From positions 193,482 to 257,481 of the forward strand of contig JBAYMG010000001.1 in NCBI GenBank assembly GCA_041663665.1: a stretch of 64,000 nt of DNA, written 5' to 3'. A program made the translations under genes and the position numbers. The notes below the pieces were generated by a model. It was not told where the DNA came from and made no database searches. It was given only the letters and a program-made list of their open reading frames with translations. This DNA is from Candidatus Omnitrophota bacterium (lineage in GTDB: Bacteria > Omnitrophota > Gorgyraeia > Gygaellales > Profunditerraquicolaceae). This document shows positions 1 through 64,000 of this stretch, piece after piece (positions within the stretch are counted from its first letter, which is position 1; every line of letters starts with the position of its first letter).

Positions 1-2
1 GC

Positions 3-221
3 GGCGGCTTAAGGTTTAATAACGATAGCTTTATTCCCACCTCAACTCCGGTAATGCTTGAAATTAATATATTAGACCGCATATTAAGGCCAGTGGGTAA
101 AGTGGCCTGGTCAACACCGTTGGCGCATTCCAGCCGTAGTCAAGTTGGCATAGAGTTCGTAGAGTTTAACGTAATTGAAAAGAACTATCTTAAAGAGTTT
201 GTAAATCTGCAACTTAGATAG
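3..221 (+). CDS. 5'-truncated CDS, probable C-terminal part of a PilZ-domain protein (enters from upstream of the window)
   Basis: Frame 3 is open from the window edge to TAG at 219-221. The C-terminal pattern (...VGIEFVEFNVIEKNYLKEFV) resembles the C-termini of the other PilZ proteins in this window. Confidence 0.35.
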   Translation, partial: GGLRFNNDSFIPTSTPVMLEINILDRILRPVGKVAWSTPLAHSSRSQVGIEFVEFNVIEKNYLKEFVNLQLR

Positions 222-252
222 TTGATTACAACTTAATGAAAGGAAATTAGTT

Positions 253-447
253 ATGTCACCCGAAGCTGTTAAAGAAGAAAAAACTGAAAAAAAGCCGAAA
301 GTCGAAAAACAAACAAACTGTCCGGCTTGTAATAAGCTGATCAAGAAGTTAAGAAGATATTATCGTAACGGTAAATTGTATTGTACTAAGAGATGTTGGA
401 AGACAGCTTTAAGTAAGTCAAAGGAAGAGGCCGCAAATAAAAAATAA
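253..447 (+). CDS. small Lys-rich zinc-ribbon protein (CPAC...C..RC), hypothetical
   Basis: Four Cys arranged CxxC-N15-CxxxC; lies between two PilZ genes. Confidence 0.4.
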   Translation: MSPEAVKEEKTEKKPKVEKQTNCPACNKLIKKLRRYYRNGKLYCTKRCWKTALSKSKEEAANKK

Positions 448-794
448 TGAAAACCCCTCAAGAACGCAGGTTGCATCCACGCCTGGATCACAAGTTACCG
501 CTTAATCTTGAAATTAACGATTATAATTTTTCTACTTCAACTCACAATATCAGCAGTGTGGGGGCATATTGCCATTTAGACAAATATATGCCGCCTTTTA
601 CCAAGATTTCGGTTAAGTTAAGCCTGCCGAGTAAGGGGAAGGCAGGCAAGAACATGATTATTGAATGTAAGGGCGTGGTAGTTAGAACCGAAGATGAAAT
701 TAAGGGCGGATTTAATTTGGCTATATTTTTTAATGAAATCCGTAACGAAGAGCGTAAGAAAATCATCCAGTACATAAGCCGGTTCCTGCCTTAA
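447..794 (+). CDS. PilZ domain protein (c-di-GMP receptor-like)
   Basis: RxxxR (RLHPR) followed by the N-I-S-S-V-G (D/NxSxxG) PilZ signature; single-domain, 115 aa. Confidence 0.6.
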   Translation: MKTPQERRLHPRLDHKLPLNLEINDYNFSTSTHNISSVGAYCHLDKYMPPFTKISVKLSLPSKGKAGKNMIIECKGVVVRTEDEIKGGFNLAIFFNEIRNEERKKIIQYISRFLP

Positions 795-803
795 AAAATC
801 AAA

Positions 804-1319
804 TTGGGTAAAATTAGCAATTATAATCCGCAAGCCAAACTTATAATCGGCCTCATCTATAAAGATGAGGCTGTTTTTATTAAGGCGTTAAGTAAGCTTA
901 AAAAAAAATTTGGTAAAATTGATTTTGAATCAGCGGTAAACGATTTTATTCACACGAATCATTACCAGGCAGAAATGGGCGGAGAATTAAAAAGAAAATT
1001 TGTAAGTTTTTCAAAGATGATTCGACTGCAAAATCTTTATCGGATTAAGCTTTTTACTAATCGGTTAGAAGGTAAATTTCTAGTTAACAAGTGCCGCTTG
1101 ATTAATATTGATCCGGGCTGCCTGGATTTAGCCAGGTTAGTGTTGGCAACGACTAAGGATTATGCCCATAGAATATTTTTAAGAAAAGGTATTTTTGCTG
1201 AGGTTACCTTAACTTATCGCGGAAATACTTTTTCCCGCAATGACTGGACCTATCCGGATTATTGTACTCAAGAGTATATTGATATTTTTAATCAAATCAG
1301 GAAGTTTTGTATTTTGTAG
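804..1319 (+). CDS. DUF4416 family protein
   Basis: FESAVNDFIHTNHY...INIDPGCLDLARLVLATTKDYAHRIFLRKGIFAEVTL...WTYPDY matches the DUF4416 pattern as I recall it. Confidence 0.55.
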   Translation: MGKISNYNPQAKLIIGLIYKDEAVFIKALSKLKKKFGKIDFESAVNDFIHTNHYQAEMGGELKRKFVSFSKMIRLQNLYRIKLFTNRLEGKFLVNKCRLINIDPGCLDLARLVLATTKDYAHRIFLRKGIFAEVTLTYRGNTFSRNDWTYPDYCTQEYIDIFNQIRKFCIL

Positions 1320-1346
1320 TAATTTTTATAAGTTAAGGATTTCAAG

Positions 1347-2306
1347 ATGCCAGATTATCCAGCATATTTAGCAGCGTATAAAAGTGGACGATTAAAACAG
1401 GTTACTGATCAGTTATTTTCTTCGCTTGCTTCATGTTCAATTTGCCCGCGTCATTGTAAAATTAACCGCTTGAAGGAGAAGTTGGGATTTTGTAAGACCG
1501 GCAGCCTTCCTGAAGTGTTCAGTTTTATGTGCCATCATGGTGAAGAGCCGCCGATTTCAGGAGAGCGGGGCAGTGGGACGATATTCTTTAGCCACTGCAA
1601 TATGGGTTGCATTTATTGTCAGAATTATGAATTTAGCCAACTGGGTAAAGGTAAAAAATATTCTTTTGAAGAATTGGCAAAAATAATGTTAAAATTGCAG
1701 GAAGATGGATGCCATAATATTAATTTAGTTACGCCTACTCATGTTCTGCCGCAGATACTTAAGAGCCTGGAGTTAGCTGTCGAGGCTGGGTTGAGAATAC
1801 CCTTAGTTTATAATACCAGTGGTTATGACCTGCCGGAAATTATAAAATTACTCGATGGCATAGTTGATATATATTTAGCCGATAGCCGTTATGGAGATGA
1901 CTTAATTTCTAAGGAGTTATCCGGGGCCTTAAATTACACAAAATTCAATCAGGAAGCGTTGGTTGAAATGCATCGGCAAGTAGGGGTACCTAAAATAACT
2001 TCCGAGGGATTGATTAAAAGAGGCTTGATTGTCCGGCATTTAGTGCTGCCGAATCGGGTTTCGGCTACTGAGAAAATAATGAAATTTATTGCCGAAAAAA
2101 TATCTGATGAAACCTATATCAGCCTAATGAGCCAGTATTTGCCTTATTATCAAGCATCTGGCAATACTAAGATTAACCGCCGTTTGAAAGCTTCCGAGTA
2201 TGAAGAAGCTAAACAGGTTTTAAAACATTATCATTTGCTTAATGGTTGGACTCAGGAGTCCTACGGCCAGGAGAGGTTTGCGGGGGTAAATATCAAACCT
2301 GTTTAA
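1347..2306 (+). CDS. radical SAM protein, PflX-like (putative pyruvate formate-lyase activating enzyme family)
   Basis: CNMGCIYCQN CxxxCxxC radical-SAM motif; length and N-terminal C-rich segment are typical of COG1313. Confidence 0.8.
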   Translation: MPDYPAYLAAYKSGRLKQVTDQLFSSLASCSICPRHCKINRLKEKLGFCKTGSLPEVFSFMCHHGEEPPISGERGSGTIFFSHCNMGCIYCQNYEFSQLGKGKKYSFEELAKIMLKLQEDGCHNINLVTPTHVLPQILKSLELAVEAGLRIPLVYNTSGYDLPEIIKLLDGIVDIYLADSRYGDDLISKELSGALNYTKFNQEALVEMHRQVGVPKITSEGLIKRGLIVRHLVLPNRVSATEKIMKFIAEKISDETYISLMSQYLPYYQASGNTKINRRLKASEYEEAKQVLKHYHLLNGWTQESYGQERFAGVNIKPV

Positions 2307-2307
2307 T

Positions 2308-2790
2308 ATGCCAAAAGAATCGATATTTAAGAAAGTTTTTAATTTTCTATTTGCCAAGCTTTTTATAATTAATGATTCTGCTCAAAAAATTGCTTTAGGC
2401 GTCGGCCTGGGAGTGTTTTCCGGTATATTGCCGGGTACCGGCCCGTTAATTGCTTTATTTTTAGCCTTTATCTTTAGGGCTAATCGGGCTGCAGCATTGA
2501 TCGGAAGTTTACTTACTAATACTTGGTTAAGTTTGATAACTTTTGTCTTTGCAATAAAAGTCGGGTCTGCTATACTAAAGCTAAATTGGCACAATGTTTT
2601 TCATAAAGCACAATTTTTGTTTAAAGACTTTAGTTTTACTAAATTTTTTAAACTTTCATTTTCCGATGTGTTTTTGCCGGTTTTGGTTGGATATCTGGCC
2701 ATTAGCTTAATTCTTGGGGTGTTTAGCTACTTAGTAACCTTGCTGATAATCAGGAGGAGATTTCATGGAAATAAAACAATTCACCCATAA
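2308..2790 (+). CDS. DUF2062 membrane protein
   Basis: IALGVGLGVFSGILPGTGPLIALFLAFIF hydrophobic core typical of DUF2062. Confidence 0.5.
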   Translation: MPKESIFKKVFNFLFAKLFIINDSAQKIALGVGLGVFSGILPGTGPLIALFLAFIFRANRAAALIGSLLTNTWLSLITFVFAIKVGSAILKLNWHNVFHKAQFLFKDFSFTKFFKLSFSDVFLPVLVGYLAISLILGVFSYLVTLLIIRRRFHGNKTIHP

Positions 2791-3313
2791 TGTTAGAAAT
2801 GATTTTAATCGCGCACTAAACCTGGCCGGGGTTATCCCTTTGCTTGTTTTTGTCTATTTGGTAATTGGTAAATTATCCAATTTCAATGTTTTAGCCGGTG
2901 AGATCGGTTATATTATAATAGCCACGATCGGAGTATTTGCAACCGGGGTTGTTGTGGGCAGAAGAATGCTGGAATCAGTTACCTTTAAATTGATCGATGA
3001 TAACCAGAAAATTTTGTCGATGCAGCAAGAGCTGATTGAAAAGAACCGCTTAGCGGCAATTACTGAAACCGTGTTGACTTTAGGGGACCAGATTAATAAC
3101 CCTCTTTTATCGATTAGCGGCAATCTTGAGCTTTTGGATTCCGAGATCAAGGAAGCCGGCGCAGGAGAGAAATTAAAAAACAGAATCCAGACCATGCGGA
3201 ATAATTTTCAAAAAATCCGCGAGGTGACTGATAAGATGTCGAAATTAACCAAAGCGGAACTAGTGACAATTCATGGCAATACCCGGATGATTGATTTAAG
3301 TAAGTCAGTTTAA
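2765..3313 (+). CDS. membrane protein with degenerate HisKA/DHp-like helix (His replaced by Asp), no ATPase domain
   Basis: 2 TM segments, then LAAITETVLTLGDQINNPLLSISGNLELL, which resembles the H-E-I-x-N-P-L phosphoacceptor box but with D-Q instead of H-E. Confidence 0.4.
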   Translation: MEIKQFTHNVRNDFNRALNLAGVIPLLVFVYLVIGKLSNFNVLAGEIGYIIIATIGVFATGVVVGRRMLESVTFKLIDDNQKILSMQQELIEKNRLAAITETVLTLGDQINNPLLSISGNLELLDSEIKEAGAGEKLKNRIQTMRNNFQKIREVTDKMSKLTKAELVTIHGNTRMIDLSKSV

Positions 3314-3373
3314 CTGGTAATAATTTTTGAGAGTTGAAATATAATTTTAAACTAATAATTACCGGAGGAAGTA

Positions 3374-4120
3374 ATGAAAAGACTTGTTTTATTAAGGCAT
3401 GGAGAAAGTACTTGGAATAAAGAAAATCGTTTTACCGGTTGGACTGATGTTGATTTGTCAGAAAAAGGATTACAGGAAGCAAAGCAAGCAGGGGAGCTGC
3501 TTAAAAAAGAAGGTTTTGCCTTTGATGCTGCTTATACTTCAGTATTAAAACGGGCAATCCGCACTCTTTGGATTACTCTTGATGAAATGGATTTGATGTG
3601 GATACCGGTATATAATTCCTGGAGGCTTAATGAAAGGCATTATGGGGCATTGCAGGGATTGAATAAATCAGAGACTGCTTTAAAATATGGGGAAGAGCAG
3701 GTTTTAATCTGGAGAAGAAGTTATGATATCCCTCCGATGGCGTTGGATAAGAATGATGTGCGTTATCCGGGGCAAGATTTACGTTATAAAGGCCTTAAAG
3801 CCAAAGAATTACCCTTAACTGAATGCCTGAAAGATACCGTTGCCAGATTTTTACCTTATTGGCATAAAACTATTGCCCCGGCGGTTAAAAGCGGAAAGCG
3901 GGTAATTATTGCGGCGCATGGGAATTCCTTGCGGGCATTGGTTAAATACCTGGATAATGTTTCTGAAGAAAAAATCGTCGGCTTAAATATTCCTACGGCT
4001 ATGCCTTTAGTTTATGAGCTAGAAGATAATTTAAAACCAATCAGGAGCTATTATCTAGGTGATCCGGAAGCAGTTAAAAAAGCGATGGATGCGGTTGCTA
4101 ACCAAGGCAAGGCAAAGTAA
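3374..4120 (+). CDS. gpmA: 2,3-bisphosphoglycerate-dependent phosphoglycerate mutase
   Basis: [29 protein letters not shown] histidine-phosphatase signature; 248 aa. Confidence 0.9.
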
Positions 4121-4130
4121 GGAGGCAGGT

Positions 4131-4256
4131 ATGGCGGTAAAAAAAGTTGGTGAAAAATATCGTTGTAATGTTTGTGGAAATGAAGTAGCCGTAACTAAAG
4201 TTGGCGGCGGAGAATTGGTTTGTTGTAATGCACCGATGGAGAAAACCGGAGAATAA
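4131..4256 (+). CDS. desulforedoxin (41 aa rubredoxin-type FeS4 protein)
   Basis: [37 protein letters not shown] closely parallels Desulfovibrio desulforedoxin (..[27 protein letters not shown]). RBS GGAGG lies 6 nt upstream of the ATG at 4131. The track's 4059 start overlaps gpmA and is rejected. Confidence 0.75.
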
Positions 4257-4269
4257 GAAAGGACAAGTG

Positions 4270-4848
4270 ATGACTAAATCAATTAAGGGTTCAAAAACAG
4301 AACAGAATTTACTAAAATCTTTTGCGGGTGAATCTCAGGCTCGTAATCGCTATACATATTTTGCTTCCGTAGCAAAAAAAGCAGGTTTTGAGCAAATTGC
4401 CAATATTTTTATTGAGACCGCGGAAAATGAAAAAGAACATGCCAAGATTTTTTTTAAATACCTTGAAGGCGGAGACTTAGAAATTACCGCTAGTTATCCT
4501 GCCGGTCAGATTAAGGATACTAAGGTTAATTTACAAGAGGCGGCAGCCGGCGAAAATATGGAATGGACTCTGCTTTATGCCGATTTTGCTAAAATTGCGC
4601 ATGATGAAGGTTTTGCGGAAATTGCCCGCTCTTTTGAGCAGGTCGCTAAGGTTGAAAGATTTCATGAAGCCAGGTACCGTAAGTTAATTAATAACATTTC
4701 AGAGAATGAAGTGTTTAAAAAGACCTCCACGGTTAAATGGCATTGTACTAACTGCGGCTATGTGTTTGAAGGCTTGGAAGCTCCTAAGGAATGTCCTGCC
4801 TGTAAGCATCCACAGGCATATTTTGAATTATTGGCTGAAAATTATTAA
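4270..4848 (+). CDS. rbr: rubrerythrin (diiron ferritin-like domain plus C-terminal rubredoxin)
   Basis: [22 protein letters not shown]...[10 protein letters not shown] diiron motifs and C-terminal CTNCGY...CPACKHP; the start at the ATG after AGGA fits better than the track start at 4201. Confidence 0.9.
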
Positions 4849-4884
4849 AAAGATTGCTGTGTAGTTCTAAAGGAGGAGGAGAAG

Positions 4885-5334
4885 ATGAAAAAAGTGGTTT
4901 TAGTTTTCACGAGTATTGTTTTCTGTTTTTTCTTAGCGGGTATTTGTATTGTATTTGCACAAGACCAACTGCCGATAAACACTCAGCCAATTAAGCCTGC
5001 CAGCGTTCAAAAGAAGGCCCAAGTAAAAGAAAAAATAACTCAGGACCCTAATTTACCTCCAAAATTAAATAACGATACTGTTTCTTCCGAGTCAGAAGAG
5101 TCGTCGAAAACTAACTTAAATGATTTTCCTCTACCTCCGGTTATCATCTCTACAAGTTCTGATCAAGAAGCTATAGATAAAGAAAATCTTCCTCCTCCGT
5201 TTGTGCCAACAGCTGGCACTGAGGGTGATCTGGCCTCGGATCAAAGCAATAGTCCTTCGGAGCCAGTGAATGAATCGGAAGCCAATTTAGAAAGTAAATC
5301 AAAACTACCAAGCGATACAGTAAGTTCTAAATAG
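4885..5334 (+). CDS. secreted Ser/Pro/Glu-rich low-complexity protein
   Basis: N-terminal signal peptide/TM, then a low-complexity acidic tail. Confidence 0.45.
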   Translation: MKKVVLVFTSIVFCFFLAGICIVFAQDQLPINTQPIKPASVQKKAQVKEKITQDPNLPPKLNNDTVSSESEESSKTNLNDFPLPPVIISTSSDQEAIDKENLPPPFVPTAGTEGDLASDQSNSPSEPVNESEANLESKSKLPSDTVSSK

Positions 5335-5403
5335 ATAAAGCCGGCAATATGAAAAATGGATTAAATGTTGGAGTGGATAAGTAAATTACCTAACGGAGGA
5401 TAA

Positions 5404-5583
5404 ATGATTGATATCGAGGTACTTAAAATCGCCTTAACCAAAGAGGAGGGCGCAATTGAAACATATCAGAAAATGCTAATGGAACATCCTGGTTTAGAAG
5501 AATTACTTTCACTTTTAATATCTGAGGAGCAAAAACATAAAAGATTGATTGAGAATAAGATTATGTCTTTAACTCGAGAATAA
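5404..5583 (+). CDS. possible 59-aa ferritin-like/rubrerythrin-like mini-protein (below the ORF-track cutoff)
   Basis: MIDIEVLKIALTKEEGAIETYQKM...EEQKHKRLIE resembles one EExxH helix pair of ferritin-like proteins; GGAGG lies upstream. Confidence 0.25.
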   Translation: MIDIEVLKIALTKEEGAIETYQKMLMEHPGLEELLSLLISEEQKHKRLIENKIMSLTRE

Positions 5584-5668
5584 TATCTATATGTTTCAAA
5601 GAATATTGCTAGTTTTAAGTTGTCTGGTGCTGTTTGTTTTGGGAGTTGATCTTAAGGAGGGGTTAGCG

Positions 5669-6097
5669 ATGAAAATATCCAGCCCGGTTTTTGAAAATAA
5701 CACATTAATGCCGGAAAAATTCTCTTGTCTGGGGGAAGGCGTGAATCCTGAATTAACCATTAAGGATATTCCTGAAGGAACTGCGAGCCTGGCATTGATA
5801 GTGGATGATCCTGATGCATTGTTTAAGACGTATGTCCATTGGGTGCTTTATGATATTCCGCTTATTACGCGTATCGAAGAAAATAGCACTCCGGGCACTC
5901 AAGGTGTTAATACCTCAGGTGGAGTTGATTACGTAACTCCTTGCCCTCCCAGCGGAACCCACCGCTATTTTTTTAAAGTTTATGCCCTGGATAAAATGGT
6001 TGGTTTAGATGGGTTAAGTAAGCAAGATCTGGAAAATGAAATGCAGGGGCATATATTGGATAAAGCAGAATTAGTTGGTTTGTATAAAAAGAGATAG
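5669..6097 (+). CDS. YbhB/YbcL family Raf-kinase-inhibitor-like (PEBP) protein
   Basis: ALIVDDPDA...YVHWVLYDIP...GTHRYFFKVYALD PEBP signature. AAGGAGGGG RBS precedes the ATG at 5669; the alternative start at 5591 would add a signal peptide. Confidence 0.8.
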   Translation: MKISSPVFENNTLMPEKFSCLGEGVNPELTIKDIPEGTASLALIVDDPDALFKTYVHWVLYDIPLITRIEENSTPGTQGVNTSGGVDYVTPCPPSGTHRYFFKVYALDKMVGLDGLSKQDLENEMQGHILDKAELVGLYKKR

Positions 6098-6116
6098 AAT
6101 TAAAAAGGAGAAAATA

Positions 6117-6521
6117 ATGTTGAATTTGTCCAGGTACTTGTTTTTATCTATTTGTTTAGTTCTCTTAAGCAGCATTAATCTTTTTGCTCAAACCGTTAAT
6201 CCGGGCCCATCTGGCTCAAAATTTCAGAAGATAGATATAAATAAAGACGGTTCGATTACCGCAAGCGAAATGCAGGCGTACCAAGTGCAAAGATTTCAAG
6301 AGTTGGATCAAGACAAGAATGGGGCTATTGATTCTAAGGAGATCTCAGCTGATACAACTAAAATGCACCAGGCAGCTGATGCCGACAAGGATGGACAGGT
6401 AACTCAAGCCGAAGCAGCTTCACAATTTAGCCAATATTTTAAAGAGATGGATAAAAATAATGATAATAAAGTATCTGAGGCTGAGTATACTGATTATTGG
6501 AAGGGTATATATAAATTCTAA
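6117..6521 (+). CDS. secreted EF-hand calcium-binding protein (4 DxDxDG-like loops)
   Basis: Signal peptide, then DINKDGSITASE, DQDKNGAIDSKE, DADKDGQVTQAE, DKNNDNKVSEAE; RBS AAAGGAG lies 7 nt upstream. Confidence 0.65.
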   Translation: MLNLSRYLFLSICLVLLSSINLFAQTVNPGPSGSKFQKIDINKDGSITASEMQAYQVQRFQELDQDKNGAIDSKEISADTTKMHQAADADKDGQVTQAEAASQFSQYFKEMDKNNDNKVSEAEYTDYWKGIYKF

Positions 6522-6549
6522 AATAGCCAGAAGGATGAATCCATAAAAT

Positions 6550-8169
6550 ATGATTACAGTAAGCAATCTGTCATTGCAATTTGGGCAGCGCAAACTTTTT
6601 TCCGGGGTTAATCTTGTTTTTTCTCCCGGGAATTGTTATGGTTTAATCGGTGCTAATGGTTCGGGTAAGTCCACTTTTTTAAAGATTCTTTCAGGTGAGA
6701 TTGATTCAAGCAGCGGTGAAGTTACCGTATCTGCAGGTAAACGTGTTTCAGTCCTAAAACAGGATCAGTTTGCTTTTGACCAGTGTCCGGTCCTGATCAC
6801 AGTAATTATGGGCCATAAGCGTTTATACGAGATTATGGCCGAAAAGGAGGCAATTTATGCTAAGACTCCTTTTACCGATGAAGATGGAATGCATGCCTCA
6901 AGGCTTGAGGAAGAGTTTAGCGAATTAGAGGGTTGGAATGCTGAGAGTGATGCGGCTAAATTATTAAGCGATCTGGGTATCGAGGAGCCGTTGCACAACG
7001 CCCAAATGTCTAGTCTGGAAGCCGGTCAAAAATTCCGGGTTCTCCTGGCACAGGCTTTATTTGGAAATCCGGATATCCTGCTTTTGGATGAACCAACTAA
7101 CCATTTGGATGTCGAATCCAGTATGTGGCTAGAAGAGTTCCTTTGCGATTTTCAGAATATTGCTATTGTTGTTTCGCATGACCGGCATTTTTTAGATAAA
7201 GTTTGTACTCATGTGGCGGATATTGATTTTGCTAAAATTCATCTTTATGCCGGTAATTATACCTTTTGGTCAGAAGCCAGCCAGCTTGCCGCCAGGCAGC
7301 GCAGTGAAACTAACAAGAAGGTGGAAGAGAAACGTAAAGATTTGAAAGATTTTATTATGCGTTTTTCAAATAATGCCTCTAAGTCGCGCCAGGCAACCAG
7401 TCGTAAAAAAATTCTCGAGAAACTTACAATCGAAGATATTGAGCCGTCCTCACGTAAATATCCTTATATTAATTTTGAGCCTGAGCGGGAAGCCGGCAAT
7501 GACCTTTTGAGCATTACTAATTTATCCAAAAATGTTGATGGTGAGGTTATGTTTGAACGGTTAAACTTGACAATCCATAAAGGCGATAAAGTTGCTTTTG
7601 TCGGGCCAAATGACCTTTCCAAGACAATGCTTTTTGAAATTTTGATGAACCAAGCAAGTGCTGATAGCGGGGTTTTTAAATGGGGGGCATCTACCCGCAG
7701 AGCGTATTTTCCAAAAGATAACTCAGCATTTTTTAATTCAGATTTAAATATCCCTGACTGGCTTAGAAGTTATTCCCCCAATACGGAGGAAGAGTATATC
7801 CGTTCCTTTTTAGGGCGGATGCTTTTTTCAGGAGAGGAGGCGCTTAAGCCGGTGAAAGTTTTATCCGGAGGAGAAAAGGCCCGGTGTATGTTTACGCGGA
7901 TGATGGTTATTCAGCCTAATGTGATTGTCTTGGATGAGCCGACTAACCATTTGGACTTGGAATCGATCACTTCTTTAAACCGCGGTTTGGCTAAATTTCA
8001 AGGAACAATTTTATTTTCTTCCCATGACCATGAGCTGGTTCAGACAGTGGCAAATCGAATTATTGAGATTACGCCCAAAGGTTACATTGACCGAATCAGC
8101 ACAACTTTGGATGAATATTTAGCTAATGAACAAATCAAAGAGCAGCGACATGAGCTCTATAAAAAATAA
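6550..8169 (+). CDS. ABC-F family ATPase (EttA/Uup-like translational factor; two ABC cassettes, no TMD)
   Basis: Two Walker A motifs (GANGSGKST; and a second cassette) and LSGGEK signatures; 539 aa. Confidence 0.9.
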   Translation: MITVSNLSLQFGQRKLFSGVNLVFSPGNCYGLIGANGSGKSTFLKILSGEIDSSSGEVTVSAGKRVSVLKQDQFAFDQCPVLITVIMGHKRLYEIMAEKEAIYAKTPFTDEDGMHASRLEEEFSELEGWNAESDAAKLLSDLGIEEPLHNAQMSSLEAGQKFRVLLAQALFGNPDILLLDEPTNHLDVESSMWLEEFLCDFQNIAIVVSHDRHFLDKVCTHVADIDFAKIHLYAGNYTFWSEASQLAARQRSETNKKVEEKRKDLKDFIMRFSNNASKSRQATSRKKILEKLTIEDIEPSSRKYPYINFEPEREAGNDLLSITNLSKNVDGEVMFERLNLTIHKGDKVAFVGPNDLSKTMLFEILMNQASADSGVFKWGASTRRAYFPKDNSAFFNSDLNIPDWLRSYSPNTEEEYIRSFLGRMLFSGEEALKPVKVLSGGEKARCMFTRMMVIQPNVIVLDEPTNHLDLESITSLNRGLAKFQGTILFSSHDHELVQTVANRIIEITPKGYIDRISTTLDEYLANEQIKEQRHELYKK

Positions 8170-8187
8170 AAAAAGAGGGAGTTCCTG

Positions 8188-8763
8188 ATGAAAGTTGTTG
8201 CATTTAACTCAAGCGTACGTAAAGACGGTAATACTGCAATTTTGATCAAACAAGCTTTGGGGGAGTTAGAAAAAGAAGGAATCGAAACTGAACTTATTCA
8301 GCTTGCCGGTGAGAATCTCCAAGGGTGTATCGCTTGTAATAAATGCTTTAAAAATAAAAACAAGCAATGCGTTGTAACCAGCGATTCTATGAATACTTAC
8401 ATTGAAAAAATGGCTGAAGCAGACGGGATTATTATCGGGACTCCGACATATTTTGCCGATTGTACGGTTAATGCTAAAGCTCTAATTGAAAGGGCGGGCA
8501 TGGTTGCCCGGGCTAATGATAATATGCTAAAGCGTAAAATCGGCTCAGCGGTTATTGCCGTCAGGCGTGCCGGGGCAATTCATGCTTTTGATACAATCAA
8601 CCATTTTTTCACCATTGGCGAGATGATTATTGTCGGTTCATCATACTGGAATGTCGGGGTAGGAAGAGAAGCCGGAGAAGTTGAAGGTGATAAAGAAGGC
8701 TTAAGTACGATGAGCGTATTAGGCAAAAATATGGCCTGGCTTTTGAAGAAGGTCTGTAAATAA
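8188..8763 (+). CDS. iron-sulfur flavoprotein (Isf) / NADPH-dependent FMN reductase family
   Basis: Flavodoxin-like fold plus the compact C-x2-C-x2-C-x7-C motif (CIACNKCFKNKNKQC) characteristic of Isf. Confidence 0.75.
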   Translation: MKVVAFNSSVRKDGNTAILIKQALGELEKEGIETELIQLAGENLQGCIACNKCFKNKNKQCVVTSDSMNTYIEKMAEADGIIIGTPTYFADCTVNAKALIERAGMVARANDNMLKRKIGSAVIAVRRAGAIHAFDTINHFFTIGEMIIVGSSYWNVGVGREAGEVEGDKEGLSTMSVLGKNMAWLLKKVCK

Positions 8764-8782
8764 AAAAAAGTTTAGATAGCTA

Positions 8783-9550
8783 ATGATTGCAAAAATTATT
8801 AAACGATTTTTGATTTCCTTAGGAATAGTTTTTTTTATCTTGTTTATTACCGGGGTGGTTTCTTTTTTTGTTTTAAAAAATCTTAAAATAAAAGAAATTG
8901 TTGAGCGGGAGATCGAGAAAAGTTTAGGAATTAATGTAACGATTGAAAAGATTGAGATATCAGCATTGTTTACACATATTGCCGTTAAGGGGATAACTAT
9001 TCATAATCCCGGAGGTTTTCTTGAAGATGAACTGGCTTATATAAATTCCATTCATATTTTATTCGATCCATTGGAGGTCTTGCTCAAGTCTAAACCGAAT
9101 CTCTATGTTTTTGCGTTGGATTTACAGCGGCTGAATATTGTTAAGAATAATGACGGGTTGGTAAATATCGAAGAAATACTTCCGGTTAAGGATAAAAATG
9201 CTCCGGGGAGAGATCAGACTCCATTCTATTTTGATGTGTTAGTATTTAGCTTGGGTGAGGTAAATTATATTGACTATTCACAGGTAGCTAAAAAAGTAAA
9301 TAATTATCCGATTGGAATAAAAATGGCAACTTTTATCGGGATTAAGGATGAACAAGAGGTTATAAAATTGGTTGTTTCCAAAGCCATCGAGAATACGGAT
9401 ATCGGTAAGTTAATCAATTTAAAGATTATTCCGGTTGTTTCGCAAGTTGGAGATACTGTGGATGCGACTTGGGGTGCGGCAAAAAGCGGAGCAAGGAGCA
9501 TTTGGGGCATTGCTGTTTTGCCTTTTAATCTGTTATTCGGTAAATTATAA
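8783..9550 (+). CDS. membrane-anchored hypothetical protein
   Basis: N-terminal TM helix, no recognisable domain. Confidence 0.4.
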   Translation: MIAKIIKRFLISLGIVFFILFITGVVSFFVLKNLKIKEIVEREIEKSLGINVTIEKIEISALFTHIAVKGITIHNPGGFLEDELAYINSIHILFDPLEVLLKSKPNLYVFALDLQRLNIVKNNDGLVNIEEILPVKDKNAPGRDQTPFYFDVLVFSLGEVNYIDYSQVAKKVNNYPIGIKMATFIGIKDEQEVIKLVVSKAIENTDIGKLINLKIIPVVSQVGDTVDATWGAAKSGARSIWGIAVLPFNLLFGKL

Positions 9551-9594
9551 AGCAGATCCGGGGTTTTGGATAAAAGATTAAGAAAGGATAAAAT

Positions 9595-10662
9595 ATGAAA
9601 AGCAAAGTATATTTTATTGCGGTAAAAAATTCCGAGAGTATTGAAGGTATTAATCAAAAGCTTAAAATATTGTTAGATGAGAGTAAGGTTTTAGATTTTA
9701 TTCGGAAGAACGATAAAGTTGCACTTAAGATGCATTTTGGAGAAGAAGGCAATACTGGTTATGTTAATGCTTCCCATGTGCGTGTAGTTTGTGATGAAAT
9801 TGCCAAGAAGGAAGCCAGCGTATTTCTCTCAGATGCAAATACGCTTTATCGCGGTAGGCGCCTGAACTCTTTAGATCATAAAAATCTTGCTCTGGAGCAT
9901 GGTTTTACTAAAGACGTAACCGGAGCAGAGGTTATTATTCCTGATGATACTAAAAGCGAAAATAGCATTAGTGTTGAAATTAATCAGAAATTTATTACGA
10001 GCGCAAAGATAGCGCGGATTTTTATCGATGCGAATGCGTTGCTTGTGGTCAGCCATTTTAAGGGGCATATTCTTACCGGGTTTGGAGGCGCGGTTAAGAA
10101 TATCGGGATGGGGTGTGCTACGCGAGAAGGAAAGCTTGCTCAACATTGTGATGTTGCCCCGGTAGTCCATCTTGATAGGTGTATTGGCTGCGGTGCTTGC
10201 GAAAAAATTTGCCCGGTACAAGCAATTCATCTTGAAAATAAGAAATCTGTAGTTGATAAGTCAAAATGCATTGGTTGCGCAAGCTGCCTGGCAGTATGCC
10301 CGACAATGGCGATGTTTATTGATTTTAGCGCCGGGGATAAGGTACAGGAAAAAATGGCCGAGTATAGCTTAGCGGTGCTTAGAAATAAGAGAAATAAAGC
10401 CGGGTTTATAAATTTTGCGGTTAAAATTAATAAAGAATGTGATTGTTGGGGGATGGAAAATCCACGGATTGCTCCAGATGTCGGGATATTAGCATCGTTG
10501 GATCCGGTGAGCATCGATAAGGCAAGTTTTGATTTAGTAAACAATGTTTGCGGAAAAAATATTTTTAAAGAAACACATCCTGAACAAGACGGTATAAAAC
10601 ATCTTAAATACTCCCAGGAATTAGGATTAGGCAGTCTTGACTACGAGCTGTTAAAATTATAA
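9595..10662 (+). CDS. DUF362 domain protein with 2x[4Fe-4S] ferredoxin insert
   Basis: CIGCGACEKICP and CIGCASCLAVCP ferredoxin motifs embedded in a DUF362-like scaffold. Confidence 0.7.
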   Translation: MKSKVYFIAVKNSESIEGINQKLKILLDESKVLDFIRKNDKVALKMHFGEEGNTGYVNASHVRVVCDEIAKKEASVFLSDANTLYRGRRLNSLDHKNLALEHGFTKDVTGAEVIIPDDTKSENSISVEINQKFITSAKIARIFIDANALLVVSHFKGHILTGFGGAVKNIGMGCATREGKLAQHCDVAPVVHLDRCIGCGACEKICPVQAIHLENKKSVVDKSKCIGCASCLAVCPTMAMFIDFSAGDKVQEKMAEYSLAVLRNKRNKAGFINFAVKINKECDCWGMENPRIAPDVGILASLDPVSIDKASFDLVNNVCGKNIFKETHPEQDGIKHLKYSQELGLGSLDYELLKL

Positions 10663-10691
10663 GTTCCAATTAAGGTGATAATTTTTAAAGC

Positions 10692-11117
10692 TTGATTAAT
10701 AATGGAGGTAGCATGGCAGATAAGCTGGAAGGAAGAGAACGTAGGAAATCCGAGCGTATTGATGCTTCTTTTACTCTTACCTACTATGTCGAAAAGCCTT
10801 ATACTTTATGTATTAGCTTAGGTTTGGTGGGAAGCGTAGAGGCAGTAATGGTTAATTTAAGCGATTCCGGTATGGCAATTATAACCGATTATGATATTCC
10901 TCAGGGTGTTCAGCTTTATATTAAGTTTAACCTGATAAATATGCGTTTAAGCGGCGATGAGCGTTGGAGGTCAATGAAGATCACTGGGGATGTGGTTTCT
11001 AATGTACTCTTACCGAATAAAAGCCATAGAGTAGGTATTCATTTTGGGAAAATTTTAGAAGCGGATAGTGTAGCGATAAGGAATTTTGTGTTGTGTAATA
11101 AAATTCCTTCGGCATAA
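10692..11117 (+). CDS. PilZ domain protein
   Basis: RRKSER (RxxxR) and N-L-S-D-S-G (D/NxSxxG). Confidence 0.55.
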   Translation: MINNGGSMADKLEGRERRKSERIDASFTLTYYVEKPYTLCISLGLVGSVEAVMVNLSDSGMAIITDYDIPQGVQLYIKFNLINMRLSGDERWRSMKITGDVVSNVLLPNKSHRVGIHFGKILEADSVAIRNFVLCNKIPSA

Positions 11118-11146
11118 TTTAAAATAAGTATTAACGGGAGGATTTA

Positions 11147-12097
11147 ATGTTCAGGGATAAGATTAAAGTTTTGGATTGTACGATTAGAGACGGTGGGTTG
11201 ATGAATAAACATGATTTTGATTTGCGTTTTGTGCGTGAGGTTTATAAGGCACTTTCCGAGGCGGGTATAGATTATATGGAAATTGGCTATAAGAATTCCC
11301 GCCGGCTTTTTAATCCGAAAGAATTCGGTAAATGGAAATTTTGTGATGATGCGGATATTTCAAAAGTCATTGATGGCGTTATTTCGCATACCAAGATTTC
11401 GGTTATGGTTGACGTGGACAGAGTTGATGTTGATGATATTCTGCCGAAAAAAGACAGCCCGGTAGACATGATTAGGGTTGCTACTTATGTTAAGGATGTG
11501 GATAAAGCAATATTTCTAACTAATCATTTTGCTGATAAAGGTTATGAAACTGCGGTGAATATTATGGCTATATCCCGTGCGCTGGATAATGAGCTGAACG
11601 AATGCCTGGAGCAGCTAGAGAAGGAATGCAGGGCAAAGATAATTAATATTGTTGATAGTTTTGGCTCTCTTTATCAAGAGTCAACCGAGTTTTTAATTAA
11701 GAAGGCTAAAAATATTTTAAAAACTAAAGAAATTGGTATGCATGCGCATAATAATCAGCAGCTTGCATTTTCAAATACCATTGAAGCAATCATACATAAT
11801 GCTAACTATGTAGATACTACAATCTTTGGTTTGGGAAGAGCAGCGGGAAATTGTCCGACAGAGCTTATGCTGGGATTTCTGAAGAATCCTAAATATGATA
11901 TCCGGCCGATTCTAGATGTAATTTCTAAGGAGTTTATTCCTTTGCAGAAAAAAATTGAGTGGGGATATTTTATCCCTTATGCGATAACCGGAATGCTTGA
12001 TGAGCATCCGCGCACAGCCATTGCTTTGCGTGAAAGTGATAAAAAAGAGAATTACCGTGAGTTTTATGAGGAGCTAGTTGGAGAAGTCGGGGATTAA
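11147..12097 (+). CDS. HMGL-like (DRE-TIM metallolyase) family aldolase/carboxyltransferase
   Basis: N-terminal VLDCTIRDGG signature of the HMGL-like/pyruvate carboxyltransferase family. Confidence 0.65.
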   Translation: MFRDKIKVLDCTIRDGGLMNKHDFDLRFVREVYKALSEAGIDYMEIGYKNSRRLFNPKEFGKWKFCDDADISKVIDGVISHTKISVMVDVDRVDVDDILPKKDSPVDMIRVATYVKDVDKAIFLTNHFADKGYETAVNIMAISRALDNELNECLEQLEKECRAKIINIVDSFGSLYQESTEFLIKKAKNILKTKEIGMHAHNNQQLAFSNTIEAIIHNANYVDTTIFGLGRAAGNCPTELMLGFLKNPKYDIRPILDVISKEFIPLQKKIEWGYFIPYAITGMLDEHPRTAIALRESDKKENYREFYEELVGEVGD

Positions 12098-12724
12098 ATG
12101 AATTTAGAAGATTTTAAGAAGAAACCTATTTTAGGAATATTGCGGGGAGTAGACTTGGGGGCAATTGAGCCTTTGGTTGAAACGGTCATTTCCGCGGGTT
12201 TGGAAACATTAGAAATAACTATGAATACCCAAGGCGCCCCGGAGTTAATCCGTAAAGCAAAAAAAGTTGCAAATTCCCGGCTTGTATTGGGAGCAGGGAC
12301 AGTGCTCTCAATACAAGATTTAAAAATAGCTTTAAAAAGCGGAGCCAGCTTTATTGTTATGCCGGTCTTAATTAGAGATGTTGTAAAATATTGTGTGAAA
12401 AATAAGATACCTGTTTTTCCCGGGGCGCTAAGCGCGCAAGAGATTTATCAAGCCTGGGGAGCAGGGGCTTCGATGGTCAAGGTTTTCCCGGCAAAGTTCT
12501 TTGGCCCGGAATATCTTAAAGAAATAAAAGGGCCTTTTAATAAGATAGAGCTTTTGGCTTGCGGCGGAGTAACCGCGGAAAATTTAAATGAATATTTTGC
12601 TAATGGTGCAAGCGGGGTAACTTTTGGAGCAAGCATTTTTAAAAAAGATTGTCTGTTAAACCGGGATTTCAAAGCCATTCATGCGGCAGTTAAAAAGTTT
12701 GTTGATGCCTGGGGGAAGCATTGA
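12098..12724 (+). CDS. eda: KDPG/KHG aldolase (2-dehydro-3-deoxyphosphogluconate aldolase)
   Basis: ILGILRG...GLETLEITMNT...GAGTVL...FIVMP...KVFPA...ACGGV, the classic Eda pattern. Confidence 0.8.
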   Translation: MNLEDFKKKPILGILRGVDLGAIEPLVETVISAGLETLEITMNTQGAPELIRKAKKVANSRLVLGAGTVLSIQDLKIALKSGASFIVMPVLIRDVVKYCVKNKIPVFPGALSAQEIYQAWGAGASMVKVFPAKFFGPEYLKEIKGPFNKIELLACGGVTAENLNEYFANGASGVTFGASIFKKDCLLNRDFKAIHAAVKKFVDAWGKH

Positions 12725-13737
12725 TTAAAAGAATCTCCGGAATTGTCCTATTAGTTATTTTTTTGTCAGGAGTTGGTATGGCAGGTGGCCAGGATAAAAT
12801 AAAGATATTTGATGCTAAGTTTGGCAAAGTCATCGAGGTTGATAAGGTTATTAAGAGCGATGATGAATGGAAGCACATTCTTACTCCTGAACAGTATCGC
12901 GTTATGCGCCGCAAAGGTACCGAAGAGCCGTTTCAAATAAAATGTCCTTTGCCGCCTAAAGATAAAAACGGTATTTATCAGTGTGTTGCCTGTGGTACGG
13001 ATTTATTCAGATACTATGCCAAATTTGAGTCAGGTACAGGTTGGCCGAGTTTCTGGGAGCCGGTATCAGAATTAAATGTTAGGTTAAAGCCTGATGACAG
13101 TTTGGGTATGAAGAGAACTGAAATTTTATGCGCACGTTGTGATGCCCATCTGGGGCATGTTTTTGATGACGGACCTCTCCCCGCCGGAAAACGTTATTGC
13201 ATTAATGCTATTGTACTAAAATTAGCAGATATGCCTTTGCGGGAGAAAGCTGCTTTTGCGGCAGGTTGTTTTTGGGGTGCGGAAGCGGCTTTCGGGCAGA
13301 TTCCCGGAGTGGTTTCGACTTTGGTTGGTTACATGGGGGGAGTAACAAAGAATCCTACTTACGAAGAAGTCTGTGGAAATAAAACCGGACACGCTGAAAC
13401 AGTCTTGATTGAATATGACCCGGATAAAGTCGCCTATAATTATCTTCTGGATTTTTTCTTTAATCTTCATGATCCAACTACTGCTAACCGCCAGGGGCCG
13501 GATATAGGTTCGCAATATCGTTCGGTAATTTTTTATTATACGCAAGAGCAAAAGGAATTAGCAACAGCTTTTAAGAAAAAGCTTCAAGATTCTAAAAAAT
13601 TTAAATCCCCGATTTTAACCGAGATTATTCCGGCAGGAGAGTTTTATAAGGCTGAAGATTATCATCAAAAATACTTTGATAAAAAAGGTATTAAGCCAAC
13701 CTGTTACATACCTTTAAGGAAAGTTGATAAAATTTAA
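12721..13737 (+). CDS. msrAB: bifunctional peptide methionine sulfoxide reductase MsrB-MsrA, with N-terminal signal/anchor
   Basis: N-terminal MsrB (CVACGTDLF...GWPSFW...CARCDAHLGHVFDDGP), C-terminal MsrA (GCFWGAEAAF); N-terminal hydrophobic segment. Confidence 0.9.
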   Translation: MIKRISGIVLLVIFLSGVGMAGGQDKIKIFDAKFGKVIEVDKVIKSDDEWKHILTPEQYRVMRRKGTEEPFQIKCPLPPKDKNGIYQCVACGTDLFRYYAKFESGTGWPSFWEPVSELNVRLKPDDSLGMKRTEILCARCDAHLGHVFDDGPLPAGKRYCINAIVLKLADMPLREKAAFAAGCFWGAEAAFGQIPGVVSTLVGYMGGVTKNPTYEEVCGNKTGHAETVLIEYDPDKVAYNYLLDFFFNLHDPTTANRQGPDIGSQYRSVIFYYTQEQKELATAFKKKLQDSKKFKSPILTEIIPAGEFYKAEDYHQKYFDKKGIKPTCYIPLRKVDKI

Positions 13738-13741
13738 AACT

Positions 13742-14779
13742 ATGAATAAAATTTCAAAAGACTATGAAATTGGAGACGTTGAAGCGGATGGTTTAATTGA
13801 CCAGCTGGTTAAAAAATCCGGCTCTACTGAAAATGGGTACTTATTAAGAGAAATCCTTACTACCGCGGTTAAGCTGGGAAGAGAATCCAGCGATAAAGGA
13901 GATCTAAAACTTGTAAATAATACGCTTAAAGAATTACGCTATTCATTTCGAATATTTTCTCCTTATCGAAATATTAAAAAAGTTATAATTTTTGGTTCAG
14001 CTCGCTCGGGTAAAACATCAGCTGAATATAAAATGGCTGAAGAATTTTCAAGGAAGCTGACTGAAAAAGGTTATATGATTGTGACTGGCGGCGGTCCCGG
14101 GGTGATGGAAGCAGGCAATAAGGGGGCGGGCAGAGGGAAAGATTTTGCGCTAAATATCCGCCTGCCTTTTGAGCAAAAACCTAATCCTTATATTGATGAA
14201 AAAGAAAAACTGATTAATTTTAAATATTTTTTCACTAGGAAATTGGTATTTGTTAAAGAAACTGATGCTACCGCGCTTTTTCCAGGAGGTTTTGGCACTA
14301 ATGATGAAGGGTTTGAAATGCTGACACTGATCCAGACTGGGAAATCCAAGCCCCGGCCGATAGTACTAATGGAGCCGCCAGGCTCTAGTTATTGGGCTGA
14401 TTGGAAACGTTTTATAACCAAGCAATTATTCAAAAAAGGTTTTATCAATAAGGAGGATTTTAGCCTTTTTTCTATTGCCAAAACAATTAATCAGGCAATT
14501 AAGCAGATTGAAGATTTTTATCAGGTGTATCACTCGATCCGCTATGTTTCGGGTTTAACTGTGATCAGATTAAATAAGCAGCTGCAAGCTAAAACCTTGG
14601 CGCTTTTAAATAGAAGGTTTAAAGATATTTTAACCCGCGGTGAAATCTGCTCTTCGTCTCCAACTAAAGAGGAAATTGAAAAAGGAGAGTATCTTGATTT
14701 GCCCAGAATTATCATGAACTTTAATATGCACGATTACGGCAGGCTTTGTGAATTGATTCAGGTAATTAATAAAGATTAA
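13742..14779 (+). CDS. LOG family protein (TIGR00730 lysine-decarboxylase-like / nucleotide 5'-monophosphate nucleosidase)
   Basis: IFGSARSG...GYMIVTGGGPGVMEAGNKGA...PGGFGTNDE LOG signature; start at the second ATG, 13742. Confidence 0.8.
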   Translation: MNKISKDYEIGDVEADGLIDQLVKKSGSTENGYLLREILTTAVKLGRESSDKGDLKLVNNTLKELRYSFRIFSPYRNIKKVIIFGSARSGKTSAEYKMAEEFSRKLTEKGYMIVTGGGPGVMEAGNKGAGRGKDFALNIRLPFEQKPNPYIDEKEKLINFKYFFTRKLVFVKETDATALFPGGFGTNDEGFEMLTLIQTGKSKPRPIVLMEPPGSSYWADWKRFITKQLFKKGFINKEDFSLFSIAKTINQAIKQIEDFYQVYHSIRYVSGLTVIRLNKQLQAKTLALLNRRFKDILTRGEICSSSPTKEEIEKGEYLDLPRIIMNFNMHDYGRLCELIQVINKD

Positions 14780-14796
14780 GGAGTTATGTTTTAAAT

Positions 14797-16440
14797 ATGC
14801 TTACTGCAGTATTTTCTCTAGCTTGTGTTTTATTCATATTTGCCTATATCAAGTACGGTAAATTCCTTAAAAAACATTTTGAATTGGACAATAATAATCA
14901 GGTTCCTTCGCAGCGTATGTATGATGGGGTAGATTATGTTCCGGCTCCTGCGCCAGTTTTATTCGGCCATCATTTTTCATCAATTGCCGGTGCTGGTCCG
15001 GTTTTAGGCCCGATTATTGCCGGTATTGTTTTTGGCTGGGCACCGGTTTGGTTGTGGGTGATCATCGGTTCTATTTTTATCGGCGGTATCCATGATTTTT
15101 CAAGCCTGGTAATTTCCATCCGTAACCGTGGACGTTCAATTGCTGAGATAGCTAATACATATATGTCTAAACGGGCATATCAGCTTATGCTTGCTTTTAT
15201 CTGGTTTACCCTGGTTTATGTGTTAACTGTTTTTACTGACTTAACTGCTAGTACTTTTAAGCTTGATGGGGGAGTGGGAACCTCATCGTTGCTTTTTATA
15301 CTGCTTGCGGTTGGTTTTGGAATTTTCTTGTACCGGGTAAAAATACCTTTAAAATTGGCGACTTTAATATTTGTTCCATTGTTATTTTTCTCGGTTTGGT
15401 TGGGGCAGATAATTCCTTTAAGCAATATTCCCGCGATTTTTGGAGATAGAGCCAAGACTTGGGATGTTGTGTTGATTATCTATTGTTTTGTTGCTTCGGT
15501 TACTCCGGTTTGGATATTATTGCAGCCACGTGATTATCTATCCAGTTTTTTGCTTTATGCTTCGCTAATCGGTGGATTCTTCGGAATTCTTTTAGGAGGG
15601 TTGCCGCTTAATTATCCGGCATTTATCAGTTGGGATGGACAGGGCATTGGGCCGATGTTTCCTATGCTTTTTATAACTGTGGCTTGCGGAGCAATCAGCG
15701 GTTTTCATGCTATTGTTGCCAGCGGCACCTCCTCTAAGCAGCTCAAAAAAGAATCTGATGCTTTACCTATTGGCTATGGCGCTATGCTGGTTGAGGGGTT
15801 GGTTGCTATTATTGCTTTATGTACGGTAATGGTTATCGGCCGAAATGATTCTTTAACTACCCAAGCGCCTTTAGCAATTTATGGCGCAGGCATAGCTAAA
15901 TTTTTATCTGTGTTTGGGGTCCCGGAAAAATTTGGAGCTTCTTTTGGGTTATTGGCACTTTCTACCTTTATTTTAACGACGCTAGATACTGCCACCAGGT
16001 TAGCTCGTTATATTTTTCAAGAATTTTTTAATATTGAAGGAAAACATACCCGGTATTTGGCAACGGCAGTTACTTTGTTTTTACCTGCGGTTTTTGTTTT
16101 AATTACCATTAAGGATGCAAGTGGTAATGTTATACCTGCCTGGAAAAGTATTTGGCCGGTTTTTGGAGCGACTAATCAGCTTTTAGCCGGGCTTGTACTT
16201 ATGGTTGTAGCGGTTTGGCTTAAGAAAAAAGGCAAACATATTTGGTTTGTAGTTATTCCTATGCTCTTCATGCTGCTGATGACGCTCTGGGCATTATTCT
16301 TGGTAATTATTCAGTATAAATTAAGCCTGATTGGTTTTATCGGAGTGATTCTATTGTTTTTAGCATTCTTATTGATTTTAGAAGCCATTAAAATTTTTGA
16401 GGTAAAACAGCACATCAGAAAAATTTTAAGGAAAAAATAA
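14797..16440 (+). CDS. cstA: carbon starvation protein A family transporter
   Basis: 547 aa polytopic membrane protein; HHFSSIAGAGPVLGPIIA CstA motif. Confidence 0.85.
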   Translation: MLTAVFSLACVLFIFAYIKYGKFLKKHFELDNNNQVPSQRMYDGVDYVPAPAPVLFGHHFSSIAGAGPVLGPIIAGIVFGWAPVWLWVIIGSIFIGGIHDFSSLVISIRNRGRSIAEIANTYMSKRAYQLMLAFIWFTLVYVLTVFTDLTASTFKLDGGVGTSSLLFILLAVGFGIFLYRVKIPLKLATLIFVPLLFFSVWLGQIIPLSNIPAIFGDRAKTWDVVLIIYCFVASVTPVWILLQPRDYLSSFLLYASLIGGFFGILLGGLPLNYPAFISWDGQGIGPMFPMLFITVACGAISGFHAIVASGTSSKQLKKESDALPIGYGAMLVEGLVAIIALCTVMVIGRNDSLTTQAPLAIYGAGIAKFLSVFGVPEKFGASFGLLALSTFILTTLDTATRLARYIFQEFFNIEGKHTRYLATAVTLFLPAVFVLITIKDASGNVIPAWKSIWPVFGATNQLLAGLVLMVVAVWLKKKGKHIWFVVIPMLFMLLMTLWALFLVIIQYKLSLIGFIGVILLFLAFLLILEAIKIFEVKQHIRKILRKK

Positions 16441-16644
16441 ATGGAATTTAGATTAGAAGGTGATTTTATTGAATTGGATAATTTGTTAAAGGCGGCAAGG
16501 TTTGCTTCTAGCGGTGCTGAAGCTAAACTGCAGATACAGAAAGGAAAAATTAAAGTTAATGGAGTTGTTGAGTCCCGTATTCGCCGGAAGCTTCGCTTGG
16601 GAGATGCTGTGGAGTTTGGGGATGAGAACATTAAAGTTATCTGA
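16441..16644 (+). CDS. S4-domain RNA-binding protein (YbcJ/ribosome-associated)
   Basis: 67 aa; GKIKVNGVVESRIRRKLRLGD S4 fold pattern. Confidence 0.65.
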   Translation: MEFRLEGDFIELDNLLKAARFASSGAEAKLQIQKGKIKVNGVVESRIRRKLRLGDAVEFGDENIKVI

Positions 16645-16675
16645 TAATTGAGAGATTGTTCTTAATTTATTCTAT

Positions 16676-16703
16676 TTGACTTCGGTTTTTATAAGATTAT
16701 AAT
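16676..16703 (+). promoter_or_regulatory. sigma70-type promoter TTGACT-N16-TATAAT upstream of the envelope cluster
   Basis: TTGACT at 16676-16681 and TATAAT at 16698-16703, read directly. Confidence 0.45.
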
Positions 16704-16739
16704 AAATTATATTGGTTAGATTAGGAGATAAGATTAAAC

Positions 16740-18239
16740 ATGCCCTTTAAAGTTTTTAAGACTTTCTTTGTTGTTCTCGCCATAGTTTCAACTACAACTT
16801 TAGCTTTCGCTCAAGAGCCGAAAAATCCCATTTCTGAAGAAGAAAAATTCAACTCAAAAAATTTACTCGATGAAACTGCTATGCAGGCAGAAATGGATTT
16901 TTATGCCGGAAATGACCATCAAGCAGAACTAATCTTTAAGGGTTTAAAGGAAAAGAAGAATCACGATGTTGCCTTATGGGGCAATCAGCTAGGGTCCTTG
17001 TATCTGGCGCAAGGCCGCAAAAAAGAAGCTTTGGAAGCTTTTATGGACGCATACCTAGTGATGAATAATCTGACCGCTTTTAAGGATTTGGAATTAAAAT
17101 CTGTCGGATTAACCAGTTCTGAAGCAACTAAGGCTTATAAGGGCGATCCCTATGAAAAAGTGTTCAATTCTTTTTATGTCGGTATGCTTCTTTATGCAGA
17201 TAAAGATTTTGAGAATGCCCTAGCTTCTTTTAAAAACGGTATTTTATGCGATTCTGATGTCGGAAGTGATCTTTATAAGAGCGATGTAACTATTCTTTAT
17301 TTGATGGCTTCGCGCCTGGAATCTCTTCAGAAAAATCAATCTATGGCAGATGATTATTTTAAGCAGGCAATGGAAGCATTTATCCTTTCTTGCCCGAATA
17401 ATCGGGCACTAGTTTCTCAGGAGCAGAGTTTGCTGGATGATTTGGCTAAGAAACAAAAAATTCTGTTAAAGAAAGAGGCTCCCTATAAAAATGAAAATTC
17501 AGCAGAGTCAGCTAAAGCTAAAGCTAAAACGAAAACTGCCAAGCTAGAAAAAGAAATTGCGGATTTGGGAACTGAAATTTCTAAGCTTGAAACTGAAATC
17601 AAAGTTTTGACTGACAAGATACAGGAAAATGGCCGTAAGCTGGTAACGAGTAGTTTAAGAGATATTGTCAATCTTAATAATAATACTTTGTTGTGTATTG
17701 AGACTGGCAAGGGGCCGCTTAAGTATCAGTCCGGCAACTTCGGGGAAAAAGCGATTTTTACTATCAAGCCTTATCAAGCCACAGGTTTTAGTGTTACAGT
17801 TGATAATTTTACCAGAATTGATGTTGGCAGTTTTCTAAAGAATAACGATATTTATTATCAGGCTTCTACCCGCGGCGGGAGGGTTATGGATAGTATCTTA
17901 AAAGGTAAGGCGGAATTTAAGCAAACTACCGCCGATGTTTCAGAGGTGATTTCTGTTGCTTCGCAGGTATATGATCCTTATGGGGTAATGTCGCTCTTTA
18001 GTTTGGCAACTAAAGCAGTCAGCAATGCGACTAATCCTTATGCTGATGCCAGGCATTGGAGCTTGATTCCTGCAGAGATTCAGATGATCCCATTACATTT
18101 AAATGCCGGAACGCATAAATTTCAGATCGATAGCTATGACTCTAAAGGGAAATTGATTGAAAGCGTAAAGTTTGATCTAGAGATCAAAGATGAGGTTAGT
18201 AATGTTATCTTTAAGAGGTTCAGGGGAAAGATTTCTTAA
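16740..18239 (+). CDS. secreted hypothetical protein with TPR-like N-terminal region and central coiled coil
   Basis: Signal peptide ...TLAFAQE; KAKAKTKTAKLEKEIADLGTEISKLETEIKVL coiled coil. Confidence 0.5.
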   Translation: MPFKVFKTFFVVLAIVSTTTLAFAQEPKNPISEEEKFNSKNLLDETAMQAEMDFYAGNDHQAELIFKGLKEKKNHDVALWGNQLGSLYLAQGRKKEALEAFMDAYLVMNNLTAFKDLELKSVGLTSSEATKAYKGDPYEKVFNSFYVGMLLYADKDFENALASFKNGILCDSDVGSDLYKSDVTILYLMASRLESLQKNQSMADDYFKQAMEAFILSCPNNRALVSQEQSLLDDLAKKQKILLKKEAPYKNENSAESAKAKAKTKTAKLEKEIADLGTEISKLETEIKVLTDKIQENGRKLVTSSLRDIVNLNNNTLLCIETGKGPLKYQSGNFGEKAIFTIKPYQATGFSVTVDNFTRIDVGSFLKNNDIYYQASTRGGRVMDSILKGKAEFKQTTADVSEVISVASQVYDPYGVMSLFSLATKAVSNATNPYADARHWSLIPAEIQMIPLHLNAGTHKFQIDSYDSKGKLIESVKFDLEIKDEVSNVIFKRFRGKIS

Positions 18240-18240
18240 T

Positions 18241-18807
18241 ATGAAAAAACTATTTTTTATAGTTTCCGTTTTTCTGCTTTCGGGATGTGCCAGTGTTAAT
18301 CCTTACGCTCTAACTAAGACCCAAACTGTTCTGGACTTAAGCAATAATCGCGGGGTAGCATTGTTTACTTTAAAAGTTAATAATCCTGCGCAGGGCAGCC
18401 GGCTTTCTTTAGCTTCTTTTACAGCCCGCGAAACTAATCAGTATAAAGCTTATAATACTTTAGGTTATTATTCTGTTCCATTAACCCAAGAAAGTTATTC
18501 GGTACAGGATGATTTATATTTTTGTTCGGCAATTTTAACCAGTGGTATATACCGGTTAGACTCGTTTAACGGAATGATTAATTTATTATTTGGCGTTCCG
18601 TACACTTTAAAAATGGATAAGATTTTTGATGTTTATCCGGGCGTGATAAGTTATCTCGGACGGCTTGATTCCGGGCCATTGGATATGAAATCTGCTTTTA
18701 TGCAGTTAAAAAGTATCAGGGATAATTATGAGCAGGATACAGTAAAATTTAAAGAAATTTTTCCGGTATTACAAAATAAAGAAATTGGAAAAGATTCATT
18801 TTATTAA
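18241..18807 (+). CDS. lipoprotein, hypothetical
   Basis: MKKLFFIVSVFLLSGC lipobox; start at the internal ATG 18241. Confidence 0.55.
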   Translation: MKKLFFIVSVFLLSGCASVNPYALTKTQTVLDLSNNRGVALFTLKVNNPAQGSRLSLASFTARETNQYKAYNTLGYYSVPLTQESYSVQDDLYFCSAILTSGIYRLDSFNGMINLLFGVPYTLKMDKIFDVYPGVISYLGRLDSGPLDMKSAFMQLKSIRDNYEQDTVKFKEIFPVLQNKEIGKDSFY

Positions 18808-18867
18808 GTTAATCTTTTAAGGTGTATTAAAGCGCCTATCCCCTGTGGGGGTTAGAAAGGAGCAGTA

Positions 18868-19461
18868 ATGAGGTGTTCAGTGATTATTCTTGGGGCATTT
18901 TGTTTATTTTTGGCAGGCTGTGCAACGGTTGAGACTTCGCACATGCGCTCGATTCAGCCGGATCAGGATGATGAACTGGGTGGAACAGGCATCGAATCTA
19001 CGGATATCCGCACGGTATCGAGAAAAATGGCTGCTTCAATATTAGATGTTCCTCAGATTATGAAAGCTCAAGGCACCCCTAAGATTGCGCTTTTACCGGT
19101 AAAAAATTCCACGCGTTTTATTATCAATAAAGATATTTTTACTAAAAAAATCCGCATCGAGCTTAATCAGAATGCTTCCGGTAAAATTACGTTTCTTGCC
19201 CGGGATCGCATGGACGATATCTTAAAAGAAAGAACATCTAAGCGCGAAGGTTTGGTTGGTGCTAGTAAGCAGGAGGATCTAAAAGGAGTAGATTTTTATC
19301 TTACCGGGGAATTAATCGGTTTAAGTAAAGCGATTAACGGCGACCGGTCGGATTATATCTCAATGTCCTTTCAGCTTATTGATGCTGAGACCAGCGAGAT
19401 TATCTGGGAGAATGAATACGAAGTTAAGCGCGTAGGCGAGACAGGCGCTGTTTATCAATAA
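18868..19461 (+). CDS. LpoB-like (COG3417/YcfM-like) lipoprotein
   Basis: Lipobox LAGC; IALLPVKNST...ITFLARDRMDDI pattern resembles PBP-activator LpoB; followed by a YcfL-like gene, as in E. coli ycfL-lpoB. Confidence 0.45.
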   Translation: MRCSVIILGAFCLFLAGCATVETSHMRSIQPDQDDELGGTGIESTDIRTVSRKMAASILDVPQIMKAQGTPKIALLPVKNSTRFIINKDIFTKKIRIELNQNASGKITFLARDRMDDILKERTSKREGLVGASKQEDLKGVDFYLTGELIGLSKAINGDRSDYISMSFQLIDAETSEIIWENEYEVKRVGETGAVYQ

Positions 19462-19480
19462 TTTTTTTAAGGAGAGGGCT

Positions 19481-19894
19481 ATGTTTAAGAAAACATATTT
19501 ATTGTTGCTTGTGTTTGCATTTGTATTTGCAGGTTGTTCTTCGGTTCCGGCGAAAGGAATTAAGCCTAAGAAAGTATCTCAGCTGTATGAAGAGACAGAA
19601 ACCTTTGTTTATTTAAATAAAAATTTAAATAAGCAGCTAATGCTGGTGGATCAGGCAGTTTCGTCTACTGAAGACGGCAGACTGATTGTTAAAGCCAAGT
19701 TATTCAATAAATTACCTGAAGATTTACGGGTGCAGATTCAGACTGTTTTTAAAGATAAAGACGGTTATCCATCTGGAGATGAAACAAACTGGGAATTAAT
19801 TATTGTTCCCCATGATGCCTATTATTATTATGAAGCCAAGGCTATGAATACAAGAGGCCAGAGCCATGTTTCGCGCTGCCGTTATGCTGAATAG
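19481..19894 (+). CDS. YcfL-like (DUF1425) lipoprotein
   Basis: Lipobox FAGC, ~125 aa mature protein, adjacent to the LpoB-like gene. Confidence 0.4.
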   Translation: MFKKTYLLLLVFAFVFAGCSSVPAKGIKPKKVSQLYEETETFVYLNKNLNKQLMLVDQAVSSTEDGRLIVKAKLFNKLPEDLRVQIQTVFKDKDGYPSGDETNWELIIVPHDAYYYYEAKAMNTRGQSHVSRCRYAE

Positions 19895-19909
19895 AAGTGT
19901 TCGGTTTTT

Positions 19910-21553
19910 ATGCAGGAGGACAAAACTATGTTAAGAAATATTTTGATTTTTTTCTTTGGTTTTAATTTTTTGATGTTAGCCGGGCAGCAAGCTTTGGCGC
20001 AGGATAATGGGAAGAATGAAGTTTATAACTATGAACAAAAAACCATTGGTAGGACTGTTAAAAAAGATTTAGAGATTCCGATTGCGATTTTCGTCTCTGA
20101 TGGGAATTTAAAATATAAAGATAGCCTTTTTAATTTACCCCAGGATGAGCAACAGCAGGTAACAGCAGTTACTGTTGATAAAGCTGAGATCAAGATTGAT
20201 AACGCCAAAAATCAGGATTTAAAAAAGAGAGATTCAGATTTATTGTCCGGGTTTTTAACTAATGCCCTGCTTAAAAGCGGTAAATTTAATATTGTTGAAC
20301 GCCAGGACATAAATGCTCTTTTAAGAGAAGCGGAGTTTAGTAATTCTAAATGGGTTAATCCTCAACAGGCAAATAGAATCGGCAATGTCTACGGGGTTAA
20401 GCATATTGTCATTGCGAATTTATTAAGAAATGAATCAGGAAATAGGGTTACTGCCGGTAATTATGCGTTAACTTTACGTTTGTGTGAGGTAGAAACCGGG
20501 AACATATCTGCCAGCGGCCAGGGGGAGGGATTAAATATAAAAGAAGCGGTTATCAATGCGGTGAGTGATTTTTCTGCTAAAGTCTCTAGCCAGCCTTGGA
20601 GCACGCGGATTATCAAGATTGAGGATGGTTTTATTTATTTTGCTGCCGGAACTAATGAAGGCCTAAAAGTTAAAGACGTGTTAGAGCTTTATAAGTTAAA
20701 AAGCCAAATCGTTGATCCGCAAACAAATAAAGTTTTAGGTGCTGAAAAAATAAAAGTAGGTAATATCGAAGTTGTTGAAATCCTGCGGGCAAATTTATCT
20801 AAGGCCAAGGTTTTAGAGTCGATAGAACCTGTAGCTGCGGATTTTATCATTCAGGCAAGCCCGGTGGAAAATAAGGGAACTGATGAAATGTTGAAATGGA
20901 AAAAAATTTACGGTGATACGAATCAAGCTAAGCCTATAGCTGAAGGGGTTGCTAATTCTGTTTCAGAAGCTGCTCCGGCAGCAAATATGAGTATGTCAAT
21001 CGAGGGGTTAGTGCAGGCAGCTAATCCGGCGGTGGTTATGATTACCACTGTTACCAGTAATGGTACTGCTTTAGGTAGTGGTTTTCTGATTAGCTCAGAT
21101 GGAGTTATTGTTACTAATAACCATGTAATCAAGGGTGCTGAGGGTTTGGGGGTTAAGTTTGCTCAAGGTAAGGAGTTGATTACTAATGTCAGCGTAGTAA
21201 AAACTGATGCTTTACGCGATATAGCTATAATTAAAGTTAATACTCCGGTTAATGTTACTCCGTTATCGCTTGGAGATTCAGAGCAGATAGCAGTAGGTGA
21301 GCGGGTAGTTGCTATCGGTAACCCGCAAGGATTACAGAATACAGTATCCGATGGTTTAGTCAGCGCAGTGCGTGATGATGGCGGCATAAAACAAATTCAG
21401 ATTAGTGTTCCGATTTCCCATGGTTCAAGCGGGGGTGCATTAATCAATATGCGCGGTGAAGTTATCGGGATAACCTCTTCGGGTATCGAGCAGGGGCAGA
21501 ATTTGAATTTTGCCATTCCGATAAATTACGTCAAAGAGTATCTACAGAAATAA
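19910..21553 (+). CDS. fusion: CsgG/LpoB-like N-terminal domain plus trypsin-like serine protease (S1C, HtrA-like, no PDZ)
   Basis: N-terminal FLTNALLKSGKFNIVER (CsgG-type LxxxLxxSGxFxV(L)ER); C-terminal TNNHVI (His), DIAIIK (Asp), GSSGGAL (Ser) catalytic triad context. Confidence 0.7.
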   Translation: MQEDKTMLRNILIFFFGFNFLMLAGQQALAQDNGKNEVYNYEQKTIGRTVKKDLEIPIAIFVSDGNLKYKDSLFNLPQDEQQQVTAVTVDKAEIKIDNAKNQDLKKRDSDLLSGFLTNALLKSGKFNIVERQDINALLREAEFSNSKWVNPQQANRIGNVYGVKHIVIANLLRNESGNRVTAGNYALTLRLCEVETGNISASGQGEGLNIKEAVINAVSDFSAKVSSQPWSTRIIKIEDGFIYFAAGTNEGLKVKDVLELYKLKSQIVDPQTNKVLGAEKIKVGNIEVVEILRANLSKAKVLESIEPVAADFIIQASPVENKGTDEMLKWKKIYGDTNQAKPIAEGVANSVSEAAPAANMSMSIEGLVQAANPAVVMITTVTSNGTALGSGFLISSDGVIVTNNHVIKGAEGLGVKFAQGKELITNVSVVKTDALRDIAIIKVNTPVNVTPLSLGDSEQIAVGERVVAIGNPQGLQNTVSDGLVSAVRDDGGIKQIQISVPISHGSSGGALINMRGEVIGITSSGIEQGQNLNFAIPINYVKEYLQK

Positions 21554-21581
21554 AAACATTTTTTAAGGAAAAAATAAGCCG

Positions 21582-21923
21582 ATGAGTATTGAACGAAGAG
21601 AAGCCCCCAGGTTTTTATTAAATCTTTCCGTAAGTGAAATTAGCGGGCACGGATTACTGGGTAAGGTGGTAGATTTTTCCCGTAAAGGGATGAGAATAAT
21701 CCTGGATGCGCCTGCGCTTAGCGAGAGAACAGATATACAAATTGCAATTAATCGGCCGGACTATAATAAACAGATTTTTGTTATTGCTTATGTCGCCTGG
21801 ATAAAGCCTTTCGAAGGTAAATACGAAGCTGGTTTGAAATTCAGGAATATTCCTCCTGATGCTAAGGCAGATTTCTTGAACTATGGTTATAAATTGTGGT
21901 TAAAGAATAGGCTTTCTTGCTAG
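21582..21923 (+). CDS. PilZ domain protein
   Basis: REAPR (RxxxR) and D-F-S-R-K-G (DxSxxG). Confidence 0.55.
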   Translation: MSIERREAPRFLLNLSVSEISGHGLLGKVVDFSRKGMRIILDAPALSERTDIQIAINRPDYNKQIFVIAYVAWIKPFEGKYEAGLKFRNIPPDAKADFLNYGYKLWLKNRLSC

Positions 21924-21947
21924 GAGTATTTTTTAAAATACATTTCT

Positions 21948-22736
21948 ATGTCAACTGCAATTTATTATTTTTCCGCAACCGGTAATTCTTTAAAAGTAGC
22001 CAGAGATTTAGCGAAGAGATTTGGCGATGTTAAGCTTATCCCGGTTACTAAAGCCTTAAAGGACGATAGCGGGCAATTTTTTGATATTGTTGGTATTGTT
22101 TATCCGGTTTACATGTTCGGCTTGCCGCTAATTATCAGAAAATTTCTCAAACAGATAAAATTTAAATCTGATGCTTATATTTTTAGTGTTGCTACTTTAG
22201 GCGGGTTACCCGGAAGGGCACATTCACTTGCTAAGAATATTCTTGCGCAACGTGGATATAAGCTTGCTCTTGGATTTTCAGTACTTATGCCGGGAAATTA
22301 TACTCCGCTTTATGGAGCGATCGCTCAAGAGAAGCAGGACAAGGTGTTTGAGGAAGAGGAGGGGCGTATTCAATTTATTGCTGAAAATATACTTGCCCGA
22401 AAGCGCGGTATAATTGAAGAAAAGCCGGCTCTGGCTAATTTTTTGCTTTATAAGCTTTTGTATAGAGGAGGAATGGCGCAAGTGCCCTTATCCGGTAAGA
22501 ACTTTTGGGTAAATGAAGCTTGTATCAAGTGCGGGCTTTGTGCTAAGGTTTGCCCGGTTAACAATGTTGAATTAGTTGAAGGTAAGCCTAAATGGCTCGA
22601 TCATTGCCAGCAGTGTATGGCTTGTTTGCAATGGTGTCCGGTTGAGGCGATTCAATATAAGAAAAATACTGTCGGCAGGAAACGCTATCATCATCCGGCA
22701 ATTACTGTTGGGGATATAATGGAGCAAAAAATATGA
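21948..22736 (+). CDS. EFR1-family ferredoxin (flavodoxin-like domain plus 2x[4Fe-4S])
   Basis: N-terminal IYYFSATGNS flavodoxin-like, C-terminal CIKCGLCAKVCP / CQQCMACLQWCP. Confidence 0.7.
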   Translation: MSTAIYYFSATGNSLKVARDLAKRFGDVKLIPVTKALKDDSGQFFDIVGIVYPVYMFGLPLIIRKFLKQIKFKSDAYIFSVATLGGLPGRAHSLAKNILAQRGYKLALGFSVLMPGNYTPLYGAIAQEKQDKVFEEEEGRIQFIAENILARKRGIIEEKPALANFLLYKLLYRGGMAQVPLSGKNFWVNEACIKCGLCAKVCPVNNVELVEGKPKWLDHCQQCMACLQWCPVEAIQYKKNTVGRKRYHHPAITVGDIMEQKI

Positions 22737-22751
22737 AAGGCTTAAAATAAA

Positions 22752-23162
22752 ATGCAAATAGAAATTTTTTCCTTATGTGATGCGGCAACTGCGGATTTTG
22801 GAAAACTTAGTATGTTGGGGGCATTTGATACGCTTTGGGTAAGTAAAATGCCGGCTGTGCACCCGCAATGTACAATTGCCTTAAGGATTGGATTTAAAAG
22901 AATTGAAAAAGGTGAGCATAAAATTTTGGTTCATTTCGTAGATGCTGATGGAAAGAATATTATTTCTCCAGCTCAAGGGGGTATAGCAATAAATTTTCCT
23001 GAGGATCAAAGTTCTTGTTCGGCAAATTTAATTTTTAATATCCAGAGCCTAAAGCTGGAAAAATTAGGTGAATATTCTATTGATTTAGCTATTGATGGGC
23101 AGCAAAAGGCATCATTACCGCTTTTTGTAAAAGAACATAAAATAAAAAAGGAGGGGTTATGA
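22752..23162 (+). CDS. hypothetical protein
   Basis: 136-aa ORF with good coding look; no recognisable domain. Confidence 0.4.
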   Translation: MQIEIFSLCDAATADFGKLSMLGAFDTLWVSKMPAVHPQCTIALRIGFKRIEKGEHKILVHFVDADGKNIISPAQGGIAINFPEDQSSCSANLIFNIQSLKLEKLGEYSIDLAIDGQQKASLPLFVKEHKIKKEGL

Positions 23163-23359
23163 AGAAGATCTTAGTTTTGTTGTCAGTTGTTTTGTTTTTA
23201 GCTGGCTGCTGCTCTACTACCGCAACCAAATATCTTAAGAAGGTGACAGTTGAGAAAGATGGTGATGGTAAGATAGTTAAGACAATTGTTGAGGAGCAGG
23301 TTATACAATCACATCTTGAAAAAGCACCAATTGAGCTTGAGCAGATAGAAGCGAAGTAG
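23159..23359 (+). CDS. small lipoprotein
   Basis: MKKILVLLSVVLFLAGCC lipobox; 4-nt overlap with the upstream gene. Confidence 0.45.
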   Translation: MKKILVLLSVVLFLAGCCSTTATKYLKKVTVEKDGDGKIVKTIVEEQVIQSHLEKAPIELEQIEAK

Positions 23360-23377
23360 GGATATTATCGATTAATA

Positions 23378-23430
23378 AATCGGGGACGCTCCTATTTAAT
23401 TAAAATAAATAGGAGCGTCCCCGATTTTCC
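23378..23430 (+). terminator. rho-independent terminator
   Basis: Perfect inverted repeat AAATCGGGGACGCTCCTATTT / AAATAGGAGCGTCCCCGATTT followed by TTTTCC. Confidence 0.75.
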
Positions 23431-23468
23431 TATTGCTTTGAGAGTAATTTTGAGGGGAGAGGTTTGAT

Positions 23469-23810
23469 ATGTTTGAACACAAACATCAAAAAGTAGCTCC
23501 TGTTCACGTTTTTATCAAGAGATTGGTTCTGTACATCGGCGTTGCCATTGTGCTTATCCTGGCTGCCCTGTGTATTGGGATTATCGGGTATCGTTATGTG
23601 GCTGGTTTGACTTGGATAGACGCGCTATTGAACGCATCCATGATCTTGGGAGGAATGGGGCCTGTGGATAAGCTCACTCAGCCGGCTGCAAAAATTTTTG
23701 CGTCAGCATACGCTCTTTTTAGCGGCCTTATCTTCATTGCGGTTATGAGTATTATCTTAACTCCTATCGTACACAGGATTCTTCATAAATTCCATGTCGA
23801 TGAGGAATAA
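23469..23810 (+). CDS. small integral membrane protein (3 TM)
   Basis: Hydrophobic segments; RBS GGGGAGAGG upstream. Confidence 0.45.
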   Translation: MFEHKHQKVAPVHVFIKRLVLYIGVAIVLILAALCIGIIGYRYVAGLTWIDALLNASMILGGMGPVDKLTQPAAKIFASAYALFSGLIFIAVMSIILTPIVHRILHKFHVDEE

Positions 23811-25119
23811 ACCTGGCTTCCCCGATCAGCTTCCGTCACATCTTGATATAAATGCTGAATTCGAATCGGCGTTTGATCTTATGGAACGCACTAAAGAATG
23901 CCTTTTTATTACAGGCAAAGCGGGCACTGGTAAGTCGACTCTGCTAAAATATTTTAAGGCGAATACCGGCAAGAGCATAATTGTTTTAGCTCCAACAGGT
24001 GTGGCGGCGGTTAATGTCGGCGGACAGACAATTCATTCGTTCTTTAGGCTTCCTCCAAAGATTATTCAAAAGGAGGTGATAAAACGCCTTAGGGATAGAA
24101 GCCTGTTTGAAAATCTTGAGATGATAATAATTGATGAGGTTTCGATGGTTCGTGCAGATCTTATGGATGGTATAGATTATGCGTTACGTTTAAATCGCGG
24201 AAAAATGAAGACGCCATTTGGCGGTATTCAAATGGTATTTTTTGGGGATCTTTTCCAATTGTCTCCTGTGGTTGAGAGCGAAGCAAGGAAGCTTTTGGAG
24301 GAGAGGTATACAAGTCCATATTTCTTTAGTGCTAAAGTATTTGACGATTGCAATATCAAGGCAATTGAATTATCGACTATATATAGGCAAAAAGACAGTT
24401 TATTTATGGAGCTTTTAAACCGGGTCAGAAATAAAGAGCACACCAAAGAAGATTTGGATACATTGAATAAAAATGTCCAAAAAGATATTGTGTCTTCCAG
24501 GAAAGACGCTACCGTGATTTTAACAACGACCAATAGCTTGGCAAGTGCAATAAATCAGGATCGTTTAGACGAGCTTCCTGGCAGAGAGATTGTCTATAGG
24601 GCTATGTCTACCGGTAAATTCGAAGAGCCGGCATATCCCACAGAAGGATCGTTAAAACTTAAAAAAGGCGCGCAGGTAATTTTGATAAAAAATGATCCGG
24701 ATAAGAGATGGGTGAACGGTACGCTGGCTAAGGTTGTGGCTTTGTCGAAAGATTCTATAGTTTTGGATGTTAATGGTGTGGCGTGCGATGTACCGGTTGC
24801 GAAGTGGCAGAAAATTGAGTATAGTTATAATGAGGTTGAAGGTAAGATAGAAGATACGGTCGTAGGGGAATTTGCGCAGTATCCTATAAAGCTGGCCTGG
24901 GCTATAACTATTCATAAGAGTCAGGGGCAGACATTTGATAAAGTTATAATTGACCTTGGGTATGGCGCTTTTACTCATGGCCAATTATATGTGGCGCTTA
25001 GCAGGTGCACTCGTTTGGATGGTATAAGATTTAAGCGCCCGGTGGTTAGTAGTGATGTCATATTTGATGAGCGTATTTATGAGTTTAATAACCGGTTTGT
25101 AGATTTATTTAGGGGGTAA
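23794..25119 (+). CDS. PIF1/RecD-family ATP-dependent DNA helicase
   Basis: GKAGTGKST Walker A, IIDEVSMV Walker B, IHKSQGQTFDKVII motif typical of Pif1/RecD2 (AAA_30 plus UvrD_C_2). Confidence 0.8.
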   Translation: MSMRNKPGFPDQLPSHLDINAEFESAFDLMERTKECLFITGKAGTGKSTLLKYFKANTGKSIIVLAPTGVAAVNVGGQTIHSFFRLPPKIIQKEVIKRLRDRSLFENLEMIIIDEVSMVRADLMDGIDYALRLNRGKMKTPFGGIQMVFFGDLFQLSPVVESEARKLLEERYTSPYFFSAKVFDDCNIKAIELSTIYRQKDSLFMELLNRVRNKEHTKEDLDTLNKNVQKDIVSSRKDATVILTTTNSLASAINQDRLDELPGREIVYRAMSTGKFEEPAYPTEGSLKLKKGAQVILIKNDPDKRWVNGTLAKVVALSKDSIVLDVNGVACDVPVAKWQKIEYSYNEVEGKIEDTVVGEFAQYPIKLAWAITIHKSQGQTFDKVIIDLGYGAFTHGQLYVALSRCTRLDGIRFKRPVVSSDVIFDERIYEFNNRFVDLFRG

Positions 25120-25121
25120 AT

Positions 25122-25946
25122 ATGATTACTCTAGAAGTTAATAAAAAAATATGTGTAGGTGATGGAAAGTGCGTTGAAATCTGCCCGGTGCATATTTTGA
25201 AAATGAATGAACAAGAGCACGTACCGGAATTTATTCCGGGCGGGGTAGAAATTTGTATTAACTGCGGGCATTGTTTTGCTTTTTGCCCTCCTGGCGCGAT
25301 AAAACTTTCCACAATGGAAGTTAAGGATTCTACTCGGCTTGATTATTCCAAATTGCCCAGCGTAGAACAAATTGAACTGCTGCTGAAAGCTCGGCGTTCT
25401 ATCCGTAGATATAAAGATGAAGCTGTTGCCAAAGAGGTAATCGAAAAACTTTTGGATATTGCCCGGTATGCGCCATCAGGTATTAACCGCCAGCCGGTTA
25501 ATTGGGGGGTAGTTGCAGGTAAAGATAAAGTGCATGATTTAGGGGAACTGGTGTCTCAATGGATGGAAGATCTTTTGAATACTAAATCTCCGGTGGCAGA
25601 ATCTTTTCGTTTTGACCGCCTGGTTGAATCATGGAGAAGGGGAAATGATTTAATCTGCCGGGATGCGCCTTGTATTATTATCGCTTATGGTTTAAAAGAT
25701 GATCCAATGGTTTCGCAATCATGTATAATTTCAGGAACATATCTTGAATTGTCAGCGTTTGGTTTAGGTCTGGGAGCCTGTTGGGCGGGGTATGTGAATA
25801 TGGCGATTAATATGTCCGAGATGGTAAGAAAATTTGCAGGGTTATCTTCGCGCGCTTATGCCGGGGCAGTAATGATGGTGGGATATTCTAAATATCGTTA
25901 CAGCCGGATACCGGTAAGAAATGCCCTTAAGGTCATTTGGAAGTAA
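25122..25946 (+). CDS. ferredoxin-nitroreductase fusion protein
   Basis: N-terminal CVGDGKCVEICP / CINCGHCFAFCP plus a nitroreductase-family body. Confidence 0.7.
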   Translation: MITLEVNKKICVGDGKCVEICPVHILKMNEQEHVPEFIPGGVEICINCGHCFAFCPPGAIKLSTMEVKDSTRLDYSKLPSVEQIELLLKARRSIRRYKDEAVAKEVIEKLLDIARYAPSGINRQPVNWGVVAGKDKVHDLGELVSQWMEDLLNTKSPVAESFRFDRLVESWRRGNDLICRDAPCIIIAYGLKDDPMVSQSCIISGTYLELSAFGLGLGACWAGYVNMAINMSEMVRKFAGLSSRAYAGAVMMVGYSKYRYSRIPVRNALKVIWK

Positions 25947-25955
25947 GGATTAAGT

Positions 25956-26777
25956 ATGAATAGGAATAAAAAAATACAGTTTATTGATTATCCTCTTTTA
26001 GAGTTTAATAATATTACCGTAATTAAGGGAGAGAATAAAAAAGTCCTTGATGCTATCTCAATTACGATAAATAAGGGTGAGAATACAGCTATATTGGGCC
26101 CGAATGGCGCAGGTAAATCCTCGCTTATCAAAACTATCACTAGAGAATATTATCCATTATCGTATAGAAAAGATTTTTCTTTTAAGATTTTAGGCCAAGA
26201 GAGATGGAATATTTTTGATTTGCGGTCTTTATTGGGCATTGTCTCAAATGATTTGCAGTTTACTTTTACCCGGGATATAACCGGCCTGGAAGTTGTGCTG
26301 TCCGGATTTTTTAGTTCCGTAGGATTATTTAAAGAGCATGTTAACCTTAAGATGAAAAAGAAAGCCTGTGAAGTAATCGATTTTCTAAAGATAGCTCATC
26401 TGGCGAGTAGAAAAATAAGCGAGATGTCCTCCGGAGAGGCCAGGCGTTTTTTGATCGGCAGGGCCTTAGTGCATAATCCTAAAGCGCTTATTCTGGACGA
26501 ACCGGCTAACAGCCTTGATTTGTATGCACTTTATAGATTCAGCGATATTTTACGTAAAATAGCTGAATCCGGGATAAGTATAATTTTGGTTACGCAGAAT
26601 CTTAATGATATTATTCCTGAAATAAAAAGGGTAATTCTAATGAAAGACGGGAAATTTTTTAAAGACGGGCCTAAAGAAAAAATTTTAAATAATAAAAATA
26701 TCAGTAATCTTTTTAGTATTCCCGTTGAAATTAAACAAAAAGACGGTTATTATTATGCTTTAAGGGCTGTTTCTTAA
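25956..26777 (+). CDS. standalone ABC ATPase (ModF-like, COG1119)
   Basis: GPNGAGKSS Walker A, LSGGE-like MSSGEARR, ILDEP; no permease nearby. Confidence 0.7.
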   Translation: MNRNKKIQFIDYPLLEFNNITVIKGENKKVLDAISITINKGENTAILGPNGAGKSSLIKTITREYYPLSYRKDFSFKILGQERWNIFDLRSLLGIVSNDLQFTFTRDITGLEVVLSGFFSSVGLFKEHVNLKMKKKACEVIDFLKIAHLASRKISEMSSGEARRFLIGRALVHNPKALILDEPANSLDLYALYRFSDILRKIAESGISIILVTQNLNDIIPEIKRVILMKDGKFFKDGPKEKILNNKNISNLFSIPVEIKQKDGYYYALRAVS

Positions 26778-26792
26778 TGGGCGGGGTAAAAT

Positions 26793-27290
26793 ATGCAGAA
26801 GTTCGCAAAGTATATAAAATTAGCAAAAGAGATGGGTTTTAGCGGAGCGAAGGTTATTCCGGTAAAAACCATAGCAGTTGCGGAATGGGTTAGGTTTAAA
26901 TGCCAGTTTGGCTGTGACGGGTTTGGCCAGTCTTTGACTTGTCCGCCGTATTCGCCTACCCCGGATTTAACCCGTAAGATATTGTCTTTCTACGAACAAG
27001 CGCTGCTTGTCCATGGGGATGGATATACAGATGTCCATGATTTGATTCCAAAATTAGAAAAAGAAATATTTCTAGACGGTTATTTTAAGGCCCTTGGCAT
27101 GGGAGCCGGGCCATGCCAACTTTGCGCTAAATGTGCTAAAACTTGCCGCCATCCGGATAAGACCAGGCCGTCGATGGAAGCCTGCGGAATAGATGTATTT
27201 ACTACTGTTAGATCTAATGGATTCTCTGTGAAAGTGTTAAAAACACAGGAAGGCCGGGGGAATTATTATGGCGTAGTTTTGATTGAATAA
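26793..27290 (+). CDS. DUF2284 predicted metal-binding protein
   Basis: CQFGCDGFGQSLTCPP plus C-terminal CAKCAKTCRHP cysteine motifs. Confidence 0.55.
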   Translation: MQKFAKYIKLAKEMGFSGAKVIPVKTIAVAEWVRFKCQFGCDGFGQSLTCPPYSPTPDLTRKILSFYEQALLVHGDGYTDVHDLIPKLEKEIFLDGYFKALGMGAGPCQLCAKCAKTCRHPDKTRPSMEACGIDVFTTVRSNGFSVKVLKTQEGRGNYYGVVLIE

Positions 27291-27317
27291 GCAGTTGTTT
27301 TTATGGATAAGATAAAA

Positions 27318-27806
27318 ATGGAAATAAAAATTATTCGTAGTAAAAGGCGTTTGCGTACAGTTGGGGCGCGGTTAGTTCACGATACACTTTTGGTTAGCGC
27401 GCCTTTGATGCTTTCCCAGGAGCGCCTGGAAAAGATTGTTGCTGATTTCAAAGTAAAATTCGAAAGAAAAAAACTTAAGGATAATCTGGATAAAAGTGAT
27501 AATCTAATTGAAAGAGCTGGCAGGATAAATAAGGAATATTTTGGTAATAGGCTTAAGATTAATTCAATAGAGTATGTTGCTAATCAGAATTGTAAGTTTG
27601 GCTGTTGTAATCACCGTTCGGCCAATATTCGCATATCGCATAAAGTAGGCTTGATGCCTGATTGGGTCAGGGATTATGTTATAATTCATGAGATGGCGCA
27701 TTTAATTGAGCCTAATCACAGCAGTGCATTTTGGGATATTGTTTCCCGTTACAAATTAACTGAGAGGGCTAGGGGTTATCTTATGGCAGCTAACCTTGAT
27801 TTTTAA
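27318..27806 (+). CDS. YgjP-like (DUF45) M48/SprT-type zinc metallopeptidase
   Basis: VIIHEMAHLIEPNHSSAFW (HExxH...H). Confidence 0.7.
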   Translation: MEIKIIRSKRRLRTVGARLVHDTLLVSAPLMLSQERLEKIVADFKVKFERKKLKDNLDKSDNLIERAGRINKEYFGNRLKINSIEYVANQNCKFGCCNHRSANIRISHKVGLMPDWVRDYVIIHEMAHLIEPNHSSAFWDIVSRYKLTERARGYLMAANLDF

Positions 27807-27850
27807 GGGAAGCTTCTGTACTTAGGTATCTGTTCAAAAGGAGGATTCAA

Positions 27851-28285
27851 ATGAAGAAAGGGTTTTATTTAATAATTATTTTGGCGTTTGTTTTTGTGGT
27901 TACCGGGTGCGAGTCGAACAAAACAAGAGTTGCTGAAGGAGCAGGTATCGGCGCAGGTTTGGGAGCAGTTGTCGGAGGAATTATTGGTTTTCAAAGCGGG
28001 CATCCTATCCAGGGAGCTGCGATTGGAGGTGCTATAGGCGGAGGTACGGGAGCAGTAGTTGGAGCACAGATTAAGAAACCTGCTCAGGGAACTTCGGTGC
28101 CAGCTTCATCGCAAATTACTATGCAGCAGATTGTTGATTTGACTAAGCAGGGAGTTTCGAGTGATGAAATCATAGCTAAAATTAAATCTGCAAATTCGAA
28201 ATATTCTTTAACCTCCGATGATGTCGATTATTTAAAGAAACAAGGCGTAAGTCAGCGGGTTATTGAAACAATGCAGGGTTTATAA
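27851..28285 (+). CDS. glycine-zipper lipoprotein
   Basis: Lipobox VTGC; GAGIGAGLGAVVGGIIG Gly-zipper. Confidence 0.5.
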   Translation: MKKGFYLIIILAFVFVVTGCESNKTRVAEGAGIGAGLGAVVGGIIGFQSGHPIQGAAIGGAIGGGTGAVVGAQIKKPAQGTSVPASSQITMQQIVDLTKQGVSSDEIIAKIKSANSKYSLTSDDVDYLKKQGVSQRVIETMQGL

Positions 28286-29806
28286 ATGAAGTATGCTCAG
28301 GGTATAAAAACGACACTTGAAGCATTGCTCCTTTTGGCTCTGATTGCTTATTTCATATTTATCGGCAAGGATAAGCTGGCGGCATTTTATTATAATCGTG
28401 GCCGTGATTATTATGAAGCTGAATCGTACAAAGAGGCTATAAAATCTTTTAATAGATCACTTGAAATCAGCCCCTTGATTAGTAAAACCCATTATAGCTT
28501 AGCGAATGCCTATGGGGCGGATGGCCAGGCAGAGAAAGCAATTGAAGAATATAAGAAATCAATTCAAGTAGATGAACATTTTCTTTGGGGTTATGAAGCT
28601 TTAGTCGATATCTATCTGCAGAAGAGAGATTATTCAGAAGCATTTGCTTTATTAAAAGTGGCAGAGTCCCATCTTCCGGAAAGTCAGGAGATCCAGGATT
28701 TAATAAATACCGCTTCCTTTAAACAAGTGGCTTATTATATGAATAGCGGAGTTGATGCGTTTTTAGCCGGGGAGAAATCAAAAGGTTATGAATTATTAAA
28801 TCAGGCGCTTGAAATTAATCCGGAATTTGCCGGCGCCTATTACACTTTGGGTTATTTTTATTACACTGAAAATAAATACGATAAGGCTTTGTCGATGTTA
28901 AATAAGGCGCTTAGTTTGGATAGTAAGTTTGTCCTTACCCATAAACTGTTGGGGGATATTTATTTTGGAAAAGGTGTTTTTAATAAGGCGATTGATGAGT
29001 ATAAAGAGGCGATAATGATCAATGACCGTGACCCGATTCTTTTTAATAATTTAGGTTTGTCTTATATGAACCTGGAGGATTATAATGAAGCGGTTAAGTT
29101 TTTAGAGCGGGCTGTAGATTTGGATTCCTCTAATATAAATTTTCATTATAATTTAGCTAGTGTATATCGGGATGCCGGCAGGGCTAAGGATGCTCTTCCT
29201 GAATATTTAGAGGTTGTTAAATATCAGCCGGAGTATCTTAATGTACATAATGATTTGGGGGATATTTATAAACACAAAGGCCAGCCGGATCAGGCATTAA
29301 CGGAATATCAAAAGGAAGTTAAATACTGCCGAGTTAAACTTTTATCAACCGGTGATGATCCGGTTCTTTTAAACATTATGGCGTATGCTTATAATGGTTT
29401 AGGCCAATATGCTAAAGCCAAAGAGTTAATAGTTAAGGCATTAACTATTAAGCCTGATAGCCGCGAAGCGCATTTAACTTATGCTAATATACTCAATAAT
29501 CTTGGGGAACATCAGAGTGCATTGCAAAGTTTGGATAGGGCCAAGAAATTATCCGGGCGTAAGCAGGTTTTTATTGAACAGAAAGTTGAAGACTTAAAAG
29601 AGGAATTAAGGGGCATTGCTGCTTCTAAAGAAGGTCCAAAGTTTAATTCGACGGATGCGGTATATTTAAAGAATGGCCGTCATTTTGAAGGGGTTATTAT
29701 CGGAGAAACAAAGGATAAGGTAACTTTAAAAATAAACTTGGGCACTTCTATCGGTACTGTTACATTATCTAAAGATGATATTCTGCGCAAAGTTAGTAAG
29801 AATTAA
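28286..29806 (+). CDS. TPR-repeat protein with N-terminal TM anchor
   Basis: Multiple 34-aa TPR-like units (W/LG..Y.....Y..A...Y...). Confidence 0.7.
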   Translation: MKYAQGIKTTLEALLLLALIAYFIFIGKDKLAAFYYNRGRDYYEAESYKEAIKSFNRSLEISPLISKTHYSLANAYGADGQAEKAIEEYKKSIQVDEHFLWGYEALVDIYLQKRDYSEAFALLKVAESHLPESQEIQDLINTASFKQVAYYMNSGVDAFLAGEKSKGYELLNQALEINPEFAGAYYTLGYFYYTENKYDKALSMLNKALSLDSKFVLTHKLLGDIYFGKGVFNKAIDEYKEAIMINDRDPILFNNLGLSYMNLEDYNEAVKFLERAVDLDSSNINFHYNLASVYRDAGRAKDALPEYLEVVKYQPEYLNVHNDLGDIYKHKGQPDQALTEYQKEVKYCRVKLLSTGDDPVLLNIMAYAYNGLGQYAKAKELIVKALTIKPDSREAHLTYANILNNLGEHQSALQSLDRAKKLSGRKQVFIEQKVEDLKEELRGIAASKEGPKFNSTDAVYLKNGRHFEGVIIGETKDKVTLKINLGTSIGTVTLSKDDILRKVSKN

Positions 29807-29847
29807 TTAGGGTTAGCTGAGTTACCTTTATCCCTATTTATTTTTTC

Positions 29848-29879
29848 TTGACAGACCACACATTTGTGTGGTATATATA
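29848..29879 (+). promoter_or_regulatory. lexA promoter with palindromic operator: TTGACA -35, CCACACA-TT-TGTGTGG palindrome, TATATA -10
   Basis: TTGACA at 29848-29853; perfect 7-bp-arm palindrome at 29856-29871; TATATA immediately after; ATG at 29883, so the transcript is leaderless or near-leaderless. Confidence 0.55.
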
Positions 29880-29882
29880 ACC

Positions 29883-30485
29883 ATGAAAGAGAAGCCATTT
29901 TTGACGCCAAAACAGGAGCAGGTGCTTAATTTTATTCGAAAACGGGTAGGGGAGAGGCTCCCTCCTACAATTCGTGAAATAGGAGAGGAGCTGGGATTTA
30001 AATCTACAGGTACGGTAAGGGACTATCTTAAGGCATTAATGCAGAAAGGTCTGGTGAAGCGGATGAATAATAAATCCAGAGCAATTGAGCTAACTGAACG
30101 CGCATCAATTAAAATTCCCATAATTGGTACCATAAATGCCGGTAAGCCGAATTTGGCTTATGAAGAAATTCAAGGTTATGTTGATGCTGATGATTTGTTT
30201 CTTGGCCGCTTAGGCTTTGATGATGTTTTTGCTTTGAGGATTAAAGGCGACAGCATGATTGATGCCGGGATACTTAATGGCGATATTGCTGTGATTAAGA
30301 AACGCCCGAATGCCGACAATAATGATATAGTTGCTGCGTTGCTGGATAATAATGAGGTTACCTTAAAGAGGTTAAGCAGTAAATCCGGCAAGTTTCATCT
30401 GGAAGCTGCGAATGCCAATTATGCGCCGATTTTTGAAGAGTTTAAAGTTATTGGTAAGTTGATTACGGTGATCAGAAAATATTAA
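29883..30485 (+). CDS. lexA: LexA repressor
   Basis: N-terminal winged HTH (LTPKQEQVLNFI...IREIGEELGFKSTGTV); C-terminal S24 peptidase (GDSMIDAGI; Lys in IAVIKKR). Confidence 0.9.
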   Translation: MKEKPFLTPKQEQVLNFIRKRVGERLPPTIREIGEELGFKSTGTVRDYLKALMQKGLVKRMNNKSRAIELTERASIKIPIIGTINAGKPNLAYEEIQGYVDADDLFLGRLGFDDVFALRIKGDSMIDAGILNGDIAVIKKRPNADNNDIVAALLDNNEVTLKRLSSKSGKFHLEAANANYAPIFEEFKVIGKLITVIRKY

Positions 30486-30546
30486 AGATTGTTAAGGTGC
30501 ACTTGACATTAAGTGGAAATAGAGTAAAATTTGATTGAGGGTTATT

Positions 30547-31122
30547 ATGATAAATTATACACCGCCAACCAAACACACTTCATTATTTTATAATTCTCAA
30601 GAAGAATATCTGGATATTGTTGTGCCTTATCTTAAGGCAGGATTAGAAAATAATGAACTTTGTACCTGGGTTGTCCCGGAAACATTAAAAATTGAAGATG
30701 CTCAGGAGTATTTAAATAAAGTTTCAGAAAATCTGAATAGTTATCTGGAAAAGGAACAACTATTAATTAAGGGCCATCAAGATTTTTATTTAAAAGATGG
30801 CGTATTTTCTGCCTATAGAACTATAGATGCTGTTGTGGAATTAGAAAAAAAGGCTTTAAAGAAAGGATTTAAAGGAATGCGGGGTACAGGAGATTGCAGC
30901 TGGGCGTTAGATGCTTGTTGGTTTAGTTTTTTGATGTATGAAAAAGAGCTGAATAAAGTTATCGAAGAATATAAAATAAGAGCCTTATGTTCGTACTCTA
31001 TACCTGCGCTTGATTTAAAAAAGATCCGTGATATAGGAACAAGTCATCAATCGTCTTTAGTCAGGCAAACAGACAATTGGAACAGGCTTGATTCCCAGGA
31101 ATTTGAGAAAGTCAATATTTGA
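30547..31122 (+). CDS. MEDS-domain-like protein (DcmR-type sensory domain)
   Basis: HTSLFYNSQEEYLDIVVPYLKAGLENNELCTWVV matches the N-terminal H..FY..eE.l....fl..Gl..gE.c motif of MEDS as I recall it; GAGGG RBS lies before the ATG at 30547. Confidence 0.45.
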   Translation: MINYTPPTKHTSLFYNSQEEYLDIVVPYLKAGLENNELCTWVVPETLKIEDAQEYLNKVSENLNSYLEKEQLLIKGHQDFYLKDGVFSAYRTIDAVVELEKKALKKGFKGMRGTGDCSWALDACWFSFLMYEKELNKVIEEYKIRALCSYSIPALDLKKIRDIGTSHQSSLVRQTDNWNRLDSQEFEKVNI

Positions 31123-31155
31123 CAAGTTTTATCCTCAGTATAATTCCTAATAAAA

Positions 31156-31464
31156 ATGAATCAAAATAGTTTTAGCCCTAAAGCCCGCTGGGATAGATTT
31201 GAACCGGACAAAACCGGTTTTAATCCGGATTGTCTAAATGAACGTATTGAGGTCCTGGCGTTTTTTAAGCATACCAAAATTTTCCCCAAAAGTTTCATTT
31301 GGAATAATAAAGAATATAAAATTGAGACTATTACTTATAACTGGCAGGAACGTATTGGCCAGGCATTGATCAATTATTTTTCTGTACTAAGTAGCGGCCA
31401 AATGTATCAGATTTCTTTTAATAATTCCACTTTCCGCTGGCAGATAGACAAATTAATGCAATAA
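31156..31464 (+). CDS. hypothetical protein
   Basis: 102-aa ORF between the MEDS-like gene and dinB. Confidence 0.4.
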   Translation: MNQNSFSPKARWDRFEPDKTGFNPDCLNERIEVLAFFKHTKIFPKSFIWNNKEYKIETITYNWQERIGQALINYFSVLSSGQMYQISFNNSTFRWQIDKLMQ

Positions 31465-31545
31465 AAATCCCGGTAAGTTTGATTAAATACCTTAAGCTCT
31501 GGTCTGAAATGAAATTTCGCGTAGCGGGAGTAGAAAGAAATTACC

Positions 31546-32652
31546 ATGATTTTACATGTTGATATGGATGCTTTTTTTGCTTCGATTGAACAGGCAATTA
31601 ATCCGCGGCTTAAGGATAAGCCTTTAATCGTTGGTTCACGCGGCAATAAAATGCACACTGTAGTTTGTGCGGCCAGTTACGCTGCCAAAGCTTTGGGTAT
31701 ATATTCCGGAATGCCTTCCAGGGAAGCATTTGCCAGATGTCCAAATTTAGAGTTTGTGGAAGCTGATCAATCTAAGTATATTTGGACTTCGGAGCAGATT
31801 TTTGAGCTTTTAAAAAGCTTTAATTTTCCCCTGAATTATGCCTCAATTGATGAGTTCCAAATGGACTTAGGTGCCCATGAAAACCCGGTAAGTTTGGGTA
31901 ACGAACTTCGAAAGCAGATCTATGCAGACTTTAACATTACTGCTTCAGTAGGCATTGCCAAGAATTGGCTTTTAGCAAAACTTGCTTCTAAGCTGAATAA
32001 ACCAGATGGCTTGGCTTTGATTAATGATGAAAATTTTGAGGCAGTTTTACGGAAGACTTCATTAGATGAATTATGCGGTATGGGCGGTAAAACCGGTCAA
32101 GTTTTTATTGCTCAGGGCTTAAAAACCTGCTGGGACTTATACCTAAACTTACCGGCTTTTTTTGATAATAATCCTAGTAAGTTTGATGAAAATCCCGGTA
32201 AGTCTAGTGAATTGCCTAAGTCGGTTAGTCATTCATATACTTTGCCAAAAGTTCAAATAAACCACCAGGTTATTCAGGCCTGGATTAGGCTTTTGGCTGA
32301 GATGGTTGGTACCAGGTTGCGGCAGCAAAATTTAGTTAGCGCAACTGTGCATCTTTGGTTAAATGGCCCGGAAATCGGTAATTTTGGAGCTCAGAAAACT
32401 TACCCAAATCAGGCCACAAATGATGGTTTCGAGATCTACCAGAGAGCTTCTAAGGTAATGGCTAGATTAGCCGCTAAAAATCCCAGAATTCGGGCAATTG
32501 GGGTTACCTGCAGCAGTCTTTCTTTAAGCGTCTATCAACCCTTGTTTAGTGAAGAAATCCGCAGGGAGGGCCTTATAAAGGCTTTAGACCGTATAAATAA
32601 CCGCTTCGGAGAGGGGTCAATTTATCCCGCAATAACTTCTTTTACCCGTTAA
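31546..32652 (+). CDS. dinB: DNA polymerase IV (Y-family translesion polymerase)
   Basis: ILHVDMDAFFASIEQ catalytic motif with Asp/Glu retained; 368 aa. Confidence 0.85.
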   Translation: MILHVDMDAFFASIEQAINPRLKDKPLIVGSRGNKMHTVVCAASYAAKALGIYSGMPSREAFARCPNLEFVEADQSKYIWTSEQIFELLKSFNFPLNYASIDEFQMDLGAHENPVSLGNELRKQIYADFNITASVGIAKNWLLAKLASKLNKPDGLALINDENFEAVLRKTSLDELCGMGGKTGQVFIAQGLKTCWDLYLNLPAFFDNNPSKFDENPGKSSELPKSVSHSYTLPKVQINHQVIQAWIRLLAEMVGTRLRQQNLVSATVHLWLNGPEIGNFGAQKTYPNQATNDGFEIYQRASKVMARLAAKNPRIRAIGVTCSSLSLSVYQPLFSEEIRREGLIKALDRINNRFGEGSIYPAITSFTR

Positions 32653-32754
32653 TAGTTAACAAAATCCCCGTAAAAAAATTTTTAATTAAAGGCAAAAAAT
32701 CTAGAGAAGATGGCGCATGTATTCCGCTTAAATTGTCAGGTATAAAATAACGCG

Positions 32755-32768
32755 GTAAGTTTAAGTAA
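32755..32768 (+). repeat. left arm of the 14-bp inverted repeat GTAAGTTTAAGTAA flanking dif
   Basis: Exact reverse-complement partner at 32928-32941. Confidence 0.7.
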
Positions 32769-32856
32769 AAAAGAAACGGCTTTTCCACAGCTTAAAAACA
32801 GGCTTTAGTAAAGTGTTATCTCCCATTGGTTTATGAACACTTAGCAAATACAGACA

Positions 32857-32884
32857 AGTTAACATAATGTACATTATAGGAAGT
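32857..32884 (-). other. dif: dif-like XerC/XerD chromosome dimer resolution site
   Basis: The reverse complement ACTTCCTATAATGTACATTATGTTAACT matches B. subtilis dif ACTTCCTAGAATATATATTATGTAAACT at 24 of 28 positions. Its XerD arm TTATGTTAACT matches E. coli TTATGTTAAAT at 10 of 11. It sits exactly at the convergent strand switch. Confidence 0.75.
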
Positions 32885-32927
32885 AGACTAAAAGGGCAAA
32901 ATAGACTAAAACTGCTCATGGTGCACT

Positions 32928-32941
32928 TACTTAAACTTACT
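32928..32941 (-). repeat. right arm of the inverted repeat (TTACTTAAACTTAC on +)
   Basis: Perfect 14-nt match to the revcomp of 32755-32768; abuts the stop codon of the DUF134 gene. Confidence 0.7.
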
Positions 32942-33301
32942 TCAATTTTTACTTGGTTTTGTGTTAGTTAAATTTATAGGATTTTGTTTTACATCCTGGC
33001 GGGAACTTAGTATATATTGGCCTCCTTGAATTCTTATGGCTGATCCGGTAGTTATCCCTTTAGCGATTAAACCTCTGGCTTTTTTTAAGATTCGGCTAAA
33101 GGTTTGTTGGGATATACGCATTGAGCTGGCTGCTTCTTTTTGGCTTAAATTTAAGCAATCGGCTAGCCTCAGGGCTTCAAATTCGTCCATTCTAAGCCCT
33201 ACTTCGTCTGGCCTGCCAGGCTTGCCTCTGGGGCTAAATTGGCTTATTTTAGGGTCAACTTTGACTATTCTATATTTCTTGGGTCTTCCGCGCGCTCGCA
33301 T
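32942..33301 (-). CDS. DUF134 (UPF0251) predicted DNA-binding protein
   Basis: RGRPKK...VKVDPKISQFSPRGKPG...LRMDEFEALRLADCLNLSQKEAASSMRISQQTFSRILKKAR...AIRIQGG fits the DUF134 pattern. Confidence 0.6.
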   Translation of the reverse strand: MRARGRPKKYRIVKVDPKISQFSPRGKPGRPDEVGLRMDEFEALRLADCLNLSQKEAASSMRISQQTFSRILKKARGLIAKGITTGSAIRIQGGQYILSSRQDVKQNPINLTNTKPSKN

Positions 33302-33312
33302 TAATTTTCCTC

Positions 33313-33387
33313 AAACTTACTTAAATTTAACGCCCAGGTTAATATGAGTACATACTCATAAGTAACATTTAAAAAGTATTTTGTCAA
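33313..33387 (-). promoter_or_regulatory. DUF134 upstream region: -35 TTGACA (revcomp of 33382-33387), palindrome ATGAGTACATACTCAT (33344-33359) and a third TTAAGTAAGTTT motif copy (33313-33328)
   Basis: All elements read directly from the sequence; the palindrome has 7-bp arms. Confidence 0.4.
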
Positions 33388-33402
33388 GCACAAAATCAGG
33401 GT

Positions 33403-34350
33403 TTATTTTTGATAAATTTTACGGAAATATTCTACGGTTCTACGCAGGCCTTCTTCAAAGGTTATCTTTGATTTATAGGTTAGTTTTTCTTTGATTTTGG
33501 TAATATCGGCCAGGGTTTTATAAACATCCCCAAGCCTTACCGGAAGGTGTTTTGGAGCTATATTTTTACCGATTATTTTGTTCAAAACTTCAACTAATTC
33601 CATGACTGTTTTATCCTGGCCATTGGCAACATTGAATACTTCATGTTTAATTCCGGTAGTTGTTGCCGCAAGGATATTTGCTTCAACTATGTCATCAATA
33701 TAGGTGAAATCGCGGGATTGTTTGCCAGTACCAAAAATAGGCGGTTGTTCATCGCGTAAAATACAATGAATAAATTTTGGGATAACTACAGCATATTCAT
33801 CATCCAAAGCTTGTCTTGGCCCAAAGACATTAAAATAACGCAGTCCGACAGTTTCCAGTCCGTAAGCATTTGTAAAGATCCGGCAATAGTACTCGTTTGC
33901 AAGTTTACCTAGAGCGTATGGTGATATGAGCAAAGGAAAAGCGTCCTCCCTTTCCGGGAATTGCTCAACATCTCCATAAACTGAGCTGGAAGATGCGAAA
34001 ACAAACCGTTTTATCTTGTTTTTTAACGCTGCCTGAAGCATAAATAGCGTACCATCAATATTTACCCGATTATAATTAAGCGGATCATGCATTGATTTGG
34101 GTACGCTGCGTAATGCGGCTTCGTGAAACACATAGTCTATGCCAACACAGGCTTTATTGCAGGTGGATTGGTTGCGGATGTCGCCTTTGATTAGTTGGAA
34201 ATTACGGGAATATTCTTTAGCAAAAAGCAGGTTTTCCCGCTTGCCACTAGAAAAATTATCCAAAACACGGACAAAGTTGCCTTCTTTAAGCAATCTTTCT
34301 GTGATATGTGAACCGATAAAACCTGCACCGCCAGTGACTAAAAAACGCAT
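33403..34350 (-). CDS. NAD-dependent epimerase/dehydratase (SDR family, UDP-sugar 4-epimerase-like)
   Basis: VTGGAGFIGSH Rossmann motif; YxxxK context. Confidence 0.85.
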   Translation of the reverse strand: MRFLVTGGAGFIGSHITERLLKEGNFVRVLDNFSSGKRENLLFAKEYSRNFQLIKGDIRNQSTCNKACVGIDYVFHEAALRSVPKSMHDPLNYNRVNIDGTLFMLQAALKNKIKRFVFASSSSVYGDVEQFPEREDAFPLLISPYALGKLANEYYCRIFTNAYGLETVGLRYFNVFGPRQALDDEYAVVIPKFIHCILRDEQPPIFGTGKQSRDFTYIDDIVEANILAATTTGIKHEVFNVANGQDKTVMELVEVLNKIIGKNIAPKHLPVRLGDVYKTLADITKIKEKLTYKSKITFEEGLRRTVEYFRKIYQK

Positions 34351-34372
34351 TAGATGGTATGATTTAATTTGA

Positions 34373-34768
34373 TTATAGTTTATAAACTTTATCGTCTTGC
34401 CTGACCCGGGAGCTTACTTGCAAGCCTATTTCATCGCCTTTTTTGGCTTTTGAAATGTTAACTCTATCCATTTGCATGGAAGTAATTGTTTGAGTGAAAT
34501 CTGTAGTGTGGCCTTTTATTTTTAAAGTTTCTCCCATTGCTAGCGGCGCCTTTAACTTAATTACGGCGGCCTGAACATGTGGAAAATAATGTGTAACTAT
34601 ACCGATTAGCTTGCCGGCTTTTTTTAGTGTAACCTTTGTTTTGGCAAGCGGTTTATTTTTAACCGTTTTCTTGATTATTTTTTTTGCTGTTTTTTTGACA
34701 ATCTTTTTAACGGTTTTTTTTACTGTCTTTTTTTTAGTTATTTTTTTTATTTTCTTTTTTAAAGCCAT
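34373..34768 (-). CDS. histone-H1-like Lys-rich tail fused to an EF-Tu domain-2-like beta-barrel
   Basis: N-terminal KKTVKKTVKKIVKKTAKKIIKKTVK repeats; C-terminal IGIVTHYFPHVQAAVIKL...GETLKIKGHTTDFTQTITSMQMDRVNISKAKKGDEIGL resembles small translation-elongation-factor-like barrel proteins. Confidence 0.55.
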   Translation of the reverse strand: MALKKKIKKITKKKTVKKTVKKIVKKTAKKIIKKTVKNKPLAKTKVTLKKAGKLIGIVTHYFPHVQAAVIKLKAPLAMGETLKIKGHTTDFTQTITSMQMDRVNISKAKKGDEIGLQVSSRVRQDDKVYKL

Positions 34769-34779
34769 GGCGAATCTCC

Positions 34780-35106
34780 TTATAGGACTATTTTGTCCGA
34801 TATTTCGCTCACAACCGGTATACGGCTATAAACACCTAGCGCAGCCTGCATAATTCCCCAGACTGAAACTAAAAGGAATAAAACATAGCCGAAAATTCCG
34901 ATCAACCAGCCCAGGAAAGGTATGATTGATAAAATAAACGCGGTAACTTCCATAACGAAAAGCACCAGGCCTTGTCTGGCGTGGTAAAGAGCGAATTTAT
35001 TGCTTTTTTTAAGAATAAGCGTAATTATGCAGAGAAAAGAAATATAAGAAATTACTGCAAAAAATTTACCTTCGATAATTTCCTGTTCTTCGGGTGTGTG
35101 GGTCAT
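34780..35106 (-). CDS. DUF4870 membrane protein
   Basis: GKFFAVISYISFLCIITLILKKSNKFALYHARQGLVLF matches the DUF4870 core; 4-nt overlap with the ParA gene. Confidence 0.5.
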   Translation of the reverse strand: MTHTPEEQEIIEGKFFAVISYISFLCIITLILKKSNKFALYHARQGLVLFVMEVTAFILSIIPFLGWLIGIFGYVLFLLVSVWGIMQAALGVYSRIPVVSEISDKIVL

Positions 35107-36218
35107 TTATTTACCTCAAGTAGTGAATCCAGTGTTCCGTAGGTGTTTAGTTGAACTTGCGGGTTAGCCGGATCCTCGACCCAGTTTCCGTCGATAACAA
35201 ATCGGTAACGATATTTGCCGTCTTCCAGGTTTAGTTGTTTAGTCCAGCAGCCGTTAGATTGTTCCATTTTACTGCTTTCGTCAAGTTTCCAGCTGTTGAA
35301 TTCGCCTGCCAGATAAACTTCTTTGGCGTTTGGTGCTTGGATTGAAAGTTTAATCTCATTTAATTTTGGTAGGCTCTCTTGTATTTTTGGCAGATTTTCC
35401 TGGAGAATCACCTGCATGCGTTTTTCGAATATTTTTGGCAGATTAGCAGCCGGTTGAGGCGTTGTTTCCTGAGTGATAATTTCACGTGAAAGGCTGAAAT
35501 AGTCTTTTGCCCCGCGGCAGTATTTATCATAGGCAAAAACGTGCAGGCCTTCATTTTGAGCTTCCTTAAGTTTTACGTTTACATGGATAATATTTGAAAA
35601 CATTTTATTGCTATAATCGCTTTTAATTTTTTCCAGCATTTTGAATGAATGTGCTAATCGAGAATCAAAATTTGTAACTAAGACACCAAAGTCTACTTTG
35701 TGGCCTAATCTTTCGGTGATTAAATCAATAATACTGGTAAGTTGAGATAATCCTTCAAGTGAAAATCTGCTGGCTTCAACCGGAATAATGATTTCGCTTG
35801 CTGCACGGATGGCGTTAATGGTTAAGATGCCCAGGTTCGGCGGGCAGTCAATTAAGATGTAATCATAGTTAGAACCGAAATTTTTTAATATATCCCAGAG
35901 TCGGGATTCACGGCCGATCTCTCCGCTTAATTCCTGCTCAAGCGTGCTTAAGATTATTGAGGATGGTGCGATATCAAAATTTTCGCCGAAGTTTTGGATA
36001 ATATCTCCCAGGGAGCTTTTTTTATGGGCGATTTTTGATAAGACATTGTAGATACTTAGATCGGCTTTAATATTTAAGCCGCTGGTTGCGTGTGACTGCG
36101 GATCAAGGTCAATGAGTAAAACTTTACGGTTATTTGTTGCCAATGCTGCAGCTAGGTTTATCGAGGTAGTTGTTTTACCGCAGCCGCCTTTTTGGTTGGC
36201 AATTGAGATAATTCGCAT
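35103..36218 (-). CDS. ParA/MinD-family ATPase fused to a C-terminal AMPK-beta-type glycogen-binding domain (CBM48)
   Basis: Deviant Walker A KGGCGKTT. The C-terminal KEVYLAGEFNSWK...EDGKYRYRFVIDGNWVEDPANPQ...GTLDSLLEV closely parallels the AMPK beta GBD (KEVYLSGSFNNW...EGEHQYKFFVDGQW..DP). Start at the ATG at 36218, preceded by GGGAGGG. Confidence 0.8.
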   Translation of the reverse strand: MRIISIANQKGGCGKTTTSINLAAALATNNRKVLLIDLDPQSHATSGLNIKADLSIYNVLSKIAHKKSSLGDIIQNFGENFDIAPSSIILSTLEQELSGEIGRESRLWDILKNFGSNYDYILIDCPPNLGILTINAIRAASEIIIPVEASRFSLEGLSQLTSIIDLITERLGHKVDFGVLVTNFDSRLAHSFKMLEKIKSDYSNKMFSNIIHVNVKLKEAQNEGLHVFAYDKYCRGAKDYFSLSREIITQETTPQPAANLPKIFEKRMQVILQENLPKIQESLPKLNEIKLSIQAPNAKEVYLAGEFNSWKLDESSKMEQSNGCWTKQLNLEDGKYRYRFVIDGNWVEDPANPQVQLNTYGTLDSLLEVNK

Positions 36219-36281
36219 TAGCAATCCCTCCCTGCGCAAGATGCGCTTACCGGTTTTTCTTGATATAAAAACCGGCGATGA

Positions 36282-36854
36282 TTATTTTAGAACCCTGATG
36301 TTATCCAGATAAACTATTCCTGTTTTTTCACGGGCATTCCATTCTTCAACTGTAAAGACCAGAGATTTCATTTGCTGCCAGTCGTTAATTTTAGCAAAAC
36401 GGGAAAAATCTATCCGGTGATCCGACCATTTGTTCAAAATATCTTTAACGTAAACTTCTGATTTTTCGTCAAAGCGATTTATAAATTCTACTCTTAAAGA
36501 AAGGATATCTTTAGAATTGGTTTTTCTTGCGGCAAAAGCCAGTTCTTTGTACTTGGATAAATTTAATTGTTTGAGATTTACGGTTAATGTTTCCTTGCTT
36601 GCCGGGTCAAAATTAAAATTTATTTTTGCTGTGTCTTGATGCAAAAATAAAGCAACTTCGGTGTTGGATCTAGTTTGGTCAAAATAATTAAAAACTGCAA
36701 AACTGCCAATACCTAAAAATAATGCTAAAAAGCTAACGATTAAATTTTGCTTGGTTTTAGGATTAAGCCAGAATTTCCGTTTTTTCTTTGACGATTTTAA
36801 AGAGGCATCCAGATAAATATTAGCCAGATGCTCATAAATTTCTTTCTTATTCAT
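36282..36854 (-). CDS. membrane-anchored hypothetical protein (candidate partner of ParA-CBM48)
   Basis: One TM helix; no known domain. Own promoter TTGACA-N17-TATAAA (revcomp of 36865-36893) with an almost leaderless start. Confidence 0.45.
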   Translation of the reverse strand: MNKKEIYEHLANIYLDASLKSSKKKRKFWLNPKTKQNLIVSFLALFLGIGSFAVFNYFDQTRSNTEVALFLHQDTAKINFNFDPASKETLTVNLKQLNLSKYKELAFAARKTNSKDILSLRVEFINRFDEKSEVYVKDILNKWSDHRIDFSRFAKINDWQQMKSLVFTVEEWNAREKTGIVYLDNIRVLK

Positions 36855-36889
36855 TTGAACTAATTTTATAACACAAAACCCTATTTATG

Positions 36890-38434
36890 TCAAGGGGTTA
36901 AGGGCTCTGTTAAGTATGCCGGCTGGTCAATTTCAAGCAGCGTATATAGATTGGATAAATGCAGCCTAAATAACTTGTCAAATGAGCCGTCCGGGTCCTC
37001 TCCATACCACCAAAACCAGTCGCTTCCTTCTAGGATATACATTTGTTTTAAGGCAAGTTCGCTGGGGGTTTTTGTGTTTTCTAACGCTTTCCGAGCGCTA
37101 GCCAGCCATTCCCAGGCTTTTACTTTGTAAGGATTGCCAATCCATTTACCGAATTCACCGTAAATCCAGGATCCTGCGCTTAAGCGTTTTATTTGGCGCT
37201 TGGCAGGATTAAGTTTTAGATAGTCGCTTATGGTTGTAGTTTTGATAAAATCGCTTTCCGAAATCTTTTGGTAAAATAATTCCAGAAAATCATGTCCATC
37301 GTTACGAAAATATTCCCAGGCATTCTCCCCATCCATGGCGATAGTGACTAAGGTGTCTTTATTTTTAAATGCCTTATGAATATTTTCTAAATGGGACATG
37401 AAGTTATTTACAGCATCGGTTTCTTTCATATTGCTGTAAGAAAATCCGATTAAATCTGAAAGATTGCGGTCACGGAAAACTATGCTAAGCTCTCCCTCTT
37501 TTCTTTTTAATAAGTGCGGTTGATAAAGCAGCTGGGTGTTACGCTTATTTAATTTTAAGGATTTAAATAGAATTGCCTCGTCGGTAACAATCCATTTTAT
37601 ACCGGAATTAATTATAAATGGCAGGATGTGTTCGCAGACTCCTTCTTCCGAAGGCCACATGCCAAGGGGTGTATTGCCAAATCTATCTTTATAAAATTTT
37701 GCGGCGCTATCAATTTGGTATTTTGCGTCTTGGGGGTAATTGAATTCTACTTTAGGCAGAACAGTTTTTTTGTTAGCTTCTTTGGCGATGTTGGTACTGT
37801 AAAGTAACGGTAAAATCGGGTGATAATATGGGGTAACGCTTATCTCAATTTGGTTATTTAAGGAAAACTTCCGGTAAGCCGGGATGATTTCTTTTAATAT
37901 TTGGAGTTGTATATTTAAAACAATTTGTTTGTCCTCTTCGCTAAAGAATCTTTCCTTAAGTACGATTTTTTTAAGTTCAGGTATATTTTGCCTAAAAGTT
38001 GGATCGATCCAGGCTAAATTAAAGTAAAGTTGCAGGTCTAGGAAATCTTGGGTTAAAAATTCATGATTGCGTTGTTTTTTTAAGGCTAGTTCATAATAAC
38101 GCGGGAAATTTAGAATTACCTTTTCTTTATTGATTGAGAAAAAATTTTGGAGGATAAATTCTTTATCGGTATTAGTAAGTAAGGCTGCCGGTTTTTGGGT
38201 TAGTTGGCTAAATTTATCTTTGACCAGGTTATTATTGTAATCTTCAATCTGTTCAAATAAAGACGGGACAACATTAAAAGTTTGTTTGATCTTGGGAAAT
38301 TTTTCCAGGATTTGCACCATATCCAGGTAATCTTTAATTCCGTGCAATCTTACCCAAGGAAGGGTGCTCTCTTGGGTTAAGAGGTTCTTGTAATACGGTT
38401 GATGCATGTGGAAGATAAAGGCGAGGTTAATCAT
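36890..38434 (-). CDS. glycoside hydrolase family 57 (alpha-glucan branching/4-alpha-glucanotransferase-like)
   Basis: N-terminal FIFHMHQPYY, the GH57 HQP signature; 514 aa. Confidence 0.8.
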   Translation of the reverse strand: MINLAFIFHMHQPYYKNLLTQESTLPWVRLHGIKDYLDMVQILEKFPKIKQTFNVVPSLFEQIEDYNNNLVKDKFSQLTQKPAALLTNTDKEFILQNFFSINKEKVILNFPRYYELALKKQRNHEFLTQDFLDLQLYFNLAWIDPTFRQNIPELKKIVLKERFFSEEDKQIVLNIQLQILKEIIPAYRKFSLNNQIEISVTPYYHPILPLLYSTNIAKEANKKTVLPKVEFNYPQDAKYQIDSAAKFYKDRFGNTPLGMWPSEEGVCEHILPFIINSGIKWIVTDEAILFKSLKLNKRNTQLLYQPHLLKRKEGELSIVFRDRNLSDLIGFSYSNMKETDAVNNFMSHLENIHKAFKNKDTLVTIAMDGENAWEYFRNDGHDFLELFYQKISESDFIKTTTISDYLKLNPAKRQIKRLSAGSWIYGEFGKWIGNPYKVKAWEWLASARKALENTKTPSELALKQMYILEGSDWFWWYGEDPDGSFDKLFRLHLSNLYTLLEIDQPAYLTEPLTP

Positions 38435-38456
38435 TGGTTAGGGTGCATGCCAGAAA

Positions 38457-38487
38457 AAACCCTCGGAGGATTGCTCCTCCGAGGGTT
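38457..38487 (-). terminator. hairpin terminator downstream of the OMP gene
   Basis: AACCCTCGGAGG-attgct-CCTCCGAGGGTT perfect 12-bp stem. Confidence 0.6.
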
Positions 38488-38512
38488 TAAGTGTTGCTCT
38501 ACATAACTCTTA

Positions 38513-39883
38513 TTAGAATGTTACTTTCATTGAACCAATTAACTGGGTTGCATTAGCTGCATCTGAAGTAAGGGCGTTACCTGGCAGAAAATATCCGCCA
38601 GTTAAGCCGAACTGCACATCTTCAGTATAGTCATAGGTAATAGTTCCATCAAGTGCACTACCTAAATATGCCTTACCAGTATAGGTGCTTTTACCATCAG
38701 TACCATAATAATTAGTTCCATTATTATAGGTGCCAGGAATACTGAATTCGCCTGTACTTTTTTGGGCTACGGTGTAGTATCCATAAACAGCAGATACGGT
38801 GACATCTTCAACTGGTTTACAGCTTGCTCTTAAGTTATAAGCGTTCATGTTTGAAAAAGGCAAGATCGTGTAAACAATGTTATTGAGTTTTTGATCATAG
38901 AACATGGCATCCCAGCCATCATTCTTTTTATCACTGCTATTATCATTATTACTTTTACTTCCTGAAAGATAGGTATAAGAAGCACCAATCTTAGGAGTGG
39001 TTTTTACTTTGGAAAAAGTATAATCGGCCATTGCTTGTACTGCCCAAGCATTATGCTTTTTCTGGTTATTTGTTGCTGTGTTTCTACCAAACTGATATGC
39101 AGCTTCTAAAGAAGTGCTTAGATCTTCGATTGGTGCAGCAGAAATTAAACCGCCGATTGTAGAAAGTTCATCTGGTCTGCTGGTGGTAGAATTCATTGTG
39201 CTAGTGGTATGGTCATCATTCTTCTTAAGCCAGTAATATGCAGAAACATCAACTTTTTTGTTTATAGCATAAGTGGCATTAATACCAGTTAAACTAACGG
39301 TATTTCTATCAGTTGTATTGGTTTGTTTTACTTGAGCATAAACTAAATCCACAATTAGAGGATCATAGTTTAAGGTTGCGCGGATAGCATCAAAAGCTTT
39401 TCTTTCAGTTAAATCTGTAGGAATGCTTGATGATGTTCCGATTGCCTTTGCATTGCCAATAATTAATCCGTTACCGAATTTAATTTCCTGACGGCCAACG
39501 GTTAAAGTTAAAGGTGAATATAAGAATTCTTTTAAAGCAACGTAAGCAAGGTCAAGATCAATGTTGGTGTTATTGCTGCTTGAGCTGGTGTTGGCATCGT
39601 TTTGTCCATTCCAGACTCTTTCGTTGATCAATCTTACGGTAGCCATGACATTATCAGTAAGATCGGCATCAATACGGACTCGAATTTGAGACATTAAGAA
39701 GTTCTGCTTTAAAACACTTTTGTCTCCAGGGGCGTTGTTGTCTAAATTAAAATGGTTTCTGGCAACTACACTTGTAATAATATCTCCACTAATTTTTACA
39801 TTCTGTACCTCGGCATAAGCGGCGCTAAATGTTAGGCCGAATACCAAAGCAAGCGCTAATACTGCTATTAAGCGTTTACCCAT
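38513..39883 (-). CDS. outer-membrane beta-barrel (porin-like) protein
   Basis: Signal peptide ...SAAYA, alternating amphipathic strands, C-terminal ...KVTF. Confidence 0.55.
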   Translation of the reverse strand: MGKRLIAVLALALVFGLTFSAAYAEVQNVKISGDIITSVVARNHFNLDNNAPGDKSVLKQNFLMSQIRVRIDADLTDNVMATVRLINERVWNGQNDANTSSSSNNTNIDLDLAYVALKEFLYSPLTLTVGRQEIKFGNGLIIGNAKAIGTSSSIPTDLTERKAFDAIRATLNYDPLIVDLVYAQVKQTNTTDRNTVSLTGINATYAINKKVDVSAYYWLKKNDDHTTSTMNSTTSRPDELSTIGGLISAAPIEDLSTSLEAAYQFGRNTATNNQKKHNAWAVQAMADYTFSKVKTTPKIGASYTYLSGSKSNNDNSSDKKNDGWDAMFYDQKLNNIVYTILPFSNMNAYNLRASCKPVEDVTVSAVYGYYTVAQKSTGEFSIPGTYNNGTNYYGTDGKSTYTGKAYLGSALDGTITYDYTEDVQFGLTGGYFLPGNALTSDAANATQLIGSMKVTF

Positions 39884-39982
39884 TTTTTGCTCCTCCTTTT
39901 ATGTTAACTGTTGTGGATATATGGTTAACTAGGCCAATAATTTATTGCCTAGGATGATTTCTTTGTTAAGTTACTTATGATT

Positions 39983-40010
39983 ATTTTACTCATAACACTA
40001 TGTTTGTCAA
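39983..40010 (-). promoter_or_regulatory. sigma70-type promoter TTGACA-N16-TAAAAT for the OMP gene
   Basis: Reverse complement of 40005-40010 is TTGACA and of 39983-39988 is TAAAAT. Confidence 0.5.
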
Positions 40011-40018
40011 GGAATTTT

Positions 40019-40477
40019 TTACTTAACCGGAGCTTTGGCTTTTTTAGGTGAATTTTGTGATTTCGGGCCCAAGAAAATGATTAAAGTTACGTTGTTCCCT
40101 TTGGGTTCAATATTGATAATACAGGTCTCATTTTCGCGGTCAAAGTTCATCAGTTTTACGCCATACTCGACGATGTTGATCAGGTTCCAGTTATACATGG
40201 CCATCTGTTCTTTGTAAAAATTAACTATTTGATCTGAGTCGGCTTTGCCCTGGTATTTTAAGACACCAACGCGTATTCCTGAGCTCTCAAAAGAGTAGGA
40301 TTGCTGGGGTATGATTTTTAAACCTATAGGTATTGGGACATCTGCAAATTTTAAATTTGTTTGAGGTTCAATCATCGCAGGATTTCCGGATCTGCTGTCG
40401 GAAAATGTTGAGCAGCCAATAAGAGTCGTTAGGATACAGAATATTATAGATAAGAAAAACAGCTTTGAAAATTTCAT
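40019..40477 (-). CDS. lipoprotein, hypothetical
   Basis: LIGC lipobox; 4-nt overlap with the PHP gene. Confidence 0.5.
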   Translation of the reverse strand: MKFSKLFFLSIIFCILTTLIGCSTFSDSRSGNPAMIEPQTNLKFADVPIPIGLKIIPQQSYSFESSGIRVGVLKYQGKADSDQIVNFYKEQMAMYNWNLINIVEYGVKLMNFDRENETCIINIEPKGNNVTLIIFLGPKSQNSPKKAKAPVK

Positions 40478-41130
40478 CTTCCCTCCTTCTTGGTTAAAAA
40501 ATCTCCTACAGCTTGGTAGATTTTATCAATTTCAGCTTGAGTTAGCCCGGAGTCTATCCCGATTTTAATTAGTTGTTCCGGAGTGATTATATCTTCCGGA
40601 GTGTGGCTATCGTGATTTAAAATTAATTTTGCGCCAAATTTTCTTGCCTGGGTTACGACGTGCGCATTAGTTTGCTTGTGGCCTTTTCTGCTGGTGACCT
40701 CTAAAAATATGCCGCGTTGACTTGCAAGTTTTGCATCGGTATCAGAAATTAATCCGGGGTGCGCCAGAATATCAATGTCGGCTAATAAGGCAAGGTGGTT
40801 TGTGTTTTTGGTAACCGGCTCAACCGGGGTTTCTCCATGCGCAATAATAATTTTAATTCCCTCTTTTCTTGCCAGTGCCGCAAGAGGCTTAAATTGTTCC
40901 GGTGGAAGATGGGTTAACTCAATTCCCGGAAGTACCCTAATTGCGGAATTTTTAGGCCAACGTTTGCAGAATTCAACAATTGATTTAGTGATTTGTTTTA
41001 TGTTGCTGTAGTCAGCGTGATCGGTAATGGCGATTACTTTGTAGCCTTTGTCAAGATAGCGTACAGCTACTTCTGAAGGAAGTAAATTTCCGTCACTTAA
41101 AAAGGTGTGAGTGTGTAAATTGTACATCAA
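40474..41130 (-). CDS. PHP-domain metal-dependent phosphoesterase
   Basis: NLHTHTFLSDG...IAITDHADY PHP motifs. Confidence 0.7.
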   Translation of the reverse strand: MMYNLHTHTFLSDGNLLPSEVAVRYLDKGYKVIAITDHADYSNIKQITKSIVEFCKRWPKNSAIRVLPGIELTHLPPEQFKPLAALARKEGIKIIIAHGETPVEPVTKNTNHLALLADIDILAHPGLISDTDAKLASQRGIFLEVTSRKGHKQTNAHVVTQARKFGAKLILNHDSHTPEDIITPEQLIKIGIDSGLTQAEIDKIYQAVGDFLTKKEGR

Positions 41131-41196
41131 ACTCCTTATGTTTTTTTAAGCCTAGTGTAGTCCTACCGAACACAAATTTAGGTAGGGAATTGTTAA

Positions 41197-41270
41197 CGCC
41201 CCTGGCAGGAATCGAACCTGCCGCACGCAGTTTAGGAAACTGCTGCTCTATCCTTATGAGCTACAGGGGC
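41197..41270 (-). tRNA. tRNA-Arg (anticodon CCT)
   Basis: Revcomp GCCCCTGTAGCTCATAAGGATAGAGCAGCAGTTTCCTAAACTGCGTGCGGCAGGTTCGATTCCTGCCAGGGGCG folds as a cloverleaf: anticodon stem GCAGT/ACTGC, loop TTCCTAA, T-arm GGTTCGATTCC. Confidence 0.8.
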
Positions 41271-41324
41271 AGATTTAATACTCTACGCATAAAATATTGC
41301 GCAGGTGTGCTCTCTTGCGAGGGC

Positions 41325-41855
41325 TTATTTCTCATTAAACTTAATCAAAGAAAATACAGGATAATCTTTAAACTTTTCTTTGCCCTTAAGATCTACCAGC
41401 TCAATAACAAAACCGATTCCTGCGATTTTCCCTCCCAGTTGATTTACCAGTTTAATTACAGCTTCAACTGTGCCTCCGGTAGCCAGGAGGTCATCAATAA
41501 TTAAAATTTTTTCGCCGGGGATAATTGCGTCTTTATGGATTTCTAAGGTGTCTGTACCGTACTCGAGTTCGTAAGTTGTGGAAATAGTTTTATAAGGCAG
41601 CTTGCCTTTTTTACGTACCGGCACAAAACCTGCGCCGATTTTGTGGGCAATAGCTGCGCCAAAAATAAATCCACGGGCTTCGACAGCGACTATTTTGTTA
41701 AGCCCTTTATTTTTATATTTTTTAGAAAGTAAATCAACTGCTTTTTTAAAAGCGTCTTTATTTTGAATCAGGGTTGTAACGTCGCGGAAAAGGATTCCCG
41801 GTTTTGGAAAGTCGGGAATATTTCTAATGGATTTTTCTAGTAAAGCGTTGTTCAT
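41325..41855 (-). CDS. apt: adenine phosphoribosyltransferase
   Basis: IVAVEARGFIFG...ILIIDDLLATGGT PRTase motif. Confidence 0.85.
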   Translation of the reverse strand: MNNALLEKSIRNIPDFPKPGILFRDVTTLIQNKDAFKKAVDLLSKKYKNKGLNKIVAVEARGFIFGAAIAHKIGAGFVPVRKKGKLPYKTISTTYELEYGTDTLEIHKDAIIPGEKILIIDDLLATGGTVEAVIKLVNQLGGKIAGIGFVIELVDLKGKEKFKDYPVFSLIKFNEK

Positions 41856-42671
41856 TTAAATTTCCTTTTCTTGCCCGGCGACGAATTTTCTTAATTTTTT
41901 TAAAGCCGCTTCTTCGATTTGGCGGATTCTTTCGCGTGAAACACCGAGTTTTTTGGCAACTACTGCTAGAGTTTGTGGTTTGGAATTGGTGAGGCCAAAA
42001 CGTAAGTTCAGGATTTCTCTTTCTCTCTCCGACATTACCTCAAGGAGATTCTCTACTCTTTCGTGATCTAAAAGGCGTTCAATGCTTGAATCCGGCGGAG
42101 TGGAATTTTTATCTTCCATCAAGTCGGATACCTGATTATCGCTATCTTCGCCAAGCGGGGCTTCTAACGAAGAAGTGGTGCTAGACATCCAAAAGTTAAT
42201 TTGTTCAATTTTATCAGCCGGTAGTTTTAATTTTTTGGCAATTTCTTCATCTGAAGGTATGCGTTTTAATTTTTGGCTTAAGCGTTCTTTGTTTTTCTTC
42301 CATTTGCTGATCAGGTCATTCATGTACACTGGTACGCGGATCATTTTGCTTTGTTCACCGATTGAGCGGGTGATTCCTTGTTTTATCCACCATGCGGCAT
42401 AGGTAGAAAAGCGGAAACCCTTACGGTGGTCAAATTTTTCAACTGCTTTTATTAATCCGAGATTGCCCTCTTCGATTAAATCCAGGAATGGCGCTCCCAT
42501 ATGCATGTAATGTTTTGCAATATGGATAACTAGCCGTAAATTTGCGCGAATCATATCCTTGCGCGCAATTTCATCTCCTTGGCGTACTCTTCTGCCTAAT
42601 TCAATCTCTTGCTTTGCAGTTAAAAGAGGGATTAAGCGTACTTCTTTGAGATATGTTTTTAATGCTTCCAT
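41856..42671 (-). CDS. RNA polymerase sigma factor, sigma-70 family (compact, regions 1.2-4)
   Basis: DLIEEGNLGLIKAVEKFD (region 2.x), YAAWWIKQ, C-terminal HTH LAVVAKKLGVSRERIRQIE (region 4.2). Confidence 0.85.
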   Translation of the reverse strand: MEALKTYLKEVRLIPLLTAKQEIELGRRVRQGDEIARKDMIRANLRLVIHIAKHYMHMGAPFLDLIEEGNLGLIKAVEKFDHRKGFRFSTYAAWWIKQGITRSIGEQSKMIRVPVYMNDLISKWKKNKERLSQKLKRIPSDEEIAKKLKLPADKIEQINFWMSSTTSSLEAPLGEDSDNQVSDLMEDKNSTPPDSSIERLLDHERVENLLEVMSEREREILNLRFGLTNSKPQTLAVVAKKLGVSRERIRQIEEAALKKLRKFVAGQEKEI

Positions 42672-42695
42672 TGTTTTAATTTTCGTTTATTTATA

Positions 42696-42729
42696 CCCCA
42701 AGAAAAGTATTTTATACTTTTCTTGGGGT
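42696..42729 (-). terminator. hairpin terminator after ppdK
   Basis: CCCCAAGAAAAGTA-tttta-TACTTTTCTTGGGG perfect 14-bp stem in an AT-rich context. Confidence 0.55.
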
Positions 42730-42744
42730 ATAAAATCACTAAAG

Positions 42745-45489
42745 TTATTTTTTAGCGATTTTCTTATTTTTTAATACAGCCTGTGCTGCGGCTAATTTTG
42801 CAATTGGAACTCTAAACGGTGAGCAACTGACATAGTTCATACCTATATTATGACAGAACTCAACTGATCTTGGTTCGCCACCGTGTTCTCCGCAGATGCC
42901 GACCTCAAGATTTTTATTAGTTAAGCGTCCACGTTTAATGCCGATTTTAATTAGCTCGCCAATCCCTTCTTGGTCGATGCTTTGGAACGGATCTTCCGGT
43001 AAAATCCCCTTTTTGATATATTCCGGTAAAAATCCGCCGATATCGTCTCTTGAAAAACCAAAACCCATTTGTGTTAAGTCATTGGTCCCGAAGGAGAAGA
43101 ATTTAGCTCTAGTGGCTAACTTGTCAGCGATAATTGCTGCCCGGGGAATTTCGATCATTGTGCCCAAAAGGTATTTAAATTTCTTCAATCCGTATTTTGT
43201 CAGCACTTCTTTATATATCTGCTCGGCAATAGCGAATTGATCATCTAGTTCTTTTGTATCGCAAACAACCGGAATCATGATCTCAGGGTAAGGATCTTTT
43301 CCCTCTTTAACTAATTCTGCAGTTGATTCAAAAATTGCACGTATTTGCATAGCGCTTACCTCAGGGTAAGTTATTCCCAGGCGTACGCCGCGATGGCCCA
43401 TCATCGGGTTAGACTCATGCATGTTTTCTGCTCTTTTTGCCAACTCTTGCATATCAATGTTTAAGTCTTTTGCTAATTGTTCAAGTTTTGCTTGTTCACG
43501 AGGAACGAATTCATGCAGAGGCGGATCAAGTAATCGGATAACTACTGGAAATCCATCCATTGCGGAAATCGTTCCTTTAATGTCTTTTTTTACAAATGGG
43601 AACAATTCATCTAAAGCTTTCTGTCTTTCTTCGGTAGTTTTGGAAACAATCATTTTGCGCAGCAAAAACAGCGCTTGATCGGAGCCTTTACCGTAGAACA
43701 TGTGCTCTGTGCGGAAAAGCCCAATACCTTCAGCTCCAAATTGCAGGGCTTTTTGCGCATCTTCCGGTGTATCAGCATTGGTGCGGATACCTAACTGTTT
43801 TACTCCGTCGCACATTTTTAAGAATGATGAAAGAATTGTATTTTCTTCGGAAGCATTCATCATCGGAAGCTGGCCTTCGTAAACATTACCCTTAGTTCCG
43901 TTTAAAGTAACCCAGTCGCCTTCTTTAAGTGTTATGTCTCCGACATGCACAATTTTTTTATCCAGATCAACATGCATGGCGCTACAGCCAACGATGCAGC
44001 ATTTTCCCCAGCCGCGGGCGACTAGAGCTGCATGCGAGGTCATTCCACCGCGAGCAGTAAGAATTGCCTGGGCTACGCGCATACCTTCGACATCTTCAGG
44101 ATTAGTTTCTTCGCGGACCAGAATTACTTTCTTCCCGGTTTTAGCCCATGCTACTGCATCGTTAGAAGAGAAAACGATTTGTCCGCTTGCTCCGCCGGGT
44201 CCAGCTGGCAGGCCTTTGGCAAAAGGTTTAACCGTTACTTCTGTTTTTGGGTCGATAATCGGATGCAATAACTCATCAAGTTGTGATGGGGTTACGCGTA
44301 ATAGCGCAACCTCTTTTTTGATCATTTTTTCTTTGACCATATCAACTGCCATGCGTACGGCCGCTGGCCCGTTACGTTTTCCTATGCGGCACTGCAGCAT
44401 AAAGAGTTTTCCTTTTTCAATGGTAAACTCAATATCCTGCATGTCATGGTAGTGTTGTTCTAAGCGATTTTGTATAGCATAGAGCTCTTTGTAAATCTTA
44501 GGCATTGTTTTTTCCAGAGTAAGCAGCTCTTTATTGTGGCTGGAAGTTGAGTACTCATTGATTGGTGCAGGCGTGCGGATACCGGCAACTACATCCTCGC
44601 CTTGGGCGTTGATCAAATACTCTCCGTAGAAATTATTTTCGCCATTTCCCGGGTTGCGTGTAAAGGCAACGCCGGTTGCTGAATCATCGCCCATGTTTCC
44701 AAAAACCATGGTTTGCACGTTTACAGCAGTGCCCCAGGCATCCGGAATATTTTCTATTCTACGGTAGCTGATTGCGCGTTTTCCATTCCAGGAAGAAAAT
44801 ACTGCCCCAATTCCGCCCCAGAGCTGTTCCATTGGTTCATCGGGGAATTCTTTGCCTAGAACATTTTTGATTCTGATTTTAAATTGATCGCAAAGTTTCT
44901 TTAAGTCATCGACGTTTAAATCTGTATCACTGGAGTAGTTTTTTGATTTTTTAAGTTCCAGCATAATACCTTCTAATTGTTTACGGATTCCTTCTTCGCC
45001 CTTAGGTTCAATTCCGGCAGCCTTCTCCATAACCACATCAGAATACATCATGATTAAACGGCGATAAGCATCATAAACAAAACGGCTATTGCCTCCGCTT
45101 TGTTTAATTAATCCGGGGATAGTCTTTTCAGTTAAGCCGACATTTAAAACTGTTTCCATCATTCCGGGCATGGATTTTCTTGCTCCGGAGCGTACTGAGA
45201 ATAAAAGCGGATTATTGGCATCGCCGAATTTCCTGCCCATTAATTTTTCAACTTTTTCTAGCGCTGTCAATACCTGGCTTTTTAATTCTTTAGGATATTT
45301 TTTCTTGTTTTGATAATAATATGTACAGACCTCGGTGGTGCAAGTAAATCCCGGAGGAACTGGGAGCAGTAAGTTTTTGTTTCCAGCCATTTCTGCTAAA
45401 TTTGCACCTTTACCTCCTAAGAGGTTTTTCATGCTTTCGTTGCCTTCACCTTTACCTCCGCCGAAACTATAAACATATTTCTTTGCCAT
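42745..45489 (-). CDS. ppdK: pyruvate, phosphate dikinase
   Basis: 914 aa; GGKGANLAEM ATP-grasp N-terminus, GGMTSHAAL phospho-His domain, C-terminal PEP-utilising TIM barrel. Confidence 0.95.
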   Translation of the reverse strand: MAKKYVYSFGGGKGEGNESMKNLLGGKGANLAEMAGNKNLLLPVPPGFTCTTEVCTYYYQNKKKYPKELKSQVLTALEKVEKLMGRKFGDANNPLLFSVRSGARKSMPGMMETVLNVGLTEKTIPGLIKQSGGNSRFVYDAYRRLIMMYSDVVMEKAAGIEPKGEEGIRKQLEGIMLELKKSKNYSSDTDLNVDDLKKLCDQFKIRIKNVLGKEFPDEPMEQLWGGIGAVFSSWNGKRAISYRRIENIPDAWGTAVNVQTMVFGNMGDDSATGVAFTRNPGNGENNFYGEYLINAQGEDVVAGIRTPAPINEYSTSSHNKELLTLEKTMPKIYKELYAIQNRLEQHYHDMQDIEFTIEKGKLFMLQCRIGKRNGPAAVRMAVDMVKEKMIKKEVALLRVTPSQLDELLHPIIDPKTEVTVKPFAKGLPAGPGGASGQIVFSSNDAVAWAKTGKKVILVREETNPEDVEGMRVAQAILTARGGMTSHAALVARGWGKCCIVGCSAMHVDLDKKIVHVGDITLKEGDWVTLNGTKGNVYEGQLPMMNASEENTILSSFLKMCDGVKQLGIRTNADTPEDAQKALQFGAEGIGLFRTEHMFYGKGSDQALFLLRKMIVSKTTEERQKALDELFPFVKKDIKGTISAMDGFPVVIRLLDPPLHEFVPREQAKLEQLAKDLNIDMQELAKRAENMHESNPMMGHRGVRLGITYPEVSAMQIRAIFESTAELVKEGKDPYPEIMIPVVCDTKELDDQFAIAEQIYKEVLTKYGLKKFKYLLGTMIEIPRAAIIADKLATRAKFFSFGTNDLTQMGFGFSRDDIGGFLPEYIKKGILPEDPFQSIDQEGIGELIKIGIKRGRLTNKNLEVGICGEHGGEPRSVEFCHNIGMNYVSCSPFRVPIAKLAAAQAVLKNKKIAKK

Positions 45490-45511
45490 TACTTTTTAAA
45501 CCCTTCCTTTC

Positions 45512-46816
45512 TTATTCCAGCTGGTTAACTAAATATTTTTTTAATTGATCTAATGAAATTCTCTCTTGCAGCATAGTATCACGGGATCGTACGGTTACTT
45601 GTTTATCCTCCAGTGTTTGGACATCAACGGTTACACAATAAAGTGTGCCAACTTCATCCTGCCTGCGGTAGAGTTTGCCGATTGACCCGGTATCATCGTA
45701 AACCGTAACCATTGATTTTTTTAAATCTTTGGAAATATTTTGGGCTAGTTCCACAATCTCTGACCGGTTACGTAAAAGCGGTAAAACGGCTACTTTAGTC
45801 GGCGCTAAATTTTTATTGAATTTTAAAACTACACGGTTATCTTCTTTAACTTTTTCTTCGTGATAAGCATCAACTAGTATTGCCAGGACACTTCTGTCTA
45901 CTCCCCCGCTTGGCTCAATTATGTAAGGGAAGAATCTTTCTTTTTTCTGATCATCAAAATAAGCCAGTTCTTTGTCGCTTGATTTAGAGTGTTGTTTAAG
46001 GTCATAGTCTGTGCGATTGGCAATTCCTTCTAATTCGCTCCAGCCAAACGGAAAATTATATTCGATGTCAGTGCAGCCTTGGGCATAATGAGCCAGTTCG
46101 TCTTTTGCGTGCTGGCGTTTGCGCAGGTTTTCTTTTTTTACTCCGAGGCTTAAATACCAGTTAAAGCGGTCTTCTACCCAGGCTCCATAAATCTTTTCGG
46201 CATCTTCAGGCCGGCAAAAATATTCAATTTCCATTTGTTCAAATTCGCGGGTACGGAAAGTGAAATTTCCCGGGGTAATTTCATTACGGAATGATTTGCC
46301 GATTTGGGCCAAGCCAAAAGGTAATTTGGGATGTTTTGAATCCAGGATGTTTTGAAAGTTTACAAACATGCCCTGGGCAGTTTCCGGCCGCAGGTGAATT
46401 GCATTGGAGGCGTCTTCTACCGGGCCCTGGTGCGTTTTAAACATTAAATTAAACGGCCGGGATTCAGTAAGCTCTCCGGAGCATTCCGGGCATTTATTTT
46501 TATCTTTTAAGTCTTCGGTTTTAAAGCGTTTTTTACAGATTTTACAGTCACTTTTTAAATCAAAAAAATTCTCGACATGGCCGCTTGCCTCCCAGACTTT
46601 AGGATGCATCAGGATCGCAGTATCCATGCCAAAAATATCATTTCTTTCATAGACGCAGGTTTTCCACCAGGCGCGCTTGAGGTTATTTTTTAGCTCGACT
46701 CCAAAAGGCCCGTAGTCCCAAGTGTTGGCCAGTCCGCCGTAAATCTCGCTGCCTTGAAAAATAAATCCTCTGCGTTTGCACAGGGAAGCAATTTTATCCA
46801 TCAAATTTTCAGCCAT
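45512..46816 (-). CDS. glyQS: glycine--tRNA ligase (alpha2 dimeric type)
   Basis: RGFIFQGSEIYGGLANTWDYGP N-terminal signature of class II GlyRS. Confidence 0.9.
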   Translation of the reverse strand: MAENLMDKIASLCKRRGFIFQGSEIYGGLANTWDYGPFGVELKNNLKRAWWKTCVYERNDIFGMDTAILMHPKVWEASGHVENFFDLKSDCKICKKRFKTEDLKDKNKCPECSGELTESRPFNLMFKTHQGPVEDASNAIHLRPETAQGMFVNFQNILDSKHPKLPFGLAQIGKSFRNEITPGNFTFRTREFEQMEIEYFCRPEDAEKIYGAWVEDRFNWYLSLGVKKENLRKRQHAKDELAHYAQGCTDIEYNFPFGWSELEGIANRTDYDLKQHSKSSDKELAYFDDQKKERFFPYIIEPSGGVDRSVLAILVDAYHEEKVKEDNRVVLKFNKNLAPTKVAVLPLLRNRSEIVELAQNISKDLKKSMVTVYDDTGSIGKLYRRQDEVGTLYCVTVDVQTLEDKQVTVRSRDTMLQERISLDQLKKYLVNQLE

Positions 46817-46871
46817 AGTCTTTTATTTTTAGCTCAATTTAACTTAAAAGTCAAGCAGAGTTTATATTCAG

Positions 46872-47603
46872 TTATTCTCGACTTTGATTATTCAACGGTT
46901 TTAATGTTGAGATTATAGCAAAGACATTGTTTAGGTCAAGATAGCCCCCAATATCTTTTATGTAAACTTTGAAGAAATTTCCTTTTTGGTCAATGATGTT
47001 GCAATCAAAGTAATTATCCGGTTTAGCCAGTGTATAATTAATAAAACCTTGAGTTTGGTTTAGTTTGAATTTGATCATTTTGGCGATGTTCTGGTTTCCA
47101 ATGTCAGGAGTAAAAACGCTTTTCATGATTACAAAAAAGGCATCAGTAAGATTATTTATTTGATTAAAATTAGCATAGGTAAGATGGCGCATGAATTCAT
47201 AATTATCCATGATTCCTTGTTTTTGAACATCAGGATAAAGTTTGATAAATGTTTTTGGTTCCTGATAAAGAAGGAAGATGACGGCCTTATGATTAGCATG
47301 CCTTTTTTTATAGTAATCTTTTTTAATTAATTCCTGGATTATGTTAAAACGTTTTGGTACAGAAATCGACATTTTCGGGAAGGTGTACGGGACTAATGTT
47401 CCAAGGTATTCTTTATTAATCTCAGGTTCGAAAACATAGTCTTCCGGCTGGCGGCAGAGTATTGGGATACTTTTGCAGTCTCCAATACCATAAGTAATAT
47501 ATTGTTTTAAAATATTGGGCCCGGCAAGTTTAATTATCGGAATTAAACATAAACCAAGAATGAGTGTGTTAATTAAATATTTGAAAAATCGCTTAGGCGT
47601 CAT
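46872..47603 (-). CDS. membrane-anchored hypothetical protein
   Basis: Start moved to an internal Met to limit overlap with panB; one TM helix. Confidence 0.4.
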   Translation of the reverse strand: MTPKRFFKYLINTLILGLCLIPIIKLAGPNILKQYITYGIGDCKSIPILCRQPEDYVFEPEINKEYLGTLVPYTFPKMSISVPKRFNIIQELIKKDYYKKRHANHKAVIFLLYQEPKTFIKLYPDVQKQGIMDNYEFMRHLTYANFNQINNLTDAFFVIMKSVFTPDIGNQNIAKMIKFKLNQTQGFINYTLAKPDNYFDCNIIDQKGNFFKVYIKDIGGYLDLNNVFAIISTLKPLNNQSRE

Positions 47604-48417
47604 GTATCTTTTTAAACTCCTCTTCTTTAATAGTAAAGGAATGCTCCGGATCGGGAAATTTTCCTTGAACAACCTCATTTTTAAAATCTTGAACAGCTTT
47701 TAAAATTATCTCAGAAAGGTTAGTGTATTGTTTGACAAATTTGGGAGTGTAGCGTTCAAAGAGCCCGAGCATATCGTTTACGACCAGTACTTGTCCATCG
47801 CAATGAACTCCCGCTCCTATGCCTATGGTTGGAACTTTAAGTCTTTTAGTAATTAGTTCGGATATTTTGCTCGGGACACATTCCAAAAGAATAGCAAAGC
47901 AGCCCAATTTTTCTAAAATCAAGGCTTGGTCAATAAGCTTTTGGGCGGTTAGGGCGTCTTTGCCCTGTACTTTAAATCCTCCGATTTTATCTGCGGTCTG
48001 AGGAGTTAATCCGATATGGCCCATAACCGGTATACCTGAACTAATAATGTTTTTAGTTACTTCCGGGCAATTTGGGAACCATTCTAATTTTACTGCCTGG
48101 CAGCCGGCTTCCTTAATAAAACGTTTGGCATTTTTGACTGATTCTTGAGAGTTGATTTGATAAGAACTGTAGGGCATATCTGCGATTACTAGCGCGTTTT
48201 TTACCGCACGAGTTACCGCTTTGCTGTGGTGCAGCATCTCTTCGATTCCGATTTGAGTGGTAGATTCAAGGCCCAGCACGACATTGGCCAGGGAATCTCC
48301 GATAAGGATTATATCGATTCCTGCTTTATCCAGGATACTGGCTATAGGGTAATCGTAAGCCGTAAGTACGGTAATTTTACGCCTGCCTTTTAATTCCAAG
48401 ATATTTTTAGTATCCAT
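47593..48417 (-). CDS. panB: 3-methyl-2-oxobutanoate hydroxymethyltransferase
   Basis: KITVLTAYDYP...IILIGDSLANVVLG signature. Confidence 0.9.
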   Translation of the reverse strand: MDTKNILELKGRRKITVLTAYDYPIASILDKAGIDIILIGDSLANVVLGLESTTQIGIEEMLHHSKAVTRAVKNALVIADMPYSSYQINSQESVKNAKRFIKEAGCQAVKLEWFPNCPEVTKNIISSGIPVMGHIGLTPQTADKIGGFKVQGKDALTAQKLIDQALILEKLGCFAILLECVPSKISELITKRLKVPTIGIGAGVHCDGQVLVVNDMLGLFERYTPKFVKQYTNLSEIILKAVQDFKNEVVQGKFPDPEHSFTIKEEEFKKIHDA

Positions 48418-48424
48418 AAAATCC

Positions 48425-49690
48425 TTATTTGAAAAAGCGGTTGATTAAAGGAGAAATTATGAGCATTACAGTCAGGATTATGAGAATAACTGTAGTTGAC
48501 CAGCCGATAGTATTTTGAAAAGTATTGTTGGTATATTTGCCCATAATTTTTTTGTTATTAACCATAAAAATCATTGAGATTAAAACTACCGGTAGAAGCA
48601 TAGCATTAATAATCTGGCTCCAAATGGTTATGGCAATCAACGGGGCGTTGGGGATAAGTATAATAATTACGCTGATTAAAATAATAAAAGTAAATAAGGC
48701 ATAAAATTGTGGCGCTTCATTTAGTTTTTTATTTATCCCTGCCTCAAATCCAAAAGCTTCGCAAACATAGAAAGCAGTAGCTAACGGCAGAATTGTGGCA
48801 GAAAATACTGAGGCTACAAATAATCCAAATGCAAAAAGCTGGCTGGCAAAAACTCCGGCAAAAGGCTTAAGTGAAACAGCCGCATCTTTAGCTTCATTAA
48901 TGATAATGCCATTTTGGTGCAAAGTGGCTGCGCAGGCAACCATAATAAAAAATGCCACGACGATTGTTGCTACGCATCCGACAATTACGTCAGCTAAGAC
49001 GAATTTATAATCCTCTTTTTTGATTCCCTTTTCGATAACTGCCGACTGCATATAAAATTGCATCCAGGGGGCAATGGTTGTTCCAACTATACCTAAAACC
49101 ATCCCCAGGTAATCTTTGGTAAGATGCATTTGTGGTTTTATGAGAGAGGTGCCGATTTGGGCCCAGTCAGGTTTTGATAATAACGCTGATACGATATAGG
49201 ATAAAAGACAGAAACTAAAAAGCAAAAAAACTCTCTCGGCAATTTTGTAGTTTCCTTTAACTGCCAGTATCCATACACCGATAGCCACAAAAGGAACTGA
49301 GATATACTTACTAATTCCAAAGATATCCATACTTCCAGCTACTCCGGCGAACTCTGTAGCAGTATTGCCGATGTCAGCTATAACTAGCCCAAGAAAAATG
49401 AAAAAAGTAATTTTTAAGCCGAAATTTTCGCGGATTAAATCGGCCAGGCCTTTGCCGGTGATAATCCCCATTCTGGCGTTCATTTCTTGTACGACAGTTA
49501 AAATTATAAAAGACGGAATTAATGTCCATAAAAGTTTATATCCATAAACTGCCCCGGCCACTGAGTAAGTGGTGATACCTCCGGCATCATTATCTACGCT
49601 TCCGGTAACTATTCCCGGACCCAAGATGCTGATAAAGATAATTAAGTTTCTAATTGTCGGGTTATCTTTTAATTTTTCAATGAATTTCAT
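48425..49690 (-). CDS. NRAMP-family divalent metal cation transporter
   Basis: GPGIVTGSVDNDAGGITTYS N-terminal Nramp motif; 11 to 12 TM segments. Confidence 0.85.
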   Translation of the reverse strand: MKFIEKLKDNPTIRNLIIFISILGPGIVTGSVDNDAGGITTYSVAGAVYGYKLLWTLIPSFIILTVVQEMNARMGIITGKGLADLIRENFGLKITFFIFLGLVIADIGNTATEFAGVAGSMDIFGISKYISVPFVAIGVWILAVKGNYKIAERVFLLFSFCLLSYIVSALLSKPDWAQIGTSLIKPQMHLTKDYLGMVLGIVGTTIAPWMQFYMQSAVIEKGIKKEDYKFVLADVIVGCVATIVVAFFIMVACAATLHQNGIIINEAKDAAVSLKPFAGVFASQLFAFGLFVASVFSATILPLATAFYVCEAFGFEAGINKKLNEAPQFYALFTFIILISVIIILIPNAPLIAITIWSQIINAMLLPVVLISMIFMVNNKKIMGKYTNNTFQNTIGWSTTVILIILTVMLIISPLINRFFK

Positions 49691-50979
49691 TTAATTTCCT
49701 CTGATTCTTGTTTCATGGGGTCAAATACCGCTTCAAAAGCGTCTTTGATAGTGATGATTCCTTGAACCTTCCCTAATTTGTCGACAACCGGAACAACTGT
49801 GAAATCATATTTGTAGAAAATCTCAGCGACATCTTTAAGTTTAGTGTCAATTTTAACTTTAGCAATTCTTTTACGCATAAAATCTGAAATTATTTTTTCG
49901 GGGGCGACCATTAATAGCTGTTGCAGGGTTATTACTCCAACCAGAGTATCGTTTTCATCGGTAACATAAATATAATAAATCGATTCTTTTTTACGCGTTC
50001 CTTTTTTTATTTTTTCTAAGACAGAACTTGCGGTTTCTGTCTGGCGGGCAGCAACAAATTCAGTGTTCATAATGCTGCCGGCAATATTTTGGGCGTGCCC
50101 AAGCAAGCTTGAAATTTGGGTTACTTTTTCCGGTGGAAGTTTAAGAAAAATAGAATTAATTTTCTTTTTAGTTAATTGCGAGAGGAGATCCGCTACCTCA
50201 TCCATCGGCATTTCATTAATCAGATCTAAAAGCAATTTTTGATCAATGGATTCAGCAATTTGTACACGGTTTTTTAATGGCAGTTCCTGGAATGTCCCTG
50301 CTGCTGTGGACGGATCTAAAGACCTTAATATAGTTATTCTTTCGTCAATGCTTAAATCATTTAAAATGTCGGCTAAGTCAGCCGGATGCAGTTCTGCTAA
50401 TTTTGAATGATGTATTTTTAGCGCAAGCGTTTCTTGGCCGATAGCATTAGTTACCGGTTGAACTGATTTCCAGGTAATCAGACGGTCTTCCATTTCGCAG
50501 GAAGAAAGTAATTTTACAAAAAATTGCACAAATTTTAAACATCCTAAACGGCGTAATATACCGGTAAAGCCGATGTCCATATGGACTACCCAGAGGCCCA
50601 GGCCTTCTTTAAGCAGGTGCAAATCGTTAACCCGGACAACTTTTGAACCATAAACATCGACAATTTGTTTATCCCAAAATGTTTCTTTAAGCGGAATATC
50701 GCCATTGATTGGGCCAAGATATTCACTAAAAGAGGCAGGTGTATTCTCAATAAAAATACCCTTCTCTTCGACCAGGATTTTTACGAATTTCCAGGGGATA
50801 TAAAATTTTTTACCTGATTTCCGGTCACGCATAATCAAGGCATTGACCTTAGGGTACATCTCTTTCATGGTTGCGGATAAATCAATTAACCGGCCGATTT
50901 TTTTGCCGGTTGCTGAATCGATTATCGGCAGTTTAATTATTTCGATTAAAAATATGAATTTTTTAACTACGGGGTTCAT
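49687..50979 (-). CDS. soluble PRC-barrel x2 / MgtE-N / CBS-pair protein (MgtE cytoplasmic regulatory module without the pore)
   Basis: IIDSATGKKIGRLIDL PRC-barrel pattern; central MgtE_N-like helical region; CBS pair; no TM domain; 4-nt ATGA overlap with the NRAMP gene. Confidence 0.65.
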   Translation of the reverse strand: MNPVVKKFIFLIEIIKLPIIDSATGKKIGRLIDLSATMKEMYPKVNALIMRDRKSGKKFYIPWKFVKILVEEKGIFIENTPASFSEYLGPINGDIPLKETFWDKQIVDVYGSKVVRVNDLHLLKEGLGLWVVHMDIGFTGILRRLGCLKFVQFFVKLLSSCEMEDRLITWKSVQPVTNAIGQETLALKIHHSKLAELHPADLADILNDLSIDERITILRSLDPSTAAGTFQELPLKNRVQIAESIDQKLLLDLINEMPMDEVADLLSQLTKKKINSIFLKLPPEKVTQISSLLGHAQNIAGSIMNTEFVAARQTETASSVLEKIKKGTRKKESIYYIYVTDENDTLVGVITLQQLLMVAPEKIISDFMRKRIAKVKIDTKLKDVAEIFYKYDFTVVPVVDKLGKVQGIITIKDAFEAVFDPMKQESEEIK

Positions 50980-50982
50980 TTT

Positions 50983-51918
50983 TTAGAAGATTTTTCCTTG
51001 GGTATTAGGAAATTTTTTAAGTATTTCTTTAGATTTTTCTTTTCCTAACACAAATAATATTGTAGATAATGCGTCAGCAGTTAAGCCATCATTTGCGATT
51101 ACAGTTACAGAATTAATTCTTGAATCTACCGGGTAACCGGTTAGGGGGTTAATTATGTGGCAATAACGTTTTTCGTCTTTTATAAAAAACTGTTCGTAGT
51201 TACCGCTGGTTGATGCCGATTTATTTTTTAATTCTAAAGTTTCGCCAATTTCAAATTTGTTTTTCCCTTGAATGGCAATTTTCCAGGGTTTACCGAATTT
51301 ATCCCCCAGGGCATATATTTGTCCGCCGGCGTAAATTAAGCAGTTATTTATATTTTTTTCTCTTAATTTTTTAACCGCACAATCCAGCGCAAATCCTTTG
51401 GCTATTGCCCCTAAGTCAATCAGCATTCCCGGAAGCCTAAATTCTACCACATTATCGAGCTCATGCAAAATAATTTTATCGCTGCCAACAAGCTTTAAGG
51501 CAGCCTTAATTTCTTGTTCTGTGGGCAGGTAATGTTTTTGGCTGGTAAAGCCCCAAAGGCTGACTAAGGGGCTAACGGTTATGTCAAACGCTCCGGAACT
51601 GGCTGTGTAAAACTCTTTTGACCTTTTGATAATGTAAAAGGTATCTGCGCTTACTTTTAATTTTCCTAAGCGGTTAAGTTGGGAAACTTCGCTTTCTTCC
51701 TTATATTTGCTTAATAACTGGTCTAGCCGGGCTACTTCTTTTAAGACAATTTGACCGGCTTCCTTGCTTGGGGATGTTACCTCCCAGAAAGTTCCCATCA
51801 AAATCTGGTTATCGTGATAGAGTCTTTTAGGAGGTTGGTTAAAAAATAATAAAGCAATTGACCAGCCGATGATTAAAAGAATAACTAAATATTTACGGAT
51901 TTCTTTGCTAAAGGCCAT
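50983..51918 (-). CDS. apbE: FAD:protein FMN transferase (ApbE family)
   Basis: ILMGTFWEV..., IDLGAIAKGFALD motifs. Confidence 0.8.
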   Translation of the reverse strand: MAFSKEIRKYLVILLIIGWSIALLFFNQPPKRLYHDNQILMGTFWEVTSPSKEAGQIVLKEVARLDQLLSKYKEESEVSQLNRLGKLKVSADTFYIIKRSKEFYTASSGAFDITVSPLVSLWGFTSQKHYLPTEQEIKAALKLVGSDKIILHELDNVVEFRLPGMLIDLGAIAKGFALDCAVKKLREKNINNCLIYAGGQIYALGDKFGKPWKIAIQGKNKFEIGETLELKNKSASTSGNYEQFFIKDEKRYCHIINPLTGYPVDSRINSVTVIANDGLTADALSTILFVLGKEKSKEILKKFPNTQGKIF

Positions 51919-51921
51919 TTT

Positions 51922-52851
51922 TTAAGAAGTTGTCAGCTTATAATTTGATTCGATTGCATTGACTAAATCAAGCAGGAATTTATTAGTGGGTACTTCAATT
52001 CCTAGTTCTTGCCCAAGGCGGACAATTACTCCGTTAATAAAATCAACTTCAGTGCGTTTTTTTTTCAAGACATCTTGGAGCATTGAAGAAAGATTGCCGG
52101 AGGTGCTTTCGCAGACTGCTTCAACTTTAGCCAGCGGATCATCGAAAGTTAACTTAATACGTTTCTTTTTAGCAATCCGTGTAGCCTCGGTAACGGCGTT
52201 TCTTAAAATTCTTTTTGTACCTTCGAATTGTATAAGTTTACCGTTAGGTAGGCGGGTAATTGCGCTTAGGGCATTGATACCGACATTAATAATTAATTTT
52301 GACCAGATCAGGCTTTTTATATCCCGGGTCATTTTAGTTTCAAATCCTGCTTTATTGAAGGCTTCGCGGATTGCGCGTATCTCAACCGGAGTCTTTCCGC
52401 CGATTGCACCGATAATAGTCTCTCCTTTTCCGGCATGGCGGATTTTTCCCAAGTCAATTAAAGTTGAGCCTTCATTGGTTACTCCGCCGATTACCCGGTC
52501 TTCGCCAGCAATTTCAGCAATAATCTCCAGGTTCCCTACTCCGTTTTGTAAAGTTAAAATTTTAGTATGTGTAGTTAATAAAGGTTTAATCTGTTCAATG
52601 GCTGTTTTAGTGTCAAATGATTTTACACAGACAATTATCAAATCTGTTTTCCCAATGTCCTGGACACTGGATGTAACTTTTACCTTCACCTGAAAGGTAT
52701 TCGATGTTCCTTCGACAGAAATTCCTGATTCATTAAGCTTAGAAGCATTTTCTTTGGATTTATCTAAGAGCCAAACGTCTTCTTTAGATTTTGTTAAAAA
52801 AGCGGCAAAAAGGCATCCTATTGCTCCTGAACCGACAATAGCAATTTTCAT
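51922..52851 (-). CDS. panE: 2-dehydropantoate 2-reductase
   Basis: MKIAIVGSGAIGCLFAAFL Rossmann N-terminus; ApbA C-terminal domain. Confidence 0.8.
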   Translation of the reverse strand: MKIAIVGSGAIGCLFAAFLTKSKEDVWLLDKSKENASKLNESGISVEGTSNTFQVKVKVTSSVQDIGKTDLIIVCVKSFDTKTAIEQIKPLLTTHTKILTLQNGVGNLEIIAEIAGEDRVIGGVTNEGSTLIDLGKIRHAGKGETIIGAIGGKTPVEIRAIREAFNKAGFETKMTRDIKSLIWSKLIINVGINALSAITRLPNGKLIQFEGTKRILRNAVTEATRIAKKKRIKLTFDDPLAKVEAVCESTSGNLSSMLQDVLKKKRTEVDFINGVIVRLGQELGIEVPTNKFLLDLVNAIESNYKLTTS

Positions 52852-53603
52852 ACCACTTCCTCCATTTTGCTCAATACTTTTTGAGATTTTAATTCACGGC
52901 CAAGATGAAAATTTAAGAAGGCGTTAAGAATTATATCTAACTCTTTTTTTATTTGGGGGTTCATTCCCAGATTCAGACTGTTGGAAAAACTGTTTTTTTC
53001 AATATGCAATACTGTTCCGATGGTGCCGCGAAAAATTGAACGGCTGGCGGGGTCTTTTTGTATGCAGCTGGGGCAAAGCAGCCCGCCAAGCGATAAACTG
53101 AATTTGGATTGCCCCATAATTTTGTTCAAACAAGAAACACAGGAATCAAAATGTGGTTTAAAACCCGAAAGCTCCAAGATTTTAATTTTAAAAATTGTTG
53201 CGATTTTTTCAGGATTGTAATTAGTTTCCAATTCTTTTAGGGCGGCTATTGCTAAATTAAAGATCTCTTCGTTTTTATCCTCCACCTGCATTATTGAACC
53301 AATCAAATCCATCATAAATCCTGCGGTGTTCGCCCTTTCGATACTTTGCCGGATGCCGGTGAAGTTGTTTAATTTATCTGCCTGGCTGACTAAATGCAGT
53401 TCGGAATGCGTTTTTCGATAAAAAATTATTTCATTTAAAGAGAATGGCTCTAAATTTGAAGCGAATTTTTCCGGTTCAGTGCGGATTCCTTTAAGTATCC
53501 CGCTAATTTTCCCGAATTCCTTAGTGTAAAAATTGACGATGATTGAGGTTTCACGTAAGTCATGTTTATTTAAAACAAGTGCTTGGGCTTTATCAATTGA
53601 CAT
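52848..53603 (-). CDS. recO: DNA repair protein RecO
   Basis: N-terminal OB (QALVLNKHDLRETSIIVNFYTKEFGK) and CVSC...CPSC zinc finger. Confidence 0.8.
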   Translation of the reverse strand: MSIDKAQALVLNKHDLRETSIIVNFYTKEFGKISGILKGIRTEPEKFASNLEPFSLNEIIFYRKTHSELHLVSQADKLNNFTGIRQSIERANTAGFMMDLIGSIMQVEDKNEEIFNLAIAALKELETNYNPEKIATIFKIKILELSGFKPHFDSCVSCLNKIMGQSKFSLSLGGLLCPSCIQKDPASRSIFRGTIGTVLHIEKNSFSNSLNLGMNPQIKKELDIILNAFLNFHLGRELKSQKVLSKMEEVV

Positions 53604-54006
53604 ATTGTTTTTCCTTATTACGCATCAATTCCGTTTGAGTTTTTGTTTGGTCGTTGTAACCAAGTAAATGCAGTAATCCGTGGGCAACGTAAAGGTGTAA
53701 TTCATAACCAACAGTTGTTTTGAAAGTAATTGACTGTTTAATTGCCATGTCAGTAGAAATCATAATGTCAGCCAAAAGTTCATCATCGGTATTGCTTAAA
53801 TTAAAAGCCAAGACATCTGTAAAATCTTTAGTTTTATGAAATTTAGTATTAAATTTTCGGATAAGCTGATTGTTTACAAAACAGAGGTTAATGTGCCCAT
53901 TTTTTTTAAATTTTTCGTTTTTTAGAATTTTAAAGATCAACCTTTTTATTTTTATTGGATGGATGATTAATTTATTTTGTAAGTTCTTTATGGTTATTTT
54001 CATCAA
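53593..54006 (-). CDS. ybeY: rRNA maturation endoribonuclease YbeY
   Basis: HGLLHLLGYND metal-binding motif. Confidence 0.85.
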   Translation of the reverse strand: MMKITIKNLQNKLIIHPIKIKRLIFKILKNEKFKKNGHINLCFVNNQLIRKFNTKFHKTKDFTDVLAFNLSNTDDELLADIMISTDMAIKQSITFKTTVGYELHLYVAHGLLHLLGYNDQTKTQTELMRNKEKQYVN

Positions 54007-54053
54007 GTTCTATTGTTTTACTCTGTTTTTTTTAGAAGAAGGTAGAAAATAAT

Positions 54054-55385
54054 TTATTGCTTTCTATCCTGAGGATAATTTATGCGGCTGTGATACATGC
54101 CGCATAAGATCTTGATAAAAACACCTGAAATTTTTTCAATATCTTTTAAGGATAATTCACATTCGTCGAGTTGCCCATCGATAAATTTATTATTTATAAC
54201 TTTATGGACCATCTCTTCAATTTTATCCGGCGTAGGGTCTTTTAAGGAGCGGGTAGCTGCTTCAACAGAATCTGCCAGAAGCACGATTGCAGTTTCGCGG
54301 GTGTCTGGTTTTGGCCCGGGGTAGCGATAAATTTCTTCGGCTACCTCCTGGTTCTCTTCTTTTCCAACCAGGGCTCTTTGATAAAAATAATAAACCAGGC
54401 TGTTTCCGTGATGTTGTTGGATAAAACTCCAGAGTGCCGGTGAGAGTGAATATTTTTTAGCCAGCTCTAATCCTTCTTTAACATGGTTCATGATGATTAA
54501 TTTACTCATTGTTGGAGAAAGGTCGTCGTGCAGATTGTCTTTAATGTTTTGATTTTCAATGAAATATTCGGGTTTTTGTAATTTTCCAATATCATGGTAG
54601 TAAGCTCCGATTCTTGCCAATAGTCCGTTTGCCCCTACGGCGCAGCAAGCTGTATCTGAAAGATTACCGACAATCAGGCTGTGATGATAAGTACCGGGTG
54701 CTTCCAGTATCATGCGCTGCAAAACCGGATGATTTAAGTCGGCCAGCTCAAGTAAGCTGATGTTAGTTACTCTTTGCAGGATATATTCAAATAAAGGTAG
54801 AATGCCCAGAGTAATGATGCCGGAAAGTAAACCATTAATTAAAATTATCAGGTATCTTTGAGGATGGACTAATAGAAAATTTTCCAGAAGAATTAAGCTG
54901 GCTAATTGCAGTAAACCGGCAATTACACCGGCTCGGATTAATTTGCTGCGTTTACGTGCTCCATTTGCCAGAATTACTGCGCTGGTGCAGGATGTCATGA
55001 AGATAAACCAGGCTTTAAATGGTTCACAAGTTAAAATCGCCAGCGGCAAGCTGGTTGCCAGTGCTAAAAAATAAGCAACTTCAAGATTATTGAATAATAA
55101 AACACCAAGCATCGGTACGATGGCGATGGGGATAAAATAAAAAGACAATCCCTGCCTAAGGACAAAATAGCCGATGCAGAAAGAAATGAGAAATAAGAAA
55201 CATAAATTAGTAAGATTTGCTCCTTTTATTTTAGAAAACTTATTATAAAAACACAAATAAAGAAAAATTAAAAAAAATGGAACAGCAGGATTTATGTGGA
55301 TAATATAGCTGAATATGAACATAAAAGCGCATATTCCTGTGAAAATTAATTTATTATTATTGAGTAGTTTTTTCATATGCTTCAA
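54054..55385 (-). CDS. 7TM receptor with intracellular HD hydrolase domain (PgpH/YqfF-like)
   Basis: Seven TM helices plus YYHDIGK HDIG motif; canonical phoH-(7TM-HD)-ybeY gene order. Confidence 0.8.
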   Translation of the reverse strand: MKHMKKLLNNNKLIFTGICAFMFIFSYIIHINPAVPFFLIFLYLCFYNKFSKIKGANLTNLCFLFLISFCIGYFVLRQGLSFYFIPIAIVPMLGVLLFNNLEVAYFLALATSLPLAILTCEPFKAWFIFMTSCTSAVILANGARKRSKLIRAGVIAGLLQLASLILLENFLLVHPQRYLIILINGLLSGIITLGILPLFEYILQRVTNISLLELADLNHPVLQRMILEAPGTYHHSLIVGNLSDTACCAVGANGLLARIGAYYHDIGKLQKPEYFIENQNIKDNLHDDLSPTMSKLIIMNHVKEGLELAKKYSLSPALWSFIQQHHGNSLVYYFYQRALVGKEENQEVAEEIYRYPGPKPDTRETAIVLLADSVEAATRSLKDPTPDKIEEMVHKVINNKFIDGQLDECELSLKDIEKISGVFIKILCGMYHSRINYPQDRKQ

Positions 55386-56307
55386 TTATTCTTTGTACTA
55401 AAGAGTGCCGGACTACATCTGAGCCTGAAAAGTAAATGAATTTTATTCCTTCGATTGTTTTAAGTATTTCCTGAGCCTGGAGCAACCCGATAGGTTTGCC
55501 TAGCGGGAGATCGCTTTGGGTCAAGTCTCCGGTAATAACTGCTTTGGAATCAAAACCCAGGCGGGTTAAAAACATTTTCATTTGTTCGGCAGTACAGTTT
55601 TGTGCCTCATCTAAAATGATGAAAGCGTCATTTAAAGTCCTGCCGCGCATATAAGCGAGCGGGGCGACCTCGATTATTCCGGTTTCAATATATTTCTCAA
55701 TACGTTCCGCATCAATCATGTCATAAAGAGCATCATAGAGCGGACGGAGATAAGGTGAAATTTTTGCCTGCATGTCACCGGGAAGAAATCCCAGTGATTC
55801 ACCGGCTTCAATCGCCGGCCGGGTAAGAATAATTCTGCGTACTTCCTGTTTTTTTAATGCCTCGACTGCGCAGGCCATTGCCAGATAAGTTTTTCCGGTT
55901 CCTGCCGGTCCGATACCAAAAACAATATCATGTTTTCTAATTGCTTCGACGTATTGTTTTTGTCCGTCGGTTTTTGGCCCAATTTGTTTCCCGCCAAAAG
56001 TCCGGGTAACATTGTTATCTAAATGCCTGATTTGCTCGGTTTTTGGCCCTTTTTTTAGCTCAGAGATTAAGTAAGTCAAATCTTTTTGTCCGATTTCACG
56101 GTTCCCGGAGCGCCTTGCTTCAAGTAAATATTCAATAAGCTCTCCTGCTTTTTTAATGTTCGCCGCAGTTCCGGTTAATTTTAAGTGTTCACCTCTTAGG
56201 GTAAGCTTGATTTTAAATTCATTTTCGATGGATTTAATATTCGCGTCATAAGAACCGGCAATCCCTTGTGCTTCTTCCTGAGAAAGTAATTGGATTATTT
56301 TATCCAT
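55357..56307 (-). CDS. phoH: PhoH-like ATPase
   Basis: GPAGTGKTYLA Walker A, ILDEAQN Walker B. Confidence 0.9.
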   Translation of the reverse strand: MDKIIQLLSQEEAQGIAGSYDANIKSIENEFKIKLTLRGEHLKLTGTAANIKKAGELIEYLLEARRSGNREIGQKDLTYLISELKKGPKTEQIRHLDNNVTRTFGGKQIGPKTDGQKQYVEAIRKHDIVFGIGPAGTGKTYLAMACAVEALKKQEVRRIILTRPAIEAGESLGFLPGDMQAKISPYLRPLYDALYDMIDAERIEKYIETGIIEVAPLAYMRGRTLNDAFIILDEAQNCTAEQMKMFLTRLGFDSKAVITGDLTQSDLPLGKPIGLLQAQEILKTIEGIKFIYFSGSDVVRHSLVQRIIEAYEKTTQ

Positions 56308-56364
56308 TAACCCAGATCCTTATTTTGTTTTTTTTGCAAAGATTTCTTAGATTTTTATTGAAGC

Positions 56365-56928
56365 TTATTTAAGGTTCTCTTTTGGTTCTTCCAATTTTTC
56401 AGCCTCTACTTTTAATCCGCCTTCGGAAGGAATATTTAAAATTTGTCCGGGATAAAGCTTGTCTGGTCCGCGTAAAGTATCTTTATTTGCCTGGTAAATT
56501 TTGTACCATTTTTTAGTTGTGCCAAAGAATTTTTTGGAAATTTTTTGTAGAGTATCGTTTTTGCTTACTGTATATTTTTCAAAGCTTGTGCTTCCGCTGG
56601 TGCTTTCGATCGGAGCTTCTTCTTGATTTTCGGTTACTACCGGTTCCTCAGCCATGTTTGAATTGGCTGCCAAGGGAGTAGTTGCTGGGCATATAGCTGC
56701 AGATTTTTTGGCTATTCCTAACTCGACCTCAAAAACTCTTGTAGTGCGTGTTTGTGTGCGCTCTTTAGGTTCTGGGGCAGTACCTATAAAGTAGCCGCGG
56801 TTTCCAGATGTTGGAGTTAAGTCTTGATCAACCCGGTCACGGGTTAAATTATAAGTCCTGGCCACACATCCGGATAATGCCAGTGTGGATGTTAATACGA
56901 AAATTCCTGCTAATTTGAATCTGTTCAT
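56365..56928 (-). CDS. LysM-domain lipoprotein
   Basis: Lipobox LSGC; C-terminal YTVSKNDTLQKISKKFFG...GQILNIP LysM. Confidence 0.65.
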   Translation of the reverse strand: MNRFKLAGIFVLTSTLALSGCVARTYNLTRDRVDQDLTPTSGNRGYFIGTAPEPKERTQTRTTRVFEVELGIAKKSAAICPATTPLAANSNMAEEPVVTENQEEAPIESTSGSTSFEKYTVSKNDTLQKISKKFFGTTKKWYKIYQANKDTLRGPDKLYPGQILNIPSEGGLKVEAEKLEEPKENLK

Positions 56929-56929
56929 T

Positions 56930-58321
56930 TTACTTTCCTCCCTGTTTAATGGTTATACCTAATTCTTTTAATTGTTTATTATCAACCTCTGTCGGAGCGC
57001 TAGTTAGTGGGCAAAATGCAGCTGAAGTCTTGGGAAATGTAATTACTTCGCGGATACTTGATTCGTTAGATAGTATTGTCAAAAGCCTGTCTAGCCCGAA
57101 AGCAACTCCTCCGTGCGGAGGTGCGCCAAACTGGAAAGCTTCAAGTAAAAAACCAAAGCGTTTAATTGCCTCTTCTTTTTCAATACCAATAATTTTAAAA
57201 ATTTTCTCCTGGAGCTCTTGGCGGTGGATCCTTATAGAGCCGGACCCTAGTTCCATTCCGTTTAAGACTAAATCATAAGAACGTGACTTGACTTTATCCG
57301 GTTGGTTTTCTAAATTTTCCAAATCTTCTGCTGAAGGCGCAGTAAAAGGATGGTGCTCGCTTTCCCAGCGTTTTTCTTCAGTATTAAACTTGAAAAGTGG
57401 AAAATCCACTACCCAGCAGAAAGCAAAATCGGCTTTTGTTTCCGGCCTTAAGTCAGGTTTATCGCACTTATATTTTTCCATTGATTCTTTATAGCTTATA
57501 CGTTTAAAGGGTATAGGAATGTCAATATTTTTTAATTCCTTAAAAATTAATTGCATTAATCCTTCAGTTAAAACAAAAACATCTTCTTCGTCTATAAAAG
57601 ACATTTCTATATCTAATTGAGTAAATTCCGGCTGACGATCAGCTCTTAGGTCTTCGTCGCGGAAACATTTGGCGATCTGGTAATATTTTTCAGTTCCGGC
57701 AACCATTAGGATTTGCTTAAATAATTGCGGTGATTGCGGCAAAGCAAAAAAATGCCCGGGATTTACCCGCGAAGGAACTAAATAATCTCGCGCTCCTTCC
57801 GGGGTTGATTTAGTTAAGATTGGAGTTTCGCATTCTATAAATTCCTTGGCGCCTAAATAATTACGAATGATTTTGTAAAGATTACTGCGTAGAAGCAGGT
57901 TATTAAAAACCTTGGTCCTTCTTAAATCAAGATAGCGGTATTTAAGCCGTATTTCTTCGGTTATATCAATATCGTCTTGGATTTCAAACGGAGGCGTATT
58001 GCTGGGATTTAGAATTTCAAGTTCCTTAGCTAAGATTTCTATTTCGCCGGTACCTAGTTTTTGATTAATTGTATTTCCGGGGCGCTTATTTACCATCCCG
58101 TTCAATTTAATTACGAATTCACTGCGCAATTGCTGGGCTAATTCATAAGCACTCCCAGATTCTTTAGGGATAAAAACAACTTGGGTTAAACCGGTGCGGT
58201 CACGAATATCGATAAAGACTAATTTGCCATGGTCGCGCCTTTTAGCAACCCAACCACAAAGTGTAACTACTTTTCCTGCATCGGCGGCACAAAGCTGGCC
58301 GCAGGTATGTGTCCTTAGCAT
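56930..58321 (-). CDS. aspS: aspartate--tRNA ligase, bacterial type but lacking the GAD insertion domain
   Basis: LRTHTCGQL start; motif 2 FRDEDLRADRQPEFTQLD; DKPDLR is followed after ~10 aa by WVVDFPLF...HHPFT, whereas E. coli AspRS has ~130 aa of GAD between these; 463 aa. Confidence 0.85.
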   Translation of the reverse strand: MLRTHTCGQLCAADAGKVVTLCGWVAKRRDHGKLVFIDIRDRTGLTQVVFIPKESGSAYELAQQLRSEFVIKLNGMVNKRPGNTINQKLGTGEIEILAKELEILNPSNTPPFEIQDDIDITEEIRLKYRYLDLRRTKVFNNLLLRSNLYKIIRNYLGAKEFIECETPILTKSTPEGARDYLVPSRVNPGHFFALPQSPQLFKQILMVAGTEKYYQIAKCFRDEDLRADRQPEFTQLDIEMSFIDEEDVFVLTEGLMQLIFKELKNIDIPIPFKRISYKESMEKYKCDKPDLRPETKADFAFCWVVDFPLFKFNTEEKRWESEHHPFTAPSAEDLENLENQPDKVKSRSYDLVLNGMELGSGSIRIHRQELQEKIFKIIGIEKEEAIKRFGFLLEAFQFGAPPHGGVAFGLDRLLTILSNESSIREVITFPKTSAAFCPLTSAPTEVDNKQLKELGITIKQGGK

Positions 58322-59553
58322 TTTAATTCCTCAATTAAATTTTGGATAGGTACTTCTTTTTGCGTGCTTTTTGACATGTCTTTGACTGAAATAATATTCT
58401 TTTTTAGCTCATCGTCACCCAGAATTAAAACTAGGCTTGCTTTAGCGTCATTAGCTGAGCGCATAGCCGCTTTTAGTGATCTGTTTAAGTAATCTGTATC
58501 TGCCGGAATTTCCGCATTTCTTAGCTGATTTAATATTTTTAATCCGGCGGATTTGGCAGTTTCCCCCAGAGTGATAAGATAGACTAGTTTTTTATCCGGA
58601 TTTTGAATTAGGTTAGTTTTAGCTAAAAGAAGGCGTTCTACGCCAAAAGCAAAGCCTACCCCTTCTAGTTCCGGGCCGCCTAAATCTTTTACTAAATTGT
58701 TGTATCTTCCTCCTGCGCCAATAGCGTCCTGGCTGCCTAAATCCGGATGGCTGATTTCAAATACAGTACGGTTATAGTAATCCAGGCCGCGCACAAGATG
58801 TGGAGCAATTTCAAATTTAATATTTAAATTATTTAATCCATCTTTAACCTGGCTAAAATGTTGAAGGCAATCCGGGCAAAGATGGCTTTCTTGCGGGCAA
58901 AATTGTTTGACTATTTTTTGACAGTTATCGTTCTTACAATCTAACACCCGTAAGACATTAGTTTTAATCCGCTCCTGACAATCGCAGCACAGTTCTTCTG
59001 ATTTTTTTTGGAGTTCTTCTTTTAGATTAAGACTTAATGCTTGCTTATCTTTTAAGCAGCCTAAGCTGTTAATTTTTATTTTATAATTGGTAATTCCGAA
59101 AGCCTTAAGTAATTGTTCAGCTAGGCTGATTATTTCTACATCTAAAGCAGCACTTGAGGAGCCAATTGCTTCGCAGCCGATATGATGAAACTGGCGCAGT
59201 CTTCCTTTTTGTGGGCGTTCAAGCCTGAACATCGGGCCGATATAATATAATTTTACGAAACCAACTTCTTTGTCTAAATTATTTTCTAGATAACTGCGTA
59301 CAATCGAAGCAGTACCTTCCGGCCGTAAGGCGTAAGTGTCATCTTGATTGTGAATAAGGAACATTTGCTTTTGTACGATTTCAGTGGTTGAGCCTAAGGT
59401 ACGGTTAAAAAGTGCTGCGTCTTCAATTATGGGAGTGCGGATTTCCTGATAGTTGTAAAGTGAGAAAATTTTACGTGCTCTTGCTTCAACTGTCTGCCAT
59501 GAAGAAGCCTCCTCAGGCAGAATGTCTTTGGTACCCGGGACTCGTTTAAACAT
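58315..59553 (-). CDS. hisS: histidine--tRNA ligase
   Basis: RVPGTKDILPEE...LRPEGTASIVR class II HisRS motifs. Confidence 0.9.
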   Translation of the reverse strand: MFKRVPGTKDILPEEASSWQTVEARARKIFSLYNYQEIRTPIIEDAALFNRTLGSTTEIVQKQMFLIHNQDDTYALRPEGTASIVRSYLENNLDKEVGFVKLYYIGPMFRLERPQKGRLRQFHHIGCEAIGSSSAALDVEIISLAEQLLKAFGITNYKIKINSLGCLKDKQALSLNLKEELQKKSEELCCDCQERIKTNVLRVLDCKNDNCQKIVKQFCPQESHLCPDCLQHFSQVKDGLNNLNIKFEIAPHLVRGLDYYNRTVFEISHPDLGSQDAIGAGGRYNNLVKDLGGPELEGVGFAFGVERLLLAKTNLIQNPDKKLVYLITLGETAKSAGLKILNQLRNAEIPADTDYLNRSLKAAMRSANDAKASLVLILGDDELKKNIISVKDMSKSTQKEVPIQNLIEELKC

Positions 59554-59556
59554 AGC

Positions 59557-59829
59557 TTACTTGATTTTTTGTTTCATTTCCAGGCCAGCTTTGAAGATAA
59601 CTACTTTTCTGGGCGGGACAGGAATTACCTGATTGGTGCGCGGATTTCTGCCTGTGCGGCTTCTTCTTTGCTTTACTTTAAATACGCCAAAATTACGTAA
59701 TTCTATTTTTTCGCCTCTAACTAAGGCGTCAACAATGCAATCAAAGGTTTTTTGAACAACTTCTTTAACGTCAATCTGTTTTAAGTTGGTTGCGTCAGAT
59801 ACTTTTAAGACAATATCTTTTTTTGTCAT
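59557..59829 (-). CDS. hup: HU/IHF family DNA-binding protein
   Basis: 90 aa; RNFGVFKVKQRRSRTGRNPRTNQVIPV arm motif. Confidence 0.85.
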   Translation of the reverse strand: MTKKDIVLKVSDATNLKQIDVKEVVQKTFDCIVDALVRGEKIELRNFGVFKVKQRRSRTGRNPRTNQVIPVPPRKVVIFKAGLEMKQKIK

Positions 59830-59943
59830 ACCAGTGCCTCCCTATATGTGACCTTGTTACTTGCTAACTATAATAACAGCAAAAAGTTACAGTGTCAAGA
59901 AATATTGAGCATAAAAAGCTTTTATCCGGTAAAATGCCAGGAG

Positions 59944-62900
59944 TTATATTACCAGCGATAATCTTTCTTCCCCTAATAATTCATCTAAATCAGCGATAAG
60001 TTTCTCGTTCGGCCGGACATAAAGGTTTTCGCCTACGAGCAGCTGAACTCGGGATCTTGATGGTGTATCGAGGCGTAAATATACGGGAATACTTCCGCGG
60101 TACTCTTCGAGCATTATTTTTAAGGATTCAAAGATATTTTCTTTTATACCGGATAAATTAATGCTCATAGCGGTAATTAATTTATAAATATCTTCAAAAG
60201 GAAAAAGGTCCTCAACAATTATTTTCGGAGTTTCCTCCTTTAGGTCTAGAATGCCGCGAATATGTACTATACTGTTTGGCTGGATATAGCTGCCAATTTT
60301 TGCGAAAGCACGAGGAAAAACTAGTACTTCAACTGATCCGTCTAGATCCTCTAATTTTAATATTGCCATTTTTTCTTGCTTGGCGCGTGTAACTGTGTGT
60401 TTAATCTTAACAATCAGCCCGACTATTTTAATTTGATCCTGGTCTTTATGCTCATGCAGGCTAGACATCGAGCAGGAGACAAAGCGTTTGAGTTGTTTAG
60501 CGTAGCGGGCTAAAGGATGTCCGGAGACATAAAAACCCAGCATATCTTTCTCAAAAGCAAGCAATTGCGGTTCAGGCCACTCTTTAATTTCAGGTGAATT
60601 GTTGGTAGTTTCTCCAAACCCGTTATCGTTATTTAGGATCTGATCAAAGAAAGAAAGCTGTCCGCTTGATTTTTCTCTTCTGGTTCTTTGGGCACCCTCT
60701 AATACCGTATCCAGGCTGGCAAACATTTGGGCTCGGGCCTTGCCAAAATAATCTAAAGCTCCGCATTTAATTAAACTTTCTAAAACTTTTCGATTAGCCA
60801 GCCTTAAATCTATACGGCTGCAGAGGTCATCTAATGATTTAAATTTTGAATCTTTTTTTTCGTTAGCAATAGATTCAGCTGCCCCCTGGCCGACATTCTT
60901 TATCGCTAAAAGTCCGAAACGAATGGTTGAGGTGTCTGCTACTTTAAAGAGCGGTTCGCTTTCGTTTATGTCCGGCGGTTGTACTTTTAAACCCATTCGC
61001 TCTGCTTCATTAACGTATTCGACAATTTTATCAGTATTATCACGCTCGGAAGTAAGTAGGGCAGTCATAAATTCCACAGGATAGTTTGCTTTTAAGTAAG
61101 CAGTGCGGTAGGAAATTAAGGCGTAGGCAGTTGAATGTGATTTATTAAAACCATAGCCTGAGAAATATTCAATTAAATCAAATATTTTGCTGGCAGTGCT
61201 CTCTTTAATTCCATTTTTAATGCTACCATTGATAAAATTAGTCCGCTCTCTTTCCATTACTTCGGGAATTTTTTTACCCATGGCTTTACGTAAAATATCT
61301 GCCTGGGCTAGTGAAAATCCCGCCAAGGCGGATGCAATTTGCATAATTTGTTCCTGATAAACCATGATACCGTACGTTTCTTTAAGTATAGGTTCCAGCT
61401 TAGGGTGTTCATATTTTATCGGGATAATTCCGTGTTTACGTTTCATAAAATCATCCAACATTCCTGAACCAATTGGCCCCGGTCGGTACAACGCCAATAG
61501 TGCGATCAGGTCTTCGAAGCGCTCAGGAATAAGTTTTTTAAGCAAATCGCGCATTCCTGAGCTTTCAACCTGGAATATTCCGATAGTGTGGCTTGAAGCA
61601 AGCAACTTGTAAGTATTTTGATCATCTAAGGATATTTTTTCAAAGTTAACTTCAATACCTTGAGTTTGTTTAATTAATTTTAAAGTTTCGCTGATTACGG
61701 TTAACGTTCTTAAGCCCAGGAAATCAACTTTGAGTAAGCCGATTTTTTCAAGTGTTCCCATGCTGTAGCCGGTTGTGATTTGATTGTCAGTAGTTCTAAA
61801 CAGCGGCATATAATTGTTTAAAGGTTTATCCGTAATAATTACTCCGGCGGCATGGACTGAAGCATGCCGGTTTAATCCTTCTAAGGATAAGGCAATGTTA
61901 ATCAGTTTAGTTATCTGTGGGTCATTTTTGTAAAGATTATTCAGTTCGGTTTCGCTTTCCAGGGCTTTTTTAAGAGTCATGTCCAAATCAGCAGGAATCA
62001 TTTTAGCGATTCGATCAACTTCTGAATAGGGCACTCCCATAACTCTGCCGACATCCCTGACTACCCCCCTGGCCTGCATTGTTCCAAAAGTAATAATTTG
62101 AGCGACATTATCCTTCCCGTATTTTTTAGTTACGTAATCAATTACTTCCTGCCGGCGTTCATAGCAGAAATCAATATCAATATCCGGTAAGCCCATGCGT
62201 TCAGGATTTAAAAATCTTTCAAAAATAAGCCCATACTTTAGCGGATTTAAATCAGTGATCCCTAAAAGATAACTGACTAAACTTCCTGCGGCTGATCCTC
62301 TGCCCGGGCCAACGGGAATATCCTGGCTTTTAGCATGAGAAATGAAATCCCAGACAATCAGAAAGTAACTGACAAAGCCCATATCTTTTATAATTTTTAA
62401 TTCATGGTTAAGGCGTTTTTGTATCTCTGGGGTACTCTCGAGTTCATTTTTAACTAATCCTTTTTTGCAAAGCCCGAGTAAAAATTCTTCTTTTTCTATT
62501 CCTTCCGGAGGAGTGTATTTCGGCAGGTGCATTTTGGTAAAATCTAATTCCAGGTTACATCTTTGAGCGATTTCTAAGGTGTTTTTTATTGCCTCAGGGT
62601 AACTTGAAAATATTTTTTTCATTTCATCCGGAGAACGGAAATAAAATTCTTCCGTTTGAAAGCGCATATGTTTTGGGTCATCCAGAGTAGTCTGGGTTTG
62701 GATGCAGAGCAATGCTTCATGCGCAGCGGCCCGCTCTTTAGTCGGATAATGCACGTCATTAGTAGCAACTAAAGGGATGTTAAGTTCTTTCGAAATTTTA
62801 ACCATGCCTTCGTTAACAATTTTTTGTTCCGGAATAGAGTTAGCTTGAATTTCCAAGAAAAAATTATTTTTTCCCAGAATATTTTGATAGTTATCAGCAG

Positions 62901-63381
62901 CTTTTAAAGCGTCGTTAAAACGTTTCTGCAATAGGAGCCAGGCAACTTCTCCTTTGAGGCAGGCGGATGATCCGATTAATCCTTTAGCATGCTGCGCCAG
63001 GACTTCTTTGTCGATTCTGGGGCGATAATAAAATCCTTCGAGATACCCAATGGAAACTAACTTCATTAAGTTGTTATATCCGTCTTCATCACGAGCTAAG
63101 AGTATCAAATGGTTGGCGGCGTCTTCGATTCCCCCATTACCTTTATTAAACCTGCTTTGCGGTGCGATATAAACTTCGCATCCGATAATTGGCTTGATTC
63201 CTGCTTTGCGTGCTTCAAGGTAGAATTCAACTGCTCCAAACATGTTACCATGGTCAGTAATTGCCAGTGAACCCATCTTAAAATTTTTAGCAATAGAAAG
63301 TATTTCGGGTATACGACAGGCTCCGTCAAGAAGACTGTATTGGGTATGTAGGTGCAGGTGGATAAAATCAGAACCAGGCAT
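59944..63381 (-). CDS. dnaE: DNA polymerase III alpha subunit
   Basis: 1145 aa; N-terminal PHP (FIHLHLHTQYSLLDG), palm and OB domains. Confidence 0.95.
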   Translation of the reverse strand: MPGSDFIHLHLHTQYSLLDGACRIPEILSIAKNFKMGSLAITDHGNMFGAVEFYLEARKAGIKPIIGCEVYIAPQSRFNKGNGGIEDAANHLILLARDEDGYNNLMKLVSIGYLEGFYYRPRIDKEVLAQHAKGLIGSSACLKGEVAWLLLQKRFNDALKAADNYQNILGKNNFFLEIQANSIPEQKIVNEGMVKISKELNIPLVATNDVHYPTKERAAAHEALLCIQTQTTLDDPKHMRFQTEEFYFRSPDEMKKIFSSYPEAIKNTLEIAQRCNLELDFTKMHLPKYTPPEGIEKEEFLLGLCKKGLVKNELESTPEIQKRLNHELKIIKDMGFVSYFLIVWDFISHAKSQDIPVGPGRGSAAGSLVSYLLGITDLNPLKYGLIFERFLNPERMGLPDIDIDFCYERRQEVIDYVTKKYGKDNVAQIITFGTMQARGVVRDVGRVMGVPYSEVDRIAKMIPADLDMTLKKALESETELNNLYKNDPQITKLINIALSLEGLNRHASVHAAGVIITDKPLNNYMPLFRTTDNQITTGYSMGTLEKIGLLKVDFLGLRTLTVISETLKLIKQTQGIEVNFEKISLDDQNTYKLLASSHTIGIFQVESSGMRDLLKKLIPERFEDLIALLALYRPGPIGSGMLDDFMKRKHGIIPIKYEHPKLEPILKETYGIMVYQEQIMQIASALAGFSLAQADILRKAMGKKIPEVMERERTNFINGSIKNGIKESTASKIFDLIEYFSGYGFNKSHSTAYALISYRTAYLKANYPVEFMTALLTSERDNTDKIVEYVNEAERMGLKVQPPDINESEPLFKVADTSTIRFGLLAIKNVGQGAAESIANEKKDSKFKSLDDLCSRIDLRLANRKVLESLIKCGALDYFGKARAQMFASLDTVLEGAQRTRREKSSGQLSFFDQILNNDNGFGETTNNSPEIKEWPEPQLLAFEKDMLGFYVSGHPLARYAKQLKRFVSCSMSSLHEHKDQDQIKIVGLIVKIKHTVTRAKQEKMAILKLEDLDGSVEVLVFPRAFAKIGSYIQPNSIVHIRGILDLKEETPKIIVEDLFPFEDIYKLITAMSINLSGIKENIFESLKIMLEEYRGSIPVYLRLDTPSRSRVQLLVGENLYVRPNEKLIADLDELLGEERLSLVI

Positions 63382-63410
63382 GAAGAAAAGCTTAAAGTTA
63401 TAGAGCTATT

Positions 63411-64000
63411 TTATTCCCACTCGATTGTTGCCGGAGGTTTAGAGCTTATATCGTAAACAACTCGATTGATCCCGCGTACTTCATTGATAATGCGGTTAGA
63501 TATTTTTTCTAAAACTTCATAGGGTAATTTTACCCAATCAGCGGTCATTCCGTCAAAGCTGGATACGCAGCGAAGTGCGGCAACGTTTTCATAGGTACGC
63601 TCGTCTCCCATAATTCCAACGCTTTTAATGGGAAGCAATATTGCAAATGATTGCCAAACCTGATCATATAAACCGGCTTTTGAAATTTCTTCAATAACAC
63701 GTTTGTCAGCTTCGCGTAAAAGATCAAGCCTCTCTTTAGTTACCTCGCCGATAATTCTGACTGCTAGCCCTGGGCCAGGAAATGGCTGGCGTTGTACGAT
63801 ATTATCAGGCAGCCCAAGTTGCCTGCCCATTTGGCGGGCTTCATCTTTAAATATTTCTCTTAACGGCTCAATAAGCTTGAGTTTCATCTGAGCCGGTAAT
63901 CCTCCGACATTGTGATGGCTTTTGATTTTTCTGCTTGGGCCTCCGGTTGGCGATACCGATTCAATTACATCCGGGTAAAGTGTTCCTTGGCCTAAAAATT
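63411..64000 (-). CDS. guaA: GMP synthase, C-terminal part (gene continues beyond the window end)
   Basis: Frame stays open to position 64000, giving ...HHNVGGLP..., then [23 protein letters not shown]...[11 protein letters not shown], the GMP synthase C-terminal dimerisation domain. Confidence 0.85.

Follow-up and report, generated by a model that had tools for sequence, protein, structure and literature searches.

Our findings identify a 28-bp site that is very probably the chromosomal dif of a Candidatus Omnitrophota bacterium, at which gene orientation converges and from which the shift point of the GC skew lies more than 31 kb away, past the right end of the window (by which we mean the whole stretch of 64,000 nucleotides that was analysed). 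The site is a classical XerC/D-type site, a well-known kind of element that is here found in an uncultured phylum, and it thereby extends this class to a group that stands outside the published dif surveys; these surveys failed for the Planctomycetes, which are related to the Omnitrophota (PMC3025954). In practical terms, dif provides a simple landmark for orienting the contigs of Omnitrophota metagenome-assembled genomes (MAGs).

Architecture and gene context of the site

The site reads ACTTCCTATAATGTACATTATGTTAACT on the minus strand, the reverse complement of 32857-32884 (Table 1), and has the 11-6-11 layout of dif, with imperfectly inverted 11-bp arms around a 6-bp centre; 20 of its 28 positions read the same on its reverse complement. 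When compared with reference sequences taken from Kono et al. 2011 (PMC3025954), it agrees with the dif of B. subtilis at 24 of 28 positions (left arm 10/11, core 4/6, right arm 10/11), the opening eight bases ACTTCCTA being the same in both, and with the dif of E. coli at 21 of 28, including 10 of 11 in the XerD arm. Elsewhere in the window, no 28-mer exceeds 20/28 in the comparison with B. subtilis or 19/28 in that with E. coli. The two figures given by the first-pass annotation, 24/28 to B. subtilis and 10/11 for the E. coli XerD arm, were thus reproduced on recomputation with the published sequences, and the core that it had called palindromic is a perfect palindrome. Such a core is unusual, and the polarity of the site is set nonetheless by its unequal arms. 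The 28-mer has its sole match in the 64-kb window at up to three mismatches, dinucleotide-preserving shuffles yielded no match to it, and the second-best 28-mer of the window reaches only 16 of the 22 arm positions; a second dif-like site is absent from the 31 kb on either side. A direct repeat (AAGTAGACTAAAA / AAATAGACTAAAA, window 32881-32911) begins within the left arm and is not kept in relatives.

On the main strands, open reading frames of at least 100 amino acids all lie on the plus strand up to 32652 and all on the minus strand from 32942, and dif therefore occupies the window's only convergent junction. Forty plus-strand genes meet 29 minus-strand genes here across a non-coding gap of 289 bp, which bears out the claim that the site sits in the sole long convergent gap, then put at 290 bp. 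A small open reading frame that runs across dif (32761-32919) is open in one relative (L077) and is closed right after dif in another (L038), and on the latter ground we reject it as non-coding. Scanning the gap for promoter and terminator consensus sequences gave no more matches than are found in shuffles; a TTGACA-N16/17-TATAT promoter directed away from dif is present in some relatives and absent from the window. By Pfam annotation, the genes to the left of dif are accessory ones (PilZ proteins, rubrerythrin, CstA and a Pif1-like helicase), after which come, towards dif, lexA, a MEDS-domain gene, a hypothetical gene and, as the final member of this array, dinB. To the right stand the DUF134 gene, an epimerase, a ParA-CBM48 fusion, a GH57 enzyme and an alginate-export porin, with a tRNA-Arg gene among them, followed farther out by a sigma-70 factor, PPDK, class II aminoacyl-tRNA synthetases, panB/panE, recO, ybeY, phoH, aspS, hisS, dnaE and guaA; the class II synthetases number three (AspRS, HisRS and one of unassigned type). 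Pfam annotation of the 64-kb window found neither a tyrosine recombinase or Xer gene nor any integrase, phage, plasmid or mobile-element gene, and the Omnitrophota loci examined are likewise free of tyrosine recombinases to a distance of about 4-10 kb from dif. The protein that the DUF134 gene encodes is identical to an NCBI entry for a Candidatus Omnitrophota MAG, carried there by a 280-kb contig.

Table 1. Positions of the dif site, its parts and neighbouring features in the window
Feature	Position	Strand	Remarks
28-bp dif site	32857..32884	-	ACTTCCTATAA / TGTACA / TTATGTTAACT; orthologous sites in relatives
Left arm ACTTCCTATAA	32874..32884	-	XerC/CodV-type by analogy with E. coli and B. 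subtilis
Central hexamer TGTACA	32868..32873		perfect palindrome
Right arm TTATGTTAACT	32857..32867	-	XerD-type; 10/11 to E. coli XerD arm TTATGTTAAAT
DUF134 (UPF0251) helix-turn-helix gene	32942..33301	-	Pfam PF02001, E = 4.9e-24; converges on dif left arm
dinB (Y-family polymerase)	31546..32652	+	Pfam IMS + IMS_C; converges on XerD arm
Conserved 170-bp block	32687..32856	-	abuts XerD arm; from alignment; clade-specific
DnaA-box-like motif TTTTCCACA (TTWTNCACA)	32781..32789	+	66-69 bp from dif end
16-mer CGGTAAGTTTAAGTAA (tandem TAAGTW hexamers)	32753..32768	+	88 bp from dif
16-mer copy, other side of dif	32927..32942	-	dif -42; specific to the window's genome
16-mer copy in DUF134 5' leader	33317..33332	-	kept in relatives, -410 to -443 from dif
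16-mer copy upstream of dinB	31471..31486	+	window match
16-mer copy inside dinB	31886-31901	+	window match
16-mer copy inside dinB	32139-32154	-	window match

Several features of the neighbouring genes deserve a separate record. The left accessory block includes three stand-alone PilZ-domain proteins and the Pif1-type helicase (447-794, 10692-11117, 21582-21923 and 23794-25119). On the right, a ParA/MinD-type ATPase carries a fused C-terminal glycogen-binding module (AMPK1_CBM / CBM48), and the GH57 glycoside hydrolase lies one gene away from it (35103-36239 and 36890-38434, minus strand, cover the fusion and GH57); the pair is kept in relatives and could represent a system that positions glycogen granules. 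Between the -35 (TTGACA) and -10 (TATATA) elements of the lexA promoter lies a perfect palindrome, CCACACATTTGTGTGG (29856-29871), and CACACAWWTGTGTG occurs upstream of lexA in eight of nine sequences checked, the window counted. We propose this palindrome as a candidate SOS (LexA) box of this Omnitrophota clade, and we know of no LexA box that resembles it. Another palindrome, ATGAGTAnGTACTCAT (33344-33359, minus strand), stands just downstream of the TTGACA-N17-TAnTTA promoter of the DUF134 gene and is followed by AATAACC..GGCGTTAAA..GGTAAGTTYAAGTAA and then by the DUF134 start codon, an arrangement that is kept in many relatives and looks like an operator or leader for autoregulation.

Conservation of the site among relatives

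A genome scan with both dif arms, in which the core was left free, returned at least 120 contigs from at least 120 genomes, with one site per contig bar one assembly artefact: in L081 (3250-3432), two identical sites with their flanks surround a run of N, and we reject this tandem dif as a product of scaffolding. Among the matches listed are many Omnitrophota MAGs, and others are labelled Bacilli, Izemoplasmatales and Planctomycetales. Thirty-seven Omnitrophota-type loci among these listed matches have a DUF134 homolog no more than 400 bp from dif, invariably on the side of the ACTTCC arm (the left arm, which in relatives always faces the DUF134 gene) and always converging on dif; the homologs in dif-linked loci are 46-84% identical when the window's own genome is left out. 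In 18 of the listed loci dinB is found 168-238 bp from dif on the side opposite to DUF134, where the neighbour is often the lexA-dinB operon. One locus with DUF134 next to dif, L020, belongs to the complete Omnitrophota chromosome OY759724.1, and on ENA contig k141_749676, 606 kb in length, dif is found at about 377 kb. Both of these sets were retrieved by the arm pattern itself. For an independent sample, relatives were therefore chosen solely through homology of the DUF134 protein, which gave seven loci (L150-L156) on four distinct contigs, 68-606 kb in length. Each of the seven has a single site that matches 21-22 of the 22 arm positions and is unchanged in position and orientation, so that the conservation of the arms is not a product of the search pattern. 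The flanking genes converge on dif in 28 of 30 clade loci, and the arms are invariant across relatives though the surrounding intergenic DNA has diverged. Taken as a whole, these comparative data are strong evidence for what would be a functional, single-copy chromosomal site.

The core is more variable than the arms. In the closest relatives it reads TATATC, TATATG or TATACA, and across the clade it mostly follows T-R-T-A-Y-N. The exact 28-mer of the window occurs once in each of two contigs of 312 and 704 kb (L123 and L124; Ga0247842_10000028 and Ga0247841_10000005), which belong to a second Omnitrophota species that has 43% GC, is 68% identical to the window at the nucleotide level and shares its synteny. 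The closest relatives of both the window and this second species have the core TATATC, and it would seem that the palindromic TGTACA either originated on two occasions or was transferred; given the predominance of T-R-T-A-Y-N in the clade, two species may plausibly have evolved it independently.

Two further groups of arm matches were recorded. In L012, L018, L043, L074 and about 30 other loci, from uncultured MAGs of the Bacilli/Mollicutes type, the core is TTGATA, an xerD-like recombinase gene lies 1-4 kb from dif and is followed by a gene that we take, from its N-terminus, to be deoB; the GC3 skew in these loci is 0.3-0.6 with the same sign on both sides of dif, and the genes converge nonetheless. 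In L012 and L018 the site is inverted relative to the same flanking genes. Both arms are also present, with other cores (e.g., TAAACA and TAAATG), in 24 IMG/VR viral contigs (L125-L148), where many of the sites lie near contig ends, in co-oriented gene arrays and other non-convergent contexts, and where they are probably attachment sites or junctions of Xer-exploiting elements.

Because the viral contigs share the arms, arm sequence alone is no proof of a chromosomal role. The site might then be the attachment or junction site of an Xer-exploiting integrative element (IMEX or phage), or a plasmid-type multimer resolution site, and its conserved 170-bp flank is indeed reminiscent of the accessory sequences of cer and psi. 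We nevertheless consider such an origin very improbable, since the window has no second dif-like site and no integrase, phage or plasmid genes, its flanks consist of chromosomal housekeeping and SOS genes whose synteny is kept across many species, and the conserved flank adjoins the XerD side, unlike that of cer and psi, whose accessory sequences lie on the XerC side. Integration of an IMEX or phage at dif was likewise rejected for want of a flanking pair of sites and of mobile-element genes. Still less credible is a chance AT-rich near-palindrome, or a functionless relic, that merely resembles dif: the AT-richness of the region speaks for it and nothing more, and it is at odds with the empty shuffles, with the poor second-best 28-mer and with arms that stay constant in diverged surroundings. 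A chromosomal dif is the reading that we retain.

Strand composition and the replication terminus

The raw GC skew drops at dif from about +0.2 to about 0, and it does so because the coding strand changes there. At third codon positions the coding-strand skew (GC3) is +0.248 in the left genes, of which 38 out of 40 have a positive value, and -0.243 in the right genes, where all 29 are negative. On the plus strand this reads +0.248 to the left and +0.243 to the right of dif, and the plus-strand value of each 8-kb bin between 1 and 64000 falls in the range of +0.20 to +0.31. At fourfold degenerate sites the coding-strand skew is +0.115 to the left of dif and -0.306 to its right, which translates into a strand effect that on the plus strand favours G over C by about +0.21 and T over A by about 0.13, and the skew of intergenic DNA decomposes as these sites do. 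Thus, neither a skew extremum nor a replication-type switch was found by GC3 in 8-kb bins anywhere in the window, that is, up to 31 kb from dif. With the same method the sign does switch at dif in the controls, namely E. coli MG1655 (+0.037/-0.038), a Bacillus (L019, +0.31/-0.20) and L075 (+0.12/-0.12).

The polarity of the window is shared by L077, L041, L150, L153 and L155, in which the coding strand is C3-rich on the DUF134 side and G3-rich on the dinB side. Synonymous sites in these five relatives are saturated relative to the window, and for this reason the polarity must be old and a recent rearrangement is excluded. A simple inversion also cannot yield the mismatch between orientation and skew, because genes and skew would then be flipped as one. 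In Omnitrophota that are more distantly related, for example L092 and L020, the polarity is the opposite one, and over the 4 kb on each side of dif the skew runs in one direction in 16 of 22 informative clade loci and switches cleanly in none. By its composition, the plus strand has served as leading strand to the left and to the right of dif alike, which places the shift point of the skew past the window's right end, at a distance of more than 31 kb. What dif marks is the convergence of gene orientation and not the point where forks met over evolutionary time.

The first-pass annotation had placed dif exactly at the replication terminus, with the forks of both replichores meeting at about 32.87 kb, and had named a GC-skew extremum at this position as the check. 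Its recognition of an XerC/D-type dif standing exactly at the gene-orientation convergence holds, whereas the pinning of the terminus by dif is not supported: at third codon positions there is no extremum at 32.87 kb or elsewhere in the window. What recommends an exact terminus is the perfect convergence of gene orientation, the change of slope in the raw skew at dif and the circumstance that the right-hand housekeeping genes would then be co-oriented with replication. Forks that passed through dif would have met 29 consecutive genes head-on for a long time, an unusual arrangement for a set that includes dnaE, the three class II aminoacyl-tRNA synthetases, the sigma-70 factor and PPDK; the orientation of dnaE, the synthetases and the sigma factor is anchored on dif, and their composition is that of genes long on the lagging strand. 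Against an exact terminus stand plus-strand GC3 skews of the same sign and size on the two sides, the agreement of fourfold sites, intergenic DNA and every 8-kb bin that there is no switch, the same polarity in relatives with saturated synonymous sites, and the failure of a simple inversion to separate genes from skew. An exact terminus at dif is therefore improbable in our judgement. In the survey of Kono et al. the distance between dif and the shift point of the skew amounts at one sigma to 0-1.39% of genome length and stays below 3% in the outliers, and the authors concluded that termination occurs near dif and not at dif (PMC3025954). As offsets there reach 1.4-3%, the known range accommodates an offset greater than 31 kb in a genome of a few Mb, and the missing switch thus lowers the claim of an exact terminus and not the identity of the site as dif. 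These results also carry a caution of a general kind: where gene orientation switches, an inflection of the raw GC skew cannot be taken as evidence for a terminus, and the skew has to be computed by codon position.

Flanking block, proposed mechanism and comparison with known systems

A profile of the conserved block next to the XerD arm (nhmmer, dif excluded) was matched in 36 sequences, once in each, always directly at the XerD arm and nowhere else. Its landmarks are an A/T tract followed by TTGACA, the motif TGTGNAWAA (the reverse complement of TTWTNCACA) at +66 to +69 from the dif end in 29 of 31 loci, and TTACTTAAACTTACCG at +88, an offset that recurs in relatives. A structured RNA in this flank was rejected, as RNAalifold gave a consensus with neither pairs outside the dif arms nor covariation, and as a search of Rfam gave nothing at gathering thresholds and one chance-level match when relaxed (E = 5.6). 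The motif at +66 to +69 varies across loci only at its W and N positions, and by its consensus and its conservation it qualifies as a putative DnaA box. It is a single box near dif, and the number of such motifs in the whole window (10, with 7.9 expected) is at chance level. The 16-mer, by comparison with an expectation of 0.95, has eight matches in the window at up to three mismatches, six of which fall within 31471-33332. Five of these six clustered copies point toward dif, and the 14-bp core of the copy at 32927..32942 forms a perfect inverted repeat with 32755-32768. Save for that of this copy, the positions in the cluster come back in relatives. The copies look like protein-binding sites, and the DUF134 protein may be proposed as their binder, as a hypothesis only. 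A fork trap of the Tus/Ter or RTP/Ter type, which the polar cluster of 16-mers might call to mind, was excluded because the skew does not switch at dif. No covarying operator was found in distant DUF134-linked clades. Literature searches returned only unrelated DUF134x families among the matches listed for DUF134, and nothing relevant on DnaA boxes near dif.

These features invite the speculation that the DUF134 gene, dif and the 170-bp block form a module of about 0.7 kb that recruits DUF134 and DnaA to control or time Xer recombination, that dif anchors gene polarity and is routinely traversed by forks, and that dimer resolution and fork fusion are stably uncoupled. The tandem TAAGTW sites of the proposed module recur both in the leader of DUF134 and around dinB, an SOS gene. 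We regard this proposal as unlikely. Even so, strict convergence without a skew switch, together with the linkage of DUF134, dif and the block, offers a modest, testable lead on terminus organization and on a linkage between SOS and dimer resolution.

For the site itself, the mode of action can be sketched by analogy with characterized systems, the partner enzymes being assumed. A XerC-type recombinase would bind ACTTCCTATAA and a XerD-type recombinase TTATGTTAACT, the two dif sites of a chromosome dimer would synapse at the closing septum, and FtsK, translocating toward dif, would activate XerD. Two pairs of strand exchanges across the TGTACA core would then convert the dimer into monomers. 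The gene ftsK is conserved across the PVC superphylum, including the Omnitrophota (PMC12283558). As for polar words that might orient FtsK, the known KOPS and SRS are too rare in 64 kb, and skewed words are inseparable from the coding-strand bias. A literature search on Omnitrophota and XerD returned nothing relevant.

Among known systems, the closest likeness is to the dif of B. subtilis (CodV/RipX) and of E. coli (XerC/XerD, activated by FtsK), which are, as here, 28-bp sites of 11-6-11 layout in non-coding DNA, one per contig. The Omnitrophota site differs from both in its perfectly palindromic TGTACA core, in the absence of a skew switch at the site and in its place within a clade-conserved module of DUF134, dif and 170-bp block, with recombinases not observed in the window. 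It recalls cer and psi in that a core Xer site is joined by a conserved flank of roughly 170-190 bp that resembles a set of protein-binding sites. In contrast to these plasmid sites, its context is chromosomal, its flank lies on the XerD-arm side, no ArgR, PepA or ArcA motifs were recognised in it, and there is no evidence of a topological filter. With XerS/difSL and XerH/difH it shares genetic linkage, across a clade, to a conserved neighbour gene; here, however, the neighbour encodes a small helix-turn-helix protein of the DUF134 type in place of a recombinase, the surrounding 31 kb are devoid of recombinase genes and the arms are of the classical XerC/D type. A single-recombinase system of this kind was rejected, since no tyrosine recombinase adjoins the site, and the classical arms accord with this. 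There are also precedents for a dif that is offset from the end point of replication, as is that of B. subtilis with respect to terC. In Pseudoalteromonas chromids, which replicate unidirectionally, dif2 adjoins ori2 (PMC7858055). As in these cases and in the survey of Kono et al., the Omnitrophota dif lies off the skew shift point, with skew of the same sign on both sides; what sets it apart from them is that gene orientation flips exactly at dif without a flip of the skew, along at least 31 kb of housekeeping genes.

Follow-up and report, generated by a model that had tools for sequence, protein, structure and literature searches.

A ParA-type ATPase fused to an AMPK beta-type glycogen-binding module and its candidate membrane-anchored partner in Omnitrophota

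The locus was analyzed in a window of 64,000 nt, the whole stretch of DNA under study, to which all coordinates refer. The open reading frames of the window were all recovered as originally described, on the minus strand, and the features of the locus are listed in Table 1. The fusion gene encodes, in this order, a Soj-type ATPase (residues ~1-255), a helical linker modeled with low confidence (~256-290) and a CBM48/AMPK1_CBM module (~291-371).

Table 1. Features of the ParA-CBM48 locus in the 64,000-nt window
Feature	Position	Strand	Description
p131	34373..34768	-	Lys-rich N-terminal tail and small beta domain; frequent downstream neighbor
108-aa small membrane protein	34780..35106	-	Facultative neighbor; start overlaps ParA stop
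ParA-CBM48 fusion gene	35103..36218	-	371 aa; GGAGGG 5' of ATG at 36218
CBM48 (AMPK beta-type glycogen-binding) module	35106..35348	-	Fusion residues ~291-371
ATPase module, chromosomal ParA/Soj type	35454..36218	-	Fusion residues 1-255
p190	36282..36854	-	190 aa; bitopic inner-membrane protein, N-in/C-out; candidate cognate ParA partner
p190 periplasmic beta-sandwich	36288..36659	-	p190 residues 66-189; CBM11/CBM30/CBM8-like fold
p190 transmembrane helix	36669..36761	-	p190 residues ~32-62; AF2 helix 32-62
p190 N-terminal peptide MNKKEIYEHLANIYLDASLKSSKKK	36780..36854	-	p190 residues 1-25; cytoplasmic amphipathic helix and basic patch
Sigma-70-type promoter of p190-parA unit	36865..36893	-	TTGACA 36893-36888, 17-nt spacer, TATAAA 36870-36865
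GH57 amylopullulanase-like enzyme	36890..38434	-	Clade-specific neighbor

Both domains of the fusion exceeded their Pfam thresholds, which directly established the domain architecture and bore out the original prediction that this product combines a ParA-type ATPase with an AMPK beta-like carbohydrate-binding module (CBM). AAA_31 matched residues 1-175 (E 1.1e-54), AMPK1_CBM (PF16561) matched residues 297-370 with 53.0 bits against a gathering score of 26.8, and CBM_48 (PF02922) scored 26.3 bits against 22.4. The same full-length architecture was repeated in >240 clusters at 90% identity and in 80 species-level genome loci, and chance or an assembly artifact is therefore ruled out. The 77 full-length homologs are spread over at least eight bacterial phyla with a mere 35 to 45% identity, with the ATPase motifs and the glycan-binding residues alike under strong purifying selection. 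The protein is cytoplasmic. The view that such a fusion is an undescribed family was upheld, as no description of a ParA and CBM48 fusion was found in the literature searched. Because the AF2 model of the whole fusion was poor (pLDDT 60), the fold of the CBM rests on sequence; in that model the CBM core, residues 290-345, reached a pLDDT of ~80 and was all-beta with six beta-strands. The Foldseek match list obtained with the model was dominated by the ATPase, and its relatives were ranked as in the sequence search.

The C-terminal 94 aa matched the CBM structures of AMPK beta1/beta2 (1Z0N, 1Z0M, and 2F15; E ~1e-11), followed by pullulanase CBM48 and the CBMs of SEX4 and LSF1. In the alignment with 1Z0N, the W, K, and W of FNNW...YKFFVDGQW fall on W310, R339, and W346; the sugar-platform residues of AMPK beta1 are presumably W100, K126, and W133. 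Residue conservation was established in the 77 homologs, with W310, W325, W346, Y336, Y338, D343, G344, and D349 invariant across phyla and position 339 always K or R, split 50:50 in distant members. The nearest sequence relatives of the module, namely, the AMPK beta CBM and the CBM48 of SEX4, LSF1, pullulanases, and branching enzymes, have the same W...K/R...W platform, but in the literature searched the known AMPK beta/SEX4-type modules sit on kinases, phosphatases, and glycoside hydrolases and never on a P-loop partition ATPase. The retained platform suggests that the module binds glycogen or another alpha-glucan.

The nearest solved relative of the ATPase was Myxococcus xanthus ParA (MxParA; 8RAY, E 2.5e-53), followed by the Soj proteins of T. 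thermophilus and H. pylori, and McdA was just a distant match (6NON, E 4e-14). In the deviant Walker A motif NQKGGCGKT, residues K10, G11, G12, G14, and K15 were 100% conserved in the 77 homologs, and D37/D39 of motif 2 (A') and D124 of Walker B, which align with their MxParA equivalents, were invariant. Non-specific DNA binding involves basic residues, R238 in MxParA and R189/R218 in Bacillus subtilis Soj, and is abolished by mutation of R238 (PMC12462528). The residue of the fusion aligned with R238 is K216, a position occupied by K or R in 37/37 near and 28/40 distant members and non-basic in the other 12 of the 40; R187 was conserved in 39/40 distant members. With positive charge kept at this position, the fusion is predicted to bind DNA. 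MinD, BY-kinase, and BcsQ membership was rejected on NCBIfam scores far under the cut-offs (minD_bact, 56 versus 213; eps_fam, 46 versus 108; BcsQ, 63 versus 158, or 62.9 versus 157.85 for the model TIGR03371). Where MinD and BY-kinases carry a C-terminal membrane-targeting amphipathic helix or Tyr cluster, the fusion ends in the CBM. BcsQ, a ParA/MinD-family protein of cellulose secretion, also differs in having no CBM, and no synthase or bcs genes were found near the fusion.

Gene linkage was established for p190, which adjoins the fusion directly upstream in 39/39 informative Omnitrophota loci. The topology and fold of its product were likewise established. In the homolog alignment, the transmembrane sequence was variable yet hydrophobic, with a flanking charge of +6.6 on the N side versus +0.95 on the C side, and the C-terminal domain showed fold similarity to CBM11/CBM30-type beta-jelly-roll modules. 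The Pfam search of p190 gave no match even at E 10, and its distant homolog F12 scored 24.4 bits against CBM30, under the gathering score of 27. Of the earlier description of a membrane-anchored protein of unknown fold, the anchoring by one transmembrane helix was thus retained, but not the unknown fold. The first 25 residues were the most conserved part of the protein, near-invariant across 38 homologs with 63 to 76% overall identity, and their motif could still be seen in the distant F12 proteins. The peptide had a muH of 0.43, in the top 4.5% of shuffles, and its residues I6/L10/I13/Y14 have the spacing (i, i+4, i+7, i+8) of L11/L15/L18/I19 in ParB. It is proposed to be the peptide that docks on and activates ParA, a contact suggested by these similarities.

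In other phyla, at least 19 loci had an adjacent open reading frame starting with L[GA][RK]GL-EDVSHLFLS or a variant thereof, and 16/39 matches to the motif in 847,000 six-frame residues fell just downstream of the fusion gene. LGRGL is an established ParA-binding motif of ParB. The p190 and F12 peptides have the second half of the LG(R/K)GL-EDVSHLFLS motif, and an E-x-hyd-[SA]-x-hyd-[FY]-hyd-[SD] core is common to the p190 peptide and the LGRGL-type partners. The LG(R/K)GL peptide was found on differing protein bodies, and the partner bodies vary by phylum from transmembrane plus CBM-like to NucS_C-like (F9) and degenerate MinD-like (F21), which by the logic of ParA systems could mean differing cargo and another role for glycogen binding. 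The supposition that a ParA with its own polysaccharide-binding domain needs no ParB-like adaptor was not supported, since next to the fusion there is always a gene with a conserved ParA-partner-type peptide at the start of its product, p190 here and LG(R/K)GL proteins elsewhere. The ParBc family was absent among the fusion neighbors in 80 loci.

The ParB-peptide pocket of MxParA was largely retained in the fusion, with 5/6 hydrophobic residues kept (L129/I131/I134/L166/L171) and V116 replaced by Gln in the fusion of the window. In MxParA, E82 contacts R13 of ParB. The equivalent position 58 was E or D in 12/14 LGRGL-type loci, while Asn stood there in 31/37 loci of the p190 type and 8/8 of the F12 type, both with peptides that have no such Arg; this co-variation with partner type may reflect just one or two evolutionary events.

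The string TTGACA-N17-TATAAA, proposed earlier as the own promoter of p190, was present, and phylogenetic footprinting established its conservation: together with TTTTGTG[T/C]TATAAA it was kept upstream of p190 in ~24/26 loci (L001-L025 and L039), at a variable distance to the ATG and including loci without GH57 (L022 and L025). In the window, the spacer ends in an extended -10 TG, the -35 TTGACA overlaps the GH57 TGA stop, and 10 nt separate TATAAA from the p190 ATG at 36854. With this conserved promoter placed after GH57 and ahead of p190, p190 is the first gene of the core transcription unit. Of the operon with GH57 that had been suggested, the adjoining position was confirmed upstream of p190 in 25 loci, all closer Omnitrophota, but the two are separated by this promoter.

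The GH57 product matched PF03065 (E 1.7e-62), and its residues 4-493 matched the solved amylopullulanases 8ZYI/9IHT and their relatives (E ~1e-84; PMC12106739). The gene was missing from that position in more distant Omnitrophota (L026-L038 and L046), and any glg or GH57 gene within 8 kb was found in just ~4/40 loci of other lineages. The phylogenetic linkage to glycogen genes expected from a survey of homologs was not borne out, and GH57 is a clade-specific neighbor and no constant part of the system. Glycogen synthesis has been reported for Omnitrophota (PMC8542988).

The explanation that we favor, tentatively and with less than even confidence, is that the ParA binds the nucleoid, holds glycogen by direct contact and is cycled by a partner anchored in the membrane. 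Its core would be a two-gene ParA system, p190 then ParA-CBM48, with its own conserved promoter. The ATP-bound dimer would bind the nucleoid non-specifically while its two C-terminal CBM48 modules bind cytoplasmic alpha-glucan (glycogen) directly; through binding both, it is proposed to tether glycogen particles to the nucleoid and distribute them there. As the cognate partner, p190 would drive turnover of the tether at the inner membrane, where it is anchored with its CBM-like domain facing the periplasm, and the GH57 amylopullulanase would have been recruited beside the module in closer Omnitrophota. The cellular function of the system, granule positioning included, is predicted from sequence, and if correct it would be a new variant of the ParA/MinD positioning systems. 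Counted against it were the weak glycogen-gene linkage outside one Omnitrophota clade and K216 in place of the DNA-binding Arg, with its non-basic substitutes in distant members. A membrane-anchored partner with a periplasmic domain is unpredicted by a granule-positioning model and would suit p190 as cargo or sensor.

Compared with ParABS (M. xanthus ParA and Thermus/Bacillus Soj), the fusion falls into the same ATPase subfamily both in sequence and in fold. It carries the signature Lys of the deviant Walker A motif, a basic residue at the DNA-binding position and a largely kept hydrophobic pocket for the ParB peptide, and an adjacent gene encodes an N-terminal partner peptide that is literally LG(R/K)GL in many members. 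It differs in the extra C-terminal CBM48 and in a partner that is no ParB, with the ParB/Srx CTPase, HTH, and parS logic missing; in the window, this partner is a bitopic membrane protein whose CBM-like domain is periplasmic and whose peptide has no central Arg. McdA-McdB, PpfA-TlpT, ParC-ParP, and PomXYZ share the concept of a nucleoid-bound ParA that distributes non-DNA cytoplasmic cargo with a partner supplying an N-terminal activating peptide, but there cargo is recognized via the adaptor alone, whereas the fusion ATPase has its own cargo-type binding domain and the peptide is borne by a partner that sits in the membrane or has another kind of body. PhaM of Ralstonia eutropha tethers PHB granules to the nucleoid and lets daughter cells inherit them; it is no ATPase, and its tether is passive and not nucleotide-cycled. 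A storage granule tied to the nucleoid is what the favored explanation proposes, although PhaM is unrelated in sequence.

An unlikely alternative that nevertheless deserves weight is that ParA positions p190 itself, or a membrane complex around it, on the nucleoid as its cargo or target, as for PpfA/TlpT or ParC/ParP, with the CBM48 serving as a regulatory input on glycogen status, as is thought for AMPK, or sequestering the ATPase on glycogen. In known ParA systems the cargo is set by whichever protein bears the activating peptide; here strict linkage is seen for p190, and the ParA stays constant while partner bodies differ among phyla. An Alginate_exp-type outer-membrane barrel was conserved upstream of the locus, which together with the periplasmic CBM-like domain suggests an envelope-associated function. 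However, p190 showed no sign of forming a discrete, countable structure in need of partitioning, a glycogen-regulated ParA is without known precedent, and the glycan platform is invariant whatever the partner type, which argues that glycan binding is central and not a modulatory add-on.

It is improbable that the C-terminal module, with its CBM48 fold, serves protein-protein interaction, having lost glycan binding, and docks on another protein or on its own ATPase, like the AMPK beta CBM on the kinase domain, so that the system would be unrelated to glycogen. The sparse glycogen genes outside one clade and the abundance of CBM48-like modules in very diverse multi-repeat proteins would fit such a domain, but the invariant residues are exactly the sugar-platform ones of AMPK beta, SEX4, and pullulanase CBM48, aromatics that normally vanish when glycan binding is lost, and an amylopullulanase was recruited beside the module in one clade.

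That the fusion is the chromosomal partition ParA (Soj) of the organism with an accessory domain, serving DNA segregation with the LGRGL-bearing neighbors as unconventional centromere-binding proteins, is very doubtful. In its favor, chromosomal ParAs are the nearest structures solved, most residues for DNA binding and of the ParB pocket are kept, the F9 body with its weak NucS_C (PD-(D/E)xK-like) signal could bind DNA, and a MerR-type regulator lies upstream of the fusion in Myxococcota loci, but no ParB (ParBc/HTH) was found beside the fusion in 80 loci or among recurrent families, and the partner in the window is a membrane protein without a DNA-binding domain. Since canonical ParAB is already known in Myxococcota (PMC12462528), the fusion is an extra paralog, at least in that phylum.

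A long shot is that ParA-CBM48 is a modular phylum-spanning family in which the ATPase bears the invariant glycogen-binding module and lineage-specific partners, all with an N-terminal E-x-hyd-S-H-hyd-F-L-S docking peptide, preceded by LGRGL or not, link glycogen stores to different cell structures. The Omnitrophota partner would then act across the membrane: a periplasmic glycan held by the CBM-like domain would cluster p190, bring its cytoplasmic peptides together and so switch ParA, coupling external carbohydrate status to the organization or mobilization of internal glycogen.

At 35103-35106, the stop codon of ParA overlaps the start codon of the 108-aa protein gene as ATGA. The translational coupling suggested for the two is not conserved, the gene being found in 24/~40 Omnitrophota loci and missing from about one third. 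The identification of its product as DUF4870 was not sustained, the match remaining sub-threshold (15.9 bits versus the gathering score of 25, E 0.013) while covering nearly the whole model. The p131 protein, with just marginal matches to EF-Tu-domain/U32_C, was found in 32 loci.

All four genes of the cluster were found where the original prediction had placed them, on the minus strand, and the ParA-type ATPase and C-terminal AMPK-beta-like domain that it had described in one product were both matched by Pfam profiles, with the CBM profiles above gathering score. In the ParA-CBM48 fusion, a 371-aa protein from a Candidatus Omnitrophota MAG, the AAA_31/ParA domain covered residues 1-175 (E 1.1e-54), and the C-terminus matched AMPK1_CBM at residues 297-370 (53.0 bits, gathering score 26.8) and CBM_48 (26.3 bits, gathering score 22.4). 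The last 94 residues matched the carbohydrate-binding modules of AMPK beta1/beta2 (1Z0N, 1Z0M, and 2F15; E ~1e-11), then pullulanase CBM48 and the CBMs of the starch phosphatases SEX4 and LSF1, and W310, R339, and W346 aligned with the W, K, and W of AMPK-beta FNNW...YKFFVDGQW. Among 77 full-length fusions, including the distant group, Walker A residues (K10, G11, G12, G14, K15, and T16), D37/D39, Walker B D124, and CBM residues W310, W325, Y336, Y338, D343, G344, W346, D349, G361, and S365 were invariant or nearly so, and position 339 was K or R, which argues that the predicted ATPase and glycan-binding activities are both under selection. The AF2 model of the fusion, built from an alignment of 34 close homologues, was poor (pLDDT 60), and its Foldseek hits were dominated by the ATPase, leaving the CBM fold structurally unconfirmed.

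Features of the ParA-CBM48 region and its surroundings in the window
Feature	Coordinates	Strand	Remark
LexA gene	29868-30485		
DinB-like polymerase gene	31546-32652		
Strand and GC skew switch	~32650-33400		
p131 gene	34373-34768	-	Lys-rich tail KKIKKITKKKTVKKTVKKIVKKTAKKIIKK...
108-aa membrane protein gene	34780-35106	-	
ParA-CBM48 fusion gene	35103-36218	-	
p190-parA spacer	36219-36281	-	63 nt
10-bp spacer hairpin	36250-36275		CCGGUUUUU...AAAAACCGG
p190 gene	36282-36854	-	190 aa
-10 box TATAAA	36870-36865		ends 10 nt ahead of p190 ATG
-35 box TTGACA	36893-36888		overlaps GH57 stop codon
GH57 gene	36890-38434	-	
Outer-membrane beta-barrel gene	38513-39883	-	Alginate_exp (PF13372)-type, E 1e-31
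tRNA-Arg(CCT) gene	41196-41271	-	sole RNA gene detected

The fusion family comprises hundreds of sequence clusters from at least 8 phyla. PF16561 was present in all of the best 120 protein clusters (76-83% identity), which carried no name beyond "AAA family ATPase" or "chromosome partitioning protein". With one genome per GTDB species, 80 loci were found, with full-length architecture except in three truncated at the end of a contig; about 40 belonged to Omnitrophota (48-81% identity) and about 40 to other groups (35-45% identity), namely, Myxococcota/"delta proteobacteria", Rokubacteria, Gemmatimonadota, Planctomycetota, Eisenbacteria, Acidobacteria, Margulisiibacteriota, and others, with heuristic gene calls in high-GC loci. 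A search seeded from Myxococcaceae returned at least 120 clusters, all with the fusion and some on contigs of 3-5 Mb. An exhaustive search with the CBM alone was dominated by proteins with 3-18 tandem CBM48-like copies and did not yield the size of the fusion family. By summed score, these proteins rank nearest to the CBM module, and they represent an abundant, uncharacterised architecture (8,491 clusters at E <= 1e-3); many have four copies in ~480 aa, and some are longer than 6,000 aa.

The ATPase belongs to the chromosomal ParA type. It was nearest to the NCBIfam ParA partition models and far under the MinD, BcsQ, and BY-kinase cut-offs; these three identities were ruled out by the profile scores and the absence of their C-terminal features. 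R187, which we take to be the equivalent of B. subtilis Soj R189, was kept in 39 of 40 distant members. The best solved relative was M. xanthus ParA 8RAY (E 2.5e-53; PMC12462528), then Soj of Thermus and Helicobacter, with McdA, MinD, and ParF far behind, and Foldseek on the model agreed. M. xanthus ParA R238, whose exchange in R238E abolishes non-specific DNA binding (PMC12462528), aligned with K216 of the fusion (the 8RAY chain index is the residue number minus 19), a position occupied by K or R in all 37 near members and 28 of 40 distant ones.

Synteny was analyzed over the 80 loci by tblastn. The p190 gene lay immediately upstream of the fusion in all 39 Omnitrophota loci having upstream sequence. 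Its homologues formed 656 clusters, none with a Pfam domain. In their alignment, the first 25 residues, MNKKEIYEHLANIYLDASxKSSKKK, were nearly invariant, the transmembrane segment varied freely, and the C-terminal CBM-like domain was moderately conserved. The charges flanking the transmembrane segment in 38 homologues (+6.6 on the N side, +0.95 on the C side) indicate a cytoplasmic peptide and a periplasmic sandwich domain. The N-terminal helix was amphipathic (muH 0.43, top 4.5% of shuffles), and every p190 homologue carried [KR][DE][IL]Y[ED]HLAx[IV]YL with a Lys-rich patch. In distant loci, this motif recurred only in the very divergent F12 family, whose genes precede the fusion in another eight loci (e.g., TQEQLADIYFSATGK); one F12 protein gave a sub-threshold CBM30 match.

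The next ORF downstream of the fusion in other phyla started with (K/R)xL[GA][RK]GL-E-D-V-S-H-L-F-L-S. L[GAS][RK]GL occurred only 39 times in 847,000 six-frame residues; 16 of these hits, from 15 loci, followed the fusion gene closely in the same orientation. Variants without the LGRGL-type prefix were found in L058, L069, L070, and L072. Altogether, peptide-bearing neighbours in other phyla were listed for loci L044, L048, L050-L056, L058, L059, L064, L065, L068-L070, L072, L076-L078, L082, and L084. Partner bodies differed: in place of the transmembrane segment and CBM-like domain of Omnitrophota, the ParB-like peptide stands at the N-terminus of "hypothetical proteins": F9 (~200-230 aa), F21 (degenerate MinD/ParA-like), which forms the partner body in some loci, and a ~260-aa Myxococcota protein from a MerR-ParA-260aa-F9-ECF sigma operon. 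They appear to represent new types of ParA partner. Among 32 informative distant loci, 16 had the F9 domain, which gave a weak NucS_C/PD-(D/E)xK-like signal and could not be assigned reliably to any Pfam family or solved structure (NucS_C 18 bits, PDB profile E 0.09-0.14).

All partner classes shared the core E-x-hyd-[SA]-x-hyd-[FY]-hyd-[SPD], which reads EHLANIYLD in p190. In M. xanthus, ParB L11, L15, L18, and I19 insert into a ParA pocket formed by V116, L150, L152, L155, L187, and L192, and ParB R13 contacts Y81/E82/D110/E117. I6/L10/I13/Y14 of p190 reproduced the i, i+4, i+7, i+8 spacing of ParB, and the pocket mapped to Q95, L129, I131, I134, L166, and L171 of the fusion, hydrophobic at five of six positions. 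The p190-type and F12-type peptides lacked an Arg corresponding to ParB R13. The equivalent of E82, position 58, was E/D in 12 of 14 LGRGL-type loci and Asn in 31 of 37 p190-type and all eight F12-type loci, with Y81/E82 aligned by eye (IYNVL versus IYEAL) because HMMER placed the indel elsewhere; this co-variation with partner type may rest on few independent events. The invariable peptide-bearing partner contradicts the proposal that a ParA with its own polysaccharide-binding domain needs no adaptor.

GH57, closest to solved GH57 amylopullulanases (E ~1e-84; PMC12106739), lay upstream of p190 in 25 loci, all from closer Omnitrophota, and was absent from more distant Omnitrophota, where the order was porin-p190-ParA. 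E. coli-type GlgA/B/C/P/X probes matched a single GlgC (L045) in the window and the 80 loci; outside Omnitrophota, these and the GH57 probe yielded only this GlgC and one GH57 (L047), and blastp clustering placed GH57-like ORFs also in L044 and L052. Since GlgC stood alone and no glycogen family recurred among 191 neighbours in 40 distant loci by Pfam, a general glg linkage was rejected. Omnitrophota MAGs have been reported to encode glycogen synthesis (PMC8542988). In most Omnitrophota loci, [GH57]-p190 directly followed a conserved outer-membrane beta-barrel gene, with genes for a 152-aa lipoprotein-like product and a PHP-domain protein ahead of it; the barrel may have a functional connection with the periplasmic CBM-like domain of p190.

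Bacteria generally rely on ParA/MinD ATPases to place large objects in the cytoplasm, including chromosomes, plasmids, carboxysomes, and chemoreceptor arrays. Glycogen is the most widespread storage polymer, and we know of no dedicated system for its positioning, for which the ParA-CBM48 family provides a concrete, testable candidate. Within the ParA/MinD positioning systems, we regard it as a variant. It differs from the usual ParA in that the ATPase itself bears a cargo-type binding domain, and a putative activating peptide is supplied by a second, evolutionarily interchangeable protein, which in the window spans the membrane and has a carbohydrate-binding-like domain in the periplasm. The analysis demonstrates the architecture, its conservation, the gene linkage, the promoter, the p190 fold and topology, and the shared peptide. 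The mechanism is tentative: an ATP-dimeric ParA-CBM48 would tether nucleoid and glycogen, binding glycogen bivalently, and the cytoplasmic p190 peptide would dock at the dimer interface and trigger hydrolysis, so that release would happen at the membrane. The main rival reverses the roles: p190 or another partner would mark the cargo and CBM48 would serve as a glycogen sensor or sequestration device, a rather unlikely arrangement. A CBM fold with a non-glycan role, compatible with the rejected glg linkage, is improbable beside the conserved AMPK-type residues. Least probable is a plain chromosome-segregation ParA, which would fit the ATPase type; ParB was not found by Pfam among the 191 neighbours in 40 distant loci. 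The shared peptide is an immediate handle for biochemistry and for annotation of the "hypothetical" p190, F12, F9, and F21. No description of a ParA-CBM48 protein was found in full-text literature, with subscription journals mostly outside its coverage, which is absence of evidence only.

The TTGACA-N17-TATAAA promoter predicted for p190 was exact; a generic promoter scanner missed it because it demands T at the sixth -10 position. The motif, including an extended -10 (TTTTGTG[T/C]TATAAA), was conserved upstream of p190 in ~24 of 26 loci (L001-L025 and L039) at variable distance to the ATG and was kept where GH57 is absent (L022 and L025), good footprinting evidence that the promoter is real. 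The predicted operon with GH57 was thus revised to a p190-parA unit of its own, into which read-through from GH57 is possible because no terminator lies between them. The ATGA overlap proposed to couple the ParA gene to the downstream membrane protein was seen in the window and was not conserved among relatives. The p190-parA spacer was unusually long (relatives have ~14-22 nt) and contained, besides the 10-bp hairpin, a further small one directly ahead of the GGAGGG ribosome-binding site; its MFE was -20.2 kcal/mol (z -2.5), and as it has no U-tract, the hairpin is not a classical terminator.

Downstream of the fusion, the 108-aa membrane protein was found in 24 loci and p131 in 32 Omnitrophota loci. 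p131 combines an N-terminal Lys-rich repeat tail with a small beta domain of only marginal similarity (EF-Tu-domain/Peptidase_U32_C) and could be a nucleic-acid- or polyanion-binding protein. In two Myxococcota genomes (L082 and L084), paired genes for ArsA/ParA-like ATPases recurred ~7-9 kb downstream of the fusion, together with a PGM/PMM-family mutase gene.

ORFs of at least 150 aa were all on the plus strand left of 32.7 kb and all on the minus strand to the right, thus convergent. At the switch, GC skew fell from +0.15..+0.28 to ~0, with a plateau of cumulative skew near 40-42 kb, and the LexA and DinB-like polymerase genes lay just to its left; such a switch is reminiscent of a replication terminus or of the boundary of an inversion. 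The tRNA-Arg(CCT) gene, between the APRT and PHP genes, separates the upstream housekeeping genes (PPDK, sigma factor, and APRT) from the PHP-lipoprotein-porin-GH57 run.

Follow-up and report, generated by a model that had tools for sequence, protein, structure and literature searches.

A soluble MgtE-like protein gene coupled to an NRMT-type SLC11/NRAMP transporter gene in Candidatus Omnitrophota: a candidate magnesium uptake module

The stretch of DNA analysed here, called the window below, comprises 64,000 nucleotides from a Candidatus Omnitrophota bacterium (assembly GCA_041663665.1, contig JBAYMG010000001.1). Two neighbouring open reading frames on its minus strand encode a soluble protein and a transporter (Table 1). 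The TGA of the soluble protein gene (49689-49687) overlaps the ATG of the transporter gene (49690-49688) as ATGA, and a GAGGA motif resembling a Shine-Dalgarno sequence (49697-49701) lies 6 nt before this ATG, within the last codons of the soluble protein gene. A sequence-only reading of the locus had already described the stop/start overlap with an NRAMP-family gene as well as a 430-aa product with the MgtE N-domain, tandem CBS domains and no pore; the ATGA at 49687-49690 was confirmed, and Pfam agrees on the domains.

The pair is embedded in a long single-strand run of tightly packed housekeeping genes, and consensus matches for a promoter or terminator of its own were no commoner than in shuffled sequence. 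A functional link to the neighbours ApbE, PanB, PanE, RecO and YbeY was rejected, because these are kept mainly in close Omnitrophota relatives, as expected for ordinary synteny. Control of the pair by an M-box riboswitch was rejected as well, since none was found at Rfam gathering thresholds in the window, where only a tRNA matched, or in 16 related loci. An unrelated cobalamin riboswitch was the other Rfam match in these scans.

Table 1. Features of the gene pair, in positions of the window
Feature	Position	Strand	Description and basis
Soluble protein gene	49687..50979	-	430 aa; tandem PRC-barrel module, MgtE_N, CBS pair, no transmembrane pore; open reading frame and Pfam
PRC-barrel repeat 1	50740..50967	-	residues about 5-80; Pfam PF05239 as fragment, all-beta in AF2 models
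PRC-like repeat 2	50455..50697	-	residues about 95-175, inserted helical hairpin; weak hhalign likeness to repeat 1
MgtE_N helical domain	50092..50391	-	residues 197-296; Pfam E 7.6e-22; contains D260, D264
CBS pair	49720..50082	-	residues about 300-420; Pfam CBS x2 E 2.7e-20; contains D392, D413, E416
Coupling junction	49687..49701	-	GAGGA Shine-Dalgarno-like motif, then ATGA stop/start overlap; sequence reading
NRMT-clade SLC11/NRAMP transporter gene	48425..49690	-	421 aa; Pfam Nramp E 4.6e-95; EleNRMT 7qia best PDB match
Helix 1 motif D35-A-G-G38	49577..49588	-	DxxG replacing DPGN; alignment to EleNRMT D55/G58
Helix 6 motif T204-T-I-A207-P-W209	49064..49081	-	TxxA, Trp replacing coupling His; alignment to EleNRMT T224/A227/W229

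The transporter covers profile positions 1-356 of 357 of the Pfam family Nramp (PF01566). A phmmer search of the PDB returned EleNRMT (7qia) with an E-value of 1.2e-110, as compared to 2.9e-27 for the best MntH structure, and the score against the MntH subfamily model of NCBIfam (151.7 bits) stayed under the cut-off of 430. Identity to EleNRMT is about 47% over 306 aligned residues. Residues D35, G38, E113, T204, A207, W209 and Q359 correspond to and are identical with D55, G58, E133, T224, A227, W229 and Q379 of EleNRMT. The transporter carries the NRMT signature (PMC8806188), with DxxG in helix 1 instead of DxxN and, as the clade's TxxA/T motif in helix 6, TxxA instead of A/CxxM. Both proton-coupling histidines of helix 6b are absent, with W209 and M214 (N234 in EleNRMT) in their places. 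These features are shared by NRMTs encoded next to related soluble proteins, with DNDAGGIT present in 59 of 62 and GTT[IV]APWMQFY in 57 of 62. The sequence-only reading had set a Mn-type site (DPGN/MPH) against the altered site of Mg-transporting relatives, and it is the altered, Mg-type site (DxxG/TxxA, His replaced by Trp) that is found here. Its sequence places the transporter in the NRMT clade of the SLC11/NRAMP family, whose member EleNRMT was reported to transport Mg2+ and Mn2+ in an uncoupled manner (PMC8806188).

The soluble protein contains a MgtE cytosolic domain, by sequence and by predicted fold. MgtE_N and two CBS domains were matched by Pfam, with no match to the MgtE transmembrane domain (PF01769); along the NCBIfam mgtE model (TIGR00400) it covers profile positions 24-251 of 450 with 154.8 bits, below the cut-off of 232.75. 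The chain ends about 10 residues past CBS2 and keeps no more of the plug helix than a stub. In the PDB, the cytosolic domain of Thermus thermophilus MgtE (TtMgtE, 2yvy) was matched by phmmer with an E-value of 7e-34, and Foldseek placed the AF2 model of the protein (pLDDT 79.5) on solved MgtE cytosolic domains with TMt values of 0.77-0.86.

With the regulatory site assignments taken from PMC5882242, alignment to TtMgtE shows that acidic residues are kept at three Mg2+ sites: at Mg4 by D260 and D413 (TtMgtE D91 and D247), at Mg5 by D392 and E416 (D226 and D250) and at Mg6 by D264 (D95). D264 is present in all 79 family members compared and D260 in 57 of these. Positions 260 and 413 covary across the family (D/D in 57, S/S in 13, A/H in 3), and this joint change is what would be expected for two residues working together. 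The S/S pair is found in a Desulfobacterota clade, and binding at Mg4 is therefore not a family-wide property. Of the other sites, the Mg7 ligand (TtMgtE E59) is replaced by glycine (G228), and the plug-helix sites Mg2 and Mg3 are approximated only by the acidic tail Q424/E425. As this tail overlaps the Shine-Dalgarno motif of the downstream gene, its conservation may reflect constraint at the nucleotide level.

Two PRC barrels had been proposed for the N-terminal part, and the first of these is supported by Pfam as a fragment, while the second gave no Pfam match. Repeat 1 scored 19.8 bits against PF05239 in the whole protein, below the gathering score of 21.2; a scan restricted to residues 1-95 gave 25.2 bits (E 1.7e-5). 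The likeness of repeat 2 to repeat 1 in hhalign was weak (probability 24%, E 8.5e-4) and centred on a PV.D..G.K.G.v.D motif. No other part of the family is as strongly conserved as repeat 2 (FWDKQIVD...VRVNDLHLL), which has many invariant columns. An AF2 model of residues 1-190 (pLDDT 82, pTM 0.76) could be superposed from end to end on the paired PRC barrels of CdpB1:CdpB2 (8qzo; TM 0.53-0.66, 194-203 aligned columns). Foldseek also returned H subunits of reaction centres (rmsd 1.3-2.5 A, about 65 columns), RimM and the stand-alone PRC-barrel protein 3htr. A tandem PRC-barrel fold is predicted for residues 1-190 by this model, and the two proposed barrels are mostly confirmed. In a literature search, no paper was found that mentions PRC barrels together with MgtE. 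Soluble relatives devoid of the PRC module were rejected as a separate architecture: the five short matches looked up (253-293 aa) are truncated gene calls, each starting no more than about 50 nt from the edge of its contig, and four can be aligned upstream into the PRC-like repeat, the fifth being cut at the contig start.

The same module also occurs on channels. The long relatives of the soluble protein are fusions to the MgtE pore, in which PRC, MgtE_N and CBS domains precede the pore in proteins of about 600 aa (P0145, P0161 and P0187), and this fusion argues for a genuine transporter-regulating cassette.

For the neighbourhood of the gene, 190 relatives of the soluble protein were collected from GTDB species genomes and 80 loci were kept for counting. 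An NRMT gene lay downstream on the same strand in 70 of the 80, across at least ten phyla, and adjoined the soluble protein gene in about 96% of the loci with adequate flank; only three loci had 4 kb of flank yet no NRMT (L056, L070 and L078). Among 59 loci where the spacing could be measured, 35 had the two genes overlapping (-4 or -1) or separated by 0-5 nt. The same gene order was seen on five further metagenome contigs. Since it recurs in this many unrelated genome loci, the pairing is far beyond chance. The pair is thus kept across many phyla and is not confined to this genome, and the soluble protein gene is nearly always found beside an NRMT rather than beside a MgtE pore, two points on which the sequence-only reading had made itself dependent. 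No full-length MgtE pore was found elsewhere in the window nor beside the soluble protein gene in the related loci. Sequence distances of the soluble proteins and of the NRMTs correlate across loci (Pearson 0.75); however, any two neighbouring genes that are inherited together would be expected to stay adjacent and to diverge in a correlated way. Natural fusions to NRAMP (about 850 aa) were sought as Rosetta-stone evidence, and none occurred among the top 150 representatives.

Conserved adjacency might also mean that the two proteins are merely co-expressed and never touch, the soluble protein being an independent sensor of Mg2+ or adenine nucleotides that acts elsewhere via its PRC barrels. 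In other proteins, such as RimM and CdpB, barrels of this kind bind ribosomal or division proteins, and the N-terminal module resembles just these protein-protein adaptors, namely RimM and the CdpB1:CdpB2 pair. In addition, at three loci no NRMT lies within 4 kb of the soluble protein gene, and one cluster of soluble proteins has partners from two NRMT subtypes. We nevertheless regard this explanation as quite improbable, in view of the near-constant NRMT neighbour with its frequent stop/start overlap and the covalent attachment of the module to the pore in PRC-MgtE proteins. At a further locus (L068), where the two genes stand apart, the cause is an IS200-like transposase that has inserted, together with a helicase.

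The sequence-only reading had called a separate MgtE-like subunit a new regulatory arrangement, which was wrong. [quoted passage not shown] The window pair is a fresh example of this published arrangement. Twelve years after this first notice, no test of the MgtE-type partner and no demonstrated interaction or regulation between partner and NRMT was found in the searchable literature.

The data of that study bear on the transported ion. The NrmT of A. capsulatum, which has a MgtE-like neighbour, gave full rescue of a Mn2+-transport mutant, whereas millimolar Mg2+ was required for it to rescue a Mg2+ mutant; M-boxes are frequent upstream of NrmT genes but not required, and the A. capsulatum example has no riboswitch (PMC4072509). 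With a partnered NrmT that behaved mainly as a Mn2+ transporter, the ion sensed and transported here may not be Mg2+. The carrier might hence mainly import Mn2+ and its partner sense Mn2+, and the capacity of EleNRMT to carry Mn2+ too (PMC8806188) and the lack of an M-box in the window and its 16 relatives would suit such a manganese module. We consider it unlikely, because the carrier has the same binding site as the Mg2+-transporting EleNRMT, it lacks the soft methionine ligand that is typical of NRAMPs for transition metals, and the partner keeps sites that bind Mg2+ in MgtE (PMC5882242).

Shin et al. also raised the chaperone alternative (PMC4072509), in which the soluble protein would aid the carrier and not gate it, either as a metal chaperone or buffer that receives the hydrated ion at the inner vestibule or as an activator or stabiliser at low metal. 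Conserved adjacency and coupling fit this explanation equally, and so do the acidic metal sites retained in the partner. Against it, the NrmT proteins Ca_c0685 and Ca_c3329 as well as EleNRMT transport without a partner, co-expression of the A. capsulatum pair (Acp2976/Acp2977) gave no added rescue (PMC4072509), and the homologous module of MgtE shuts its channel on binding Mg2+ (PMC5882242). An aiding role appears distinctly improbable on this balance. Rather, a transporter that works alone and is rescued no better with its partner points to a regulator and not to an essential subunit (PMC4072509).

Both protein identities, the site residues, the conserved pairing and the coupling are established. 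As to function, we give an even chance to a two-gene Mg uptake module in which the soluble MgtE-like protein exerts Mg2+ feedback on the NRMT carrier. By homology to EleNRMT, the carrier would import Mg2+ in hydrated form, and Mn2+ as well, with the membrane potential as driving force and no proton coupling. The upstream gene would supply everything that regulates a PRC-bearing MgtE channel from the cytoplasm, minus the pore, and both proteins would be made together via the stop/start overlap and the internal Shine-Dalgarno motif. Like MgtE, the soluble protein presumably dimerises through its CBS pairs, and cytoplasmic Mg2+ could bind the acidic sites between the N and CBS domains (D260/D413, D392/E416 and D264). 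The compact Mg-bound state may then dock against the carrier from the cytoplasmic side and slow or block uptake, although both the contact and the direction of regulation are conjectural, and the tandem PRC barrels might provide a further module for interaction or oligomerisation. As an outcome, an uncoupled carrier would gain the kind of negative feedback that is inherent in MgtE. NRAMP carriers are monomers, whereas the cytosolic domain of MgtE is a dimer joined to its own pore via the plug helix. How a dimeric MgtE domain would act on a monomeric LeuT-fold carrier is not obvious.

A wider generalisation is less probable: PRC-PRC-MgtE_N-CBS2 might be a portable Mg-sensing cassette for two unrelated transporter folds, used in cis on the MgtE pore and as a separate subunit on the LeuT-fold NRMT, with the tandem PRC barrels as the element for docking or oligomerisation that would allow a separate subunit to regulate.

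Import of Mg2+ by an NRMT with no proton coupling would be driven by the membrane potential alone, so that a brake is needed, a role for which the conserved MgtE-type partner is the evident choice. For work on this question, the window offers a compact, translationally coupled pair with candidate sensor residues (D260/D413, D264 and D392/E416), the natural S/S clade is available for comparison, and the full-length PRC-MgtE proteins provide a one-chain reference for module plus pore. If the partner gates the NRMT, the pair would clearly exemplify how a single sensor module can be put to use again on transporters of unrelated fold.

Among known systems, the closest are the pairs of NrmT and MgtE-like fragment described by Shin et al., i.e., the Ca_c0685 operon of C. 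acetobutylicum and Acp2976/Acp2977, in which the fragment gene likewise lies immediately upstream, is co-transcribed with the carrier and has the same proposed role in cytoplasmic feedback regulation. The window pair differs in the lack of an M-box, here and in the sampled relatives, and in its lineage and setting, an Omnitrophota genome and a run of housekeeping genes. Compared by description only, the partner differs too, as it is 430 aa long, about 190 aa of which form the N-terminal tandem PRC barrels, whereas the protein of Shin et al. was called small and PRC barrels went unmentioned. EleNRMT from Eggerthella lenta (PDB 7QIA; Ramanadane et al. 2022, PMC8806188) resembles the carrier in overall identity and in the site residues, including the helix-3 Glu and the helix-10 Gln, but was studied alone, and a partner protein is not discussed in that paper. 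T. thermophilus MgtE (2yvx, 2yvy) shares the N domain and CBS pair at the TM values given above and the ligands of Mg4, Mg5 and Mg6, whereas the window protein has no transmembrane domain, retains only the plug-helix stub, has lost the Mg7 ligand and has gained PRC barrels. The PRC-MgtE channels contain the same PRC, PRC-like, MgtE_N and CBSx2 modules, with 34% identity to the window protein over residues 9-428; they differ in that module and MgtE pore form one polypeptide, and L082, the single case inspected, has no NRAMP neighbour. What the present analysis adds to the published arrangement is the undescribed PRC extension, its occurrence on full-length MgtE channels (about 600 aa) and the lack of an M-box riboswitch at this pair.

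The soluble protein and the transporter lie head to tail, the soluble protein gene upstream, and share four nucleotides (table); both open reading frames, the ATGA junction and most of the domain content of the sequence-only reading were confirmed. The parts are securely identified. The best database match came from a Candidatus Omnitrophota MAG and was an identical protein. The Shine-Dalgarno-like motif of the transporter gene coincides with codons E427-E428 of the conserved acidic C-terminal tail of the soluble protein. Conservation of this tail may partly reflect a nucleotide-level constraint rather than a plug-helix remnant and, because of the overlap, was given little weight.

Positions of the features discussed (L prefixes denote genome loci with relatives of the soluble protein, all others the window)
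Feature	Position	Strand	Remark
Soluble protein gene	49687..50979	(-)	ORF, 430 aa
NRMT gene	48425..49690	(-)	ORF, 421 aa
ATGA	49687-49690		soluble gene TGA and NRMT gene ATG
GAGGA motif, NRMT gene	49697-49701	(-)	6 nt 5' of ATG, within last codons of soluble gene
PanB/PanE homologues	47593-48417, 51922-52851		
Orientation and GC-skew switch	~32650-33400		
IS200-like transposase and DEAD-box helicase	L068:5335-7192		between soluble gene and NRMT
Cobalamin riboswitch	L010:8831-9046		59 bits
PRC-MgtE proteins P0145, P0161, P0187	L082:4001-5818 (P0187)		~600 aa

The transporter carries an Nramp domain (Pfam, E 4.6e-95). In a search against all PDB sequences its best match was EleNRMT of Eggerthella lenta (7qia, E 1.2e-110; ~47% identity over 306 aligned residues), and canonical MntH followed at ~1e-27 or weaker. 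EleNRMT is a structurally characterised NRAMP-related Mg2+ transporter whose Mg2+ and Mn2+ transport is proton-uncoupled, and the DxxG and TxxA motifs were defined in the same work (Ramanadane et al. 2022, PMC8806188). All clade-defining residues equal those of EleNRMT, namely D35/G38 (DxxG), T204/A207 (TxxA), W209, which stands where the coupling His would be, E113 and Q359. The metal site is thus clearly of the altered Mg type and not of the Mn-type DPGN/MPH kind, placing the protein in the NRMT clade.

Pfam places MgtE_N (E 7.6e-22) at residues 197-296 of the soluble protein, together with two CBS domains (E 2.7e-20), and finds no MgtE membrane domain. The NCBIfam mgtE model was covered in its cytoplasmic part only (positions 24-251 of 450), with a score below the model cut-off. 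Residues 192-417 align with the cytosolic domain of Thermus thermophilus MgtE (E 7e-34), and the AF2 model (pLDDT 79.5) matches the cytosolic domains of solved MgtE structures at TM 0.77-0.86. Regulatory sites in the T. thermophilus channel are formed by D91/D247 (Mg4), D226/D250 (Mg5), D95 (Mg6) and E59 (Mg7) (Maruyama et al. 2018, PMC5882242). By alignment, these correspond to D260/D413, D392/E416, D264 and a Gly, respectively, and the plug-helix sites are reduced to the acidic tail. Among 79 family members D264 is invariant and the Mg4 pair covaries (D/D in 57, S/S in 13, A/H in 3), a joint change as two cooperating residues would show.

The N-terminal region was proposed to hold two PRC-barrel-like repeats, which is a reasonable reading. 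In the whole protein, the PRC match at residues 9-80 stays below the Pfam threshold; repeat 1 scanned alone reaches 25.2 bits (threshold 21.2). Repeat 2, which contains a helical insertion, lacks a Pfam match and resembles repeat 1 only weakly at the profile level. The predicted model of residues 1-190 (AF2, pLDDT 82, pTM 0.76) aligns over its full length with CdpB1:CdpB2 (8qzo, TM 0.53-0.66) and also resembles reaction-centre H subunits, a stand-alone PRC-barrel protein and RimM. Judged from the 8qzo target lengths (167, 168 and 150), two barrels per target would fit, considering which residues the preprint lists as built. Essentially all close relatives carry this tandem extension. A full search with the MgtE-like part as query, covering 1.84 billion representatives, retrieved ~600-aa proteins combining PRC, MgtE_N, two CBS domains and the MgtE pore, so the soluble protein is best described as a PRC-MgtE without the pore. 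Three of them (P0145, P0161, P0187) are full-length channels sharing the N-terminal extension, with 34% identity over residues 9-428. No NRAMP fusions occurred among the top 150 matches. A PRC extension common to a subset of MgtE channels is a modest new detail; the searchable literature contains no paper connecting PRC barrels to MgtE.

GTDB was scanned at one genome per species. Among the 190 relatives detected, 80 loci were retained, and these span Omnitrophota, Elusimicrobiota, Spirochaetota, Chlorobiaceae/Ignavibacteriota, Goldbacteria, Rokubacteria, Myxococcota, Planctomycetota, Desulfobacterota, Binatia and Alphaproteobacteria. A same-strand NRMT homologue follows the soluble gene at 70 of the 80 loci, so the pair is conserved well beyond a single genome. 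Seven of the other ten end too early for its presence to be judged, and only L056, L070 and L078 have none within 4 kb of flank. At 35 of 59 measurable loci the two genes share 4 or 1 nt or are separated by 0-5 nt, and five additional metagenome contigs show the same order. The partner NRMTs contain DNDAGGIT (59/62) and GTT[IV]APWMQFY (57/62). No MgtE pore gene adjoins the soluble gene in related loci or occurs anywhere in the window. With this conservation, the Mg-type site and no neighbouring pore gene, nothing that the sequence-only reading had named as contrary to it was found.

Soluble gene and NRMT are apart in an Alphaproteobacteria-labelled clade with A/H at the Mg4 pair (L068; also L056, L073), in L068 through inserted genes. 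In Syntrophaceae-type loci (L046, L057, L065, L067, L069; S/S) the genes do not overlap and are separated by 157-262 nt, and no Rfam family reached gathering thresholds in L046, L057, L065 or L069. One soluble-protein cluster pairs with two NRMT subtypes, ~70-87% versus ~50% identical to the window NRMT (L013, L018, L022-L024, L027, L028, L030, L033 and L040 compared with L001-L012, L016, L019, L021, L025 and others), a pattern suggestive of exchanged partners or of an old duplication of the NRMT inside the module.

The pair belongs to a dense run of housekeeping genes on a single strand (YbeY, RecO, PanE, ApbE, pair, PanB), a synteny largely confined to close relatives, and no promoter or terminator signals for it rose above background. 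PanB/PanE homologues border the pair in Omnitrophota as well as in distant Syntrophaceae/Desulfobacterota loci (L046, L065, L067, L069, L080); ApbE, RecO and YbeY neighbours occur in close relatives only, except for one ApbE match in L014 (Auribacterota). At gathering thresholds, Rfam revealed no M-box riboswitch in either the window or the 16 relatives sampled; one Omnitrophota MAG (L010) has a cobalamin riboswitch ~2 kb downstream of its pair, which is unrelated to the present observation. Elsewhere in the window, genes switch convergently from all plus (1-32.6 kb) to all minus (33.4-63.4 kb) and GC skew falls from +0.15 to +0.28 down to ~0, which could mark a replication-terminus-like or rearrangement boundary.

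The favoured interpretation, held with evenly balanced confidence, is that an uncoupled NRMT carrier would be gated by negative feedback from a Mg2+-sensing partner whose production is matched to that of the carrier; Mg2+ binding, contact between the two and the direction of regulation are what we infer from the pair. This reading is plausible and was already proposed in print: the proposed new regulatory arrangement is not new, since exactly this pairing of NrmT with an adjacent MgtE-like gene was described by Shin et al. 2014 (PLoS Genet 10:e1004429, PMC4072509). They found a gene for an MgtE N-terminal cytoplasmic domain homologue beside most NrmT genes and speculated on a role in feedback regulation from the cytoplasm or as a metal chaperone. 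In that study, NrmT transporters functioned without the partner and co-expression of the Acidobacterium capsulatum pair did not improve rescue. Rival roles for the partner are a chaperone or activator of the carrier and an independent regulator without carrier contact. Mn2+ as the relevant ion is a further rival, supported by the A. capsulatum NrmT, which behaved mainly as a Mn2+ transporter; the Mg-type site of the window protein speaks against it. Later work on the partner was not found in the searchable literature, and the 2022 EleNRMT paper (PMC8806188) does not discuss it. Compared with the NrmT/MgtE-fragment pairs of Shin et al., the window pair has the same arrangement and differs in having no M-box riboswitch and in the tandem PRC extension of its partner, a feature without mention in that study.
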